Source of the DNA: Candidatus Coatesbacteria bacterium
Lineage (GTDB): Bacteria; JAFGND01
Direction: 5' to 3'
DNA length: 64,000 bases
NCBI GenBank assembly: GCA_016927185.1
Contig: JAFGND010000057.1
Span: forward strand, 1 to 64,000
Positions 1-64,000 of the stretch are shown piece after piece. The notes beneath the pieces were generated by a model. It had not been told where the DNA came from. It did no database searches and saw only the letters and a program-made list of their open reading frames with translations. The stretch's first letter is position 1. The number at the start of each line of letters is the position of its first letter. Position numbers and translations under genes: made by a program.

Positions 1-19
1 TGAAAAGAGGAGATTTTCA

Positions 20-487
20 GTGAAATATTCAATAATACTTATTTTAACGATCTGTCTGTGCTTTTTTTCATGTGCAAGGAAAGAGCATAAGCCAACAATG
101 AAAGCTTCAATAACTGAGGATGGCAAACTGAAACTTTCTGACAAGAGCTTCAATCAACAGGTTGCAATGGATAAGGAAGAAGTAAAAAAGCTGATAGAAG
201 AACTGAAAATACCTTTATATCCGAATTTGACAATAGACAGCGGTATGATAAGGACAAGGGGAACTACTGTCACTTTCTGTCTGAATGCTTTATCCAAAGA
301 TTCACCTGAAACCATAGAGAAATATTACAAGGAGAAAATCCCGAGCATTATCAAATCTGTCACTACAGATGCAACTTCCATTGGCAATATCACGACAATA
401 AAGGGAGAAGGGGATATTTATCTTTTCACACTTAAATTAGCTAAGACAGAAGAAGGAACAAGTTTTTTTCTGTCAGGAAGAAAGTAG
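20..487 (+). CDS. Hypothetical lipoprotein
   Basis: GTG start with GAGGAG SD; hydrophobic leader ending in lipobox-like FFSC; YP...S-x-D-x-P...YY motif in the mature part. Confidence 0.75.
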   Translation: MKYSIILILTICLCFFSCARKEHKPTMKASITEDGKLKLSDKSFNQQVAMDKEEVKKLIEELKIPLYPNLTIDSGMIRTRGTTVTFCLNALSKDSPETIEKYYKEKIPSIIKSVTTDATSIGNITTIKGEGDIYLFTLKLAKTEEGTSFFLSGRK

Positions 488-618
488 AATTATCTGTTTC
501 AAAATCACTCAAATATTTGTAAATGGGTTTAACTTATAGCTAATGATTTTTAATGTTTATAGAACAATAATGAATGAATTTGAGTTTAAATTCTAAAAAA
601 AGTCTACAAGGAGGTATT

Positions 619-1884
619 ATGGGACAGAGTGTTATTCAGCAAATACTGTCAAGACACAGTGATCAGAAACCTGTTGTTGGAGATATCATATGGATGAATA
701 TAGATCTCAGGACTGCAAGGGACTTTGGAGGACCTAATGTAGTTGAGAACCTGGAGCATTATTTCGAGAATAACAAGAAAGTTGATGATATTTCCAAGAC
801 TTATTTTACGTTTGATACTGTTGCCCCAGCAAAAAATATTGGATATGCTGATAATCAGCATAAATGCCGCATGTTCGCATGGAAGGAAGGAATTAAAATA
901 TTCGATGTGGATCAAGGCATAGGTACTCATATAATGCTGGAAAAAGGTTATGTAGGACCAGGTTATACTGCCGTAGGAACTGACAGTCACTATAATATTC
1001 TTGGTGCAATTTGTGCTTTTGGTCAGGGAATGGGGGATCAGGATATTGCACTTGCTTTCAGGGCAGGCAGAGTATGGTATGAAGTACCTCCCTCTATGCT
1101 GGTTTCAATAAAGGGAAAACCAAGGGAACTTTTCTCTGCAAAAGATCTCACTCTGAAGGTACTTGGAAGGTTAGGGGCAAAAGGAGCTCTTGGAAGATGC
1201 ATAGAATACAAAGGTGAACCTGTTGATAAACTTGACCTGCCAGGGAGGATTACACTTGCCTCTATGGCAACAGAAATGGGTGCAATTTCAAGCTTCATAA
1301 TTCCTGATGAAGGAGTTCTGGAATTCTGCAAGAAAAGGATGGGTAAGCTCCCTTCCTTCATTCCAGAAATGGAAGAAAACGTTGATTATATAGAGAAAAT
1401 TGAGATTGATATAAATGATTGTATTCCACAGATATCAAGACCCAATCACCCCGAGGATGTGGTAAGTATTGATGAAGCAGCAGGTGCCAAGATTCACAGC
1501 GTGTTCATCGGCTCATGCACAAATGGAAGATTTGAAGACTTCGAAGCTGCTGCCAGATTGCTTGAAAAGCATAAGGTTGAACAAAGTGTTATGTGCAGAC
1601 TTGTTCCCTCAACAAGAGAAGTGTATGGACAGCTTCTTGAAAGCGGCTTGCTGAGAAAATTTTATGAAGCTGGTGCAATAATAAGCAATCCGGGTTGTGG
1701 TGGTTGTGCATCTGGACAGATTGGAATGACTGGAACAGGAGAGGTTCAGATTTCAACAAGTAACAGGAATTTCAAGGGTAAACAGGGAAACGGACTGACT
1801 TATCTGGCATCTCCGCTTATAGCAGCAGCTTGTGCAATCAAGGGTGAAATCGTTGATTACAAAACACTTTTAAATATGATGTAA
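619..1884 (+). CDS. Aconitase-family [4Fe-4S] hydratase large subunit (LeuC type 2 / HacA-like), divergent
   Basis: GTDSH, GSCTNGR, CGGC, STSNRNFKG and YLASP motifs; ATG at 619 preceded by AGGAGG SD. Confidence 0.9.
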   Translation: MGQSVIQQILSRHSDQKPVVGDIIWMNIDLRTARDFGGPNVVENLEHYFENNKKVDDISKTYFTFDTVAPAKNIGYADNQHKCRMFAWKEGIKIFDVDQGIGTHIMLEKGYVGPGYTAVGTDSHYNILGAICAFGQGMGDQDIALAFRAGRVWYEVPPSMLVSIKGKPRELFSAKDLTLKVLGRLGAKGALGRCIEYKGEPVDKLDLPGRITLASMATEMGAISSFIIPDEGVLEFCKKRMGKLPSFIPEMEENVDYIEKIEIDINDCIPQISRPNHPEDVVSIDEAAGAKIHSVFIGSCTNGRFEDFEAAARLLEKHKVEQSVMCRLVPSTREVYGQLLESGLLRKFYEAGAIISNPGCGGCASGQIGMTGTGEVQISTSNRNFKGKQGNGLTYLASPLIAAACAIKGEIVDYKTLLNMM

Positions 1885-1893
1885 GGAGGATTT

Positions 1894-2433
1894 ATGAAAC
1901 CTTCAATCCTGAAAGGAAAAGTCTGGATTTTGCGGGATTCCAATAATAAAATGATCAATAATATAGATACGGATATGATATTTCATAACAAGTATTTGCA
2001 TATAACCAACATAAATGAAATGGGACAATATGCACTTGATAATCTTGAAGGATGGACTGATTTTTCAAAAAAAGCTGAACCAGGTGATATACTTGTTGTG
2101 GGAGAGAATTTTGGGGCAGGAAGTTCGAGACAGCAGGCAGTTGACTGTTTCATTTCACTGGGAATTCAGGCTTTGATTGGTGAATCATTCGGTGCGATTT
2201 ACAAAAGAAATACCATCAATGCCGGTTTGCCATTGATAGAATCCCCTCATATAGGCGGTATGGAAGGCGATAAACTTAAAATGGAGAGTGGAAACGAAGT
2301 AGAGATAGACTTGCTCAACGGGACTATACTTAACAAGACAACTGGCAAGTCATACAAAGCAAATCCATTACCCGAAGTTGTTTATGAGATATATCAAAAC
2401 GGTGGAGTTTTTGAGTACGCAAAGAAGTTCTGA
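1894..2433 (+). CDS. Aconitase-family hydratase small subunit (LeuD / HacB-like)
   Basis: NIDTDMI, GENFGAGSSR and SFGAIYKRN motifs; GGAGG SD; adjacent to the large subunit. Confidence 0.9.
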   Translation: MKPSILKGKVWILRDSNNKMINNIDTDMIFHNKYLHITNINEMGQYALDNLEGWTDFSKKAEPGDILVVGENFGAGSSRQQAVDCFISLGIQALIGESFGAIYKRNTINAGLPLIESPHIGGMEGDKLKMESGNEVEIDLLNGTILNKTTGKSYKANPLPEVVYEIYQNGGVFEYAKKF

Positions 2434-2441
2434 TAGAAACC

Positions 2442-2482
2442 AGAAGCAGGCACTTGATGCTAAAAAGTGCTTGCCTTCTTTT
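2442..2482 (+). terminator. Rho-independent terminator after the hydratase small subunit
   Basis: GCAGGCACTT...AAGTGCTTGC imperfect stem followed by a T-rich tail. Confidence 0.6.
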
Positions 2483-2543
2483 AATTGACACGAAAGTAAT
2501 TAATGATAAACAATGGTTTCTTGTTTTAGAGAAGGAGATTTAT

Positions 2544-3866
2544 ATGGCAGCTAATCTTTCTTTGGCTGTGATCAGTTCCAGAAGGGAAGTAAGAAGAGAA
2601 ATAAGGGATATAGTAGTTTCGATTGGTTCCAAATGCGGCTTCAACCTTTTCTTCATTCTCAATTATGCTGATGCAGCAGATATCCTGAATTTCGAAATAC
2701 CTGAGCTTATAATTGCCGATTTTGCTGATCCAGTGCTTTCACCAGAAAAACTGCTTGAAGATCTCAAGGGTGAACCATGGTTGCAGACAGCTGGGATTAT
2801 TGGAATAGTTGAAGATATTCAGAGTGCACAACTGCCATCAAAGATACCCCAGGCTAATGTCATCAATGTAATAGACAGACGCTTCCTGAGCATATCTCTC
2901 CCCAGAATATTGAAAATCCTTCAAAGCAACAGGCAAATTCTAGCTCAGAAAGGAATAGTAAGCTCGCTCACTTCACAACATAGTGGATCTTTTACAATAG
3001 ATGTAAATAATGAAGATTTCGAGGGTTATATAAATCTTCTTACCAATTACCTTTATCAACAGGGAATAGTTTCGCTTAATAAATCTCAGGGACTTGCATT
3101 AGCTCTATATGAACTTATTATGAATGCAATAGAACACGGCAACTGCAGGATAACGCAGCAGGAAAAATCAAGCTATCTCAAGAATAACTGGGATGCATAC
3201 GGATTAATAAAGGAAAAGCTGCAAAATACTGAGATAGCGTCAAAGAAGGTTCATCTGGAATATGCATTTTATAACGATAGATGCGAATTCACTATAACAG
3301 ATGAAGGTGAAGGTTTCGATCATAAAACCGTACTGGAAAATATAAAAGAAGGCAAGATATTCGACAAACAGGGCAGGGGAATATACCTTGCCAAACAGAT
3401 GGTTGATGAAATAAGATATTCTGAAACAGGAAATCAGGTTACTATCAGCATAAAAAACCAATCCTTGCAGGAACCAAACAGCTTACCTGAAGGATTCATT
3501 AATGCTGAAGTAGTGAATTATGAAGAGGGAGACAAGGTGTTCTCTTATGGAGAAAGAGGATTGCATCTTTTCTATATAATAAACGGGAGTTTCGAGGTCA
3601 TAGTGAAAGAAAAGGTAATAAGCATATTAACAAAAGATGATCTGTTTTTTGGTGAGATGTCATTCCTGCTAAATTATCCAAGAACGGCAACCATAAAAGC
3701 AAAGACTGCAAGCAAGGTTTTGAAGATTGACAGGCAGCAGTTTTTCCAGACACTCAAGCATTATCCGAATTATGGACTTTTCCTTGCAAGGATGCTTGCA
3801 AAAAGGCTTGCAATAACAACTAAGAAATTATCTGGATTAGCTGATTCTGGAGAGCTTTCTACCTAG
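2544..3866 (+). CDS. Receiver-like + HATPase_c (RsbW-type) + cyclic-nucleotide-binding fusion protein
   Basis: PELIIAD receiver-like segment; ELIMNAIEHGN, ITDEGEGFD and GRGI boxes; FFGEMS...RTAT cNMP motif; AGGAG SD before ATG 2544. Confidence 0.85.
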   Translation: MAANLSLAVISSRREVRREIRDIVVSIGSKCGFNLFFILNYADAADILNFEIPELIIADFADPVLSPEKLLEDLKGEPWLQTAGIIGIVEDIQSAQLPSKIPQANVINVIDRRFLSISLPRILKILQSNRQILAQKGIVSSLTSQHSGSFTIDVNNEDFEGYINLLTNYLYQQGIVSLNKSQGLALALYELIMNAIEHGNCRITQQEKSSYLKNNWDAYGLIKEKLQNTEIASKKVHLEYAFYNDRCEFTITDEGEGFDHKTVLENIKEGKIFDKQGRGIYLAKQMVDEIRYSETGNQVTISIKNQSLQEPNSLPEGFINAEVVNYEEGDKVFSYGERGLHLFYIINGSFEVIVKEKVISILTKDDLFFGEMSFLLNYPRTATIKAKTASKVLKIDRQQFFQTLKHYPNYGLFLARMLAKRLAITTKKLSGLADSGELST

Positions 3867-4638
3867 TCTTCTTGAGAAATACATTCACTGAATCAACTGA
3901 GATTCCTGCAAGGACACCTAGAGCTCCCTTCATATGATAATTAGGTTTGGAAGAAGCCCAGTCACTGTAAGATCTCAGATAATCCCACAAGGATTTGTCA
4001 ATTGCATAGATTTTTATAACCTGATTTCCCCAATACCAGAAAAAGAATGCAGGAATCTCGATAGAAGTTATTTCCTTCTTGATAATGAAAAACGGGATCT
4101 GGTCTTTTTCTGCATTTTCCTTTCTCATTTCCTCGAAAGTGCTATCTATAGGGATTTTTATCTCGTCGCGGCATATGACTGTCAACATATATCCATAGCA
4201 ACTATCGCAAGCTGACCATTCCAAAGGAATTGGCTCCTCTATGCTGATTGTGTCTGAAGGGGCCTTGGTTATTTGTATCTGTGAAGGAATGAGTGTCTGT
4301 CCTGTAGCATGGAAGTCTTTTGCAAAGATTTCTATATTGTAAGTCTCTCCAGGAAGAGGTTTGATTGGAGACGTATAAGATCCCTTTCTGGTCTCCGATT
4401 CTTCAAGCATGAACTTATTATCTTTTGTTGTTATATATATTTTTGCGTCTGAAATAGCAACAGCTAGTGAATCATACTTCTGACCTATATCTACTGATTC
4501 AGAAAGTCTGATATTGGTTATTTGCTGCTCAGGATAGAAATATCCCCTCACTATAAGCTGGGGAACATATTCCTCATCAAAGCAATTCAGCAAAACAAAT
4601 GATAAAAGGATAACAAAAAAAATCTTCTTCTTTTTCAT
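3859..4638 (-). CDS. DUF4249-like lipoprotein
   Basis: Lipobox LLNC; C-terminal GALGVLAG motif; in an operon with a TonB-dependent receptor. Confidence 0.75.
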   Translation of the reverse strand: MKKKKIFFVILLSFVLLNCFDEEYVPQLIVRGYFYPEQQITNIRLSESVDIGQKYDSLAVAISDAKIYITTKDNKFMLEESETRKGSYTSPIKPLPGETYNIEIFAKDFHATGQTLIPSQIQITKAPSDTISIEEPIPLEWSACDSCYGYMLTVICRDEIKIPIDSTFEEMRKENAEKDQIPFFIIKKEITSIEIPAFFFWYWGNQVIKIYAIDKSLWDYLRSYSDWASSKPNYHMKGALGVLAGISVDSVNVFLKKTR

Positions 4639-5417
4639 TTCTCTTCCTTCTTCAAATAGAGATATATTGAGTCCTCGCTATATGAACCAAATACACCAAG
4701 ACATCCATTTATATGACATATTGGCTCAATATTGCTTTGTTCTTCAGCAGAACGCATGAAGTCAAAATAGTTTCTGTCTATTGCCTTTACTGATATCCTG
4801 TGTTTTCCATACCACATGAATTCAATTGATGTAAGATTGAATTTAGTTACATTTTTATCAATGAGATAGGATTGAACATCAGACCTTCCTTCTCTAGTAA
4901 ATTCCTCATAATCTTCATCAATTGCTTCCCTTTTATCGGGATCTTCAAGATTTTTTATTGAAACAAGATATCCCGAATGATATTTGCTGGGAAACCAGCT
5001 CAGGTTTATATTATCATATATTGTAATCGTGTCCGGATAAGTCCCCAGTAATTTCAAGGTATCAGGGATGACTGTCCTGGATGTTATGAAAAATGTATCG
5101 ATTTTTATCTCCAGATAGCAGGTTTCATTTGCAGTGAATTGAACACCTCTGTAAATATATAATCCAGGTTTTTCCTCATTCAACCTGCATTTTTCATTCC
5201 CGTGTTTGAACAAAACATTTGCACCACTAACTCCTAAGCCAGTTTCATCAAGTTTTTCCCCTATTTGTTCAGCATAATTCAGCTTCAGGTCAGTTGTCTC
5301 ATGCCTGCTCTTAAGAAAACTTGAAACAACAAGCTGTTGTTGAAACTGCTCATCAGTTGTCTGGCAACTGCAGAAACAGAATACAACTAATGCAACTAAT
5401 AGATATTCTTTCATCAA
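4635..5417 (-). CDS. DUF4249-like lipoprotein
   Basis: Lipobox FCSC; HINGCLGVFGS C-terminal motif; paralog of 3859-4638. Confidence 0.75.
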   Translation of the reverse strand: MMKEYLLVALVVFCFCSCQTTDEQFQQQLVVSSFLKSRHETTDLKLNYAEQIGEKLDETGLGVSGANVLFKHGNEKCRLNEEKPGLYIYRGVQFTANETCYLEIKIDTFFITSRTVIPDTLKLLGTYPDTITIYDNINLSWFPSKYHSGYLVSIKNLEDPDKREAIDEDYEEFTREGRSDVQSYLIDKNVTKFNLTSIEFMWYGKHRISVKAIDRNYFDFMRSAEEQSNIEPICHINGCLGVFGSYSEDSIYLYLKKEEK

Positions 5418-7606
5418 AATTCAGCTCTTATCCCTGCAGAAGGCAGGAAAGGCAACATTGTGAATTCTTCCTTTGTTGGCGGGTTAGTATCGAAATTATA
5501 GAAGATATCCATGACATTCTTGTGATTATAAACATTAAGCACCTGTATATGAGCTTTGAAATCAATTCCTTTCCACTTGAATGCCTTGGAGAAACCAACA
5601 TCAAGGCGGTGATAGATTGGTAATCTGCCTCCGTACATATCACCAGGAATAACCATCTCGAATTCATCGTCAGGAATTTCCTGATAGTAGTATCCTAAAG
5701 ACCTCGTATAAGGTTGCCCAGTTGCGAATTTGAATGCGGCTGAAGCAACCCACTTTTTCCCTAACTGGTAATCTCCAGTGAAATCGAAGTTAAATCTTTT
5801 ATCATGTCTGGGATAGAATCTCTTTTCATCATTGAAATCATTCAGTTTTTTGGTTGTCCATGATAATGCAGTAGAAACCTTATAGCTGAGTCTTCCTATG
5901 TTTAGTTTTTCTGCACTTAGCTCTACTCCATAAGAATAACCAGTGCCATGGTAAAAGAAATCTGCAAGCTCTTGTGGATCTTCAACTCTGTCATTGAATT
6001 CAACAACATTTTTCATGTCCTTGAAATAAGCTTCCAGCTCCCAGTCATGTTCAATAAAACGTTTCCATTCAAGCCCGGTTATATAATGATAAGCGCACAT
6101 TGGTTTTACAGATTCATCAATCGGAAACCAGTAATCAAGCATTGAGAAGTAACCTTGCCTGCCTGATGTAGGATTCACAACATGAAGGAATTGATAATAT
6201 AAACCCCAGGCTCCCTTTATTGCCATGAATGGACTCAGGAAGTATTTTGCCCCAATTCTTGGAGACGGTTTCAGGTATTTCCCGGAAGTGAAATAGTCAA
6301 GTCTTCCTCCAGTTTCCAGTATCCATTTATCAGCGTATTGGTATTTATTCTGCAAATACATTCCCGTATAGTATGAAGTATCTTCATATGCTACATAATC
6401 AGTCTCCTGGAATTTCTCATTGAAATAGAAAGAATTCCATTTCAGCCATGAACCTGCCTTGAAACTCAGGTTGTTTCTTGGAAAATATTCGAAATCCAGT
6501 CTTCCTGTCAAATCCTTGACACCATTATCAATGACAAAGTCAGAGCCAACTAGAATATCAGACTTGTACTTGGATGCGCACAGAGAAAGAGTTGAAAGAA
6601 CTTGTGGGTTATATAAATGATCCCATGCAGCTGAACCTACAATATTCCCGAATCTCCAATCCATTTCACTTGTCAAGAACTCGTATGTCAGATGATCATC
6701 TCCATAATATCCAGAAACTCTTATCTTGTCATTTCTTCCAAGCTGGGAAGTGATTTTTCCATTAAGATCATAGAAGTAGTAGGGGAGTTTGTCCTGCATC
6801 AATGCTGTCAGGAAATCCAGATAGGTTCTCCTGCCAGATACAAGAAAAGAACCAGTTGGTATTGGACCTTCCAGAGACAAGCTTGAAGCAATTAATGAGA
6901 GACTTGCATCTCCGTGAAATTCCTTCTTGTTTCCCTCCTTGTTGAGAACGTTAAGTACTGATGAAGTTCTGCTCCCAAATTCGGCTGGAAAACCACCTTT
7001 CAGGAATTCAACATCCTGTATTGCATCCATATTGAATGTGGAAAAAACACCAAACAAGTGGGATACATTATAAATTTCTATACCATCCAGCAATACAAGG
7101 TTCTGGTCAGGAGTTCCACCTCTTACATATAATCCACTTGAAAAATCACTTACTGCTGTAACTCCTGGAATTACCTGAAGAGATCTGAACAGGTCAGGTT
7201 CAATCATCTGGGGCTGATCCCTCAGCTCATTCGGGGAAAGGATCTCTCTTGATATATTTACCTGAGTCTTGTCATCCTTCTTCTTGTAAACTACTGTTTC
7301 CCTTATTTCTCCGATTTTAGCTTTCAGTGCAGCATTAATCTGCTGGTTTGATCTCTCAGATAAAGTTATATTCACGAACGAATCAGTATATGAACCTCTC
7401 GAGAACCTTATTGTATACTGTCCAGCTTTCAAGTGAATTATATAATAAGCTTTTTCATTTGCCATTGTGTTGATATCTGTTCCTTCAACAAAAACAGATG
7501 AAAAAGGTAATGGTTCTCCAGTTCTTTCATCCTTTATATAACCTGAAATGGTTGCACTAGTCAGGTAATTTGCAAGGATAAAAATAATCAAAAAAATCAT
7601 TTTCAT
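5414..7606 (-). CDS. TonB-dependent receptor with N-terminal CarboxypepD_reg-like domain
   Basis: Signal peptide; GYIKDERTGEPL; plug motifs LYVRGGTPDQN and KGGFPAEFG; C-terminal F. Confidence 0.9.
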   Translation of the reverse strand: MKMIFLIIFILANYLTSATISGYIKDERTGEPLPFSSVFVEGTDINTMANEKAYYIIHLKAGQYTIRFSRGSYTDSFVNITLSERSNQQINAALKAKIGEIRETVVYKKKDDKTQVNISREILSPNELRDQPQMIEPDLFRSLQVIPGVTAVSDFSSGLYVRGGTPDQNLVLLDGIEIYNVSHLFGVFSTFNMDAIQDVEFLKGGFPAEFGSRTSSVLNVLNKEGNKKEFHGDASLSLIASSLSLEGPIPTGSFLVSGRRTYLDFLTALMQDKLPYYFYDLNGKITSQLGRNDKIRVSGYYGDDHLTYEFLTSEMDWRFGNIVGSAAWDHLYNPQVLSTLSLCASKYKSDILVGSDFVIDNGVKDLTGRLDFEYFPRNNLSFKAGSWLKWNSFYFNEKFQETDYVAYEDTSYYTGMYLQNKYQYADKWILETGGRLDYFTSGKYLKPSPRIGAKYFLSPFMAIKGAWGLYYQFLHVVNPTSGRQGYFSMLDYWFPIDESVKPMCAYHYITGLEWKRFIEHDWELEAYFKDMKNVVEFNDRVEDPQELADFFYHGTGYSYGVELSAEKLNIGRLSYKVSTALSWTTKKLNDFNDEKRFYPRHDKRFNFDFTGDYQLGKKWVASAAFKFATGQPYTRSLGYYYQEIPDDEFEMVIPGDMYGGRLPIYHRLDVGFSKAFKWKGIDFKAHIQVLNVYNHKNVMDIFYNFDTNPPTKEEFTMLPFLPSAGIRAEF

Positions 7607-7679
7607 ATTCTCTCCAGAGTAATTAGATTGGTATGCTGCAATATCTCAAAAATTTCAGTCAAGAGCTGAAATGAAAACA

Positions 7680-10600
7680 CTATCCTTTTGTAAAGTAATT
7701 AATATCTTTGCTCTTGTTCTTTGTTTCCTCAAATGGTGTGTCCAGATTTTCTGGCAAATGTCCTCTCTTGGAAGTGAGATCATCAAAAGTTGCAACAAGG
7801 GCAGGAATCATGAATAAGGTAAGCAAAGTGGAGAAACTTAATCCCCATGAAAAGCATATAGCCATAGGTCTGAATGTCTCATTTGTTCCACCAAGATTCA
7901 AAGCCATTGGAACTAATCCGGATAATGTTGTTATGCTTGTAAGAAGAATAGGTCTTAATCTGAGAGCTCCTGCCTGTATTATAGATTCCCATCTGTTTAT
8001 GCCCTTAAGCCTTGCTTGATTTATGAAGTCAACAAGAATAATGGAGTTATTCACGACAACACCTGCCAATGCGATGATTGAAATGAGAGCATTCAATGAA
8101 ATAGGAAGCTGGCTTATGTGCAATCCCAATGTAACTCCCACGAATGCGAAAGGAACTGTTATCATGACAATCAATGGTTGATAAGCATTCCTGAACTGGG
8201 TAGCCAGAATACCAAAGATAAGAAGAATCGCAATAATGAAAGCTTGACCAAGACTGCTGAAGGATTTTGCCTGTTCTTCTGCTCGCCCACCATACCTGAG
8301 TCTGTAACCAGGATTCTCTTTTTCAAAATCCTTGTATTTCTCCATTATATATCTATTTGCTTTGTCAGAAGTCAGTTTGCCTTCAACATTTGCCAGAACT
8401 CTTATCATTCTGGTCTTGTTGTAATGCTCTATCCTGGTAGGTCCTCTGATTGTCTTTATGTCAGCAAGATCAGCGACCATAACATATTCTCCAGTTTTTG
8501 TAGGGATTTTTAATGATTTTATTTCTTCAGCGTCCCTTACAAATTTCTCATCGTATTTTACCAGAATTTCAACTTCTTCATTATTTCTTGTAAAGAATGA
8601 TCCGGGAATTACTCCTTCAACTGCCTGTCTTATTGATGTGGCAATTTCTGTATAATTCAAGCCGTACTGACGAAGTCTTTCATGATAGGGGATTATCCTC
8701 AACTCCATTTTCCCTTCTTCATAAGTTGAAGACAGATCAGCAATCCCTTCCATCTTTTCCAGATCAGATTTTATTCTTTCAGCATATTCATTGAGTTTTT
8801 CCAGATCGTCTCCAAGAACTCTTATTTCAACAGGTCTCCCTGCAGGAGGACCATCCAGTCTCTGATAGAATTCATATCTCTTTATCATACTCAATGTATT
8901 CATGAATTTCCTTATTTTTGTCATCAGCTGTTCATTATTGAGAGTTCTCTTTTCTTTTTCAGGCAAGTCTATATTAATCTGTGCGTTCTGATAGCCAGTG
9001 CTTGCACCCATACCGCCTTCTTTGTATCCAACAAATGTAGTTAAATTCATGATTTCAGTTTCGGGATACTTGCTCAGTTCATGTTCTATTATTCTGGTTA
9101 CCGAGTCAGTATATTCTAGTTTGGTTCCGATTGGCATATCAAACTGGAGAACCAGATAATCCCTTTCTATTTCAGTATATAATCTGATATCAAGGAATCT
9201 CATGGACATAGCAACGGCTGAAGAGAAGACAACTACCGTAATGATAAGTAAATACCTTTTTCCTATAACCCATAAAAGAGCTTTCTGATAGTAGACAACA
9301 AGCAACTCAAATCCTTTTTCTGCTCTTCTTGTTACTATCATTTCAAGCTCATCCAGAAGGAATTTCAGGATTTTAAGAATTCTTTTAATCAGCCAGATTG
9401 TACCTGTTATCGGGAGAAGGGCAAAGAAAGCTAGCCACATCTTTCTGCCCCAAGGTTTTGGTGTTTTTTTGGTTTCGTGTTCGTGCATGAAAAGTGCTAC
9501 CAGATTGGGTAGAAAGAGCAGTGCCTGACCCATTGAAGACAGGAGTGCCATATTGACAACCATTGGGAATACTGCCATCATTTTTCCCATTCTTCCTGAC
9601 ATCATTAAAATAGGACTGAAGGCAAAAATAGTTGTAAGTGTAGATGAGAAAACTGGCCAGATGACCTCCTGGGCACCTTCAATAGCTGCTTCTCTTGCAG
9701 GCAGTCCCTTTTTGATGTACCTGTTGATATTGTCAATTATTACTATGGAATTATCTACAAGCATTCCCGAAGCAAGAAGAAGAGCAAAGAGTGAGAATGA
9801 TGAGAAAGTGTAATCAGTAAGATACATGAAGATAAAAGTAACAAGGAATGAGAATGGAATGGCAAATGTAGTCAAGCTTGCATTTTTCCAACCCAAAAGG
9901 AGAAATAATGCCACTGCTACAAGCAGCATTCCCAGATACATATTATTGACAAGAATTCCGATAACCTTATTTACCTCATGACCCATGTCATTTCTGAATG
10001 TTATTCTTGTATCAGGATAAGTGTTTTCGAATTCCTTTGCATCTTTTCTTACATTATTCACAACATCAATAATATTTGAATCTGACTGCTTGAAGATGCG
10101 TAACAAAAGTGCTGGATTCATGCTTTCCCTTGTCAGGATGTTTTTCTTTTCAAGCCTGAATGTAGTTCTTGCAATATCTTTTATCTTGATAAGACTGGCT
10201 GGGGAGCTTTTAACAATGACATCATTTATCTGTTCAGGAGATTCGAATTCTCCCATTACCCTTATTACGTATTCTTGTTGTCCGCTATATATATTGCCGG
10301 ACGGCAGATTGTAGTTTCGAAGTTTAATCGCATTCACAACATCATTCTGTGTAACACCGTATTGCTCAAGAAGCGCAGGATTAAGCTCTACCCATGCCTG
10401 GCGTTGCTCACCTGCTGCACTAAGTCTTGTAAATGAAGATGCAATATTTACCTGACTCACTCCAGGAGTGCTTTGCAACTTGTCTCTCATTTTCTCAGCA
10501 ATTTCCTGTATCCGCAAATCCGAGTAAGGTCCTGACAATGCGATATCAATAATGGGGATGAATTTCGATAAATCAGCATTAAAGGAGACAGGTTGCTGTG

Positions 10601-10973
10601 AATCATCTGGCAAATCACTTACTTGTGCAATCCTTGTAACGATTTCATCATATGCATCTTTTATTTGATTATCTGTAAGTTCTTCTTTTAAGACAACTCT
10701 TACCTGGGAACGTCCTTCAAAAGAATTTGATTCCAGATGATCTATATCAGACTGATCCCATACAGCATCTTCAATTTTCTTGGTGATGAGCTTTTCAATT
10801 TCTGCAGGAGGTGCCCCAGGATAGGCTGTTGTTATTGGAATCATTCCAAAACTTACTGATGGATAGCTTTCTCTTGGTATTTTTCCGACTGAGAATACTC
10901 CTGCAGAGATCGCTACCAATACCAATATTCTGACGAGAATAGGTTGATTCAAGAAGAATTTTATCAGAAACAT
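7680..10973 (-). CDS. RND efflux transporter permease (AcrB/AcrD/AcrF family)
   Basis: 1097 aa; AYPGAPPAEIE, GMLVDNSIV and RLRPILLT motifs; RND TM pattern. Confidence 0.93.
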   Translation of the reverse strand: MFLIKFFLNQPILVRILVLVAISAGVFSVGKIPRESYPSVSFGMIPITTAYPGAPPAEIEKLITKKIEDAVWDQSDIDHLESNSFEGRSQVRVVLKEELTDNQIKDAYDEIVTRIAQVSDLPDDSQQPVSFNADLSKFIPIIDIALSGPYSDLRIQEIAEKMRDKLQSTPGVSQVNIASSFTRLSAAGEQRQAWVELNPALLEQYGVTQNDVVNAIKLRNYNLPSGNIYSGQQEYVIRVMGEFESPEQINDVIVKSSPASLIKIKDIARTTFRLEKKNILTRESMNPALLLRIFKQSDSNIIDVVNNVRKDAKEFENTYPDTRITFRNDMGHEVNKVIGILVNNMYLGMLLVAVALFLLLGWKNASLTTFAIPFSFLVTFIFMYLTDYTFSSFSLFALLLASGMLVDNSIVIIDNINRYIKKGLPAREAAIEGAQEVIWPVFSSTLTTIFAFSPILMMSGRMGKMMAVFPMVVNMALLSSMGQALLFLPNLVALFMHEHETKKTPKPWGRKMWLAFFALLPITGTIWLIKRILKILKFLLDELEMIVTRRAEKGFELLVVYYQKALLWVIGKRYLLIITVVVFSSAVAMSMRFLDIRLYTEIERDYLVLQFDMPIGTKLEYTDSVTRIIEHELSKYPETEIMNLTTFVGYKEGGMGASTGYQNAQINIDLPEKEKRTLNNEQLMTKIRKFMNTLSMIKRYEFYQRLDGPPAGRPVEIRVLGDDLEKLNEYAERIKSDLEKMEGIADLSSTYEEGKMELRIIPYHERLRQYGLNYTEIATSIRQAVEGVIPGSFFTRNNEEVEILVKYDEKFVRDAEEIKSLKIPTKTGEYVMVADLADIKTIRGPTRIEHYNKTRMIRVLANVEGKLTSDKANRYIMEKYKDFEKENPGYRLRYGGRAEEQAKSFSSLGQAFIIAILLIFGILATQFRNAYQPLIVMITVPFAFVGVTLGLHISQLPISLNALISIIALAGVVVNNSIILVDFINQARLKGINRWESIIQAGALRLRPILLTSITTLSGLVPMALNLGGTNETFRPMAICFSWGLSFSTLLTLFMIPALVATFDDLTSKRGHLPENLDTPFEETKNKSKDINYFTKG

Positions 10974-10977
10974 CCTG

Positions 10978-12048
10978 CTACTCCACTGTCTCTATTATTT
11001 CCAGATTGTCTTTAAGCCTGGCAATGTTACTTGTAGCTATTTTTTCTCCTGTTTTCAAGCCACTCTCTATTATTATCTTGTCTTCAGATCTTTCTCCCAG
11101 TATCACTTCTCTAAGTTTAGCTGTCTTGTTTTCAATGATAAAAACGTACCATTTATTAAGCCTGTCAACAATATAAGAGGGTGGAAGGACTATTGCATTT
11201 TCAATCTGTTTTCCTTTGATTGTAATATATACTGTCATTCCTGATTTAAGTTCTAAATTCGAATTGTCCAGTCTTATTTCCACAGGGAAATTGAGGCTCT
11301 TATCACTTCTTCTCATGCTTATTGCGAAAACCCGACCTTTATATTGCTTTTCCTTTAAAAGTGGTGATGTTATTATGACTTCAGCTCCTTCAGAAATCTT
11401 CATTATATCCTGTTCTGATATACCAGCTGTTATTTTCATCTGCCTTGGATCCGTAATTACCATGGCTTGATAAGCAGGAGATATCATATCTCCCTTGTTG
11501 ACATTTCTCTCTGTAACATATCCATCATCAGGTGCAGTTACTGTTCCAAGACTTGCCTGTGCTCTTGCAGCATTTATCTGGGATTGAGTGGCTTTCAATT
11601 GGCTGTATGCAGCATCTACCTGAGTCTGAACCAAATCCCATTGAGCTGCTGACAATTCACCTCTTCTATATAGAATTTCCTGTCTTCTCGAGTTTCTGAG
11701 TGCAGCCTGATACTGGATCATGGCGTTTTCTGCCTGGGATTGAGCAAGCCTTATTGAAGCAGATGCAACACGCGTATCAATCCTGAAAAGTGTCTGTCCT
11801 TTCTTGACAAAATCTCCCAGATTAACTGGAACACTTGTAACAACACCTGATGTTTGAGGCGCTATCTTGACATCAACCATAGCTTGTAGAGTCCCGGAGG
11901 TTTTTATCTGGTATGAAAAAGTTTCAGTAGAAATTACCTTCACTTTGACTTTTACGTCTTCAGGTTTCCTTGTTGCTCTATTCTTCTTGCCATTGCAACC
12001 GGCATAAAAAAGCAAGAGGATTATGAATGCTAAAATGGTCTTTTGCAT
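10978..12048 (-). CDS. RND efflux periplasmic adaptor (MFP), lipoprotein
   Basis: Lipobox YAGC; biotinyl-like GDFVKKGQ, alpha hairpin, APDDG, GLKTGEK. Confidence 0.9.
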   Translation of the reverse strand: MQKTILAFIILLLFYAGCNGKKNRATRKPEDVKVKVKVISTETFSYQIKTSGTLQAMVDVKIAPQTSGVVTSVPVNLGDFVKKGQTLFRIDTRVASASIRLAQSQAENAMIQYQAALRNSRRQEILYRRGELSAAQWDLVQTQVDAAYSQLKATQSQINAARAQASLGTVTAPDDGYVTERNVNKGDMISPAYQAMVITDPRQMKITAGISEQDIMKISEGAEVIITSPLLKEKQYKGRVFAISMRRSDKSLNFPVEIRLDNSNLELKSGMTVYITIKGKQIENAIVLPPSYIVDRLNKWYVFIIENKTAKLREVILGERSEDKIIIESGLKTGEKIATSNIARLKDNLEIIETVE

Positions 12049-13430
12049 TACTCAACTCCCTGGTTTAAGAACTGATAGAAACTTAATTTAGCCAGAATGA
12101 AATCATATCTTGCAGAAGTAAGCTGCATTTCACTACTGTATAAAATCAAATCGGCATCTATTAAAGAAGTTGCATCGGTTAATCCCGCATCGTAATTATT
12201 TTTTATTTGATTATATTGAATTTTTGCGCTCTTCAGAGATTCTGAGTAAATCCTGATCTTCTTGGCATTCGTCACCATTGCATAAAAAGAACTCTGGGCA
12301 GCCAGCAAAATCCCACTTTCTCCATCAGCCTTGTTTATTTCTGCCTGGTCAAGAGCAGTTTTTGCTTTTGATGTATTCCATATCCTGGAGGTTCCCTTGA
12401 ATAAAGGAATACTTAGATTTACTGCCAGTATAGAGCTTCCTCCTCCCTTGAAATCCAGTTTTTCATCATCCTCTATTGTCTTTGTCCATGTCAGATTAAG
12501 AGAAGGACTGAAATTGCCAAGCGAGCTCATATATGCGAGTTTACTTATATTGATTGTCCTGTCCAGCATCTTTATTTTCTCGTTTGATTTCAGAACAGTT
12601 TCCTTCTTTTTCAACCATTCTGCTTCTATTTGCTCTGTGTTCAGTCTGGAAAGATATTCAACTTCATCTTCATATTCAGAGAAATTAAAAGCATCAGGCT
12701 CCGGCAGTATGTCTGCAGGCTTCAAGCCGAGAGTGTTCATCCAGCTGCATCTCAAAATGCTACTGCTATTCTTTACCTGAAGAAGATCATTCTCTTTTTC
12801 AAGGACTTTTACCTTGTACTGCTGCAAATCAGATTCTTTTGCTATGCCAGCAATTGATTGATTTTCAATTGTCTTGAGATTTGAGATACTGCTTTTCAGG
12901 CTTTGTTCGTTTACTTTCAATAGTTCCTTGAATTTCAGGATAGAAAAATAAAGCTCAGCTATCTTGTACTCAAGATCCAGTGAATCAACTTTCAGTTTCA
13001 TCTCACTCAGCTTGTAAGCTTCTTGAGCTTGCTTGTATCCCAACCATATTGATCCTCCATTCCATATAGGCTGGGAAACTACCAATTGAGTTGTATATGA
13101 GTTCTGAAAAACATCATCAGGAGGTTTTGAAGGGATTCCCAGGTTGGTTTCCGCAAGATATCTGGTATAACTGTAATCATATCCCATCTGCATTTTAGAG
13201 AATGTGTCTGAATCAATATGAACCAGGGTTGAAGACAATGTCACTTTTGGAAGCAAATTCCCCAAAGCTGAATATGAATTATGTTTTCCCTGTTTTGCAT
13301 CCAGTTTGCTGCTCAGATAAGACTTGTTTTTTTGATGAGCAAGCTTGACAGCTTCCTTTAATGTAATAGCATCAAGAAACGAAAACCCCAGCAGGGTAAC
13401 TATAGCACAAGAAAGTGAAAGAATCTTCAT
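12048..13430 (-). CDS. TolC-family outer membrane efflux protein
   Basis: Signal peptide; ITLKEAVKLA, LLPKV, QPIWNGG and IPLFKG repeats. Confidence 0.9.
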   Translation of the reverse strand: MKILSLSCAIVTLLGFSFLDAITLKEAVKLAHQKNKSYLSSKLDAKQGKHNSYSALGNLLPKVTLSSTLVHIDSDTFSKMQMGYDYSYTRYLAETNLGIPSKPPDDVFQNSYTTQLVVSQPIWNGGSIWLGYKQAQEAYKLSEMKLKVDSLDLEYKIAELYFSILKFKELLKVNEQSLKSSISNLKTIENQSIAGIAKESDLQQYKVKVLEKENDLLQVKNSSSILRCSWMNTLGLKPADILPEPDAFNFSEYEDEVEYLSRLNTEQIEAEWLKKKETVLKSNEKIKMLDRTINISKLAYMSSLGNFSPSLNLTWTKTIEDDEKLDFKGGGSSILAVNLSIPLFKGTSRIWNTSKAKTALDQAEINKADGESGILLAAQSSFYAMVTNAKKIRIYSESLKSAKIQYNQIKNNYDAGLTDATSLIDADLILYSSEMQLTSARYDFILAKLSFYQFLNQGVE

Positions 13431-13447
13431 AATTTCTCCGTTAGTTC

Positions 13448-14038
13448 TCAGGCTTTATGGATATACTGATTCATGTTTTTCATTATTTCATTTGTCTTTC
13501 TCAGAAGCACATCCATGATTTCTATTTCTATTTCTATTGGAAGCAAATGAAAATAGTCTGTCTCATTCTTGAGTTTTTCTATTTTCATTATCAATTTTTC
13601 TTTATACTCTGCCATGTCTTTATTCAAATCAGCCAGCATAGAAATACTTTCTTTATTCTTGAAGCAACCCAGGAAATGACTTCCAATAAGGAATTTAGGG
13701 ATTGACGGCTTGCTGCCGGTCTTGAAATGCTCTTTGAAAGCCTTTTGCAGCATTTTCTTGCCATTTTTTGTTATCTTGAAAACCTTGCATTCAGGATTGT
13801 TTCCTCTTTTCTCCTGATGACCAACAATAGCTCCCATTGAAACCAGCTTGTTAAGAGTTGGATATATCGAAGAGATCTTGATATTTGCCCATTCCAGCAA
13901 ATCGCATTGAATTATTCTCTTCTTCAGCTCATATCCATGAGCTTCCTTTTCCGAGAGCAGACATAGAATTATAAGAGATGTCTTGTTTTCTGCTTTCAGT
14001 TTTTCGAAAAGTACCTTGTCTTTGGGGGATAAAAACAC
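13448..14038 (-). CDS. PadR-family transcriptional regulator
   Basis: HGYEL, SIYPTLNKL and KVFKITKNG winged-helix motifs; GTG start; heads the efflux operon. Confidence 0.88.
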   Translation of the reverse strand: MFLSPKDKVLFEKLKAENKTSLIILCLLSEKEAHGYELKKRIIQCDLLEWANIKISSIYPTLNKLVSMGAIVGHQEKRGNNPECKVFKITKNGKKMLQKAFKEHFKTGSKPSIPKFLIGSHFLGCFKNKESISMLADLNKDMAEYKEKLIMKIEKLKNETDYFHLLPIEIEIEIMDVLLRKTNEIMKNMNQYIHKA

Positions 14039-14189
14039 TTTTACTCTTTAGTTTAAAAAAAAATAATTCAATAAGAACTAGTTTTTTTAAGCATAATTTT
14101 GTCAAGCTATTAAAATAAAGTTAAAAATGACTTGCCTTGCAAAATAAGTTATCAATTCCATGCAACAAAATAATTCAATGAGGTGTTAA

Positions 14190-16211
14190 ATGAGATTAGT
14201 TCTTATATTGTTACTAATTATAGGATTCCTTTCTGCAGAGGAAATATACAGAAAATCAGCAGGGAACAAAATATCAAAGAACGTGATGGCTTTCTTCGAT
14301 AAAGCTCCAGACGATTCATTGAAAGTATGGATTTTGTTTACAGATAAGGGAATGAAAAACGAAATGCAGGTTAAGTCATATCTGGCAAGCCATTCAGATT
14401 TAGTATCAAAGAGATCCCTTGATAGAAGAAAAAGAAGGAAAACCGGAAGCCTGCTAGAATATTGTGATATCCCGGTAAAGAAAGAATATGTCAGTTCCCT
14501 GGAACAGATGGGTTTAACAATATGCACCAAATCGAAATGGTTGAATGCAATAAGTACTTACATCAAGAAAAGGGATATTCAGAAGATTGCAGAATCAGAC
14601 TTCGTTTATTCAGTTATAAGGGTAGCAGTCTTCAAGAGGAGGAAAGTCATTCTTGACAAGAAAGGTCTGGGTTATAATGGAGATACTGATCCGTTCTATG
14701 GATATTCTCATTCCCAGATTTACACCATTGGTGTCATGGACGCACATAAATTAGGATTAACAGGCAAGGGTATTCTGATTTGCATGCTTGATGGTGGTTT
14801 CATGCTGGATCATGAATCTTTAAGGCATATAAGCAAGGTAGATGAATATGATTTCATAAACAAAGATAATTTTACCGGTTATGACAAAACCCAGGATACA
14901 CAAGGTCAGCCAAGTCACGGGACAATGACATTGTCTACTATAGGAGGTTATGCTCCAGGGAAATTGATAGGACCTGCATATGAAGCAGATTATCTGCTTT
15001 ACAAAACAGAAGATGATTCAGATGAAACTGAAATAGAGGAAACATACTGGACTGAGGGTATAGAGAAAGCGGACTCTCTTGGTGCTGATATAGTGAATTC
15101 GAGTCTCGGTTATAGTAAATGGTACTCCTATGAGGATTTTGATGGTCATACTGCAGTTACAACATTGGCAGCATCAAGGGCGGCACAGAATGGTATAATT
15201 GTCTGTAATTCAATGGGAAACGAAGGAACTTATGATTACGATGAAGGAACCCTGGTAGCACCTGCTGATGCTGACAGCATTTTATCACTTGGAGCCATAT
15301 TCTTTAACGGGCATTTATGTGCTTTTTCATCAACTGGACCTACATATGGTGGTGGAAATTATCCTTCAAGAATAAAGCCGGATCTTGTTGCTCCTGGCAG
15401 CTCGGTTATAGTTGCATATCCTTATACCATTGATGAGTACACTTCTGCTTCAGGAACTTCTTTCTCTTCTCCATTGACGGCAGGAGCGGTAGCTCTTGTT
15501 CTTCAGGCATTTCCTGACATGAAAGTATATGATGTCATAAAATTCATGAAAGATAATGCAGATAAGAGAGTGAAAGACTTCAATCCCAGCCAGGGAACGC
15601 TTCCGAATAATTTCTATGGGTGGGGAATAACTTATCTGGGAAATGCTCTTTCCGGAGGTCGTATTTATGCTTATGCCTATGATGCAATAAGCCAGGCACC
15701 TCTGGAAAATGTAGAGATAATGATAAGTGGTCCTGAACAGGCAGAAGGGAAGACAAAAAGCAATGGTGGATATTCCGGGAAATTCACGAAAGCTGGTACT
15801 TATTCAATACAGGCAAGTTTACAGGGATATGAAACTCAATCCAGTTCAGTTTCTTTTAACGGAACAAATGGTGCTGGATGCGATTTCCCCATGCTGAAGA
15901 AAGGATGGAGTTCATCAACAAGATCACTTGGTGCTTTTCCAAATCCAAGCAAGGGAGAAATCTGGTTCGGTTTCGAACTCCTTGAAAAATCTGAAGTGAC
16001 AATAAAAATATATAATTCCAATGGTACATTAATAAAGGATATTGTTGTCAAGGATCAGGAAAAGGGCATACATATGAGCACGACATCAGGTTCAGCTATT
16101 TACTGGGACGGCAAGGATAAGAATAACGTAAAAATGGGATCCGGTATTTACTTGTATGTTATAAAGATTGGTGATATAACCGAATCAGGAAAATTCGCAA
16201 TTATTCGTTGA
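14190..16211 (+). CDS. Secreted S8 (subtilisin-like) serine peptidase with CarboxypepD-like and FlgD-Ig/T9SS-type C-terminal domains
   Basis: Catalytic D (MLDGG), H (HGT) and S (GTSFSSP); C-terminal FPNP...IKIYN...WDGKD...SGIY. Confidence 0.9.
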   Translation: MRLVLILLLIIGFLSAEEIYRKSAGNKISKNVMAFFDKAPDDSLKVWILFTDKGMKNEMQVKSYLASHSDLVSKRSLDRRKRRKTGSLLEYCDIPVKKEYVSSLEQMGLTICTKSKWLNAISTYIKKRDIQKIAESDFVYSVIRVAVFKRRKVILDKKGLGYNGDTDPFYGYSHSQIYTIGVMDAHKLGLTGKGILICMLDGGFMLDHESLRHISKVDEYDFINKDNFTGYDKTQDTQGQPSHGTMTLSTIGGYAPGKLIGPAYEADYLLYKTEDDSDETEIEETYWTEGIEKADSLGADIVNSSLGYSKWYSYEDFDGHTAVTTLAASRAAQNGIIVCNSMGNEGTYDYDEGTLVAPADADSILSLGAIFFNGHLCAFSSTGPTYGGGNYPSRIKPDLVAPGSSVIVAYPYTIDEYTSASGTSFSSPLTAGAVALVLQAFPDMKVYDVIKFMKDNADKRVKDFNPSQGTLPNNFYGWGITYLGNALSGGRIYAYAYDAISQAPLENVEIMISGPEQAEGKTKSNGGYSGKFTKAGTYSIQASLQGYETQSSSVSFNGTNGAGCDFPMLKKGWSSSTRSLGAFPNPSKGEIWFGFELLEKSEVTIKIYNSNGTLIKDIVVKDQEKGIHMSTTSGSAIYWDGKDKNNVKMGSGIYLYVIKIGDITESGKFAIIR

Positions 16212-17841
16212 TAGGTACTGGATTTTGTAGCAGGTAATTGTTGAAATATTCAGCTTTCTTTTTGTATTGAGGGAATCTGGATAGATAATTTACAAGTGGT
16301 TTTGCTTCTTCAAACTTGCCCTGATTAATATATGCAGTTACTAGATTATTCACTGCAGGAAGGCAGTCAGGATTTTTTTTCAAGATATCCTTAAGAACTA
16401 TTTCTGTCTCATCATATCTGCCTGTCTCAATCAAGATATAACTAAGATTTACTAAAGCTCCGATAGGAGTTTCTTGCTTGAATTTCAAGATGGATATTGT
16501 CTGAAGCATAAAGAATATCAGGGAGCAAGCAAGAAATAGATATTTCCTTCTTGTGAACCACTCTTTAATCAGAAAGAGACCTGAAGAGCTTAATATAAGA
16601 AATGCGGGAACAAGAAGTACCCTGAACCTTGATATTACAAGAAAAACTATTAATGGAAGCAGCAGGAGAAACGCAAGAAGTATTAGCTGATAAGAATCCT
16701 TGAGCCTGTCTCTGTTTTTCCCCCAAAAAACGCTTAATACGCCCAGAACGAAGAAAGGAAAAAGAATTCCCCAGTTCAGGAAAAAAATATTCAGTATTCC
16801 AAGGTATCTGTTCTTTTCAAGGTACATGTCATAGATTTCACTTGTTTCTATTGGTGAATAAACAAGAATTATTTTCTTCAATTCCAGTTTGATCCATTTT
16901 AATGGTTTTTTTCTAATGAATTCCATGCCTTTTTTCCAGAAAAACTGGTCTGCATCCCAGACGGAAAGCTGCCTTTTTTCATAGGTTGATGCATAATTAA
17001 TCATATCCCTGGTTTGCTGCTTCAAATCATCGGAAATTCCAGGGATAGTACAATAAGTTCCCTGGGCATTCTCATTATTACCCATATAAAATGTCAGTCC
17101 ACCATTCGGGGCATTGATTGAAAATCTTCCAGTTTTTATGTAATTATAATATCCAGATGGTATTATAGATATGAAAGTCAATACGAATGGCAGGGATTTA
17201 TGAAGGATCATTTGCAGTTTGCTCCTGTAAGTAGTTTTTTCCAGTAAATAAAGGATCTCAAACACAGCCACTATCAAGATGAACTGACTTCTTATCAGTA
17301 TGCAAAGACCTCCTGCAAATCCCAGTAAAACTGCAAATCTTGCCTGTTTTTCCTTTCTGTACATGTAGAAAAAAAGCAAAAAAACTGATAAAAAGAAGAC
17401 TGCGAAGATTTCAGGGAGTATCTTTGTGATATAAAAAGCATAAGGCATGTAGAAAATGAGAAGCAGAGAAGCAATAAAAGAATGTGTTTTAGTGAAGATT
17501 ATACTCCATAATTCATACAAGATCAATACAGTCATTATTGCGATTACTGACTGAAGGAGATAGACATAAATGATGTTTGAGCCTGCGATCTTGATGAAGA
17601 GTATAAGAATCATTGTATATAATGGGGCATTATAAAAAAAATCTGGAAAAGGTTTATTAAATTGAGCAATATCAACCGCTGTTACCCAGTAATTCAATGA
17701 ATCTACAACAGGTATTCTTGAAAATGGAGATTTTGAAATATATTGCTGAAAAAGCATCAGATAGACTATCATTGAAATTATCAAGAGAATAGCAGAACCA
17801 TACTTTTCGATGATGTCAGAAAATTCGTCTTTTTTCAGCAT
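16201..17841 (-). CDS. ArnT/PMT-like (GT-C) membrane glycosyltransferase with C-terminal TPR
   Basis: Many TM segments; VDSLNY, APLY, LTFYMGNN and SRFR motifs; TPR-like tail. Confidence 0.8.
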   Translation of the reverse strand: MLKKDEFSDIIEKYGSAILLIISMIVYLMLFQQYISKSPFSRIPVVDSLNYWVTAVDIAQFNKPFPDFFYNAPLYTMILILFIKIAGSNIIYVYLLQSVIAIMTVLILYELWSIIFTKTHSFIASLLLIFYMPYAFYITKILPEIFAVFFLSVFLLFFYMYRKEKQARFAVLLGFAGGLCILIRSQFILIVAVFEILYLLEKTTYRSKLQMILHKSLPFVLTFISIIPSGYYNYIKTGRFSINAPNGGLTFYMGNNENAQGTYCTIPGISDDLKQQTRDMINYASTYEKRQLSVWDADQFFWKKGMEFIRKKPLKWIKLELKKIILVYSPIETSEIYDMYLEKNRYLGILNIFFLNWGILFPFFVLGVLSVFWGKNRDRLKDSYQLILLAFLLLLPLIVFLVISRFRVLLVPAFLILSSSGLFLIKEWFTRRKYLFLACSLIFFMLQTISILKFKQETPIGALVNLSYILIETGRYDETEIVLKDILKKNPDCLPAVNNLVTAYINQGKFEEAKPLVNYLSRFPQYKKKAEYFNNYLLQNPVPINE

Positions 17842-17855
17842 GATTCTGTTAATTT

Positions 17856-19001
17856 TTATTTTACTGAATACTTTATGGGATTTGCATCTGGATTTATTTT
17901 TTTCATGGCAGCCAGATATTCCTCAGATTTTTCCTTGTTTTTGTTTCTTGTTGAAACCTCATAGAGGACTTGATAGGCAAGCAAATCTTTTGGATCAATC
18001 TTGAGAGCATTTTGAGCATATTGTTCAGCATCCTTCAGATTATTCTCGAAAATACTGCAATGTGCAATTATACTGCTGAGACTTCTCAGATTGTCATACT
18101 TATTCACAAGAGGTTTCAGAATCTCAATTGCATTTGCATATTGCTTTTTTTCCATATAGCATCTTCCTAGAAAAAAATCTGTTTCCGGAGCAGCATTTTT
18201 ATCCGCTTTCTTTACTGTCTCAAGATAGGAAAGGGCATCATCCCAGTTTCCAGTTTGTGCCAATGACAATCCTATGTACATCTTCATGACAAGATTATCA
18301 GGCTTTTTCTTCTCTATCTTCCTCAGGTAGTCCAGTGCTTCTTTATAACTTCCCATTCTATAAAGGACTATACCATAAGCAATCTGAATTGAAGTATCTC
18401 CAGGAATTAAATCAATAGCCTTCTGATAGTTCTTCCTGGCTTCAACATAATCACCCTTTCTTTCATACACTAATCCCAGCCTTGAATAAATCTGACCAAG
18501 CCTTACCTGATCAATATCACTTTCTTGCTTCAATGCGTCTTTCAATGATTTTTCAGCCTGGTGAAATTTCTCCCATGAAATGAAGACTACTGCTCTTTCA
18601 TATTCAATTATCCATTTCTTGTTGCCTACTTTTTTCTCGGCAGCTTCAAGTTCATTTAATGCAGACAAGTACTTGTTCTCTTCCCTTAATACAGTTGCCT
18701 TGTTTATATGATAAATTGGATTTGTTGTATCAATCTTCAATGCTTGATCATAATAATCAATAGCATCTTTGTAACGTTTCTGATCAGCTGAGATATTGCC
18801 TAAACCGTTCAGGGCTTTTGCTGACTTCAAATCCGCTTTTAGTGCCTGTTCAAACAATTCTTTCGCTTTGTCAAGGTTTCCATTTTTATATTCCTTCAAT
18901 GCTTCGTCAGAAAGATTTTCTGCTTTTCTTGTATCAGAGCAGGCATAGAACAAAAGCGATAAAATCAACATTATCAAGATTATCAGATTGTTGCATTTCA
19001 T
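17856..19001 (-). CDS. TPR-repeat lipoprotein
   Basis: Lipobox FYAC; multiple TPR repeats (A...Y.QAL.IDP pattern). Confidence 0.85.
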   Translation of the reverse strand: MKCNNLIILIMLILSLLFYACSDTRKAENLSDEALKEYKNGNLDKAKELFEQALKADLKSAKALNGLGNISADQKRYKDAIDYYDQALKIDTTNPIYHINKATVLREENKYLSALNELEAAEKKVGNKKWIIEYERAVVFISWEKFHQAEKSLKDALKQESDIDQVRLGQIYSRLGLVYERKGDYVEARKNYQKAIDLIPGDTSIQIAYGIVLYRMGSYKEALDYLRKIEKKKPDNLVMKMYIGLSLAQTGNWDDALSYLETVKKADKNAAPETDFFLGRCYMEKKQYANAIEILKPLVNKYDNLRSLSSIIAHCSIFENNLKDAEQYAQNALKIDPKDLLAYQVLYEVSTRNKNKEKSEEYLAAMKKINPDANPIKYSVK

Positions 19002-19117
19002 CAGATTTTCCTTTCAAGAATTTGTTATGAAAAGCTTTTCAGGCAATAAGTTTTTGTCAATTTTTTTATTAAGCATTGCAAAAAAACGCAAGTTTTATAC
19101 TCAAGGTTAATAAAGCA

Positions 19118-19999
19118 ATGAATAGAATAATAAAACAACTCATACCATTCGACTATATTGTATTAAGCCATCTATTGATTCTGGTAGTCTTGCAGATATT
19201 GTGGGGTTATATCCATAATACAATATCTCACTTCCTTTATATAAATATCATATTGATCGGTATGATATTTGTTTTCATAAAATCTTATAATAAGTGGCAC
19301 AAGAATCCCGTAATCATTTTTTTCAGATTCTTTTATCCTCCATTATATGTCACCTTTCTATATAAGAATATGAATGATCTGGTTCATTTTTTTCATTACA
19401 ATTCATTTGATTATCTAATAGATAAAATCGACAGATTCTTCTTTTTGGGGTATGCTCCTGTTCTGCTTTTACAGAAGCTGGTTTCACCAATATTAACAGA
19501 AATAATGCATTTCGGTTATATGTCTTACTATTTTTATATGCCTGTTGTCGCATTCAGTTTATTCTTTTTCAGAAAGGAAGAGTTTCCCAGATATATTTTC
19601 TCAATCATGTGTATGTATGCAGTTTCCTTTTTGATGTTTGCAATCCTGCCAGTACAAAGTCCAAGATTTTTTTATCCTGAGATCTTTCTTCCTCCACAAA
19701 ATGGCTACTGGATAAAGCATCTCAATGATATCATAATGGACAATCAGGCATTATGTGGAGGTTCCTTGCCTTCCTCGCATGTCGGTCTGGCAGTAATTTC
19801 TAGCATATTTTATTTCCGGTATAATAAAACATACGGAAGCATTTCAGTATTCTTTACTTTATTGCTATGTATATCAACCATATATGGAAGATATCACTAT
19901 TTCAGTGATGTCTTGCTTGGAATTATCATAGGAATTTTGTTCGCATATTTGTCTATAAGATATCATCCAGAAAAAAGCTACAGGATAAATTATGCTTAG
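19118..19999 (+). CDS. PAP2-family (AUR1-like) membrane phosphatase/phosphotransferase
   Basis: PVQSPR, PSSH and RYHYFSD motifs; multiple TMs; exact start uncertain. Confidence 0.85.
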   Translation: MNRIIKQLIPFDYIVLSHLLILVVLQILWGYIHNTISHFLYINIILIGMIFVFIKSYNKWHKNPVIIFFRFFYPPLYVTFLYKNMNDLVHFFHYNSFDYLIDKIDRFFFLGYAPVLLLQKLVSPILTEIMHFGYMSYYFYMPVVAFSLFFFRKEEFPRYIFSIMCMYAVSFLMFAILPVQSPRFFYPEIFLPPQNGYWIKHLNDIIMDNQALCGGSLPSSHVGLAVISSIFYFRYNKTYGSISVFFTLLLCISTIYGRYHYFSDVLLGIIIGILFAYLSIRYHPEKSYRINYA

Positions 20000-21221
20000 G
20001 ATAGTAAATGTTATACCAGGCTCAAAAGCTTCAGAATTGGGCTTTGAGAAAGGAGATATAATTCTTTCCATAAATGGTCAATTGGTTAATGATGTTACTG
20101 ATTACATAGTATTGAGAGATGCAAGGGAAGTCTGGGAAATATTGAATAGCAGGGATAAATCGGTTTATGAGATTGAAATAGAGAGGGATAACAATTTTGG
20201 TCTTGAATTTAGTGAACCCAAATGGCATAGATGCACAAATAATTGCGTATTTTGCTTTGTTGATCAGAATCCTCCAGAATTGAGAAAGACAGTTTATTTC
20301 AAGGATGAGGATTTCAGGCTTTCATATCTTACTGGCAGTTATATAACCTTGTCAAATATCTCAAAAAGAAGCTGGGAGAGAATTGTATCAGGGCTTTTCT
20401 CTCCTTTATATATATCTATTCACTCCCTGAACAGTAATACGAGGCAGAAACTCCTGGGATGTCATGAGAAAATAGATATAAGAGATAAGCTCATTCAGTT
20501 GAAGGAATGCGGGATCAATTTTCATGCCCAGATAGTAGTTGTTCCAGGATATAATGACGGAGATGATCTCAAGGAGACACTAGAAGCTTGTGCTGAATTT
20601 TATCCAAATCTTTGCTCAATTTCTGTAATCCCGGTTGGTCTAACCTGTCATAGGAAGCATTTGGTTGATATCAAACCAGTTGACCAGAAAACTGCAAAGA
20701 GGATAATAATGTATTTGAGAAAGACAGGGGAGGATAATATAAGACGCTTTGGAAAGAGAATTATATTTCCATCGGACGAGATGTTTCTAATTGCGGGAGA
20801 AAAAATACCTGGAAGACATTTTTATGAGGATTTTCCACAATTAGAAAATGGCGTTGGATTGATTTCTGATTTCATGAATTCGAAAAAACCAGCAGGGGAG
20901 TTTCAGGCATTATTTCTTACAGGAAAAAGCTTTGAACCTTATCTCAAGGACTATCTAAGTAAAGTCAAAGGAGCTTTGGTTCTTTCAGTAAGGAATAAGA
21001 CTTTTGGAGATTCCGTAAATGTTGCTGGTCTTTTGACAGGAAAAGACATAATGGATTTTCTTATAAAAATCAAACCAGAAAAGACTGTTTATATTCCAGA
21101 TATATGCTTGAATGATGATTATGAATTTCTTGATAATATCAAACTTGTGGATATAGAAAAGAAACTCAATATATCAATCAAGGCAATTGACAAGGTTACT
21201 TTGGATAGACTATTTAGTTGA
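19992..21221 (+). CDS. PDZ / DUF512 radical-SAM-like Fe-S oxidoreductase
   Basis: N-terminal PDZ-like domain; CTNNCVFC; KDEDFRLS; PQLENGVG; VAGLLTGKD. Confidence 0.88.
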   Translation: MLRIVNVIPGSKASELGFEKGDIILSINGQLVNDVTDYIVLRDAREVWEILNSRDKSVYEIEIERDNNFGLEFSEPKWHRCTNNCVFCFVDQNPPELRKTVYFKDEDFRLSYLTGSYITLSNISKRSWERIVSGLFSPLYISIHSLNSNTRQKLLGCHEKIDIRDKLIQLKECGINFHAQIVVVPGYNDGDDLKETLEACAEFYPNLCSISVIPVGLTCHRKHLVDIKPVDQKTAKRIIMYLRKTGEDNIRRFGKRIIFPSDEMFLIAGEKIPGRHFYEDFPQLENGVGLISDFMNSKKPAGEFQALFLTGKSFEPYLKDYLSKVKGALVLSVRNKTFGDSVNVAGLLTGKDIMDFLIKIKPEKTVYIPDICLNDDYEFLDNIKLVDIEKKLNISIKAIDKVTLDRLFS

Positions 21222-21831
21222 ATTCCCACTTTACTCTTCCCCATGTTGGAAGAGTGTCAGATCTTGCATTATCCAATCTCTTATCCTTCCAGACAGAGAT
21301 ATACCAGAGACTGCTCGCATCCTTGACAAGTGTTATTATCATATAACCCTGTGCAGGGATCGTATCATTAGGTGCATACGTAGTCATGGGAAAAACAACT
21401 CGATACCTTCTGTAAAGAGTTACTGAAGCAGAATATCTTGTAGGATCAGGATTGTTGCTGTCTTCGGTAAAAACTACAGAGATTGTATCATTTCCAGATT
21501 CAGTACATTTATTGAATAAAGCTGAAGTAATTTCTATCTCCTTATTGAGATCCCATGATTCCGTTCCTGAAGTAAAATCCTGAACATCCTTGGCATCAAA
21601 ATAGAACTTATAATCATCAGATAATGTACTTTGAAAATTTGCTATATTCTTTTCCATCAAGGACCATTGAAGATTGTACAATGCGCTTTGGGGAGTAGTA
21701 GGTTGCTTGTAGTGGCTGGTTTCCCCTGAAGGAGGTTCAGGGTCTCTGGCATCAAAGGGATTCCAGCAGCTGATTACGAAAAGAATAATCAGTGGAAAAA
21801 AAATGAATATAGCAGATGCTTTTAACTTCAT
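21214..21831 (-). CDS. Hypothetical lipoprotein (possible NTF2-like fold)
   Basis: Lipobox VISC followed by NPF...PEPP; WYISVWKD; terminal TWG. Confidence 0.7.
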   Translation of the reverse strand: MKLKASAIFIFFPLIILFVISCWNPFDARDPEPPSGETSHYKQPTTPQSALYNLQWSLMEKNIANFQSTLSDDYKFYFDAKDVQDFTSGTESWDLNKEIEITSALFNKCTESGNDTISVVFTEDSNNPDPTRYSASVTLYRRYRVVFPMTTYAPNDTIPAQGYMIITLVKDASSLWYISVWKDKRLDNARSDTLPTWGRVKWEFN

Positions 21832-21838
21832 TTCTGGA

Positions 21839-22363
21839 TTACATTTCTTTTTTATGCATTATCTGAGCCATTGCCAGTTGGAATTCATCAGGATTTTTTG
21901 TTCCTATAAGAATCCTGTCTTTGTTTTTCAATACCAGCTGCATACCTTCATTGCCACTAACATTATATGCCCTGTTGGATTTGAAGCCCTTTATTCCCCA
22001 ACCCCCATATTCCTGGACAGGTTTATAAATCCTTGCCTGATAACTTTCAATCTCCTCTTTTGGTATTTTTCTGAATGAAAGCATGAATGGAAAGAACTTA
22101 ACATAAACTCCATCAGTTCTTACTTCAGTTACCAGTTTGCAGGAAAAAATCAGAAGAGGTTCTCCAATTCCGACAGCTATCATTATAAGAAGCACATTTA
22201 ATGGTATGGTTTTGCTGCTTCCTCCAGCAAATCCAAATAGGAATTGCTTAATGAAAATAAGGCTGAAAATTACCAATGGTATGAATATAATGGCAATCAT
22301 CCACAGCTGATTAAACCTCTGTGTTTCAGAATAAAGTGAAGGGTTTTCTAAATCGTATTCCAT
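21839..22363 (-). CDS. DUF6141-like membrane protein (two TMs + bacterial PH-like domain)
   Basis: ETQRF, YGGWGIK, AYNVSGN and LIGTK motifs. Confidence 0.75.
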   Translation of the reverse strand: MEYDLENPSLYSETQRFNQLWMIAIIFIPLVIFSLIFIKQFLFGFAGGSSKTIPLNVLLIMIAVGIGEPLLIFSCKLVTEVRTDGVYVKFFPFMLSFRKIPKEEIESYQARIYKPVQEYGGWGIKGFKSNRAYNVSGNEGMQLVLKNKDRILIGTKNPDEFQLAMAQIMHKKEM

Positions 22364-22541
22364 AGTTATATGGGAAACTAATGAAGCTTTTTAGTCAAGT
22401 AAATATTTTCAGCATTAGTCGAACAGTTAATTGCAGTAATTATTGATTGAAGTTGACTAGTCAGGTCAAAATGCAAAGATTGCCATGTTTTAGCTTATCA
22501 AATAACTTGACTGAAAAAACAATTTTTGTGAGTTGTTTAGT

Positions 22542-23627
22542 ATGAAGGAAAAAGAAATGGATTTTGAGAAGATTGCCCCTATAATAAGACAATCAGAAAT
22601 ATTTTCAGGTCTGAATGATAAGGAAATTATCTCTCTGTGCTCACTGGCAGAAGAGAAAGAATATGAAGCTACGGAAATCATAATAAAGCAGGGAGATGAG
22701 GCAAGTTCATTCTATATGATTGTAGAAGGAACTGTTGATGTATACAAAGAGCAGAAAGGCAATTTTTATTATATTCATTCTCTAGAGCCAAAAGAGCTAT
22801 TTGGTGAAATGGCTTTAGTTGATGATTCTCCGCGTTCAGCAACAGTAAAAGCAAAAACAAAAGTCATTGTGATATCTTTCTCCAGGGTTGCCTTTCATCA
22901 ATATCTGGCAATTTCCTCAGACGCAGGAATAAAAATACTGAAAATTATAAACAAAAGACTTTATAATGCTGAAAAGCAAGCTACAAGAGAGATAATTCGC
23001 TTGCAGGATACGACGATATTTGCAATGGCAAAACTTGCAGAAGGAAGAGATCCAAACATGGGTTGCCATCTGGAAAGGATGAGAGAGTTCGCACTTCTTA
23101 TTGCAAGAGCATTCAAGGAAAGATCTCAAAGGTATCTTTATATGGATAATGAATTTCTTGATCTTCTTTATAAATGTGCTCCTTTACATGATATCGGCAA
23201 GATTGGAATTCCAGATCACATTCTTCTGAAACCAGATTATCTTGATAATGAGGAAAAGCAGATAATGAGAACTCATACAACACTGGGAGCTGAAACCTTA
23301 CAGAAAGCCAGCCAGAAACCAATTGATAATTACTTCCTTGATATGGCTATTTGTATAGCTTTAAGTCATCATGAACGCTGGGATGGTTCTGGTTATCCTC
23401 AAGGTTTGAAGGGTGAAGATATTCCTTTAAGCGCAAGGATTATCAATATTGCTGATGTATATGATTCTTTGACAAGCGACAGGATATACAGGAAAGCATT
23501 TAGTCATGAAGAAGCATGCAAGATAATAAAAGAGAATGAGGAAAGCAAATTTGATCCTTCAATTCTTGACGTTTTTGACACCATAGAAGATGATCTCATT
23601 AGCATCAAGAATCGCTTTCCCGATTAA
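22542..23627 (+). CDS. cNMP-binding domain + HD-GYP phosphodiesterase
   Basis: FGEMAL...RSAT cNMP motif; HDIGK, HHERWDGSGYP and ADVYD motifs. Confidence 0.9.
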   Translation: MKEKEMDFEKIAPIIRQSEIFSGLNDKEIISLCSLAEEKEYEATEIIIKQGDEASSFYMIVEGTVDVYKEQKGNFYYIHSLEPKELFGEMALVDDSPRSATVKAKTKVIVISFSRVAFHQYLAISSDAGIKILKIINKRLYNAEKQATREIIRLQDTTIFAMAKLAEGRDPNMGCHLERMREFALLIARAFKERSQRYLYMDNEFLDLLYKCAPLHDIGKIGIPDHILLKPDYLDNEEKQIMRTHTTLGAETLQKASQKPIDNYFLDMAICIALSHHERWDGSGYPQGLKGEDIPLSARIINIADVYDSLTSDRIYRKAFSHEEACKIIKENEESKFDPSILDVFDTIEDDLISIKNRFPD

Positions 23628-23630
23628 CAT

Positions 23631-24401
23631 TTAGCTGATTTCAATAGTTTCTTCTGAAGAATCAAACAGAATCTTCAATTTCCCTTCATTTGTTTCTACC
23701 AGTACTGAACATGAATCTACCCAGTCTCCAGTATTGCAATATATTATCTTGTCATATCTTTTGAGATTCGGTTTATGAATATGACCGCAGATTATTCCAT
23801 CTGCATTGCTTAATCTTGCTTTCACTACAGCAAGTTTTTCGTAATCTGAAATATAATCTACTGCATCTTTCAGTTTCTGCTTAATGAAGCCCGATAAAGA
23901 CCAGTATTTATATCCAAAATTCTTCCTCAGGATATTATAGATTTTGTTAATTCTCAGGATGACAGTATAGGCTGCATCTCCTGCCATGGCGAACCATTTA
24001 TTGAATCTGACAACAGCTTCAAACTCATCACCATGAACTATGATAAATTTCTTGCCATCCAATAATTTGTGCGAAGAATGGTTTCTTATTGTTATTCCAC
24101 CAAACTTATATCCATTGAATTGTCTGAAGAATTCGTCATGATTGCCAGGTATGAAAGTGATTTTTGTTGTTCTAGCTTTCTTGAGAAGATGCCTTATCAG
24201 GTTATTATGTTCCTGCGGCCAATAGAACTCCTTTTTCAGCTCCCAGATATCAATCAGATCCCCAACTACAAATAAGTATTCACATTCAGTATTTTTCAGA
24301 AAATCAAGTGCTTTTTCTGCCTGAGATACCCATGTTCCCAAATGAATATCTGAAATAAAAACCGATCTATAGCATTTTATCTTGTCATTCAGTTCATTCA
24401 T
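23631..24401 (-). CDS. Calcineurin-like metallophosphoesterase, UDP-2,3-diacylglucosamine hydrolase (LpxH/YbbF-like) family
   Basis: SDIHLG, GDLID, GNHD, HGD, GHIH and NTGDW motifs. Confidence 0.85.
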   Translation of the reverse strand: MNELNDKIKCYRSVFISDIHLGTWVSQAEKALDFLKNTECEYLFVVGDLIDIWELKKEFYWPQEHNNLIRHLLKKARTTKITFIPGNHDEFFRQFNGYKFGGITIRNHSSHKLLDGKKFIIVHGDEFEAVVRFNKWFAMAGDAAYTVILRINKIYNILRKNFGYKYWSLSGFIKQKLKDAVDYISDYEKLAVVKARLSNADGIICGHIHKPNLKRYDKIIYCNTGDWVDSCSVLVETNEGKLKILFDSSEETIEIS

Positions 24402-25557
24402 TCTTCAATTCTTCTATGTAATTATCCACTATTGATATTGCATTAGCTAGTATTTTCTCGTCTGCATTCCCGAAAGAAATCCTGAGATGGAATTCTGCAT
24501 TCTTGCCAAATGCTGCACCTGGAACAACTATAATATTATGAGTTTTCAACAATTCCAATGACAATTTCTGGGAAGGGATTTTTTTCTTGTACGGGAATAA
24601 CCCAAAGAATGCACCATCAACGCTTTTCCAAACAAGATTTCTTGATTTCAATAAAGCATTTTTCAGGAAATCCCTTCTCATTATGAGTGTCTCTCTGTAA
24701 TCATTAGACTGAGGAGATCTATTTAAAAGTATTTCTCCAACAAATCGTTGAGAGGGGACGGGAGCACATATCTGGATTGTATCCTGGATTTTCAGGAGTT
24801 CAGGAATATAGCTTGAACTCACTATTAAATAGCCTATCCTCCATCCTGTAATCCCGAATGTCTTGCTGAAACTGCCTATTATAAAAGTGTTTCGTAAACT
24901 ACTATCCAGATAAAGTGGATTGTATCTTTCTTTATCAGTTAAATAGAATTCCCTGTAAACTTCATCATAAATAAATGCAATATCGCTTTCAATACAAATC
25001 TCTTGAACTCTCTCTATATCATTTTTATTGAAAACTGCTCCTGTTGGATTATTGGGAGAAACTACTACTACTGCTTTGGTTCTTTTATTTATGCTTTTTC
25101 TCAATTCTTCAGTATCTATGCACCATTCATTTTCGCTATCTTTCATTTCCAGTATCCTTTTTTTCCTTCCAAGCATGTCTATTGCCATTGTGTGATTGAA
25201 ATAAAAAGGGCTGAAAACTATTATTTCATCATCGTATCTTGAAACAAGAAGAAGAACCTGGAAAAAAGCATTGTTGGCACCTGATGTTATAATCAGGTTT
25301 TCTTCAGCAACATTCATTGATTCTGCTATTTTCCTTCTTGTTTCCTTAATTCCCAAATCAGCACTGTATGAGTGAGTCTTTTTTTCTTCCAGGATTGGAT
25401 ATAGCTGCCTGATTGAATTCATATCAGGAATCATGTCTGGTATTGCTTGTCCCAGATCAATAACAGGTATTCCTTTTTCTCTCTTGTTTTGTGCGAGTTT
25501 GTAAAGATATATCAAGGGCGGTTCAGCAGTAGCCAACAAATCTTTGTTGAATATCAT
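24394..25557 (-). CDS. PLP-dependent aminotransferase class I/II
   Basis: SPNNPTG, DEVY and SFSKTFGITGWRIG motifs. Confidence 0.9.
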   Translation of the reverse strand: MIFNKDLLATAEPPLIYLYKLAQNKREKGIPVIDLGQAIPDMIPDMNSIRQLYPILEEKKTHSYSADLGIKETRRKIAESMNVAEENLIITSGANNAFFQVLLLVSRYDDEIIVFSPFYFNHTMAIDMLGRKKRILEMKDSENEWCIDTEELRKSINKRTKAVVVVSPNNPTGAVFNKNDIERVQEICIESDIAFIYDEVYREFYLTDKERYNPLYLDSSLRNTFIIGSFSKTFGITGWRIGYLIVSSSYIPELLKIQDTIQICAPVPSQRFVGEILLNRSPQSNDYRETLIMRRDFLKNALLKSRNLVWKSVDGAFFGLFPYKKKIPSQKLSLELLKTHNIIVVPGAAFGKNAEFHLRISFGNADEKILANAISIVDNYIEELKNE

Positions 25558-26330
25558 AAATATTTATCTCTCTCGATATAGGCATAAGCATTATGGTTAT
25601 GGATTGATTCAAGGCTTTCCCCTTCTATTGAAAACCAGATAATTCTTTTGTCAGAAATCATCTTTTCGGCAATGTTTCTGACCAGGTCTTCGATAAAAAC
25701 AGGATTTTCGTAAGCTCTTTCCGTAATATGCTTTTCATCTGCTCTTTTAAGTAATGGATAAATAGCCGCACTTGCAGACTTTTCTGCCACTTCAATCAGA
25801 TCTTCTATCCACACTAATTCAAGTGTCCTTACTCTAATCCTTGCAAAACTTCTCTGGTTATGAGCTCCGAAATCGCTTATTTCCTTGCTGCACGGGCAGA
25901 GGGTTATCAGGGGAACAGTTACTTCGAGTAGATAGTCTTCATGATTAATCCCTTTTTCACCTATGAATTTGCATCCATATCCCATAAGGCTTTTTATTTT
26001 GCTGATGGGAGCTTTCTTCTGTATAAAGTACTTGAAACTTATCTCAATGTGAGCTGTCTCCGCTTCAAGTTTTTTAAGCATATCATCAAGTATTTTTCCC
26101 ATATTGTATAGAGTTATTTCTCCTTTATATTGATTCAATATTTCGATGAATCTGCTCATATGAGTTCCCTTGAATTGTTGAGGAAGCTCGACATACATAT
26201 TGATACTTGCAACAGTTGGTTGCCTGTCTTTCTCCTTGTCTAGAACTATTATTGGGTATTCAAGCCCTTTAACACCTACTTTGTCTATGCTTAAGCCTCT
26301 TTTGTCTTTCCTTTTCTGAACATCTTTCAT
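25554..26330 (-). CDS. folE2: GTP cyclohydrolase IB
   Basis: KGTHMSRF, TLCPCSK, AHNQR and ESIHNHNAYA motifs; MKDVQ start at 26330. Confidence 0.93.
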   Translation of the reverse strand: MKDVQKRKDKRGLSIDKVGVKGLEYPIIVLDKEKDRQPTVASINMYVELPQQFKGTHMSRFIEILNQYKGEITLYNMGKILDDMLKKLEAETAHIEISFKYFIQKKAPISKIKSLMGYGCKFIGEKGINHEDYLLEVTVPLITLCPCSKEISDFGAHNQRSFARIRVRTLELVWIEDLIEVAEKSASAAIYPLLKRADEKHITERAYENPVFIEDLVRNIAEKMISDKRIIWFSIEGESLESIHNHNAYAYIERDKYL

Positions 26331-26512
26331 AAAGGTCATGGAAGAAGAGCAGGGCAGGGGAGTCAAGAATAATAGATTTCTTTTTTCATTATTGTGCAAT
26401 ATTTTACAACTTTTACTTATACTCGCTGAAAAATATTTACAAACAGCAGTTATTAAAATGGCATATTTTTTGCTATATTATTGATGATTCTCAACTACCA
26501 AAGGAGGAGAAT

Positions 26513-27349
26513 ATGAAAAACCTAATACTTTCAATTATTATAACCATTTTGTTTTTAGACATTTTGCATGCCAGGAAAAGCCCCTTTGAGTTTTCACTGA
26601 GTTGGGAGCCATGGAATCCAGGTCTTAATTCAAAAATTGCTATTGCAGATACATCATTCGAACAGAAATCATTCAGTTTGAATGATGTTGGAATTGATTC
26701 AAAGTGGCTTACTCAATGTGTAAGTGTATCATTTGGAATTTCAGGGATTCATTACTTCAATTATACAAATCTTCCCTTTTCATATAGTGGAGAAAAGGTT
26801 CTCAACAAGCAGATATATTTCAAGGAATTGAGTTTTAATCCTAATGACAGCGTTTTATCTGCCATCGATTTATCTGTAAAGCAATTCAGCTATACCGGTT
26901 ATTTCATAAAAAAGAAGCATTTCAAGATTGGCATGGGAATATCTGCTCAGATTGCCAATCTGAATGCAAGCATGGAAAGCAGGATAACAGGATACAGGCA
27001 GAACTATGAAAGACAGCTAATTGCTCCTGTTCCATACTTGAATCTCGGCATAAATACTAAATATGTACAATTCGAAGGCAAGATAGGAACTATTTCCACT
27101 CTCTGGCTGAGCAAACTTTCAAGATATGAAGATTACTTTGATAAATCTGATACTGTTAAGGAGATTCTGGAAAAGAAGGGAAAGATTTTTCATTCTGAAG
27201 TAATCATTCAGACAAGACCCTTGTCTTATATGGCTTTAGGTCTGGGATACAGGAATTATAATGCGGTCTGGCAACTAGATGATTCCCATGGAGATATAAG
27301 ATTCGAGGGAATATTCATGCGAACAAGTTTCTATGCTCCATTTAAATAA
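26513..27349 (+). CDS. Hypothetical exported protein, probable outer-membrane beta-barrel
   Basis: Strong SD (AGGAGGAG); signal peptide; amphipathic beta-strand pattern (e.g. LGLGYR, FEGIF). Confidence 0.65.
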   Translation: MKNLILSIIITILFLDILHARKSPFEFSLSWEPWNPGLNSKIAIADTSFEQKSFSLNDVGIDSKWLTQCVSVSFGISGIHYFNYTNLPFSYSGEKVLNKQIYFKELSFNPNDSVLSAIDLSVKQFSYTGYFIKKKHFKIGMGISAQIANLNASMESRITGYRQNYERQLIAPVPYLNLGINTKYVQFEGKIGTISTLWLSKLSRYEDYFDKSDTVKEILEKKGKIFHSEVIIQTRPLSYMALGLGYRNYNAVWQLDDSHGDIRFEGIFMRTSFYAPFK

Positions 27350-27352
27350 AAT

Positions 27353-27379
27353 AAAAACCTGCAGATTTTGCAGGTTTTT
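27353..27379 (+). terminator. Rho-independent terminator
   Basis: AAAAACCTGCA-GATTT-TGCAGGTTTTT perfect inverted repeat right after the stop codon. Confidence 0.8.
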
Positions 27380-27392
27380 CTTTATTTAAGAC

Positions 27393-27431
27393 TTGCCATA
27401 TTTTATTTTTTCACTATATTAGAGTTGGAGG
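27393..27431 (+). promoter_or_regulatory. Putative sigma70 promoter and RBS of the beta-propeller lipoprotein gene
   Basis: TTGCCA (27393)-N16-TATATT (27415); GGAGG at 27427-27431, 7 nt before ATG 27439. Confidence 0.5.
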
Positions 27432-27438
27432 TATGAAA

Positions 27439-28602
27439 ATGAAAAATAGACTATTAAATATCGTAATTTCAATCAGCTTTCTGTTACTTGCAGGTTGCGA
27501 GAGTGATAATTTTCTTCCCTATGAACTGGATAATGAAAACTTGGGTCGCTCTTCACCTGACATTCCTTATTATTTATGGACAGAATCTTTTACTGAAAAC
27601 AATCTTGGTTATGCAGCCATAGTTGGAGGTAAATTGGTTGCTCTTTCATGGGATGGCAGTGCATATTGCATGAGAACCAGCAATGCTTCTTTGTTATGGA
27701 AACAGACAACTCCCGTATCATATGACTGAATGGGTGCAGGAATTGTAAGGAATCGTGTATTCCTGCTTTCAGACAAGGTTTATTTACTGGACATGGAGAA
27801 TGGAACAGAAATATGGTCTTATTCATCTCCGTTCAAGAACGCTGGCAGAACTTCCCCAGTATATGACGATCAATTAAACAGGCTTTTTGTAGTTTTTGAT
27901 AAAGGAATTATTGCAGCACTTGACTTCAATAATGGAAGTGAAATATGGTTGAAGTCATTGAGCGAATCACCTGGCTGCAGTCCTTTGTTATCTAAATATT
28001 TCTATGTAATAGCTAAAGATGGAAAACTTTATGCATTTGACAAGCAGAATGGCAATTCTATCTGGGTAAAGACTCTTGAAGAATCTTCATTTTCTGCAGG
28101 GAGTTTAGCTATAAACAAGAAATATTTGTTCGCAGGATACAAGAAGTCGATTAATTGCCTGAATCCCGAGAATGGAAATCTTATCTGGAAAAGCCTTCCT
28201 GATGTTTATATGGAAGGGACTTTCGGAGCAGTTGATGATAGCAGATTTTATTCAATTTCATCAGATAAGATCATTGCATTAGACATAAACAATGGCAGCA
28301 TTTTATGGGTTTTCAATCTGCCTACAAGCAATTTGACAACGACATTGACGCTTCATGCTGATAATGTACTTGTCAATGGTTTCAAGATATTTGCGTTGAA
28401 AAGGACAACCGGACAGTTTGTATGGTCTAAAAATGGATATGCTGCACCATATGGACCAATCACTGTTTCCAACAATATTGCCTACTTTGGATATCTTGAT
28501 GGAGCAGGGCTTTCTGCATTGAAATTGCCTGGTAATTATACAGGTAAAACATGGAATTTTTACAGGAGTGATTTAGCCAATTCATCATATCTTCCAGAAT
28601 AG
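27439..28602 (+). CDS. PQQ/BamB-type 8-bladed beta-propeller lipoprotein with one in-frame TGA (27727-27729); candidate selenoprotein, otherwise a pseudogene
   Basis: ORFs 27433-27729 and 27730-28602 share a frame and abut at TGA; lipobox LLAGC; A-L-D-x-x-x-G-x-x-x-W repeats run continuously across the TGA. Confidence 0.75.
27730..27770 (+). promoter_or_regulatory. SECIS-like RNA hairpin directly 3' of the in-frame UGA
   Basis: GCAGGAAT (27736-43) pairs perfectly with ATTCCTGC (27759-66); alternative fold AGGAAT-CGTGT-ATTCCT has G then U in the apical loop, 24 nt after the UGA. Confidence 0.5.
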
Positions 28603-28677
28603 AACACTATAACATTTTGCTTGACATTATTTACCGAGATATGTCTCTTTGGAATATCAAGTTAAAGATGAGGAAGT

Positions 28678-29589
28678 ATGGGCTGGCTAGATGAAGCTAA
28701 AGATCAATTACAAAGAGCTTTAGGCACAAAGAAAGTAATAAGAAAAAGACAGGATGGAGAAGAGGCTAATCTTTTATTAAAAGATCCTACTATATATCTG
28801 GATAAGCTTAACAATATAATTTCGAAGATATATAAGGGACAAGAGCCTTATGATTATTTCCTGAAATTTCAAAGTGCAAGAATATCACAGCTTTCAAGAG
28901 CTTCACAGCTTGAAAACGATGACACTAGTTATTTTGATTTAGAGCAGTTTCAAAAGAAATCAAGAATCCTTGAGGACGATTATGTTAATCTTATAAAAAA
29001 AATATACTCAGGAAAAAATATACATTCAACTTTTCCCATTCAGTTTTATAAGATACTGGTAAGGGGAGATTCTATTGATAATGATGTTTTCATTTATACC
29101 GGAGCATACAGCCTCTCGGAAGATGGCTATGATATATATATTCCTGTGATCTTTCTGCTTGACGGTACGCTTTTCTCATTTGTTTATCAGTTTTACGACA
29201 AACCTAGTGAAATATTATATGGTTCAAATTATATAGGGAATTCACTTGATTTGTATACTGTTCAGAAATCAGAAATGGATGTCAAATCCAGCAACAAAAT
29301 CCAGAAGGAAATAGTATTAATTCATACTGAAATAAATCCAGTGAAGCTGAAAAAATCAATCAGAAGAATGGAAGTTCTGAATTCCGGTAAATCAAAGACA
29401 TCAATAGTCCCTGAGGAAGAAAGCAAGAATTATTTCATAAAAGCTTATCGAATACTAAGAATGGCTTCATTCCTTGATTATACAAGGCAGGAGCATTTAT
29501 ATTCATTACTTGATCTTGTTGAACAGACAATACTGCCTGGTCACAAGAAATCATTGCTTGATAAAATTCCATTACTTGATGAAATTTAA
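28678..29589 (+). CDS. Hypothetical protein
   Basis: 303-aa ORF with GAGG SD and upstream TTGACA (28621); no motif recognised. Confidence 0.7.
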   Translation: MGWLDEAKDQLQRALGTKKVIRKRQDGEEANLLLKDPTIYLDKLNNIISKIYKGQEPYDYFLKFQSARISQLSRASQLENDDTSYFDLEQFQKKSRILEDDYVNLIKKIYSGKNIHSTFPIQFYKILVRGDSIDNDVFIYTGAYSLSEDGYDIYIPVIFLLDGTLFSFVYQFYDKPSEILYGSNYIGNSLDLYTVQKSEMDVKSSNKIQKEIVLIHTEINPVKLKKSIRRMEVLNSGKSKTSIVPEEESKNYFIKAYRILRMASFLDYTRQEHLYSLLDLVEQTILPGHKKSLLDKIPLLDEI

Positions 29590-30992
29590 TCTTTCTGAAG
29601 AGTTATAGTTATTGTTGTTTTTTCGCCTTTTATCGGTTGAATAACCAATACAAAAATACTCTGATTATTCTTTGAAAATGTTGCTGAATCAGATGATATC
29701 TCACCTGTTTTCCAGCCTCTGGAAGGCATTTCTTTGGCATACCATTTAATAATCTTTGATGGTTCATCATCAGATTCACCAGTCAAGGTATTGCCCTGTT
29801 TTTTAAAAACGCAACCTGGATAATTGAAATCCGAAATTGAAAAGGGAGATGTTTTATGTTCGTCAGTTTTGGAACCTGGTTCGCTTTTTGAAATTTTACT
29901 GAAGAAATCTTTATTCAGATCTTCCAAGTCCTTACCTGTTAATTCCTTCCATGATTTTTCTAGATTCCTTGATTGATAAAGTTTCTTCAGTATTTCAGTT
30001 CCATATGTTTCATCAATGAATCTTACAAATGCTGCGGATTGAGGATAAGTTATTTCTGAAGAATGTTTGAAAAAGCTATAAGCTAATTCCTTGGTATGTA
30101 ATAATTTATCTTTATTGTCTTTGCACCATTCATACTCGTTTCTGCCAGTCTGATCCAGATATACTGCAAGACCCTCTCCAAAGAGGGCACTGCTAGGAAT
30201 CCCCCATTCATATGATATAACATGAGTTATCTCATGACCGAAAGTCTGTTCTCTTTTTGGTCCAAATTCCAGATGACAACGCTTCTCAAATCCTTGTGCA
30301 AAACCAAGTTCTCTCAGGGTAAGTTTCTTGCCTTGTTCAGATGTATCATATAAGAATAAAGTTATCTTTTCCTTAGGATTAATTGAAAGTTTCTTGGTGA
30401 TTTGTGCATAAGCTTTTTCAAAACCACTTTTTATGTAATCTATTTTATTGGAAGCCTGTGATGAAGGATTGGCATAAAAGATCAGATGATCAGTTTCAAA
30501 TTTCAGTGAAAGTACCAGCTTTACATTTTCATATCCATTCATTCTCAGCTCCCAGACATTTAAGTCCTCCATGGCACCCTTTGGCTTGCCAATTTCCTCT
30601 GCTTTATTCAAATATTCGAAAGCCTTTTTGTTGTCTCCTGCCAGGTATTCTGCTTTCGCAGCAGTGAGATATCCCCATGCTATAGTCCAGTCAGGTTTTC
30701 CTGTTTTAGTAGCAAAAAAGGCAGATATATATTTTTTTGCATTAGCTACATCTTCCTCATCAACTGCTATTCTTGCTATGCCTAGCGATGCTTCAGCAAG
30801 GTTTCTGTTATTTGCTATTTCCTTTTCAAACAACAATTTTGCCTTCTGTGAATCCCCTTCCGTATAATATTTATATGCTTGCTGTAAACTGCTGTTATTC
30901 TGCTGATTGTTGCTATTATCCTGTGAAATGGATTTTTTGTTGCAGCCGAAAATCACAAACAAAAACATCAAGAAAATCAATACTCTTTTCAT
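29586..30992 (-). CDS. TPR lipoprotein with gluzincin-like (peptidase MA) domain
   Basis: Lipobox IFGC; TPR-like helices; HEITH...EGLA zinc motif; YPQS. Confidence 0.8.
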   Translation of the reverse strand: MKRVLIFLMFLFVIFGCNKKSISQDNSNNQQNNSSLQQAYKYYTEGDSQKAKLLFEKEIANNRNLAEASLGIARIAVDEEDVANAKKYISAFFATKTGKPDWTIAWGYLTAAKAEYLAGDNKKAFEYLNKAEEIGKPKGAMEDLNVWELRMNGYENVKLVLSLKFETDHLIFYANPSSQASNKIDYIKSGFEKAYAQITKKLSINPKEKITLFLYDTSEQGKKLTLRELGFAQGFEKRCHLEFGPKREQTFGHEITHVISYEWGIPSSALFGEGLAVYLDQTGRNEYEWCKDNKDKLLHTKELAYSFFKHSSEITYPQSAAFVRFIDETYGTEILKKLYQSRNLEKSWKELTGKDLEDLNKDFFSKISKSEPGSKTDEHKTSPFSISDFNYPGCVFKKQGNTLTGESDDEPSKIIKWYAKEMPSRGWKTGEISSDSATFSKNNQSIFVLVIQPIKGEKTTITITLQKD

Positions 30993-31004
30993 AACATTAC
31001 TCTC

Positions 31005-32225
31005 CTAAAATTGAACAATCAAGTGACAATGTATCTTATCATATAGGAAAAAACCAGGACCCCACATATCATCTCCTCTGTCAAGTTCCCAGCCTTTCCT
31101 GAATTGGAATCTTGCTCCATTATTAAATGGGAATTCAATAGCAGATATAATCCTGTTTTGAACTCCATCACTTCTGCCATCCATTCCATAATTCTCGAAA
31201 TTCACATCGCTTCTCAAATATGTGGTGTTCATATCTAGTTTCCAGAACAGATGATGATTTATGCTTATTGTTGGCAAGAGGTTTTCTCTCTTGATATTCT
31301 GAGTTTCTTTTCTGTAAAGAATTTCGTTCAGTATCTGACAGGATGCTCCTATCCAGAGATTGGGTTTCTTGAATATATAATAAAACATGGGTTCAATAAT
31401 TACTGTCTCTCTTTTGAAAAACAAGTTTTTATCTGCATCTTTGTGATCATATTCTTCATCATAGTCAAATCTATAGAATTCCCTCAGTCCAATTGCAATA
31501 TGATCTTGAGGCTGATATAAATGATATCCTTTTAATCTTACTTTCTTGACAGCTTCATAGTAAGTACTGTCTGGTTTTTCTATTATCTTGTATTCCGCCT
31601 TTGATTGTCTTGTGTAATAAAAAGAAAAAGTGGAATGTATATTTTCAGCATGTCTATACTTTGTTTCCATGAAATAAGTCAATGGATAGCTTTTGTAGAA
31701 TTTCTGTTTGCCGTCTTTGTCTTCTGAATATGACCAGTTATTATCAAAATCATTTACAATAAGCCCGGCATCAATATCTATATTTTTCTTATGCCAGCCA
31801 ATACTGTAACCATTGTCACTTTCTCTCTTTATAAAGGAAGGATATAAATGCATTGCTACTCTAGGGCCACTCTTAAATTGCCAGAATAATGTAAACTCCC
31901 TGTTTTCCTCAACTGCATCTATAAGCTCTTCCTTCTGATATCTGAATTTGAAGTTCAAATCCTCCCAGAGATTTCTCTCAATCTTCAAATCTGTATTAAC
32001 ATAAAATTCCTGCATAGAAAAACAGCCCATGCTTACCTGCATTCCGCTATTCCAGTTGTTGAAATCTCTTTGCCAATCCCAATATAGAGTTCCCATCCAG
32101 ACATCCAGGAGATATTCCATATCGTATTTCTCTGGAAATGCATATTTAGAATCCCTTGAGAATAGTGAATTAACAGATAATAAAACAATCAGGAGTTTAA
32201 GATATCCAGCCCATTTGCAATGCAT
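31005..32225 (-). CDS. Hypothetical exported protein, probable outer-membrane beta-barrel
   Basis: Signal-like N-terminus; aromatic-rich amphipathic strands; C-terminal F; overlaps the end of kdsB. Confidence 0.6.
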   Translation of the reverse strand: MHCKWAGYLKLLIVLLSVNSLFSRDSKYAFPEKYDMEYLLDVWMGTLYWDWQRDFNNWNSGMQVSMGCFSMQEFYVNTDLKIERNLWEDLNFKFRYQKEELIDAVEENREFTLFWQFKSGPRVAMHLYPSFIKRESDNGYSIGWHKKNIDIDAGLIVNDFDNNWSYSEDKDGKQKFYKSYPLTYFMETKYRHAENIHSTFSFYYTRQSKAEYKIIEKPDSTYYEAVKKVRLKGYHLYQPQDHIAIGLREFYRFDYDEEYDHKDADKNLFFKRETVIIEPMFYYIFKKPNLWIGASCQILNEILYRKETQNIKRENLLPTISINHHLFWKLDMNTTYLRSDVNFENYGMDGRSDGVQNRIISAIEFPFNNGARFQFRKGWELDRGDDMWGPGFFLYDKIHCHLIVQF

Positions 32226-32940
32226 ATTCTCTTGCTCTTTTCAGATCAGCTACAGTGTCAACACTAATTCCGTTGTAATCAGTTTTAATCAAGTATATTT
32301 TATACCCGTTTTCCAAAACCCTCAACTGCTCAAGTCTTTCTGCCAGCTCAAGCCGAGATTGTGGTAATTTAACAAGTTTCAGAAGGAAATCCCTTTTGTA
32401 AAAGTATACTCCTATATGTTTCAGATAGTGTGTCTGCAATATATCTCTATAAAACGGGATAGGACTACGTGAGAAATATAAGGCAAAATGATCTTCAGTT
32501 TCAACAACCTTGACATGATTGATATCCAGGATGGAATTGATATCACAATCCTCGGTTACCAGTGTTCCCATTTGTATTTCAGGCCTTGTTTTCATCTCAT
32601 TAACACCTTTTTCAAGGGCATCTATTGATATGAATGGTTCATCTGCCTGGACATTGACTATCAAATCTGCATTCTTGATTCTTGCTGCTACTTCGGCAAC
32701 TCTATCTGTACCACTAGGATGATCGGATCTTGTTAATTCTACTATCCCTCCAAAACCTTCCACTTCATTCTTTATTCTCTCGTTATCAGTTGCTACAATA
32801 ACCTTATCAATGCCTTTAACTTGTTTAACCCTGTCATATATCCATGATAGTATTGACTTTCCACCAATATCAGCAAGCACTTTTCCAAGAAAACGTTTTG
32901 ATTCATATCTTGCTGGAATGATGCAAATAGTTCCTGACAT
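32197..32940 (-). CDS. kdsB: 3-deoxy-manno-octulosonate cytidylyltransferase
   Basis: IPARYESKRF, HPSGTDR, NVQADEP, YFSRSPIP, LEQLR and VDT motifs. Confidence 0.93.
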   Translation of the reverse strand: MSGTICIIPARYESKRFLGKVLADIGGKSILSWIYDRVKQVKGIDKVIVATDNERIKNEVEGFGGIVELTRSDHPSGTDRVAEVAARIKNADLIVNVQADEPFISIDALEKGVNEMKTRPEIQMGTLVTEDCDINSILDINHVKVVETEDHFALYFSRSPIPFYRDILQTHYLKHIGVYFYKRDFLLKLVKLPQSRLELAERLEQLRVLENGYKIYLIKTDYNGISVDTVADLKRAREYALQMGWIS

Positions 32941-32951
32941 TAAGAAAGTGC

Positions 32952-33290
32952 CTATTCTTCAAGCAATTTATAGATTTTTACGGGAGTGTTATCATTAGGT
33001 GATTTCTCATACAATTTTCTTATCTTGTTCCAGAGAACAGAATCTCTGCTTGCTGTTATAGTAATCAGTTTTCTCTGTTTATAATCATAATAGTAAATTT
33101 GATTCTGATTTTTTTTGCTGCTTAGTTTTATTGTATTATCCATTTTCTCTTTAAGGAATTTGACAAGTGCTTTAGCTTGTTCTTTTGCTTTTTCTAGAGT
33201 ATTTAAAGAGTCTTCTGCTGCTGCTTCATTTGCCAGGATATAACTGGAAGACAGTAGTAGAATGATTATTATCAAAAAGATTTTTTTCAT
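32952..33290 (-). CDS. Hypothetical exported protein
   Basis: GAGGAG SD; MKK + hydrophobic signal peptide. Confidence 0.7.
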   Translation of the reverse strand: MKKIFLIIIILLLSSSYILANEAAAEDSLNTLEKAKEQAKALVKFLKEKMDNTIKLSSKKNQNQIYYYDYKQRKLITITASRDSVLWNKIRKLYEKSPNDNTPVKIYKLLEE

Positions 33291-33627
33291 GTATTCTCCT
33301 CGCCTTTAATATTATTGACGGTATGAACAGAAATCATTACCTGCCAAAAATAATCAAGCATAAAAAATATAAGCTAAAATCCTTTTGCTGTCAAATGCAA
33401 AAGCAGCATTTATAATATGAGTAAAACCCTTTTTCATAAACTCCAAATACTACTGGAAAATAAGGATATTGAAACAGGGAACTTTGAAAAGCTTTCCATT
33501 AATTCAGAAGCAATGCGGGATTTATCAAAAAATTATAAATATTCTACTTCTTATAGAAAAAAATTGACACAGGATTGGCTTTTACAAGCCTGAGAAAAAT
33601 ATATATTTGAAGATATTGGAGTATTGA

Positions 33628-34581
33628 ATGGGATTTTTCCAATCCATTAAAGATTCTTTGAAGAAAACCAGGGATGGTCTGGTTAACAAAGTCCAGACAA
33701 TTATTGTAACAAAAAAGAAAATCGACAACGATACCCTTGAGGATCTTGAAGAGGTTTTGATAGCATCTGATTTGGGAACAGAACCGACAAATGAGATAAT
33801 TTCAAAGTTGAAAGAGAGAATAAAGAAAGAAGGTTTCATAGAAATAGATGATTTATATGAAACTCTTTCAGAAGTAGTCTGTGATTATGTCGGAGAAGAG
33901 AGAGACTTTTTCAACAAGGATACTTTCCCTGCCAAGCCATTTGTAATCATGATAATAGGAATAAATGGAGTCGGGAAAACAACTACCATTGGTAAAATGG
34001 CTCATAGATTCAGGGCGGCAGGATCGAGTGTTTTAATAGCAGCAGCAGATACTTTCAGAGCAGCAGCCATAGAACAGCTTGAAATATGGGCTGAAAGAGC
34101 TGGAGTTGATATTGTCAAGCATAAAAGCGGTTCTGATCCTGCAGCAGTTGTATTTGATGCAATGAATGCGGCCAGATCAAGGAATATGGATGTAGTTATT
34201 ATAGACACTGCTGGCAGGCTTCATACAAAAACCAATCTCATAGAGGAGCTTAAGAAAATAAACAGGATATGTAAAAGGGCAATTCCAGAAGCACCACATG
34301 AAACTCTGCTTGTAATTGATGCAATAACAGGACAGAATGGTTTGTCTCAGGCAAAGGTTTTCAAGGAAACTATGGATGCTTCAGGAATAATAATTGCAAA
34401 ACTTGATGGAACAGCAAAAGGAGGTATAGCTCTTTCAATAAAAAGACAACTTGACCTTCCAATTGTGCTTATTGGTACTGGTGAAGGATTAGATGATCTG
34501 AGAGAATTCGTTCCCAAAGATTATGCAATGGGATTTGTTCCTAATAAAGAAATTGAGGAAGAAAATGGGAAAACTGATTGA
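33628..34581 (+). CDS. ftsY: Signal recognition particle receptor FtsY
   Basis: GINGVGKTTT, DTFRAAA, DTAGRL and KLDGTAKGG motifs. Confidence 0.96.
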   Translation: MGFFQSIKDSLKKTRDGLVNKVQTIIVTKKKIDNDTLEDLEEVLIASDLGTEPTNEIISKLKERIKKEGFIEIDDLYETLSEVVCDYVGEERDFFNKDTFPAKPFVIMIIGINGVGKTTTIGKMAHRFRAAGSSVLIAAADTFRAAAIEQLEIWAERAGVDIVKHKSGSDPAAVVFDAMNAARSRNMDVVIIDTAGRLHTKTNLIEELKKINRICKRAIPEAPHETLLVIDAITGQNGLSQAKVFKETMDASGIIIAKLDGTAKGGIALSIKRQLDLPIVLIGTGEGLDDLREFVPKDYAMGFVPNKEIEEENGKTD

Positions 34582-36433
34582 AAAAATTGATAAACCTTCG
34601 GATTTAAGGAATTTCACTATAAAAGCTCTGGAAGCTTTATCTTATGAGATCAGGGAGTATATACTCGAAGTTGTCTCTGCAAATGGAGGTCATCTGGCAA
34701 GCAATTTCGGAGTTGTTGAGCTTACAATAGCCCTCCATTATGTATATAATACTCCTGAAGATTTAATAATCTGGGATGTCGGTCATCAGGCATATACTCA
34801 CAAAATTCTGACAGGAAGAAGAGAGGATTTCAGGAAATTAAGACAGTATGGTGGTTTAAGCGGCTTTCCATCCCGTACGGAAAGCAAATACGATTACTTC
34901 ATTGCTGGACATGCCGGGACATCAATATCAGTTGCCCTGGGAGCAGCATTGGCAAGAGACTTGTTGAAAAAGAAGAATAAGATTGTTGCTGTAATAGGAG
35001 ATGGAAGTCTGACCGATGGGATAGCATATGAGGCCTTGAATTTTCTGGGTGATTTAGGAAAATCTGTCACCATAATATTGAATGATAATGAAATGTCGAT
35101 CAACAAGAATGTTGGAGCAATGAGTCATTATCTCAATAGATTGATTACCAATCCAACTTATAACAAGCTTAGAGTTGAAACAGTCGAGACATTGAAAAGG
35201 CTGCAGCATCTCGGGGCAATGGCTTTCAATATTGCAAAAGGTTTCGAAGAAGGATTGAAGAATCTTATAGTTCCTGGAATGATTTTTGAGGAACTTGGTT
35301 TCAGGTATCTGGGACCGATAAATGGTCATAATATTGAATCTATGATAGAAACATTTAATCTGATGAAAGATCAGAAAGAGCCAATGCTGATTCATGTACA
35401 AACCCAGAAAGGGCATGGTTATTATCATGCTGAGAAGGATGCAACTTCTTTTCATGGATTAGGTCCTTTTGACAGGAATACAGGAATTATAAAAAAGAAG
35501 AAAACCAAAACATTCACTGAGGTTTTCGGGGAAACTGCAATTGAACTGGGCAGCAGAAAAGAAGATCTGGTTGCAATAACTGCTGCAATGAAATCAGGAA
35601 CAGGTCTGGATGGTTTTGCAAGAAAATTTCCTGACAGGTTTTTTGATGTTGGTATAGCAGAGCAAAATGCTGTATGTATGGCAGCAAGCATGGCTGCTTC
35701 AGGATTAATTCCGATAGTAGCAATTTATTCTACATTTCTGCAGAGAGCTTATGATCAGGTAATTCATGATGTCGCATTGCAGAATCTGCCTGTTCTTTTT
35801 ACAATAGACAGGGCAGGTCTTGTTGGTGAAGATGGACCTACACATCATGGTTGCTTTGACCTGGCTTATCTTAGTGCTATACCAAATCTGACAATACTTG
35901 CGCCAGCAGTTGAAAAGGAACTGATTTATATGCTGAACTGGGCTGTTGATAATATAAAATCTCCAATTGTAATCAGATTTCCAAGGGATCAGGCTTTAGA
36001 TCCTCCATGGTTAAGTATAAACAAAAGTATTCCTCCCCTGAAATCACAAATATTGACAGAGGGAGAAGATATTGTTTTAATTTGTGTCGGGGCAATGCTT
36101 GCCAATGGCTATGAAATTGCAGAAAGTCTGAAACTTGAAGGTTACAAACCTGCATTAGTAAATGTCAGATGTGTTAAACCCTTGGATGAGGAATTTTTCT
36201 TGAAGATAGCCAGTCAATATGACAAATGGATTGTGATTGAGGAAGGCTCGGAAATAGGTGGCTTTGGCTCAATATTAAGTACATTCCTTCATAGAAAGAA
36301 GCTTATCAATGATCTTTTCATTAGAGGGATTCCGGATAAATTTGTAACATATGGGACAAGAAAAGCTTTGTTTGAAGATATAAGAATATCTAACTCAATG
36401 ATTCTGGAAGATTTAAGAAATTGGTTGAAATGA
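34565..36433 (+). CDS. dxs: 1-deoxy-D-xylulose-5-phosphate synthase
   Basis: GGHLASN, DVGHQAY, GDG, DVGIAEQ and DRAGLVGEDGPTHHG motifs. Confidence 0.96.
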   Translation: MGKLIEKIDKPSDLRNFTIKALEALSYEIREYILEVVSANGGHLASNFGVVELTIALHYVYNTPEDLIIWDVGHQAYTHKILTGRREDFRKLRQYGGLSGFPSRTESKYDYFIAGHAGTSISVALGAALARDLLKKKNKIVAVIGDGSLTDGIAYEALNFLGDLGKSVTIILNDNEMSINKNVGAMSHYLNRLITNPTYNKLRVETVETLKRLQHLGAMAFNIAKGFEEGLKNLIVPGMIFEELGFRYLGPINGHNIESMIETFNLMKDQKEPMLIHVQTQKGHGYYHAEKDATSFHGLGPFDRNTGIIKKKKTKTFTEVFGETAIELGSRKEDLVAITAAMKSGTGLDGFARKFPDRFFDVGIAEQNAVCMAASMAASGLIPIVAIYSTFLQRAYDQVIHDVALQNLPVLFTIDRAGLVGEDGPTHHGCFDLAYLSAIPNLTILAPAVEKELIYMLNWAVDNIKSPIVIRFPRDQALDPPWLSINKSIPPLKSQILTEGEDIVLICVGAMLANGYEIAESLKLEGYKPALVNVRCVKPLDEEFFLKIASQYDKWIVIEEGSEIGGFGSILSTFLHRKKLINDLFIRGIPDKFVTYGTRKALFEDIRISNSMILEDLRNWLK

Positions 36434-37515
36434 GCTATTTGAAATTCGCAAAAAACATTTTTTTCAAGAAAAAAGCTATGCCAGTTTATCTTGTTGTATT
36501 TCTTACAGAAAGATGCACTGCAAGATGCCGGCACTGTCTCCTTGGCGGAAGGATAAAGCATCCCGATGAACTGACATTAGATGAATACAGGAAATTCACA
36601 AAGACACTGGATCCAATTCTCTTTCTGCTGATTACGGGAGGAGATGTATTTCTAAGGGATGATCTGACTGACATCATACATGCATTTTATAAGAAACCAG
36701 GCTTCCTTAATCTGGGAATCCCCAGCAATGGTTATCTGACTGACAGGATAATATCTGCGACTGAAAAAATACTTTCAACCTGTCCTGAAATGGATTTTGC
36801 AATTGATATTTCAATAGATGGTTTAGGCGAAGAACATGATAATATAAGAAATACCAAAGGCATATTTCAGAAAGCAGTTGAAACTTACAAACAACTGGAA
36901 AAAATTGAAAAGAGATTTCCAAGATTTAAAGTCAATATTGCAGTTACCATAAGCAGTTATAATCATGATAAACTTGACGATCTGTATGAATATCTGACAA
37001 AGGAACTCAAGGTAAAAACCATCAATAATTTGCTTGTAAGAGGAGATCCAAGAGAAGATTGTGCAAAAGATGTAGATTTGGAGAAATACCAGGAATTGAA
37101 CATCAGATTAAGCAATGACAGCTATTGTGGAGTTTTGCCTGGATACAGAGGATTCATGATTGCTGATTTTATTAATGCAATGAAACTGGTAAGGCAAAAA
37201 GCTATATACAGGATCAGCAAGGAAGACAGGATGGTATATCCATGTTATGCAGGTCAGCTTTCATGCGTTATTTATCCTGATGGGGATGTTCAGCCTTGTG
37301 AGTTGATTGACCATAAAATGGGAAATCTGAGAGAAGTGAATTACGATTTCAGGAAGATTTGGTTTGGAATAGAAAAAGAAACCATTGTTGACTGGATAAA
37401 GCATAATAAATGTCATTGCACATATGAATGTTTTCTCACTAATAGTATTCTTTTCAATATTTCAGCATACAAGGATGTGTTGAAGGAATTATGGCAGATA
37501 AAAAAAAGGAATTGA
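36430..37515 (+). CDS. Radical SAM protein with SPASM/twitch domain
   Basis: CTARCRHC; TGG; SIDG; CYAG...GDVQPCE...CHCTYEC; ATGA overlap with the dxs stop. Confidence 0.88.
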   Translation: MSYLKFAKNIFFKKKAMPVYLVVFLTERCTARCRHCLLGGRIKHPDELTLDEYRKFTKTLDPILFLLITGGDVFLRDDLTDIIHAFYKKPGFLNLGIPSNGYLTDRIISATEKILSTCPEMDFAIDISIDGLGEEHDNIRNTKGIFQKAVETYKQLEKIEKRFPRFKVNIAVTISSYNHDKLDDLYEYLTKELKVKTINNLLVRGDPREDCAKDVDLEKYQELNIRLSNDSYCGVLPGYRGFMIADFINAMKLVRQKAIYRISKEDRMVYPCYAGQLSCVIYPDGDVQPCELIDHKMGNLREVNYDFRKIWFGIEKETIVDWIKHNKCHCTYECFLTNSILFNISAYKDVLKELWQIKKRN

Positions 37516-37575
37516 CAAAGAAATCGCATTTGAAGTTATGAGTATTGGATTTATACAGGTTATAAGGGGGATAAT

Positions 37576-40107
37576 ATGATACCTCTCGACAGGGAGTTTT
37601 GGGGATCTTTAAGAAAAAAATTGCTTGAAGCACAGATTCAAACTCAAAAAGGGAATTTCAAGGAAGCAATTTCTGAATATGAAAATCTCTTGAAGTACAT
37701 TATCATAGAATATGAGAAAAGTGTGGAATCTGAAATAGAAGAGATTCACAAGGTGAAGAAGTCTTTTTTCGGAACAGAGCAAAAGAAAATTGAAGAGAAA
37801 ACAGAAAAAGCATCTCAACCTGTTGAAAAGCAACAAATTATTGTAGGTTATAAAAAAGCACAACCTATTCAGGCAGAAAAAGAGCAAACACCCCCTCAGC
37901 AAAAGGAGCAAATTGTAATAAAAAGCAAAGCTCAGGAAATATCAAAACCAGCTGAACTGAAATCAGCTGAAACCGAGCCTGCTGATGTTATTGAACTGGA
38001 ACAGAAACCTGAGGATTTTTCCAATATTGAAAAAAGCAAAAGCCAGTTTGCTGTAACAGACAAAAAGACTACACTTCAAAGCGTTATAGAAAAAATCGAG
38101 AGCAAGGCAAAACAGCAGAAAACAGTTTTGATAAGACCTCAGACTGAAGAAATTCAGGAAGAAAAGCCAAAAGAGATTAAAGAAGAAGCAAAAAAGGATA
38201 CTCCATTGTTTCAGATCCTGCCTGTAAAGGAGGAAGATAAAACACCTGTTAAGGAAAGCAAGGCTGAAGAAAAGCAACCTTTGGTAAAGGAACCAGAAAC
38301 AAAAGAAGAAGCTATAGATGACAAGACATTCATTCTTGGAAAGCAGGAAACAAAAACAGCAGTTCCAGAAAAGAAAGAAGAAGATAAACCTGAAAAGCAA
38401 CCAGAAAGTATGATTGAAAGCCCGGATAAGGGGGTTTTTAAATTCAGGACGGATGAAGAAAAGACTTTGGAAGAAAAAGAAAAAATACCTGAAGAAAAAA
38501 AGGAAACACTAAAACCTCCTGAATCTGATAAAACAGAGGACAAAAAGGAAGAAAAAAAGGAAGAACCAATAGAAGAGAAGAAGGAACCACCTCAACCCCA
38601 GACTCCATTCAAGATTGATGCAAAGAAAACAGAAATCAAGGAAAAGGATATTGAAGAGAAGATTTCTGAAGAAGGACCTTTCAAATTCAGGGAACCTGAA
38701 AAAGCTGTCTCAGAGCAGAAAAAAAGTGAGGAGAAAAGGGATATCATTGAGAAAGTTGAAATGAAGGAAGAGAAGCCTAAAATAGAAGCTCCAGTATCTA
38801 TTTTACATAAGCTTCAAATACAGGTTATAGAGAATCCATCCAGCAAGAATTACATGGAACGAGAAGACAGATTCATAAAAGAAGTAGGATTACCTCCAGC
38901 TGTTCAGGATTGGAGAAAGATAGCTCAGGAATTTGCTGAAAAAAACGATCTCTATTCTATGGCTCTTGCTTATGAACAGGTGACAAGAATAGACGCAAAA
39001 GACAACAATGCCTGGCTTGGAGAAGCAATAGGATTTATATCAGCAGGAGATCTTCAAAAAGCGATAAATGCACTTGAACAGCTTAGCTTTGCAGAAGCAA
39101 GTGAATGTGGTTCAGCAGAACAGATAAAGGCATTTGCTGAATTCAGTTATATTAATAGCTATTTTTCATTAGGAATAAAATTCTACTACAAGCTTCCAGA
39201 AACAGCAGAGCAACAATTATCAATAGGGCAGGGTCATTTCTATAATCATCACTGGCCTGAGGCTATAAATCTTTTTTCACACTCTCTTAAATTGAATGAA
39301 AATAATCCAGAAGCCTGGTTATGGCTAGGCAGTTCATATGAAAACTGGGATACACCTGACAAGGCGGAAGAAGCATATAACAAGGCTATCGAGATAGATG
39401 AAAAATACTGGGATGCCTATATGAGACTTGGTATGCTCCTGTTGCATAGAGGAATTTTCGGAAGTGAGACCATGCGCCAGGAGAATGACAGGATAAAACT
39501 GGCTAAAGATTTATTCATGAAGGTTTTAGGAAAAGAACCTAATCATGTTGATGCATTAACTCAAATGGCATATCTGAATATAACTCAGAAAGCCTATAAA
39601 GATGGTCTGGAATTCGCAAACAAGGGACTTGAAATAGATCAAGAAAATGGTATTTTGTATTATTACAAGGGAATTGCCGAGTACAGACTTAACAAGATTG
39701 AAGAGTCTATAACAACTTTCGTTACATCTCTTGATTATTCTCCAGATAGTTTCCCGACATATTATTATCTTGGGATACTCTACAGGATGTATGCTATCAA
39801 ATCAGGTGATTTGACCTATCTGGATCACTCAGCACAGTCTTTCGAGACTGCACTATCATTTAATCATGATTTTCCAGAAGCTCAGCTAGGTCTTGCTGAA
39901 ACCCTTATTGAAAAAAATGACAAGGAAAAAGCAATGGAAGCTCTTGAAAATGCAAAAATTCTTCAACCGTCATATCTTAGAGTTCTGGATCAACTTGAGC
40001 AGCTATTAAGGAAAAAAGGTAATATTGCCAGAGCTGAAGAGCTTTCACAAGAGATTTCAGATTTGAACAAATCAGGTAAATTTTATAAGTCACCCTTTGA
40101 TTTTTAA
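37576..40107 (+). CDS. Large TPR protein with a long E/K/P-rich low-complexity region
   Basis: About 350-aa charged linker followed by many TPR repeats. Confidence 0.85.
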   Translation: MIPLDREFWGSLRKKLLEAQIQTQKGNFKEAISEYENLLKYIIIEYEKSVESEIEEIHKVKKSFFGTEQKKIEEKTEKASQPVEKQQIIVGYKKAQPIQAEKEQTPPQQKEQIVIKSKAQEISKPAELKSAETEPADVIELEQKPEDFSNIEKSKSQFAVTDKKTTLQSVIEKIESKAKQQKTVLIRPQTEEIQEEKPKEIKEEAKKDTPLFQILPVKEEDKTPVKESKAEEKQPLVKEPETKEEAIDDKTFILGKQETKTAVPEKKEEDKPEKQPESMIESPDKGVFKFRTDEEKTLEEKEKIPEEKKETLKPPESDKTEDKKEEKKEEPIEEKKEPPQPQTPFKIDAKKTEIKEKDIEEKISEEGPFKFREPEKAVSEQKKSEEKRDIIEKVEMKEEKPKIEAPVSILHKLQIQVIENPSSKNYMEREDRFIKEVGLPPAVQDWRKIAQEFAEKNDLYSMALAYEQVTRIDAKDNNAWLGEAIGFISAGDLQKAINALEQLSFAEASECGSAEQIKAFAEFSYINSYFSLGIKFYYKLPETAEQQLSIGQGHFYNHHWPEAINLFSHSLKLNENNPEAWLWLGSSYENWDTPDKAEEAYNKAIEIDEKYWDAYMRLGMLLLHRGIFGSETMRQENDRIKLAKDLFMKVLGKEPNHVDALTQMAYLNITQKAYKDGLEFANKGLEIDQENGILYYYKGIAEYRLNKIEESITTFVTSLDYSPDSFPTYYYLGILYRMYAIKSGDLTYLDHSAQSFETALSFNHDFPEAQLGLAETLIEKNDKEKAMEALENAKILQPSYLRVLDQLEQLLRKKGNIARAEELSQEISDLNKSGKFYKSPFDF

Positions 40108-40110
40108 AAA

Positions 40111-40136
40111 TATGGGATTTTTCAAGAAATCCCATA
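40111..40136. terminator. Intergenic hairpin (terminator or mRNA-stabilising stem)
   Basis: TATGGGATTT-TTCAAG-AAATCCCATA perfect 10-bp stem; U-tract on the + strand is weak. Confidence 0.5.
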
Positions 40137-40174
40137 CCTGTTTGCTATATCGATTTATAAGAGAGATATAATAT

Positions 40175-41320
40175 ATGGAAAACAGGAAATCAAATCCCAT
40201 AGATGATATTTACCGGAATTTCTTCAAATGGATAAAAGGGGTTCCTGTACATACTCCAAGACAAATGTATAATGCTCTTTCTAGCAAAGGTTATTATGGT
40301 CAGGAAGAAGCAAGAAAAAGTGTTTGTCTAATGGCATACAGACATGTTAAGAGAATGAAATACATGTATTTAGATAATATTCCAGCATGTGAATTGCCAG
40401 CCAAGGATAATTATTTATTGATTGGACCTACTGGATGCGGTAAAACCTATCTTATAGAATTGCTTTTCAGGGATTACCTGTCCATTCCCACGATAATTGT
40501 AGATATAACTAATTATTCTGAAACAGGTTACGTTGGACAGGATGTGCTTACAATTCTGACAAGACTTTTCTATGTTTCAGACATGAACATCCTGAAAACA
40601 CAAATAGGAATAGTCTGTCTCGACGAGTTTGATAAAATTGCAACTACTCAGAACAGAGCAGTTTTTGCAGGAGCGGGAACCACGAAAGACGTCACTGGTT
40701 TGGGAGTTCAAAGAGAACTACTTAAAATCCTGGAGGCTTCAGAAGTTCCAATGCCTACTGAATTTTCCCATAGTACAATGCAGGAGAGGATATTCATAGA
40801 CACGAGAAACATATCTTTTGTCGCTTGCGGTGCTTTCAGTGGATTTAAGGCAATAAGCAAGTCAAGGCTGACAACAGAAAATATTGGCTTCTCAAGAAAG
40901 AACATAGAGGATCTCAAGGAAACAGTTGCTGTTAAATATGAACAGGATGAAGTGGATAATATTGCAAATTTTCAGGAATATGGTTTTTTACCTGAGCTTA
41001 TAGCAAGATTTAGCAGGATAATTCCTTTTCAACCCTTGAGTAAAGAGATTTTACTTAAAATATTGCAATGTAATGTTATAGAGGGATTCACAAGAGAATT
41101 CAAACTTCATGATATCGAATTGAAAATTGACGAAAGTGTTTATGATTTTGTAATTAATCAAGCTATAAAGAAGGAAACTGGTGCAAGAGGTCTTCAATCA
41201 ACCTTAACAAGATATTTGGAAAACTCAGCTTTTGAAGCATTCTCAAATCCAAAAATAAAGAGAATATTCATGTACTGCAAAGATAACGAGATAAAGACAG
41301 AGGAAAATATTGATAAATAA
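40175..41320 (+). CDS. ClpX-like AAA+ unfoldase lacking the N-terminal zinc-binding domain
   Basis: GPTGCGKT, ETGYVGQDV, LDEFDKI, GVQRELLK, IGF loop and TGARGL motifs. Confidence 0.88.
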   Translation: MENRKSNPIDDIYRNFFKWIKGVPVHTPRQMYNALSSKGYYGQEEARKSVCLMAYRHVKRMKYMYLDNIPACELPAKDNYLLIGPTGCGKTYLIELLFRDYLSIPTIIVDITNYSETGYVGQDVLTILTRLFYVSDMNILKTQIGIVCLDEFDKIATTQNRAVFAGAGTTKDVTGLGVQRELLKILEASEVPMPTEFSHSTMQERIFIDTRNISFVACGAFSGFKAISKSRLTTENIGFSRKNIEDLKETVAVKYEQDEVDNIANFQEYGFLPELIARFSRIIPFQPLSKEILLKILQCNVIEGFTREFKLHDIELKIDESVYDFVINQAIKKETGARGLQSTLTRYLENSAFEAFSNPKIKRIFMYCKDNEIKTEENIDK

Positions 41321-42611
41321 GGATATAAAAGACTACAGGGAATATGAAGATGAAGATGAAAAGATAAAAATACATTCAAAATCCTCTCATATTGGAGCAA
41401 GAAAAAGAGAGAGAAGGGAAGAACTTTTAAAACAAAAGAAAAAATCAACTTCAAAAACAATAACTGGTATAGTTTCACAATTGATCAAAGATGGTTTCTT
41501 AGTTTATCTGAATAGTGAGATTTTTCCAGTTAGAATCCCAAAAAGACTTCTTCAGCTCATGCAAAAAGAAAAAAGCTTTGTTGCTGTTGGAGATACTGTG
41601 GAGCTTATATATAATGAGATTAATAAGAACTATGAGTTTCTGAGTATCGGAACGAGAATTAATGAACTCAAAAGAGAATATGATAACAGAGCAAAAATAG
41701 AACAGACTTTCGCAGCTAATATAGATCTGGTTATAATTATGGCAAGTCTGGCAGAACCAGCTCCAAGATATTCTTTAATAGACAGATTCGTTCTAGCTTC
41801 TTATAGAGGAGGAGTGGAAGCATCAATAGTATTTAATAAAATTGACTTGCTTTCTCTTGATCCTTCACAGCTGACAGAGATATTATGCATGAATGAAAGA
41901 GCAGAGCGTTTTATCAGATTTGCTGATTGTTATGATGCTGAAACAAGAAAACACCTGATCGAGAATAAGCAGTTTTTCATGCATAATTATTTCAGCCAGG
42001 TTCCAGCTTATCATGATGATCTATATTTCAATTCTCTTTCACAAGAGGAAAAACAATTATCAGTTAAATTCAGATTGCAGTGTGAGGAGATACCTTCTTT
42101 AAGAAAGATAGATGACATCTGGATATTTCTATCAATAGCAAGAATTTACAAAGATCTTGGTCACAACGTCATCTTTTCTTCGATTGAAAGCATGACAGGT
42201 CTGGAAAAGATTATAGAGATAAGCAGGAGCAAGAAGGTGATTTTCTGCGGACCTTCAGGAGTTGGAAAATCAAGTATCATCAATTTGATTGACAGAGATG
42301 CAAAACAGAAAGTCAAGGAAATCTCTGAATGGTCAAGGAAGGGTAGACATACAACAACAAACGCAAGATTGATACCATGGAATGATGGATGTTTAATTGA
42401 TACTCCAGGAGTAAGAACCTTCAGTCTGGGAGATGTTACTCAACCAGATTATCTTTTCAAGGAATTTGCAGAAGAAAAAAGTAATTGTCTTCTGCCTAAA
42501 TGCAGACATATTGATGAAGAAGGATGTGCAATTATCAAATGCCTGGAAAATGAAAAGATAAGTCATTACAGATATCAGAATTACAGGAAAATACTTCTGA
42601 AAAAATCCTAG
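41310..42611 (+). CDS. rsgA: Ribosome small subunit-dependent GTPase A, with a large insertion
   Basis: AVGD, AANID, NKID, GPSGVGKSS, GRHTT, DTPG and C-x4-C-x-H-x5-C motifs. Confidence 0.9.
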   Translation: MINKDIKDYREYEDEDEKIKIHSKSSHIGARKRERREELLKQKKKSTSKTITGIVSQLIKDGFLVYLNSEIFPVRIPKRLLQLMQKEKSFVAVGDTVELIYNEINKNYEFLSIGTRINELKREYDNRAKIEQTFAANIDLVIIMASLAEPAPRYSLIDRFVLASYRGGVEASIVFNKIDLLSLDPSQLTEILCMNERAERFIRFADCYDAETRKHLIENKQFFMHNYFSQVPAYHDDLYFNSLSQEEKQLSVKFRLQCEEIPSLRKIDDIWIFLSIARIYKDLGHNVIFSSIESMTGLEKIIEISRSKKVIFCGPSGVGKSSIINLIDRDAKQKVKEISEWSRKGRHTTTNARLIPWNDGCLIDTPGVRTFSLGDVTQPDYLFKEFAEEKSNCLLPKCRHIDEEGCAIIKCLENEKISHYRYQNYRKILLKKS

Positions 42612-42865
42612 AGATATTCCCACAAAATTGAAATCACTACTGAAGAAGCCAGAACAGTCAGAATATTATAAATTCTTGCTCTTTTACTAAGCTCCTCTTT
42701 CTTGAAAAAGAATAAAAATACAGCAAACAGAATCAGCAAGCCTGAAAGCATAATTCCTGTTATAGAACCCACCTTTTTATTAAATGTATTCATTGTAAGC
42801 GAAAGTACAAGAATCAGGGCAGACAGAAAAGGCATGAGGGAAGACTGAATATCAATATTGAGCAT
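42608..42865 (-). CDS. Small hypothetical membrane protein (about 3 TMs)
   Basis: 85-aa hydrophobic ORF; TTGACA 34 nt upstream of the ATG. Confidence 0.6.
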   Translation of the reverse strand: MLNIDIQSSLMPFLSALILVLSLTMNTFNKKVGSITGIMLSGLLILFAVFLFFFKKEELSKRARIYNILTVLASSVVISILWEYL

Positions 42866-42966
42866 ATAGAGAGATATATCTCCTGCTATTTGGTGTCAAG
42901 GAATTTTATAGTACAATATGAAATAAGAGATTAGCAGTTTCATGAACCAAGAAGAAATGCCTTTGT

Positions 42967-43116
42967 TGTGGACAACTTTGTGCAAAACCTTGGAAAAAGC
43001 ATATATTAATTTAATAACATCCAAGTCCAGTGTTCTTTTAAGTTGTTGATTAGCATTCTATTACTGAGAAACGTTTAGATATAACAGACTTTTCTAAAGG
43101 TTTTTTTTGTGGAAAA
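42967..43116. other. Cluster of DnaA-box-like 9-mers in a long AT-rich intergenic region
   Basis: TGTGGACAA (42967), TGTGCAAAA (42979) and TGTGGAAAA (43108), reverse complements of TTATCCACA with 1-2 mismatches, all in the same orientation. Confidence 0.4.
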
Positions 43117-43338
43117 GTTTTTTATCCTTTAAAGACAAAATATATATAAAAAAACTGCTTTATTAAAAAATCCTTGTTTGCAGTAATAATCAAGGAATCT
43201 AGGTTTCTCATTATATTTGACAAATTCTGATAAAGTTATTAAATTAGATTTGGAGGAAAGAAATTATAAAAGAGATAATTATCAAGGGAAAGCGTTTTTT
43301 GCTTGACATAACTTGTTGTAATATAAATAGAAACCATA

Positions 43339-44952
43339 ATGACTAACTCAAGAAGGACAATCTTTTTCATTTCACTACTTATCACTCTGATTTTTTCTTT
43401 CAGTTATGATATTCCATCACTGGAAGCTGCAAGCAAGGAGAAGAAGAACAGAAAGAAGAAGGAAATCCAGAAGAAAAAAAAGAAGACTAATGCTAAAGAC
43501 AAGAAAGGCAAGAAAAAGAAGAAAAAAAGCAAATATATCATGAGAAAAGGCTTCTATAAAGTCAAGGAAGGAGATAACCTGAGAGTCATTGCAAGAAAGT
43601 TGAATATCCCATATTCCACTTTACTTAGAATGAATCAGAAAAATCTTGTAAGAAACAGAGTAAAACCCGGTATGAAATTAGTCTATGTAAGAAAAAAGAG
43701 ACGCGTAAGGTTTTATGGAAAACTTTACAATGGAGTACAACTTGATTCTGGTGATGGATATAATGTAAGAAATGAATTATATTCATGGGGAACACCTTCA
43801 ACTGTCAAGCTTATAAAATATGTCTATGGTGAGATGGCTAAATTATATCCTGATGGAACACCAGCTCTTGTTTGTGATCTTTCAAGGCAAAATGGAGGAC
43901 CTCTCAAGGGACATGTCTCTCATCAGATTGGAATTGACGGAGATTTCACAATATACAAGAAAAACAATCAACCTGCAAGTATGAGTATAACAACAGCTTC
44001 TAACATTGATGTAAAAAAGAATCTTGATTTCCTCAAAATACTTTATAGTACAAAAATGGTACAGTATGTTTTTCTTGACTATTCTCTTCAAAAGACACTA
44101 TATGAATCAGCAAAGAACTACGGCTGGAACGATGAAATGCTATCACAGATGTTTCAGTATCCAAGGAGACCTGGCTCAAGAATGGGAATAATCAGGCACT
44201 GGAGAGGTCATGCTGATCATTATCATATAAGATTTTCAAACAAGCCGCTGGACCCAGGAGTATTTATCTACTCTCCAGAAGAAACTGATGATGATGAAGA
44301 AAATGTTTACCAGGATGATTTGATTAAAAACAGAAATGAGCAAGAAAATGATGATGCAACACTGACACCAGATCCTTTCAAGACTTCATCATTAGGTACT
44401 CCAACGTCAGGAAGGTTACTAGCTGGAGTTCCTCTGGAAAATTCAAACTCATACAGATTTATTTATCCTGAATATATTTATACTACTCCTGAAATAAAAT
44501 CTTTACTGGGAAAAGTATTTGATGATTACAAGAAAAGTTTCGGAAGTACTTCACCATGGTTGATTGGTACACTGAGCAAATCTGGAGGAGGACCAATTCC
44601 AGGGCATATAGGTCATCAGAATGGCTTGGAGGTTGAGATAGGATTTTACAAGACTGGAAAACAACTTGAAGATTTCAAGATACTTAAACTGGATGAAATA
44701 TCTGCAAAAGACAATTGGTACCTGATTGAAAAGCTTATTTCAACAGGAATGGTGGAAGCAATATTCATGGATTATGATTATCAAAGAGTTATATATGATT
44801 TTGCAAAGAAAAGTGGTGCTTCACAAGACAGATTGAAGGAGTATTTCCAGTATCCAATGGGATCTGACTCAATGCATGGTATTATAAGATCCATTCCAGA
44901 TAAACAAGGATACTTCAAGGTTCGTTTTAAATCAGCTAATTTGAAAAAATAG
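43339..44952 (+). CDS. LysM + tandem MepA-like (penicillin-insensitive murein endopeptidase) domains
   Basis: Signal/TM; Lys-rich tract; LysM YKVKEGDNL; HVSHQIGIDGD and HADHYHIRF; second repeat degenerate. Confidence 0.8.
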   Translation: MTNSRRTIFFISLLITLIFSFSYDIPSLEAASKEKKNRKKKEIQKKKKKTNAKDKKGKKKKKKSKYIMRKGFYKVKEGDNLRVIARKLNIPYSTLLRMNQKNLVRNRVKPGMKLVYVRKKRRVRFYGKLYNGVQLDSGDGYNVRNELYSWGTPSTVKLIKYVYGEMAKLYPDGTPALVCDLSRQNGGPLKGHVSHQIGIDGDFTIYKKNNQPASMSITTASNIDVKKNLDFLKILYSTKMVQYVFLDYSLQKTLYESAKNYGWNDEMLSQMFQYPRRPGSRMGIIRHWRGHADHYHIRFSNKPLDPGVFIYSPEETDDDEENVYQDDLIKNRNEQENDDATLTPDPFKTSSLGTPTSGRLLAGVPLENSNSYRFIYPEYIYTTPEIKSLLGKVFDDYKKSFGSTSPWLIGTLSKSGGGPIPGHIGHQNGLEVEIGFYKTGKQLEDFKILKLDEISAKDNWYLIEKLISTGMVEAIFMDYDYQRVIYDFAKKSGASQDRLKEYFQYPMGSDSMHGIIRSIPDKQGYFKVRFKSANLKK

Positions 44953-45699
44953 GTGTCAAGTCATATATTAGTAAGTTTCCTGTTACTTGTATTTTCATTT
45001 GCATATTCTAATGATTCAAAGGTTTTGCATATCTTTTATCACCATATAAGTTATGTTGATCATAAATACAACAGAAAACCTTATCATTTCGAAGATGATA
45101 TGAGAGAGCTCAAGATAAAGGATTTCAAGACTATTTCTTTAACTGAATACGCTGAATTTTTGAAGGGAACCAGGAATATACCGAAAAGAAGTGTTCTTAT
45201 TTCTTTCGATGATGGATATGCTGATGCTATTGATAATGCAGTTCCTATAATGGGAAAATATAAATTCAATGGGATTTTCTTTGTAATTGGTCAAATGGTT
45301 AAATCAGAAAGAAGAGGAGGGTATTGTTCTTTGGCTGATCTGAAGAAACTTGTGGCATCAGGACATGATGTTCAATCTCATACATGGAGCCACAAGGATC
45401 TTGCAAAGATAGGTCATTGGTCAGTATGGGATAAGGAGCTCGGTATTGTTAAGATGTTTCTTGAAGGGGAACTGGGTATAAGGGTACATGCAATTTCCTA
45501 TCCATATGGCAGCATAAACAAGAAAGTAATTCCAAAGATAGCAGAATATAATTATGATATAGGCTTTACATGCAGGAATGGACTTAATGACATTTCAACA
45601 AATCCTTATCTTGGATGCAGAGACGAAGTAAGTATTTCAAACCCAGTAAAGAAAATCCTGAGTTTTTATCAGAAAAACTATCCTGAATGGTTCAATTGA
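44953..45699 (+). CDS. Polysaccharide deacetylase (CE4/NodB), exported
   Basis: FYHH, SFDDGY, SHTWSH and SYPYG motifs; signal peptide after GTG. Confidence 0.88.
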   Translation: MSSHILVSFLLLVFSFAYSNDSKVLHIFYHHISYVDHKYNRKPYHFEDDMRELKIKDFKTISLTEYAEFLKGTRNIPKRSVLISFDDGYADAIDNAVPIMGKYKFNGIFFVIGQMVKSERRGGYCSLADLKKLVASGHDVQSHTWSHKDLAKIGHWSVWDKELGIVKMFLEGELGIRVHAISYPYGSINKKVIPKIAEYNYDIGFTCRNGLNDISTNPYLGCRDEVSISNPVKKILSFYQKNYPEWFN

Positions 45700-46403
45700 G
45701 AATATCAGATTTGCTTATTACGATATGGTGGTATCCGTTTATGGTTGTGGTGACATTCATCTTTGCCATTGCAGCAATAGTTGTCTCTTTTTTTTCTCCT
45801 GATGGTCATTTAAGTCATCTCGTTGCAAGAATATGGGGGAGATTGCTTATTAAAGGTGCATTTTGTAAAGTCAAGATTTGTGGATTGGAGAAACTGAAAC
45901 CGGAAGAATCATACTTGTTTGTAGCAAACCACAGCAGTTCATTCGATATTTTCCTTCTCAATGGCTATCTTCCTTATGAATTTAGATGGATTTCAAAACC
46001 TCTTTATTTCAAAGTTCCTTTTCTTGGTTGGGGGATGAAAAAAGCAGGATATATTCTTATTTACAGGGACAAACCAAGGCAGGCAGTAAAAGCACTCGGA
46101 AATGCAATAGAAAAAATGAAACAGGGCTTCAGCATTGCGATATTTCCAGAAGGAACCAGAAGCAGGACAGGAACTTTGCAGCCTTTCAAAAAAGGAATGA
46201 TAGTCATTGCCATAAAGGCAAACAAGAGCATTGTTCCCATAACCATAAAGAATGCCTATAAAGCCAAACCTTCTTCAGGTTTCCTTGTTAAGCATTGTGA
46301 AATATCAATATTGATTCATGATCCTGTAATGATTATTAAGAAAAAGGAAGAAGATGAATGTCTTGAAAGGATAAGAAATACAATTGCTACTGGTCTATCT
46401 TAA
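45687..46403 (+). CDS. plsC: 1-acyl-sn-glycerol-3-phosphate acyltransferase
   Basis: NHSSSFD and FPEGTRS motifs. Confidence 0.9.
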   Translation: MVQLRISDLLITIWWYPFMVVVTFIFAIAAIVVSFFSPDGHLSHLVARIWGRLLIKGAFCKVKICGLEKLKPEESYLFVANHSSSFDIFLLNGYLPYEFRWISKPLYFKVPFLGWGMKKAGYILIYRDKPRQAVKALGNAIEKMKQGFSIAIFPEGTRSRTGTLQPFKKGMIVIAIKANKSIVPITIKNAYKAKPSSGFLVKHCEISILIHDPVMIIKKKEEDECLERIRNTIATGLS

Positions 46404-47496
46404 GCCTTAGTTTTGATATCGGGACAAAAACATAGCCTTGCTGCTGTGCAAGTGGAATAAAAACCTCAAGTACTTCAGCTAAATATTGTGGAGATCTCCC
46501 ATCAATAGGAAAAGCAATAATAGTACCATTTTTCAAATTACCAAGCAGATTTTTCGCTATTATTCCAGGATTCTCTCCTTTCAGATTTTTCAGATCTACT
46601 TCCCAGAGAATTATAACCATTCCATACTTTGCCGCCAGATCTACAATTCTTGAAGAATAGTCGCGAAACTGGTCCGCAGGTCTGTATAATCTTGGAGGCT
46701 GAGAGAAAAAATAATTGTAATTGGTGAATCCTTCAATCAAATCCTGCTTGAATTCTTCAATAGCAAGCTTTTCAAATGGAATTCCTGATGTTGATAGCAT
46801 GCCTATGGAATGAATTTTCGATTGAGTGATATCATTTACCAGTTCCTGATGTTGAATAATCCAGTTCGTCTCGAGAAAAAAAGTAGCTGAGATGTCGTAT
46901 TTCCTCAAGACTTCATAAACAGGCATGTCAACCTGGGCAGGTCCATTATCCCCCGTAGCATCAAAAGTTAATGCAATCTGCTTGACATTCCTGTCTCCAT
47001 GGATTATAGTCAGGGGATTGCAGGGTTGCAGTTTTATTGTTGTTGAAGATGGTGTAAATTTATTCCTGGGTACTGCATCTATAAATCCCTTTTTCAAATC
47101 AATATTAACAATTTTCCAGTTTCCTTCTTCCTTCCTTGTATCTATCTTTCCTTCATAAAGGATAGCTTTGGTTTTATTTGATTTTGTGTAAAAGAAAACC
47201 TTTACTCTGGCAGAACAGGAATTAGAATCTTCATTCTCTATTTCAAGTTCTTCAAGAAACGTACTATAAAGACCTTTATGGAGCAGATCAAACTGACCAA
47301 AAGTAAACGTTTTCTGAAATTCCTTGCTTATGCATTTGTTATAGAGAAACCTGGGATTGCTGGTCTTAGCCAGTCCCTTGTAATAGTATCTTATGAGAGC
47401 AAGAGAAGTTATCGACTGGTCATATTGAGTTGTGGTAGTGCATGATGCTGAAAGAATAAACAGGATTAGCAAAACTGATATTGCTTTTTCCATCAA
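46387..47496 (-). CDS. Lipoprotein with a degenerate polysaccharide deacetylase (NodB) domain
   Basis: Lipobox SASC; KQIALTFDA, ATFF, RLYRP, WEVD and GYVFV motifs; metal ligands missing. Confidence 0.75.
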   Translation of the reverse strand: MMEKAISVLLILFILSASCTTTTQYDQSITSLALIRYYYKGLAKTSNPRFLYNKCISKEFQKTFTFGQFDLLHKGLYSTFLEELEIENEDSNSCSARVKVFFYTKSNKTKAILYEGKIDTRKEEGNWKIVNIDLKKGFIDAVPRNKFTPSSTTIKLQPCNPLTIIHGDRNVKQIALTFDATGDNGPAQVDMPVYEVLRKYDISATFFLETNWIIQHQELVNDITQSKIHSIGMLSTSGIPFEKLAIEEFKQDLIEGFTNYNYFFSQPPRLYRPADQFRDYSSRIVDLAAKYGMVIILWEVDLKNLKGENPGIIAKNLLGNLKNGTIIAFPIDGRSPQYLAEVLEVFIPLAQQQGYVFVPISKLRLKIDQ

Positions 47497-48113
47497 TGCC
47501 TTCTTACTATATCTTTGATTTTCATCAGTCGAGTAAGTGTTGCTCTCTCATTTTCACCTAACTTCATTGAAATTTCATGAATGGTATCTTCAAGGGTTGG
47601 TATCAATACATATTCTAATGCATTAACTCTTCTTCTTGTTCTTTCCAACTCTATTGCAAGGATCTCTATTCTTTTTTCCAGTTCAGCTAGTTTTATTATC
47701 ACAGGCAAGATCTCAGAAAAATCTTTCAATGAAGCATCTAGTGAGGCACTTGTTGTAATAGTGCTATAATTCTTGTGGCTTTTCATTGATACAAGTTCTA
47801 TTACAGGTACTCTTGTATTCATTATCCTGATTTCGTCAGTCTTGATTTCTATCTGATTTGGAAGGGCTTCAGTGGCATTGAAAAGTTCTATCCTGGACAT
47901 GATTGCTCTTGCTCCAAGAAATTTCCTGTAGCCTTCAGCAAGCATTTCGTCAATCGCTTCCCTTCTGCTTCTGTAATTCTGGATAAAAGATATGAATTTT
48001 CTCATAAGTTCATCCTGCTTGTCTTTCAATAGCTTGTGACCTCGTATTGCCATAGAAAGCTGCTTTTTCAACTGCAGCAGTACCATTCTATTAGGACTGA
48101 CCTTGATTTCCAT
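47493..48113 (-). CDS. ntpD: V/A-type ATP synthase subunit D
   Basis: RGHKLLKDKQDEL and TRRRVNALEY motifs. Confidence 0.95.
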   Translation of the reverse strand: MEIKVSPNRMVLLQLKKQLSMAIRGHKLLKDKQDELMRKFISFIQNYRSRREAIDEMLAEGYRKFLGARAIMSRIELFNATEALPNQIEIKTDEIRIMNTRVPVIELVSMKSHKNYSTITTSASLDASLKDFSEILPVIIKLAELEKRIEILAIELERTRRRVNALEYVLIPTLEDTIHEISMKLGENERATLTRLMKIKDIVRRH

Positions 48114-48114
48114 A

Positions 48115-49488
48115 TCATTCTTTTCCCAGAAATTCTTCTATATATTCATCCTTGATTCTTTTTAATTCCATTTTTGGTATTATTTTTAGCAAATCCCATC
48201 CAATACTTAGTGTATCTTTAATGCTTCTATCTTCATATTCTCCCTGCTGAACGAACTTCAGTTCAAAAGCATCTGCAAATTTGCTATAGGATTTATCCAG
48301 ATCCGTTAGTGCTGCCTCGCCTAAAATTATTGCAAGCTCTTTTGCTTCCTTGCCCTTTGCATAATCTGAGAAAAGCTGATTTGCAACACCTGCATGATCC
48401 TTTCTTGTCTTTTCATCCCCAATTCCCTTGTCTCTTAGTCTTGACAAACTTGGAAGAACATCTATAGGTGGATAAATCCCTCTTCTGTGAAGTGCGCGAG
48501 AAAGAATTATCTGTCCTTCTGTAATATAACCGGTCAGATCAGGGATTGGATGTGTCTTGTCATCTTCAGGCATAGTGAGTATTGGGAACTGGGTAATTGA
48601 ACCTTTTTTACCCTTTATCCTTCCAGCTCTTTCATATATGGTAGACAAGTCAGTATATAAATAACCTGGATATCCTCTTCTTCCAGGAATTTCTTTTCTT
48701 GCAGCAGATACTTCACGCAATGCTTCACAGTAATTTGTCATATCAGTAAGTATCACAAGCACATGCATATCTTTTTCAAATGCAATATATTCAGCGGCTG
48801 TTAAGGCCATTCTTGGAGTTGCAATTCTCTCTATAGCTGGATCATCAGCCAGATTGATGAACATTACTGCTCTTTCAATTGCTCCAGTTTTCCTGAAATC
48901 TTCCTGAAAGTAGTTTGCTTCCTCAAAGGTTATTCCCATTGCTGCAAAAACAACTGCAAAATTTTCTTCTCCTTTTATAACCTTTGCCTGTCTTGCGATT
49001 TGAGCTGCAATCCTGTTATGGGGCAGACCGCTAGCTGAGAAAATCGGTAATTTCTGTCCCCTTACCAGAGTATTTAATCCATCAATTGTACTTATCCCTG
49101 TCTGGATGAATTCAGATGGATAGTCTCTGGCAAAAGGATTTATTGGATTGCCATTTATATTCAGTCTCTTCTCTGGCATTATTGAAGGACCATCATCTTT
49201 GGGTCTTCCCAATCCATCGAATACTCTTCCCAGAATATCAAGACTTAACGGGATTTCAATCCCTCTACCCTGGAACCTGATTTTGCTTTGTGTTATATTG
49301 ACTCCAGAAGTTCCCTCGAATAATTGAACAAGGGCTTTATCTGCATTAACTTCAAGGACTTGTCCTGTTCTTATTGATCCATCTGGAAGCTCGACTTCAG
49401 TTATCTCTCCATATTTAACACCTTCCACTTCTTCAACAAGCATCAAAGGTCCAATAATTTCTGAAACTGTTTTATACTCTTTTACCAT
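48115..49488 (-). CDS. ntpB: V/A-type ATP synthase subunit B
   Basis: [18 protein letters not shown] and [15 protein letters not shown] motifs. Confidence 0.97.
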
Positions 49489-49489
49489 A

Positions 49490-51280
49490 CTAATCCTCTG
49501 TTTTCAAATTCTGAAGTAGTTCTTTAGCTTCTTTTTCAACTTCGACTTTCAATTCCTTTATCTTATCAAGTTCTTTTTCATCAACATATTTAGCTTTCGC
49601 TACATGTTCTTTGACTTTCAAAGCGATTATCTTGCCAAGAGGGATTTCTTCCTTTATAAGATCCATGGAAACATCGTGAATAAATAGTATTGTATCAAGT
49701 ATCAGGAATTGTTTGTGAAGGCTTGAATACGTATCTGAAGGATCAAATGCAATCTGGTGAAGGAAGTCTTCCCTGATTGATTTGGCAGTTTCAAGAACTA
49801 GCTGATCCTTGGGTGATAGACTGTCCTTTCCCACAAGTCTTACAATTTCCTCTAATTCCGCTTCATGTTGAAGTATTTCCATTGCCCTGTATCTGTTTGG
49901 CATCCAGTTTTTATCAATATCCTTGTTCATGAAATCCGAGAGTGATTCAAGATAAAGTGAGTAACTTGATAACCAGTTGATTGCCGGGAAATGTCTTCTG
50001 TAAGCCAGTTTACTATCCAGTCCCCAGAAGACCTTGACAACCTTGAGAGTGCTTTGAACAACTGGATCTGAAAAGTCGCCTCCTGGAGGAGAAACTGCTC
50101 CTATTGCTGAAACACTCCCAATCCGCTCTTTCCTGGAAGCAGTAATGACTTTGCCAGCTCTTTCGTAGAAGCTAGCTATCTTAGTCGCCAGGTAAGCTGG
50201 ATAACCTTCTTCTCCTGGCATTTCTTCCAATCTCCCTGAAATCTCCCTCATAGCTTCTGCCCATCTGCTCGTTGAATCTGCCATTAGTGCTACATCAAAT
50301 CCCATATCCCTGAAATATTCAGCTATAGTTATTCCAGTATATATTGAAGCTTCCCTTGCTGCAACAGGCATATTTGAAGTGTTTGCCACTAGAACTGTTC
50401 TTTTCATTAAGGGATGACCCGTCTGGGGATCTTCCAGTTCCGGGAATTCAAGCAGCACATCCGTCATTTCATTACCTCTTTCTCCGCAGCCAATATAGAC
50501 AATTATTGAGGCATTAGCCCATTTAGCTAACTGGTGCTGTACGACGGTCTTGCCTGATCCGAATGGTCCAGGAACACAAGCAGTTCCACCTTTTGCAAGA
50601 GGGAACAGCATGTCTATGATCCTCTGTCCTGTTGCCATTGGCTGATTGGGAGGAAGTTTTTTACTGAAAGGCCTTCCTATTCTAACAGGCCATGTATGCA
50701 TCATATATAAAGGTCTTTCTTCGCCATTTGCTGTTTTGAGAAGGGCAATCTGCTCATCAATTTTATATGATCCTTCTGGAAGAATATCAATAATAATCCC
50801 AGATAAATTGGGAGGTATCATTATATTATGCTTAACAACCGCTGTTTCTTGTACATAGCCAATGAAATCTCCACCATGGACTTCTTCATTCTTTTGAAGT
50901 GTTGGTATGAAATTCCACGTTTTTTCCCTTGAAAGCCCTGGAACATTCAAGCCTCTTGTAATATAATTCCCAGTTTTCTCTCTTATTAAATCCAGCGGTC
51001 TTTGTATTCCGTCATAAATCGATTCAATCAATCCAGGTCCCAGCTCAACACTTAATGGCTTGCCTGTACAATATACAGCTTCACCCGGACCTAGACCTTG
51101 TGTTTCTTCATAAACCTGTATGGAAGCAGTATCTCCTCTTAATTCTATGATTTCACCGATTAGCTTCAAATCACTTACCCTTACAACATCAAACATCTTG
51201 CTTTTTGTAAGCCCGGAGGCTATAACCAGTGGTCCAGCTACTTTTACGATTTTTCCTGTCTCAATATAATCCCCATTCAT
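49490..51280 (-). CDS. ntpA: V/A-type ATP synthase subunit A
   Basis: [16 protein letters not shown] and [11 protein letters not shown] motifs; 596 aa, no intein. Confidence 0.97.
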
Positions 51281-51283
51281 GGA

Positions 51284-51607
51284 TTACTCCTTAAATAGAA
51301 GGTCAACACCTACTGCTCGTTCAATAATTTTCCTGATCTTCTGCAATCCAAGCTGTTTTGAACCTTGATTACTTGGTATAAATATAACAGAAGGATAAAA
51401 TGATTTTTTTTCAAGTTCGCTCGATACTGGATATACTTCTTCAAAATATGTCTCAGTAACGATTAATACTTTATATGTTTTTTGCCTGAAAAGCTGTTTT
51501 ATAATTTTTATTACCTCATTGCTGCTTTCAGCTTCATAGACTTCCAGTCCCAGGGCTCTAAATGGAAGAATAGAGTCTATTTCACCAATAATCGCCATCT
51601 CATACAT
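51284..51607 (-). CDS. V/A-type ATP synthase subunit F
   Basis: AIIGE...FRALG and ERAVGVD motifs; operon position. Confidence 0.9.
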   Translation of the reverse strand: MYEMAIIGEIDSILPFRALGLEVYEAESSNEVIKIIKQLFRQKTYKVLIVTETYFEEVYPVSSELEKKSFYPSVIFIPSNQGSKQLGLQKIRKIIERAVGVDLLFKE

Positions 51608-52586
51608 AACTAACTCTCAACATTTTTCTTATTTTTTCCCTGGACATTTTGTTTATCATACCGACAAAAAGAATCCGAAGTATTTTTATCTCATTTTCTC
51701 TTGCCAGAAGGAAAGCATAGAAAGGTTCAGGGGCAAAAGACAGATACTTGGCATTCTGTAGTTTCTTGAGAAGGAAATTATCTTTCCCTTTCTCCATGAT
51801 TTCAAGTGTTTTTTCCTTTTGATATTCCTCAAGAGCAGTTTCAATGAGAGATTTATACCTGTTTGAAAAATCGGAGGATTTCAGCATCTCTTCCTTCCAG
51901 AGATTGAGAAAAACACTCTTTTCCAGATATCCTCCATAAACGAATGAGTATTTGAATAATTCTATTTCATCTGAATCCAGTTTGAATCTCAGGAAGGAAC
52001 ATATGTTTGTGAGATCAATCCATGATTTATGGAAGTCTTTCAGCAACAAATAATGGTCTGACTGCTCCAATGCATAGTGCAGATATGATTTGTCCAGCCT
52101 TGTTTCTATCTCGAACAGGTTTATGTTTTTCTTATCCTTGATTATGCTATCCAGTGTTTCCTTTAGAGCATTGTTTAATTTTGGCTTGCTTTCTTCATTA
52201 ATATAGGATTTCAAATCATCTATTGATATAAGACCTATATCTTTATATAGATTTTCAGTTTGTACATCAAGTATTGAACTTTTCATCAAAGCTTTTGCAT
52301 TGAAGAAATCATATTTCAGGAAGAATAAATTGGTAATATTTGGTTCAGGAGTTATCTCTTTTATGAAATTACATTCTCTCTGGAAAGTCAGGGAAAGAAT
52401 ATTTTCGAAAGAAGATGGAGTAGTCTCTTCAGTTATGAAATCTCCATAGATTGTTTCTCTTAACAAATTCAACAAGGCATATTCATTTTCAGCATCAGCA
52501 AGTGAATTGATCTTGTGTCTGTCAATGATGGTGTTTTCTTTTGCCCTTAAAGCTCCAGTTGGATAAGCATATTTGCTGTCACCCAT
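51600..52586 (-). CDS. ntpC: V/A-type ATP synthase subunit C
   Basis: YAYP..ALRAKE, IDLTN and ENEIKILR motifs; operon position. Confidence 0.9.
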   Translation of the reverse strand: MGDSKYAYPTGALRAKENTIIDRHKINSLADAENEYALLNLLRETIYGDFITEETTPSSFENILSLTFQRECNFIKEITPEPNITNLFFLKYDFFNAKALMKSSILDVQTENLYKDIGLISIDDLKSYINEESKPKLNNALKETLDSIIKDKKNINLFEIETRLDKSYLHYALEQSDHYLLLKDFHKSWIDLTNICSFLRFKLDSDEIELFKYSFVYGGYLEKSVFLNLWKEEMLKSSDFSNRYKSLIETALEEYQKEKTLEIMEKGKDNFLLKKLQNAKYLSFAPEPFYAFLLARENEIKILRILFVGMINKMSREKIRKMLRVSYV

Positions 52587-53212
52587 TATATTACATCCTT
52601 CCTGTCAGGATTCCTGAACAGATTTTCCGCGACTATCAATTCCAGCTTATTCTGTTTCTCTTTTACCATACTGACTAATGTCATATCTATTCTTATTTTT
52701 CCTCTTTCGAGTATGAAACCTCCAAGAAGATCATCTGCCAAAAATTGTGATGAAATTCTCAGATTCCCTTGCAGATTATGTTGAATGAGAAAAGCATTTA
52801 TTGAGGCAAGAAAATCTGAATCCAGTCTTTCCCTGTCTCTTTTTGTTATGAAGATGGTTTCATTACCTGTTTCCACAGATTGCTTCAGCCAGCTTTTCAT
52901 GATTTCCTTGTATTCAACATCTGGGAGAGCTACTATCTTCTCCATGACTTTCTCTATTATTTTAGAGCATGCTTTTTGTTTTCTTGCCAGAATTCTCTTT
53001 CTCTGCTCAAGATAAGCGTTCAACAAGTGCTGCTTCTTGAAAGATTCCCTTTCTCTTTCTCCCTCCTTCAGTATGATATTTGCTTTCTCGTTAGCCTTTT
53101 TCTCGAAGCTCTCCATAATCTCCCTGGATTTAAGAATCCCAAGATTCTTCAGCTTTTCCAGTTCTTTCTTGTTTTCAATTTCAACAGTCTTAAGTATTTC
53201 TTCAAATGACAT
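52586..53212 (-). CDS. ntpE: V/A-type ATP synthase subunit E
   Basis: Coiled-coil N-terminus; GGFIL motif; operon position. Confidence 0.88.
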   Translation of the reverse strand: MSFEEILKTVEIENKKELEKLKNLGILKSREIMESFEKKANEKANIILKEGERERESFKKQHLLNAYLEQRKRILARKQKACSKIIEKVMEKIVALPDVEYKEIMKSWLKQSVETGNETIFITKRDRERLDSDFLASINAFLIQHNLQGNLRISSQFLADDLLGGFILERGKIRIDMTLVSMVKEKQNKLELIVAENLFRNPDRKDVI

Positions 53213-53213
53213 A

Positions 53214-53780
53214 TTACATCTTTACTGCATTTATAAGGAAGAATGATACAAGCAATCCCAGAACAGCATAGAATTCAACAAAAACACCCATTACAATAGC
53301 TTTTCCGCTTTCCTTGCTTTGTTTTGCAACCATGTATATTCCATTTGCACATACTTTTCCTTGATAAACTGCAGAAAGGAAGCAAGCGAAAGCTACTGGT
53401 AGTGCTGCAAAAAAGAAATACCATCCCTGATCTGGCGTGATAGCTTTCAAGGGTCCTTTGAAAGCTCCTATTCTTTGTAGGATCAAGAACGCAGCTACAA
53501 ATCCATAAATACCTTGTGTACCTGGCAATGCGATAAGTACAAGGTATCTTCCAAATCCTGCCGGATTCTCACTCATAACACCTGCAGCAGCAGATGCAGA
53601 TAATCCTATTCCCATGGAAGAACCAATTCCTGCAAGGAAAACAGAGATCGCAGCTCCGAATGCTGCCAATGCCAACCCCCAGGAACTAGGTAAGTTGGTA
53701 ACTGATATGCCAGTTTGTTCCTCTGCGAGAATTAAACCTGCAGTTACAATCAAAAAGAGAACTATCAATCGTGATTTCAT
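53214..53780 (-). CDS. ntpK: V/A-type ATP synthase proteolipid subunit K (4-TM, Na+-type)
   Basis: LPGTQGIYG, YQG and VEFYA motifs; extra N-terminal signal-like segment. Confidence 0.93.
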   Translation of the reverse strand: MKSRLIVLFLIVTAGLILAEEQTGISVTNLPSSWGLALAAFGAAISVFLAGIGSSMGIGLSASAAAGVMSENPAGFGRYLVLIALPGTQGIYGFVAAFLILQRIGAFKGPLKAITPDQGWYFFFAALPVAFACFLSAVYQGKVCANGIYMVAKQSKESGKAIVMGVFVEFYAVLGLLVSFFLINAVKM

Positions 53781-53799
53781 TAAGAAACCTCCTTAAGGC

Positions 53800-55722
53800 T
53801 TAATCAGCAAAATAAGTATATTGTCTTTCTTCTTTAAACAGAGTGAATTCCTTTCCTCCCCCTTCATAGAATGTATTGAAAAATTCAACATATTGAAGTC
53901 TTGTTGAATGTATCATAGCTCCAAGTGCATTTATTAAAATATTCGCAGTATGACCAATAATGAATATAAGAACGGCAAAAATAATTCCGATCTTGGGAAT
54001 TTGTGCGATGCTTTCTGCAATTATATTTACTGTCATTGCAACTACTCCAGTAGCAATGCCCAATGCCAGCAAACGGGCGTATGATAATATATCGGATAAA
54101 GTACCAGAGAGAGCTCCATATAGAGTAAAAAGACCATTCCCAATTCTGGCAACAATGTTTTTTTGCCCTCTGTCAGCAAGCAATACAATAAGGATGAGTC
54201 CGGAAATAAGCAAATAATTACCTGTCTTCATCACAATATCTGGAATTCCCTGAATATTGAAAAGAAAGGTAGCAAGAAATAATACGAAACCAGGGATGAA
54301 TGTTAACCATGGAAGAGCAACTTGTATTCCCTGAATAAATCCTTCTGCCTTCCAAACCTGATAAATATTTATCAATTTTCCGGTAAATATATGTATTACT
54401 CCTATTCCCAATGTGATATAGAAGAAGAGCAGGAGATTATCAAGAGGATTCATGACTCTCAGTTTTTGTGCAATATTTGCAAAGAAACTGAGAGCTGGCT
54501 TTGGATTGTCAATGTCAATTCCAAAAAAACCTCCCACTAAAGTCCCTATAAGAACCGTTGATAATCCGCATATCAGAAGAATTCCAAGAAGGCTCTTGTT
54601 TTCTCCTTTTATGCTATATCTAATGAATAACCAGATACAGAAAGCGGAAACTACTATCCCATAACCTGCATCAGTCAAGCATACGCCAAAAAAGGTTGCA
54701 AAAAATGGCATAATAAATGGTGAAGGATCTACCTCATCTTTTTTGGGTAATGCAAATAATTCTGTAACATAACTGAAAGGTTCAACCACCTTGTTATTAT
54801 CAAGAATCGTGGGTGGATTTTCGTCATCCAGAGGTTCCCTGCAAGAAATATAAACCGGTTGAAGATCTTCAACTACTGCTTCCAGATCTTTCAAGTTTTT
54901 CTCAGCTATCCAGCCTTCAATGAAGAAGATTTTCTCGGTTGTTTGAAGGAATGGAAAAATCTCCCTGCATTTCTTGTAATTCCAGTAATAGTCATATGCT
55001 GCAAGAAAATCACTGGCATGCTTTTCTGACATTCTATTCAGTCTTGAAGCAAGTTCATTTTCCTTACTCTGGATCTTCTCTATTTTGTTCTTCCAGCTAG
55101 TTATATGATCCATAATAAAACCTTTTTTCACTGGAAGGGAGACAGAAGTAAAACCGGAGGATTTAAGTATCTCGTTTGCCTCTTTAAAAGTGTCATTTGT
55201 ACATAAAATCCAGATCCTGTTTTCCTTGTTTGATGTATCAACTATCTTATAGAAGAAGTTTTTTATTGAATCCAGATTATGGGTTGTTATCTGGGGAATT
55301 GAGCCGATAAAACTTTTGCCATGAGCAAAATCTCCGAGATCTTCAAGGGAAACTTCAAGTTTGTTCCATCTTTCAAGTTGATTTAGCTCCTGCTGAAGTT
55401 TCTGTCTTTCTATGATTATTTTTGCTCTCTCTGCCTCTATATCCAGTATTTCATTTTTTGCATTTTCAAGCGAATCAAGCGGTTTTAGCAGAAGCTTGGT
55501 ATCAACTATTTCATTCTGGAGTGACAGAATATTTATTATATTCCTGTATTCCCTTATCTTTTCTTCCGTTTCCTTGAAGTCTTCTTTAGGATAAATCTCT
55601 GCCTGGATTTCCCTTGGATTGCTTATTTCAAGCTTCCCGAATTTCTGAAGTGAAGAAATAATTATATTCTCTTTTTCCCTGCTTGCAGCAATAAAGAAAC
55701 GCTTTACCTTAGCTTTGGCCAC
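53800..55722 (-). CDS. ntpI: V/A-type ATP synthase subunit I
   Basis: PPT, DAGYG, SDILSYARLLALG and HSTRLQYVEFF motifs. Confidence 0.95.
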   Translation of the reverse strand: MAKAKVKRFFIAASREKENIIISSLQKFGKLEISNPREIQAEIYPKEDFKETEEKIREYRNIINILSLQNEIVDTKLLLKPLDSLENAKNEILDIEAERAKIIIERQKLQQELNQLERWNKLEVSLEDLGDFAHGKSFIGSIPQITTHNLDSIKNFFYKIVDTSNKENRIWILCTNDTFKEANEILKSSGFTSVSLPVKKGFIMDHITSWKNKIEKIQSKENELASRLNRMSEKHASDFLAAYDYYWNYKKCREIFPFLQTTEKIFFIEGWIAEKNLKDLEAVVEDLQPVYISCREPLDDENPPTILDNNKVVEPFSYVTELFALPKKDEVDPSPFIMPFFATFFGVCLTDAGYGIVVSAFCIWLFIRYSIKGENKSLLGILLICGLSTVLIGTLVGGFFGIDIDNPKPALSFFANIAQKLRVMNPLDNLLLFFYITLGIGVIHIFTGKLINIYQVWKAEGFIQGIQVALPWLTFIPGFVLFLATFLFNIQGIPDIVMKTGNYLLISGLILIVLLADRGQKNIVARIGNGLFTLYGALSGTLSDILSYARLLALGIATGVVAMTVNIIAESIAQIPKIGIIFAVLIFIIGHTANILINALGAMIHSTRLQYVEFFNTFYEGGGKEFTLFKEERQYTYFAD

Positions 55723-56029
55723 TTTGAATTTCCCTGTAGACTAACAAAAAAGTTTCTTTGTAATTATTCTTTATGGCTTCATCAATTTGCTTTAGCTGCT
55801 CATCAGTTTGTTTATCAAGATCTTCTATTTCATTTTCTAACTGATTTTTCAAGTTTTCCATTAAATCGTTATTGATCATCTCTGTTTCTTTAGTTTTCTG
55901 TATAATATATTTCTCGCCTTCCATTTTAGTTTTTTCCAGAAGTTCCCTGTTTTCCATCTCCTGTTTCTCTTTTTCTTTCTTGAAAAAACCCTCTACTTCC
56001 TTTACTTTGTCTATCTCAAAGTAAGACAT
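55709..56029 (-). CDS. V/A-type ATP synthase peripheral stalk subunit G/H
   Basis: 106-aa charged coiled coil directly upstream of subunit I. Confidence 0.7.
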   Translation of the reverse strand: MSYFEIDKVKEVEGFFKKEKEKQEMENRELLEKTKMEGEKYIIQKTKETEMINNDLMENLKNQLENEIEDLDKQTDEQLKQIDEAIKNNYKETFLLVYREIQSGQS

Positions 56030-57945
56030 TATTTACCTTCTTTTATCTGTTCACTAATTTTTTTCAAGAAATCCTGCAGGTTCATTTGTCCCAGATCTCC
56101 TTCGGCATAGCTTCTAACACTGACTACATTATTCTGTGCCTCTTTCTCGCCAATAACTAATATATAAGGTGTTTTTTCAGTTATTGCTTCCCTTAATTTG
56201 AAGCCAAGTTTTTCGTTCCGGAAGTCAGATTTTACTCTTAACTGATTGTATTTCAGTTCTTTAATGATTTCCTCCGCGCAATCTATTACTTCATCTTTTA
56301 TAGTGAGTACTCTTACCTGTTCAGGTGACAGCCAAACTGGAAAAGCGCCAGCATAATGTTCGAGGAGATTTCCAATGAAACGTTCTATTGCTCCGAGAAC
56401 AGTCCTGTGGATCATTATTACTTGTTCTTCATTTCCTTCCCTGTTCCTGAAAGTGACATCAAATCTTTCAGGCAGATTGAAATCAAACTGCGTTGTTGGT
56501 CCCTGCCATGAATTCCCAATTGCATCTATCAATTTGATATCTATCTTGGGACCATAGAAAGCTGCTTCTCCGCAAGCTTCCTTGAAGGGGAGATTCATGT
56601 CATTCAAGGACTTTCTCAATACCTCTTCTGCATACAGCCATTTATCTTCATTCCCGGCATATTTTTTTGTGGAAGCTGGATCATGCAGTGATAATTCAAT
56701 TTTATAATCATTGAAACCGAATCTTTTCAGCATGAACAAAGCTAAATCAACCACTTTTTTTACTTCAGTTTCCGCTTGTTCCTTTGTACAGAATATATGT
56801 GCATCATCCTGGGTAAATCCTCTTACCCGCAAAAGACCATGCAATGCACCAGATTTCTCATATCTGTAAACAGTTCCCAGCTCAGCGAATTTTATTGGAA
56901 GCTCCCTATAACTGTGAATTTTGCTCTTATATATAAGTATATGACCTGGACAATTCATTGGCTTGATAACATATTCCTGATTCTCAATTTCAAACCTGTA
57001 CATATTTTCCAGGAAATAGTCATAATGTCCTGAGATCTTCCATAAATCGGATCTGTAAATATGAGGAGTCCATATAAGTTCATATCCTCTTGATTGATGC
57101 TCATTAATCCAGAAATTCTCGATAATCCTTCTTAGAATAGCACCTTTTGGATGGAATAGAGGCAGACCTGCTCCACTTTCTTCATGAAATGAAAATAAAT
57201 CAAGGTTCTTGCCTAAGATTCTGTGATCCCTTCTCTTGATTTCTTCCTGTCTCACTATATATTCATCAAGTTCTTCCTTTGAAGGGAATGAAATTCCGTA
57301 TATTCTCTGCAGCATCTTATTTTTTTCATCGCCTCTCCAGTATGCACCAGCAAGGGATAAGATCTTGAATACCTTGACTTTGCCAGTACTTCGAAGATGA
57401 GGTCCTCTGCACAAATCAACAAATCCGTTTTGCTTGTAGAAGGAAAAAGTATCACTTTCAAGATCATCAATCAGCTCCTTCTTGTAGAATTCATTGTTAC
57501 TTTCGACAAATTCTATAGCTTTTTTCCTCTCTAAAACAAAACGCTCTATTATCAAATCATCCTTTATTATCTTGCTACATTGTTTCTCTATCTTCTTCAG
57601 ATCTTCTTCTGTAAAGGGGGTATCCCTGTCAAAGTCATAGTAAAATCCTTCCTTGATTGAGGGACCTATTGCGAGTTTTGTTTCCGGGAAGAGCTGCTTG
57701 ACAGCCTGAGCAAGGATATGAGAAGAAGTATGCCAGTAGATTGACTTACCTATCTCATCCTCGAATAATATGGGCTTCACAATTCCATCATTTTCAGGAA
57801 TAAAGGAAAGATCAACTGGAATGTCATTGAAATAGGCAGCCAGTACTTTATCCAGATCCTTGAACTCCATATCTTTCATTATCTGATAAACGGACTTTTC
57901 CCTATCAACAAAATCCACTGTTTTGTCATTTATTTCGATTTTCAT
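56029..57945 (-). CDS. thrS: Threonine--tRNA ligase
   Basis: HTSSH, DLCRGPH, RDHR, KPMNCPGH, RVRGFTQDDAH and FYGPKID motifs. Confidence 0.97.
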   Translation of the reverse strand: MKIEINDKTVDFVDREKSVYQIMKDMEFKDLDKVLAAYFNDIPVDLSFIPENDGIVKPILFEDEIGKSIYWHTSSHILAQAVKQLFPETKLAIGPSIKEGFYYDFDRDTPFTEEDLKKIEKQCSKIIKDDLIIERFVLERKKAIEFVESNNEFYKKELIDDLESDTFSFYKQNGFVDLCRGPHLRSTGKVKVFKILSLAGAYWRGDEKNKMLQRIYGISFPSKEELDEYIVRQEEIKRRDHRILGKNLDLFSFHEESGAGLPLFHPKGAILRRIIENFWINEHQSRGYELIWTPHIYRSDLWKISGHYDYFLENMYRFEIENQEYVIKPMNCPGHILIYKSKIHSYRELPIKFAELGTVYRYEKSGALHGLLRVRGFTQDDAHIFCTKEQAETEVKKVVDLALFMLKRFGFNDYKIELSLHDPASTKKYAGNEDKWLYAEEVLRKSLNDMNLPFKEACGEAAFYGPKIDIKLIDAIGNSWQGPTTQFDFNLPERFDVTFRNREGNEEQVIMIHRTVLGAIERFIGNLLEHYAGAFPVWLSPEQVRVLTIKDEVIDCAEEIIKELKYNQLRVKSDFRNEKLGFKLREAITEKTPYILVIGEKEAQNNVVSVRSYAEGDLGQMNLQDFLKKISEQIKEGK

Positions 57946-58143
57946 TGTATTTCTCGCTTTGATTTACTTGAAGCCAAACCTTAATATTTAATGCTTTTGT
58001 CAATAGAAAATGCATATTCATAAAGGTAAAGCAAATTCCATCGGCTTATTCAAGCATCATTTTCAGTATATTATTTAAAAAGCATTTGCATTTAAGGCTT
58101 GAAATCGATTGACAAATAAACACTAAATGGAGGTTTTGGGATT

Positions 58144-59868
58144 ATGAATTCATATGAGAATACGTTTGGAATAGTAGGATATTTCACTCCTCCAAGTATC
58201 AAGGCAGAAGATTCTGAAAACAGGCATTTCCTGGCATACAGGTTGCCTTCAAACACCATTAGAAGTGATACAGGTTTGCTGTCAGGCTTCAATGGGCAGA
58301 AGGTTGCAGTAGATGGTTATGCTTCACCAGGTTTTTATCATAAGATTAATTTACTGATTACTGACAAAAATCTTAAATCAAGTGAAGTGGGAACCAAACT
58401 TCTGGAATTGATATCAGAAGAAGATTATTCATTATCCCTGGCATACATCTCTCCACATGATAATAATTTCCTTATTGCTGCTGATAGAACAGGCTCACAA
58501 TCACTTTATTACAGCACTCCAATATCACAGAAAATATTCTTCGGGACAGATATAAGGTTAATTCTATATCACAACAAGAATTTGCTTAAGATTGATCAAG
58601 CATCAGTCTTGACAAGACTCTTGATAGGCTACCCATTATTGGATGATACATTATTTCAAAATATCAAGCAGCTTGAACCTGGTGAGTATATATGGCATCA
58701 AGGGAATAGACTATTGAGGGGATTTCACTGGAAACCGATTAAAAAGACTGCATTGAATGATGAAGAAGTGATTCCTGAGGCAAAGAAGGTATTAAAGCAG
58801 ATATTCTCTTTCCTGACAAATGAGGAAGATTATGTATTAACCTTAAGTGGAGGTTCAGATAGCAGATTTTTGCTTGCAGCAATGATTTTCTCTGGTTATA
58901 ATCCAGCAATATGCAGTTTTGGTCGCAAGAGCTCCCTGGCAATATCCATTTCCGAAGAGATTGCTAATAAATTCAAACTTGAATACCAGAAAATAATCCT
59001 GAATAAGAAATTTCTTTCTGATTTGGCTGAAAATGCAGTCGAAATATCCTCCTTGTCAATGGGGATGCTTAACTGGAATTATGCACATGCCCTGGGAGTA
59101 TTGAAATCAATCACTCCATTTAGTAAACTCTTGATCAGTGGCTCATGGGCATGGGATACGAGGGGGAAATGGGAAAAAGGTTTTTCTTTCATGGAGAAGG
59201 ATGGGAAACATTGGCAATTAGAAGATTTCTGCAGCTTTGATGACTGGAAGGATTTAATAGCTACTGATTTTATTGAAGAATCAAAAGAGAAAATAAACAG
59301 ATCCCTGCAAAGAGCAGAAGAGAGATATAAAAGCATTGAATCTTCAGAAAGGGCAAAAGTATTTGCAGCTAACCATAAAAACATGAAAAGAATGGGACCT
59401 TTGACTTATACAATATCAGCTTTTGTTCAACCTTTCTATCCTTTGCACTCGAAAAGCTGGATTGAGTTTTCGTTATCCCTGCCTGATGCTTACAATAGAA
59501 ACGAGAAACTCATTTGGGATTTCATAAAAGAATCGATCCCTGATTTGATGGAATTTGAAAGAGATTACAGAGGAATTTCCATAAGTTCTGGCTATAATCC
59601 AATTTCATGGTTGACTCATTCCATAGCTTTAAAAATAGGTGTGGGTGAAAAACCTAAGCTTCCAACTGATTATGGTAAATGGACAGGAAAATACTTGAGA
59701 TTATCGATGAAGGAAATATGGAATAATATCGGTCCAGGTTATGGCTGGATACTCAATAAGGAATTTATTAATAAAGTTCTGGACAAAGAAGAGATGTGTT
59801 TGAAATATAGCAAGCAACTAAACAGGATTTTTTCTTTGTTAAGTTTTTTGCAAAATATCTCATCTTGA
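58144..59868 (+). CDS. Asparagine synthetase-related (AsnB-like) protein with a degenerate glutaminase domain
   Basis: DRTGSQSLYY, TLFQNIKQLEPG and LSGGSDSR PP-loop motifs; no N-terminal Cys. Confidence 0.75.
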   Translation: MNSYENTFGIVGYFTPPSIKAEDSENRHFLAYRLPSNTIRSDTGLLSGFNGQKVAVDGYASPGFYHKINLLITDKNLKSSEVGTKLLELISEEDYSLSLAYISPHDNNFLIAADRTGSQSLYYSTPISQKIFFGTDIRLILYHNKNLLKIDQASVLTRLLIGYPLLDDTLFQNIKQLEPGEYIWHQGNRLLRGFHWKPIKKTALNDEEVIPEAKKVLKQIFSFLTNEEDYVLTLSGGSDSRFLLAAMIFSGYNPAICSFGRKSSLAISISEEIANKFKLEYQKIILNKKFLSDLAENAVEISSLSMGMLNWNYAHALGVLKSITPFSKLLISGSWAWDTRGKWEKGFSFMEKDGKHWQLEDFCSFDDWKDLIATDFIEESKEKINRSLQRAEERYKSIESSERAKVFAANHKNMKRMGPLTYTISAFVQPFYPLHSKSWIEFSLSLPDAYNRNEKLIWDFIKESIPDLMEFERDYRGISISSGYNPISWLTHSIALKIGVGEKPKLPTDYGKWTGKYLRLSMKEIWNNIGPGYGWILNKEFINKVLDKEEMCLKYSKQLNRIFSLLSFLQNISS

Positions 59869-59946
59869 ACAGGATGAAAAGGATTTTTCTCCGTATATAT
59901 TTATGGAGATGATTTATAAACAAAATTAAGAATAATAGGAGGAAAA

Positions 59947-60615
59947 ATGAAAAAATTGTTAGTAACAATCATTGCATCGGTCTTTGTATTCTGCATAACT
60001 GCCCCGGCAATTGCTGGAGACGTTCAGGTAAAACTCTCGGATCTGGACAAATCTCTTGAATCTCTGGAGAAAACGAAATACAACATTTTCTTGACTGCAA
60101 AAGATGTAAAGGATATGATCAAGAAGGATAAGAAACTGGAGGGAATTATAAAAGAAGGAACTCCAGTAGTATACAAATACACAAAGAATGCCAAATATGA
60201 CAATATCTTCAAGAAAACAGCAATTCTTTATGCTTCAATAGTCTGGGCAAAATACTTGATTAGTGAAGCAAACAAGGATATTGATGAATATGAAAAGGAT
60301 GGAAAAGGCTGGACAATGTTGAAAGAGCTTAAAACCAAGATGGCAAACATAAAGACAGTTCTTGACAATCAGATCAAGGAAGCTCCACAAATAGTAACAA
60401 GTGTTCAAAGTCTGGTAAAATCACCACCATCACCAAATGATTTTTCAAAGAAAATAATGGGCAAATCAATTCCAGATCCAATAGCATTCAAGGATGCCGG
60501 TTTGGGACTGAAAAAATCAGCAGAACTGTCTGTCAAGTCAGCAAATGACATACCTGGTGTTGCAAGTGATTTTGCAAAACTGGTAACAAGATTTGCTTCC
60601 CTGAAAGGCGAATAA
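59947..60615 (+). CDS. Hypothetical exported helical protein
   Basis: AGGAGG SD; MKK signal peptide with AIA cleavage site. Confidence 0.75.
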   Translation: MKKLLVTIIASVFVFCITAPAIAGDVQVKLSDLDKSLESLEKTKYNIFLTAKDVKDMIKKDKKLEGIIKEGTPVVYKYTKNAKYDNIFKKTAILYASIVWAKYLISEANKDIDEYEKDGKGWTMLKELKTKMANIKTVLDNQIKEAPQIVTSVQSLVKSPPSPNDFSKKIMGKSIPDPIAFKDAGLGLKKSAELSVKSANDIPGVASDFAKLVTRFASLKGE

Positions 60616-60624
60616 GCTTTTTGA

Positions 60625-60652
60625 AAGCCTTGAGGTAAGAAACTCAAGGCTT
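60625..60652. terminator. Probable bidirectional terminator between convergent genes
   Basis: AAGCCTTGAG-GTAAGAAA-CTCAAGGCTT perfect 10-bp stem. Confidence 0.7.
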
Positions 60653-62555
60653 ATTTCCATTTATCTTTGGTTTTTTCAATAAGATCATCTATCTTCTCAA
60701 TCAGCATAATTGAGTTTTGATCCCATTCATATATTCTTCTTTCTTTTGTCCTTTTCCTGAAGTCCTTCTCAAATGCTATAAGTTTTTTCATATCCGATTG
60801 CTTTCCATTCTTATGTATTATTTCCAGTGCAGAAACAACTGTCTCCAGATCATCTTCCTTTAGAAGCAGCCACATTATTTCGTTGACTTCACCTGAATTA
60901 TCATCTCTGAAGTATTGGACAAGGACTCCGCGCAGTTCCCCTCTTGTTTCGCTGAGTGATTTAAGGAGTATATCTCTTGCTTTCCTGTATCTCCCCCTGG
61001 CCAGACAGAGAAGTAAATCCTCTTTCTCCTGTTTAGTTTCTGCTTTTTCAAGCCTATTTATGAAGATATCTCCTATCTCTTCATCAGCTTCAAACGATAT
61101 CAAAGCCTTTTCAATATCCTTTACCTGTTTTTCTTCTGTTGCAATTTCATATTCTTTTATCAATATTCTTTTTCCAATATCTGATTTATGAGCTGCCAGA
61201 ACCTTATATATCTGGTTTTTCTGCATATTATCCATATTAGACCATTCCAGTGAAACAAGGCTGTCTATTGAAGGTTTCTGGTTTTTAAGCTCTGTAGTTA
61301 TACTTTCAGAAAAAACCTTGTTTTTCAAACCTCTCAATGCAATTGAGATAGCTTCCAGAGAGTTTATTCCTGCCAGTGTAAGATATATTTCTTCTCTTTC
61401 AGCTGGATTGATTGTTTCTTGAAGATGATTTGCCAGATAAGGGATTGCTTCCTCATCTTTCATTTCTCCCCATAATATGGCAGCTTTTAATGCTTCCTTA
61501 CTATCATCATTGCACATTTTTCTGAAAAGAGGGATTGCTTCATAAGCCTCAAGTTTTGATAATGTCCCTAGAATGTCCATGAAATACCGAGTTTCTCTCC
61601 AGTTTTGCCTCATGAGTATTGGAATTGATTTTCTATCCCTCATTTTCAATATGCAGGCAAGCAGGTTTTTAAGATATATTGCATCTGAACTGTCTGTTCT
61701 CTCAGCCGCTTTTTCTTCAAAAACGGAAAGAGAATCCAGTATTTCCCTTGATGCAATTTCCTTTATGGAAGTCAGATATAAAATAGCAGAACTGCTTTCC
61801 ATATATTCACTATTTCTTAATGAACTCATTGCTTGAGTAAGGGCATCTGAAACTGCAATTTTTGCAAGTATCAAAAATACCAAGGAATTATACTTCCTGT
61901 TCTCTTTTCGTAGTATTTCTATCAAGACAGGAGTCAAATCCTTGTTAACTACAACAACTGAATCTGATAAATGACTTAATGTGATGTCTGTAAAAAGGGA
62001 ATCTTTCAAGGTTCCTTTCAAAAGAGAGTACTCAGTCTTCAGATTGTTCTTCATGAAACCTTTCAAGGCATCTCTTCTTAAATCGACTGGATTATCCCGG
62101 TTTTTATAATAGCTTAATAAAACTGCTTTTGAAGATGGTGTTCCTTGAAAAGAAAGAGCTTCTAATGATTTTTTTGCAATACCTGGTTTTTCGTCTTTAG
62201 CAAGTATCTCCAACGAAGGAATAAATCTTGGGTCACGTAATGATTGAGCAAGTTCCGCAATTCCTTCTTTCAGATCCGAATCATTGCTTTGCGACCATTT
62301 GATTATATTTGAAAACATAACTTCTTGATGTTTTTTTATTAATGTGAAAATAAAAGGGGAAAGCCTTTTTTCTGCTTTAGAGAACATTATAACTCTTATT
62401 TTCTGATAATCTTCGGAACTGTTTTCAGAAGTTTGCCCTAAGGTTATAAGTTTCTGATCATATGTTCCATTCAGGAGTGCTTGTTTTTTCAGATAATCAA
62501 GATAATAAGCAAGTGATAATATCACTAAGAAAACCAATGGGATAAAAATTAACAA
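60651..62555 (-). CDS. Membrane-anchored HEAT-repeat protein
   Basis: N-terminal TM; repeated AIP.L...L.D...R..A..AL pattern; start codon uncertain. Confidence 0.8.
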   Translation of the reverse strand: MLIFIPLVFLVILSLAYYLDYLKKQALLNGTYDQKLITLGQTSENSSEDYQKIRVIMFSKAEKRLSPFIFTLIKKHQEVMFSNIIKWSQSNDSDLKEGIAELAQSLRDPRFIPSLEILAKDEKPGIAKKSLEALSFQGTPSSKAVLLSYYKNRDNPVDLRRDALKGFMKNNLKTEYSLLKGTLKDSLFTDITLSHLSDSVVVVNKDLTPVLIEILRKENRKYNSLVFLILAKIAVSDALTQAMSSLRNSEYMESSSAILYLTSIKEIASREILDSLSVFEEKAAERTDSSDAIYLKNLLACILKMRDRKSIPILMRQNWRETRYFMDILGTLSKLEAYEAIPLFRKMCNDDSKEALKAAILWGEMKDEEAIPYLANHLQETINPAEREEIYLTLAGINSLEAISIALRGLKNKVFSESITTELKNQKPSIDSLVSLEWSNMDNMQKNQIYKVLAAHKSDIGKRILIKEYEIATEEKQVKDIEKALISFEADEEIGDIFINRLEKAETKQEKEDLLLCLARGRYRKARDILLKSLSETRGELRGVLVQYFRDDNSGEVNEIMWLLLKEDDLETVVSALEIIHKNGKQSDMKKLIAFEKDFRKRTKERRIYEWDQNSIMLIEKIDDLIEKTKDKWK

Positions 62556-62651
62556 ATATTTTTTCTTAATAATACTCTGCCTTGTTATTGATTACTGAAA
62601 AACATTGAGTAATAATTATAAACATGAATTGAAAACCTTATATCAGTCTGT

Positions 62652-62673
62652 CTGGCAGAGTAGTCTCTGCCAG
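62652..62673 (-). terminator. Hairpin downstream of the M42 peptidase gene
   Basis: CTGGCAGAG-TAGT-CTCTGCCAG perfect 9-bp stem; no clear U-tract on the - strand. Confidence 0.5.
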
Positions 62674-62678
62674 GTGTT

Positions 62679-63689
62679 TTAAACAGGTAATTTCTCACTT
62701 TCGCAAATTACTTTAAGCAATTTTACGGTTGCTTCAACGTCTGCAATTGAACATATTTCAGAAGAAGAATGAACATGTCTTGTTGGAACGCTTAAAGTAG
62801 AGGCAAGTATCCCCTTTTTGGTCAGATGGATAGCGAATGAATCAGTTGCCCCTCCAGTTAATACCTCTCTTTGATAAGGAATCTTGTGTTTCTCGGCAAG
62901 GCTTATTTCCCAGTCAACAATCTGTTTAGGGACGATTATTCCGGAGTCCATTATTTTTATTCCAGTTCCTTTTCCCATTGCACAGCTTACTGAACATTTG
63001 GTTTGATTTCCAGGTGCATCATCACTCCCTGTAACATCAAGAGCGATACCAAGATCAGGTTCAATGGCGAAAGCAGAAGTCTTTGCTCCTCTTACACCCA
63101 CTTCTTCCTGGACAGTAAAAACATAGTATATATTATGTTTTGCCGCTTTAAGTCTTTCTGCAAGTAATATAAGGATGAGACAACCTATTCTGTCATCAAG
63201 AGCCATTGAGCACAAATTCCCAAACTGCTCAAATGGTTCGGTATCCCAGACAAATCTGTCTCCAATTTTTATATGTTTTTCTGCTGCTTCCTTGTTTTTT
63301 GCACCAATATCTACATACAGGTTATCTATCTTAAGTTTTGGCAGACACTCTTCATTATCATAGCAAATCATTCCCTTTATTCCGTTCTTGAAAATCACTC
63401 GCTGGGTAACTTGATTATATGGATAATGACCTCCAACTGAATGAAAGCGCAGGTATCCTTTCTTGTCAATGTGGGTTACTATGAATCCTATCTGATCCAT
63501 GTGAGCGGCAAGCATTATATTCCTGGCATTTTTCGAGTTGCTTTTCTTTACACATATCAGGTTTCCTAATACATCATTATAACACTTATCTGCAAATGAT
63601 TTCATAAGCTCTTTCAGATAATTGCTTATATTTTCTTCATCTCCTGAAGGCCCGAATTCCTTGAATATTTTAAGATACTTCTTTTCCAT
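62679..63689 (-). CDS. M42 family metallo-aminopeptidase (TET/YsdC-like)
   Basis: AAHMDQIG, ALDDRIG, QEEVGVRGA, GATD and PTRHVHS motifs. Confidence 0.93.
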   Translation of the reverse strand: MEKKYLKIFKEFGPSGDEENISNYLKELMKSFADKCYNDVLGNLICVKKSNSKNARNIMLAAHMDQIGFIVTHIDKKGYLRFHSVGGHYPYNQVTQRVIFKNGIKGMICYDNEECLPKLKIDNLYVDIGAKNKEAAEKHIKIGDRFVWDTEPFEQFGNLCSMALDDRIGCLILILLAERLKAAKHNIYYVFTVQEEVGVRGAKTSAFAIEPDLGIALDVTGSDDAPGNQTKCSVSCAMGKGTGIKIMDSGIIVPKQIVDWEISLAEKHKIPYQREVLTGGATDSFAIHLTKKGILASTLSVPTRHVHSSSEICSIADVEATVKLLKVICESEKLPV

Positions 63690-63704
63690 TTCACTCTCCT
63701 AATT

Positions 63705-64000
63705 CTACTTTATTTTAAAAGATTCAGCTTTAACTACAACTGCAAGTGCCAAATCCCTCATAGCATTTAGATCCGGTATACTTATTATGGCAACAGGTGA
63801 ATGAATATATCTGCATGGAAGCGCTATATTCAAAGCAGGCAATCCTTCTTTTGATGTATAGATAGGTCCTGCATCTGTTCCTCCAACTACTGATCTCTTG
63901 AATTGATAGGGAATCTTCTTTTCCTTTGCAATCGCCTGAACCCAATCAAGGATTTTTGTATTAGTTATTATATTTGAATCCATAATGGTTATTGCTGGTC
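63705..64000 (-). CDS. M42 family peptidase, C-terminal part (truncated by the window edge)
   Basis: GGTDAG and PCRYIHSP motifs; frame open to the window end. Confidence 0.88.
   Translation of the reverse strand, partial: PAITIMDSNIITNTKILDWVQAIAKEKKIPYQFKRSVVGGTDAGPIYTSKEGLPALNIALPCRYIHSPVAIISIPDLNAMRDLALAVVVKAESFKIK

Follow-up and report, generated by a model that had tools for sequence, protein, structure and literature searches.

To our knowledge, the bacterial selenoproteins described so far are nearly always enzymes with selenocysteine (Sec) in the place of a catalytic or redox Cys, and they have been found largely through Cys/Sec pairs. The hairpins (SECIS) that accompany the UGA in bacteria reportedly follow criteria given by Zhang and Gladyshev in 2005: an apical loop of 3-14 nt whose first two positions include a G, lying 16-37 nt from the UGA. 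The closest described genes on this side are the SelB/SECIS selenoproteins FdhA, SelD and the UxxC thioredoxin-fold proteins; on the side of protein fold they are the BamB/PQQ-like eight-bladed propeller lipoproteins (PF13360).

We analysed a stretch of 64,000 nucleotides (the window) from a Candidatus Coatesbacteria bacterium. A locus at 27439-28602, on the forward strand, has features of both groups. Like the SelB/SECIS genes, it has an in-frame UGA inside a continuous coding region, closely followed by a hairpin whose loop has a G within its first two nucleotides. It differs from them in lacking a Cys homolog at the UGA column and a redox motif, and by fold it is a repeat scaffold rather than an enzyme active site. 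With the BamB-like lipoproteins it has in common the PQQ_2 domain, the predicted fold and an N-terminal lipobox; compared with solved BamB chains it is 17-19% identical and carries the in-frame UGA. We propose that the locus is one propeller lipoprotein gene whose UGA is read as Sec by way of the hairpin, and we put the probability of this reading at roughly 55%. The main text of BSepDB (111 families; PMC13326102), which keeps its family tables in the supplement, contains none of the words propeller, PQQ, BamB and lipoprotein, and that of deep-Sep (PMC12013277), which likewise has supplementary tables, contains neither these four nor WD40. Literature searches on selenoproteins in connection with propellers, with WD40 or with in-frame UGA returned nothing relevant.

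Two open reading frames share one frame across a single TGA

We re-read the sequence and found that two ORFs, one of 96 or 98 codons and one of 290, lie in one frame and are parted by the TGA at 27727-27729 alone (GAC TGA ATG GGT), as had been predicted. The upstream coding part (27439-27726, 96 codons) encodes a signal peptide, a lipobox (LLAGC, Cys codon at 27496-27498), an N-terminal strand and blade 1. Its ATG at 27439 lies 7 nt downstream of a Shine-Dalgarno sequence, GGAGG, at 27427-27431. ATG 27433 was also considered as a start and rejected, being too close to this GGAGG. The TGA is residue 99 of P0001, or residue 97 counting from ATG 27439. The downstream coding part (27730-28602, 290 codons, stop TAG) encodes blades 2-8.

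The best promoter-like site in 27300-28750 is TTGCCA-16-TATATT at 27393-27420, a consensus match only, with 10 of 12 positions matching. In this region an extra T behind 27418 is present in the contigs of two other runs (X2 and X3, below). A terminator-like hairpin at 27353-27379 belongs to the upstream gene, and a scan of the region showed no terminator-like site between the two ORFs. ATG 27730 has no SD-like purine run upstream, and the downstream ORF product, read from the sequence, has no signal peptide. The original prediction was thus right to assign promoter, SD, lipobox and first blade to the upstream part and to describe the downstream ATG as lacking both SD and signal peptide. The read-through frame contains this single stop and no frameshift, with 290 codons open in a genome of 35% GC. 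TGA is otherwise an ordinary stop in this genome, as expected from the window, and terminates 559 of 2065 long open frames.

The predicted read-through product is an eight-bladed propeller

The read-through product would have a mass of about 41 kDa. An AlphaFold2 model of it (pLDDT 83.5, pTM 0.81) matched whole eight-bladed BamB chains with TM 0.72-0.74 over about 345-356 columns. Normalised by query, TM was 0.69-0.74 against BamB of E. coli, P. aeruginosa and K. pneumoniae. The PQQ_2 profile (PF13360) matched the downstream part with 89.6 bits (cut-off 27.6; E 3.1e-25), and one PQQ_2 match ran across the TGA (C94:27574-27972, 1 TGA). The in-frame UGA is inside one continuous, homologous coding region. 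The model and its superposition on BamB bear out the claim that eight blades are obtained only by reading through, and by profile score and modelled fold the product is a BamB/PQQ-like eight-bladed propeller lipoprotein. This does not make it the BamB subunit of a BAM complex, because the genome has very many paralogs (see the counts of propeller stretches below).

In the model, the strands of the upstream part span residues 46-51, 58-64, 67-72, 76-81 and 87-92 of P0001. The TGA falls between strands 87-92 and 103-105, in a loop that would connect blade 1, at its outer strand, with the inner strand of blade 2. In the usual propeller geometry such loops line the face of the central channel, where ligands bind. 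The strand list, read by analogy with BamB, suggests that the N-terminal strand closes blade 8. Residue 99, if Sec, would sit on the face around the central channel, in the loop from blade 1 to blade 2 of an exported lipoprotein, and at the mouth of the channel it might take part in redox chemistry or in that of metals or chalcogens. No redox motif was found next to the TGA. It had also been argued that the UGA occupies a blade position that holds Cys elsewhere in the protein. The spacing is as described, with the TGA at W89+10 and Cys182 at W172+10 (P0001 numbering). Cys182 itself is not conserved, being Thr in P0029, which is 41% identical to the downstream part, and so the argument from the other blade is weak.

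The TGA is kept among strains

The TGA at 27727-27729 was unchanged in contigs of all three covering runs, which come from three studies: X1 (a possible source of the window), X2 (record 4) and X3 (record 11). The X2 and X3 contigs differ from the window at six other nearby places and so are not copies of it. At these three bases, where a check had been suggested, contigs of independent runs have TGA, and no sense codon.

Differences between strains in the gene were synonymous in 8 cases and non-synonymous in 4 (p = 0.001 for at least 8 of 12 synonymous if neutral). They divided into 4 S:0 N in the upstream part and 4 S:4 N in the downstream part (p = 0.07, alone not significant), the latter to be set against 7:1 and 8:2 in the neighbouring genes. 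Selection acts on both halves of the gene, the p of 0.07 applying to the downstream half taken alone. The signs by which a pseudogene would be recognised (a neutral pattern, further stops, frameshifts) were not seen.

A relative of the upstream part, P0037 (96 aa), is encoded on another contig, of 1390 nt. The two proteins are 75% identical, and judged from its protein sequence P0037 stops after the same ...SYD. Identity is 53/64 in the blade region (83%) versus 19/32 in the signal and linker part.

The selenocysteine machinery is present and in use

Search of the genome for the Sec genes, as the original prediction had advised, recovered all four. An intact selA lies at C83:7374-8537, selB on contig C22, selD on C1 and tRNA-Sec on C102 (68.3 bits against RF01852, with ARAGORN in agreement); all are above curated cut-offs. 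The selD gene itself has an in-frame TGA, in SCAG-U-ASK. No other tRNA in the genome has the anticodon UCA of tRNA-Sec; tRNA-Trp has anticodon CCA, and there is no suppressor tRNA besides tRNA-Sec. Because a codon-bias coding score alone failed to part real from antisense frames, open-frame filters and paralog bridging were used in its place. At least eight other genes carry canonical Sec evidence. The genome has a molybdopterin (FdhA-type) gene with one TGA and genes of UxxC thioredoxin-fold type, and at four TGA sites the gene's own paralogs carry Cys (10/10, 9/10, 1/1 and 1/1). This genome possesses and uses a Sec system. Since the TGA is kept across strains and the machinery is complete, the locus probably encodes a new kind of selenoprotein. 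The UGA at 27727-27729 would be decoded by tRNA-Sec and SelB, with the hairpin described below as a putative SECIS that aids decoding.

A SECIS-like hairpin follows the TGA

Folding and a SECIS-criteria scan placed a hairpin with two registers at 27736-27766 (forward strand). The exact 8-bp inverted repeat that had been noticed after the TGA is there (GCAGGAAT 27736-43 / ATTCCTGC 27759-66). In register (a), GCAGGAA, a bulged U and UGUA lead into the loop AGGAAUCG, which is closed by UGUA and UUCCUGC and starts 21 nt from the U of the UGA. The alternative register put forward earlier is there as well: in this register (b), AGGAAU (27748-53) pairs with AUUCCU (27759-64) around the loop CGUGU (27754-58), which starts at 27 nt. 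The loop's Arg codon CGT is indeed rare, making up 4% of Arg codons in the genome against 60% for AGA and 30% for AGG. The hairpin has an energy of -8.2 kcal/mol in the reference sequence and -13.1 with 27746C, the allele of X2, X3 and X7. This change, the sole substitution seen in the hairpin, converts a G.U pair to G-C and so strengthens the stem.

The hairpin fits the permissive bacterial SECIS consensus described above. Its loop starts at 21 nt, and the scan that gave this value placed the loops of the genome's four compact sure SECIS at 19-21 nt. Half of the eight sure SECIS in the genome (selD, fdhA and two thioredoxin-fold genes) have a common compact form, defined here as a stem of at least 5 bp and a loop of 3-7 nt with GU 18-23 nt from the U. 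The candidate does not have this form: its GU loop is at +28, about 7 nt farther from the UGA. No Rfam match was found around the TGA site. The comparison with known SECIS thus came out divided, in favour of the hairpin by the permissive criteria and against it by the genome's own compact form and by the resampling that follows.

Against its own dinucleotide shuffles the hairpin had z = -1.0, and 33 of 200 shuffles folded equally well. Of 600 in-frame coding positions drawn at random from the AT-rich genome, 3.3% reached -8.2 kcal/mol. For the value of -13.1 given by 27746C, the share was 0.7% among random positions and 1.4% among 1500 synonymous resamplings. When the amino-acid sequence was held fixed, 8.5-10% of synonymous resamplings reached -8.2 under the generic criteria, and 12.7% did as well when the compact form was scored with relaxed distance. 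With the peptide controlled, the hairpin is only weakly significant (p 0.085-0.13).

The TGA column holds no Cys in homologs

According to the deep-Sep paper (PMC12013277), homologs with Cys exist for nearly every known selenoprotein. The Cys/TGA pairing proposed as a test failed at this locus. None of 27 aligned homologs has Cys at the aligned column, which holds E, S, N, G or a gap, and the two bridging paralogs have Y and I there. None of the homologs that cover the TGA column is above 41% identity.

Protein searches, including those with region 100-190 and among shorter proteins, did not find the downstream ORF of the P0037 relative. The search among proteins of near length gave 26 matches from 4643 candidates, with only the window's own fragment above 25% identity. 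That among shorter proteins matched two of 212 candidates, one being P0037 and the other the fragment from the window itself. At the DNA level, two alignments against metagenome contigs gave 351 and 276 pattern matches, out of which only one locus (23% identical) emerged, and two against genome contigs gave 154 and 132, none related. Forty genome relatives were all related at the level of 'same domain' only, the best non-self match being 29% identical.

Other propeller genes carry an in-frame TGA

The genome contains a large propeller family, with 229 PQQ_2 and 125 WD40 stretches. In-frame stops bridged by paralogs in these genes were TGA in six cases, TAA in one and TAG in none; with an expected TGA share of 26%, the excess of TGA has p of about 0.001-0.004. 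Apart from the candidate, five genes are interrupted by one TGA each (C29:2897-4183, C38:16295-17542, C6:1978-3330, C10:1-1431 and C38:14812-16284). Like the candidate, they encode exported WD40 or PQQ-like propellers with the TGA at a non-Cys column; most of them have a C-terminal sorting-like domain where the candidate has a lipobox.

Compact GU-loop hairpins at +20 to +22 follow three of these five sites (C29, C38:16702 and C6), against a background of 0.75%. Two of the three were reached by 0/400 and 1/400 synonymous resamplings. The site at C6:2670 resembles the candidate in its loop, CGUGU, and in the placing of the TGA at the same blade position, two residues before an SSP-type motif. 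At C38:16702 the UGA is followed directly by AUG, as at the candidate site. The TGA at C38:15912 takes a conserved Gly column (G in 169 bridging alignments), is one step from GGA and has a weak hairpin, so that this gene looks broken. One PQQ gene with TAA at a column that holds Tyr in 192 bridging paralog alignments is a clear pseudogene.

Tentatively, this uncultured, deeply branching anaerobe may make a set of exported propeller selenoproteins with Sec in blade-entrance loops on the ligand face and without Cys counterparts, a wider proposal that we regard as doubtful at present. The set would comprise this gene and C6:2670 among the PQQ/BamB-like propellers and C29:3172, C38:16702 and perhaps C10:705 among those of WD40 type.

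Alternative explanations

The TGA could be a functional stop that involves no Sec, either in a split gene with reinitiation at UGA-AUG or with low-level near-cognate read-through, for example by tRNA-Trp. An ATG directly after the TGA, here and at C38:16702, is what a coupled ORF pair would have, and a kept stop between conserved halves fits this explanation as well as it fits Sec; the column without Cys and the weakly significant hairpin also agree with it. We nevertheless consider it unlikely. The second ORF has neither SD nor signal peptide and the lipobox is on the first, so the split products would be in different compartments. The first would amount to one blade and one strand and the second would lack them, only the fusion matching a closed eight-bladed BamB, and this despite 83% conservation between the blade-1 region and P0037. 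A hairpin 9 nt past the start codon would probably hinder initiation, and the CCA anticodon of tRNA-Trp, with tRNA-Sec as the only suppressor, argues against near-cognate decoding. A nonsense mutation in one of the many propeller paralogs, with the hairpin arising by chance from the peptide GAGIVRNRVFLL, is improbable to a similar degree. The very large family does include broken members (the TAA at a Tyr column and the TGA at the Gly column of C38:15912), and decay would be in line with the missing Cys pairing, a hairpin p of about 0.09-0.13 given the peptide, a downstream half more relaxed than the neighbouring genes, and the failure of protein searches to find a downstream ORF for the P0037 relative. 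It is difficult to reconcile with a frame that has one stop, no frameshift and 290 open codons at 35% GC, or with 8 S:4 N among strains that all have the TGA. The stop position is also the same in a relative whose protein has diverged by 25%, with the folded part spared, and interrupted propeller genes show the excess of TGA over TAA and TAG.

A false TGA through sequencing or assembly error might be suspected in an assembly of 109 contigs and 93% completeness. With the same TGA in the independent X2 and X3 contigs from other studies, and with P0037 ending at the same codon, we regard such an error as extremely improbable. We thus favour reading the UGA as Sec. What stands of the original prediction of a Sec-containing propeller is the machinery, the kept TGA and a hairpin acceptable by permissive criteria; the Cys pairing has fallen away, and compared with the compact SECIS of this genome the hairpin is displaced and of lower specificity.

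Implications and occurrence

If the UGA is read as Sec, the 21st amino acid would stand in a structural context new for it, an exported propeller at a column that is never Cys, and it would serve binding or chemistry in a repeat scaffold in a way that Cys does not. Such proteins would also mark a blind spot of homology-based selenoproteome annotation, since pipelines built on Cys/Sec pairs cannot find them; the same genome holds four or five parallel cases. If the TGA were instead a conserved stop with reinitiation, a propeller split between compartments would be unusual and also worth knowing. The neighbouring genes gave no hint of function, and none of the sequencing runs listed as holding the gene was an RNA run. 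Near-identical DNA was found in contigs of a run labelled biogas fermenter (X2, share 0.70) and of one labelled sediment (X1, the possible source).

A single TGA divides a propeller lipoprotein gene

The gene at 27439-28602 consists of an ORF of 96 or 98 codons and one of 290 codons, which, as the original prediction of a new selenoprotein had read them, share a frame and are separated solely by the TGA at 27727-27729. The first ORF has a signal peptide with a lipobox (LLAGC), and its likely start is the ATG at 27439, 7 nt after a Shine-Dalgarno sequence (GGAGG, 27427-31). It is preceded by a promoter-like site (TTGCCA-16-TATATT, 27393-27420) and by a terminator-like hairpin of the upstream gene (27353-27379). 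As predicted, the second ORF has neither a Shine-Dalgarno sequence nor a signal peptide; no terminator-like site was found between the two ORFs. Contigs from two sequencing runs, X2 and X3, carry one additional T behind 27418, which falls in the promoter-like site's second (-10) hexamer.

The read-through product (P0001) matched PQQ_2/BamB-type propellers in Pfam (89.6 bits; cut-off 27.6). AlphaFold2, with a 28-sequence alignment, gave a model with a pLDDT of 83.5 and a pTM of 0.81, and a Foldseek search with this model matched entire 8-bladed BamB chains (TM 0.72-0.74, about 345-356 columns), in agreement with the eight blades proposed for the read-through. In the model, an N-terminal strand (residues 46-51) and blade 1 (residues 58-92) come from the first ORF, and residue 99, which corresponds to the TGA, falls within the loop (93-102) leading to the first strand of blade 2. 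Counting strands gives the last blade three C-terminal ones; we infer that the N-terminal strand may close the ring as in BamB.

The TGA is retained among strains, and a diverged relative stops at the same codon

Eight runs were listed as holding part of the stretch and contigs of four were compared. A sense codon in other reads would have spoken against recoding, but the contigs of X1 (possibly the source of the window), X2 (record 4, 26996-27823) and X3 (record 11, 27209-28075) cover the TGA without difference; that of a further run, X7, starts past it, at 27732. X2 and X3, from other studies, show six listed differences from the window there and thus are not copies of it. The same codon in three runs rules out a sequencing or assembly error, to which we assign a negligible probability.

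Strain differences in the gene were compared with a neutral expectation of 22%, the share of synonymous sites. All 4 upstream of the TGA were synonymous (4 to 0 non-synonymous; p = 0.002), downstream there were 4 of each kind (4/8, p = 0.07), and the whole gene had 8/12 synonymous (p = 0.001). Neighbouring genes gave synonymous to non-synonymous ratios of 7:1 and 8:2. Because all compared genomes carry the TGA, this constraint acted with the stop in place.

The lineage is isolated, since all 40 listed genome relatives of the assembly were 'same domain' only; the best non-self match was 29% identical. A word-indexed protein search returned nothing above 25% identity except the window's own fragment, and an exhaustive HMMER search gave 17811 hits (E ≤ 0.001), with two informative proteins among the best 150. 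One of these, P0037 (96 aa, on a 1390-nt contig), is 75% identical to residues 3-98 of P0001 and ends in the same ...SYD as the upstream ORF. Identity was 53/64 in the blade region and 19/32 in the signal and linker part, the pattern expected of a protein under selection. As P0037 ends at the same codon, the stop there predates 25% protein divergence, despite which both halves of the window gene are intact. The other, P0029 (277 aa, first residue L), aligns with residues 112-388 at 41% identity; a contig end probably truncates it. The protein searches found no ORF for the downstream half in the P0037 relative; this counts mildly against selenocysteine (Sec), because decay, as well as contig geometry, could explain the absence.

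The genome encodes Sec machinery and selenoproteins

The assembly (2.99 Mb) comprises 109 contigs, numbered here with a C; the window's contig is C94. The complete set of selA (intact), selB, selD and tRNA-Sec, a prerequisite of the prediction, was found above curated cut-offs. Among the tRNAs only tRNA-Sec has the anticodon UCA (that of tRNA-Trp is CCA), and TGA ends 559 of 2065 long frames, confirming it as an ordinary stop.

In-frame TGA codons were found in selD (SCAG-U-ASK), once in a molybdopterin (FdhA-type) gene (...CARL-U-HS) and in thioredoxin-fold genes with U-PYC, U-PSC and U-NSC. In four genes, paralog bridging aligned Cys with the TGA (10/10, 9/10, 1/1 and 1/1 alignments). The 10/10 and 9/10 belong to two paralogous exported proteins (C66:53393-55246 (+) and C43:338-1342 (+)), which are for this reason likely to be true selenoproteins. 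For one of this pair the aligned paralog has a CGSCWAF stretch opposite the TGA, which we take to be a papain-like motif; C43:338-1342 ends early, at a TAA, relative to its paralog.

The hairpin is moderately specific

The predicted perfect 8-bp inverted repeat after the TGA is exact. Folding of 27727-27790 yielded -13.8 kcal/mol, no better than its own shuffles (z = -1.0; 33/200 folded equally well). Structures were also scored by script under permissive bacterial SECIS criteria, reportedly those used by Zhang and Gladyshev in 2005. The best one was GCAGGAA / bulged U / UGUA, with loop AGGAAUCG from 21 nt after the U (-8.2 kcal/mol). Of 600 in-frame coding positions drawn at random from the genome, 3.3% equalled or bettered it, and 8.5-10% of synonymous resamplings were as good. 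A single substitution was observed within the hairpin, 27746 T>C (Val>Ala; in X2, X3 and X7), which replaces a G.U pair with G-C. With the C allele the hairpin reached -13.1 kcal/mol, equalled at 0.7% of random positions and in 1.4% of 1500 synonymous resamplings. Since 18 of the 93 single-base variants of the stretch strengthen the hairpin, this one change is not significant alone; the resampling test is itself weak, as the genome's sure SECIS elements span 0.75% to 38%.

The candidate hairpin lacks a compact form that selD, fdhA and two thioredoxin-fold genes, four of the eight sure cases in the genome, have in common. This form, partly post hoc since it was defined after the hairpins were seen, is an uninterrupted stem of at least 5 bp and a 3-7-nt loop with GU, its G 18-23 nt from the U. 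The candidate's compact register (AGGAAU / CGUGU / AUUCCU) has its G at 28 and so lies outside. A 6-bp compact version with G at 18-30 occurs at 1.6% of 20000 positions, or 12.7% with the peptide fixed. Longer spacing has a precedent in C43:704 (Cys in 9/10 opposite the TGA), with a loop at 30.

Interrupted propeller genes have an excess of TGA

PQQ_2 matched 229 stretches of the 3-Mb genome and WD40 matched 125. A common C-terminal domain of ~70 aa (...SPNPF...IYSLTGQLI...GVYIVKAG..KIVKIN) occurs in many of these proteins and resembles a secretion-sorting domain. In a hairpin-blind test, in-frame stops across which paralogs from the same genome aligned (E below 1e-30) were 9 TGA, 2 TAA and 1 TAG (query sets of 302, 512 and 246). 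Propeller genes accounted for 6 TGA, 1 TAA and 0 TAG; from codon usage, TGA is expected to make up 26% of nonsense mutations (p about 0.001-0.004). The TGA sites were the window gene, C6:2670, C38:15912, C38:16702, C10:705 and C29:3172. Bridging paralogs had Cys opposite the TGA at 0/6 of these, so that the Cys/TGA pairing sought for the window gene was not seen. Of the other five sites, three had the compact form, with a GU loop and a stem of 6-9 bp (background 0.75%).

The WD40 propeller gene with C29:3172 (C29:2897-4183 (-); 428 codons, one TGA, ...GHTQRI-U-AVAWYP) has a hairpin (-12.6 kcal/mol) whose 8-bp stem carries a GUC loop 20 nt from the U, loop and distance being as in selD. Under generic criteria fixed beforehand, 0/400 synonymous resamplings were as good; the paralogs have Y, V or T in this column and no Cys. 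C38:16702, in a WD40 gene (C38:16295-17542 (-)) with a UGA-AUG junction like that of the window gene, has a hairpin of -12.2 kcal/mol (1/400 under the same criteria), with the loop GUUU on a 9-bp stem at 22 nt, and A, S, G, I or V in the column. The PQQ-type paralog with C6:2670 (C6:1978-3330 (-); WKYRH-U-CSSPICVSD) has its TGA at the same blade place as the window gene, two residues ahead of an SSP-type motif, and shares the loop CGUGU, here on a 6-bp stem at 20 nt; its hairpin is weak (-4.3 kcal/mol). The WD40 gene with C10:705 (C10:1-1431 (-); ...LSGG-U-HYVVRYWE) runs off the contig end and has a moderate hairpin of -6.0 kcal/mol, with GGGA as its loop at 22 nt, and a variable column that includes W. 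Two genes look like true casualties of the propeller family: C38:14812-16284 (-) (SSPCVSD-x-VVYVGS, weak hairpin), with a TGA (C38:15912) where 169 bridging paralog alignments have Gly, and, on C47, a PQQ gene with TAA where 192 have Tyr.

Sec read-through and its alternatives

We put the probability that UGA 27727-27729 is read through as Sec at roughly 0.55. This reading accounts for all positive observations; it rests on a moderately specific hairpin and lacks the Cys pair. That the gene is instead a decaying pseudogene would suit the size of the propeller family and the missing Cys pairing, but we consider it unlikely given the bias of strain differences to synonymous changes, 290 intact codons in a 35% GC genome, the diverged P0037 stopping at the same codon and the TGA excess among interrupted propeller genes. 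We are equally doubtful of a functional stop without Sec, conserved and followed by reinitiation at the adjoining AUG: the UGA-AUG junction fits, but outside the cell it would leave a lipoprotein made of blade 1 and, inside, a signal-less propeller with an incomplete ring.

If Sec is inserted, the mechanism would be ordinary SelB/SECIS recoding; unusual relative to other such selenoproteins are the exported BamB-like propeller fold and the missing Cys counterpart. A full-text literature search for propeller selenoproteins gave nothing relevant. The BSepDB paper (PMC13326102) does not mention propeller, PQQ, BamB or lipoprotein in its main text, and the deep-Sep paper (PMC12013277) contains neither these terms nor WD40, though the supplementary family tables of either may list a propeller family.

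A 243-codon exported protein (C68:81443-82174 (-), TGA C68:81658, ...KNCGG-U-GQTWEQ) is a candidate for a further selenoprotein; its hairpin (-9.5 kcal/mol) has a 7-bp stem and, at 20 nt, a GUU loop, with 1.5% of resamplings as good.
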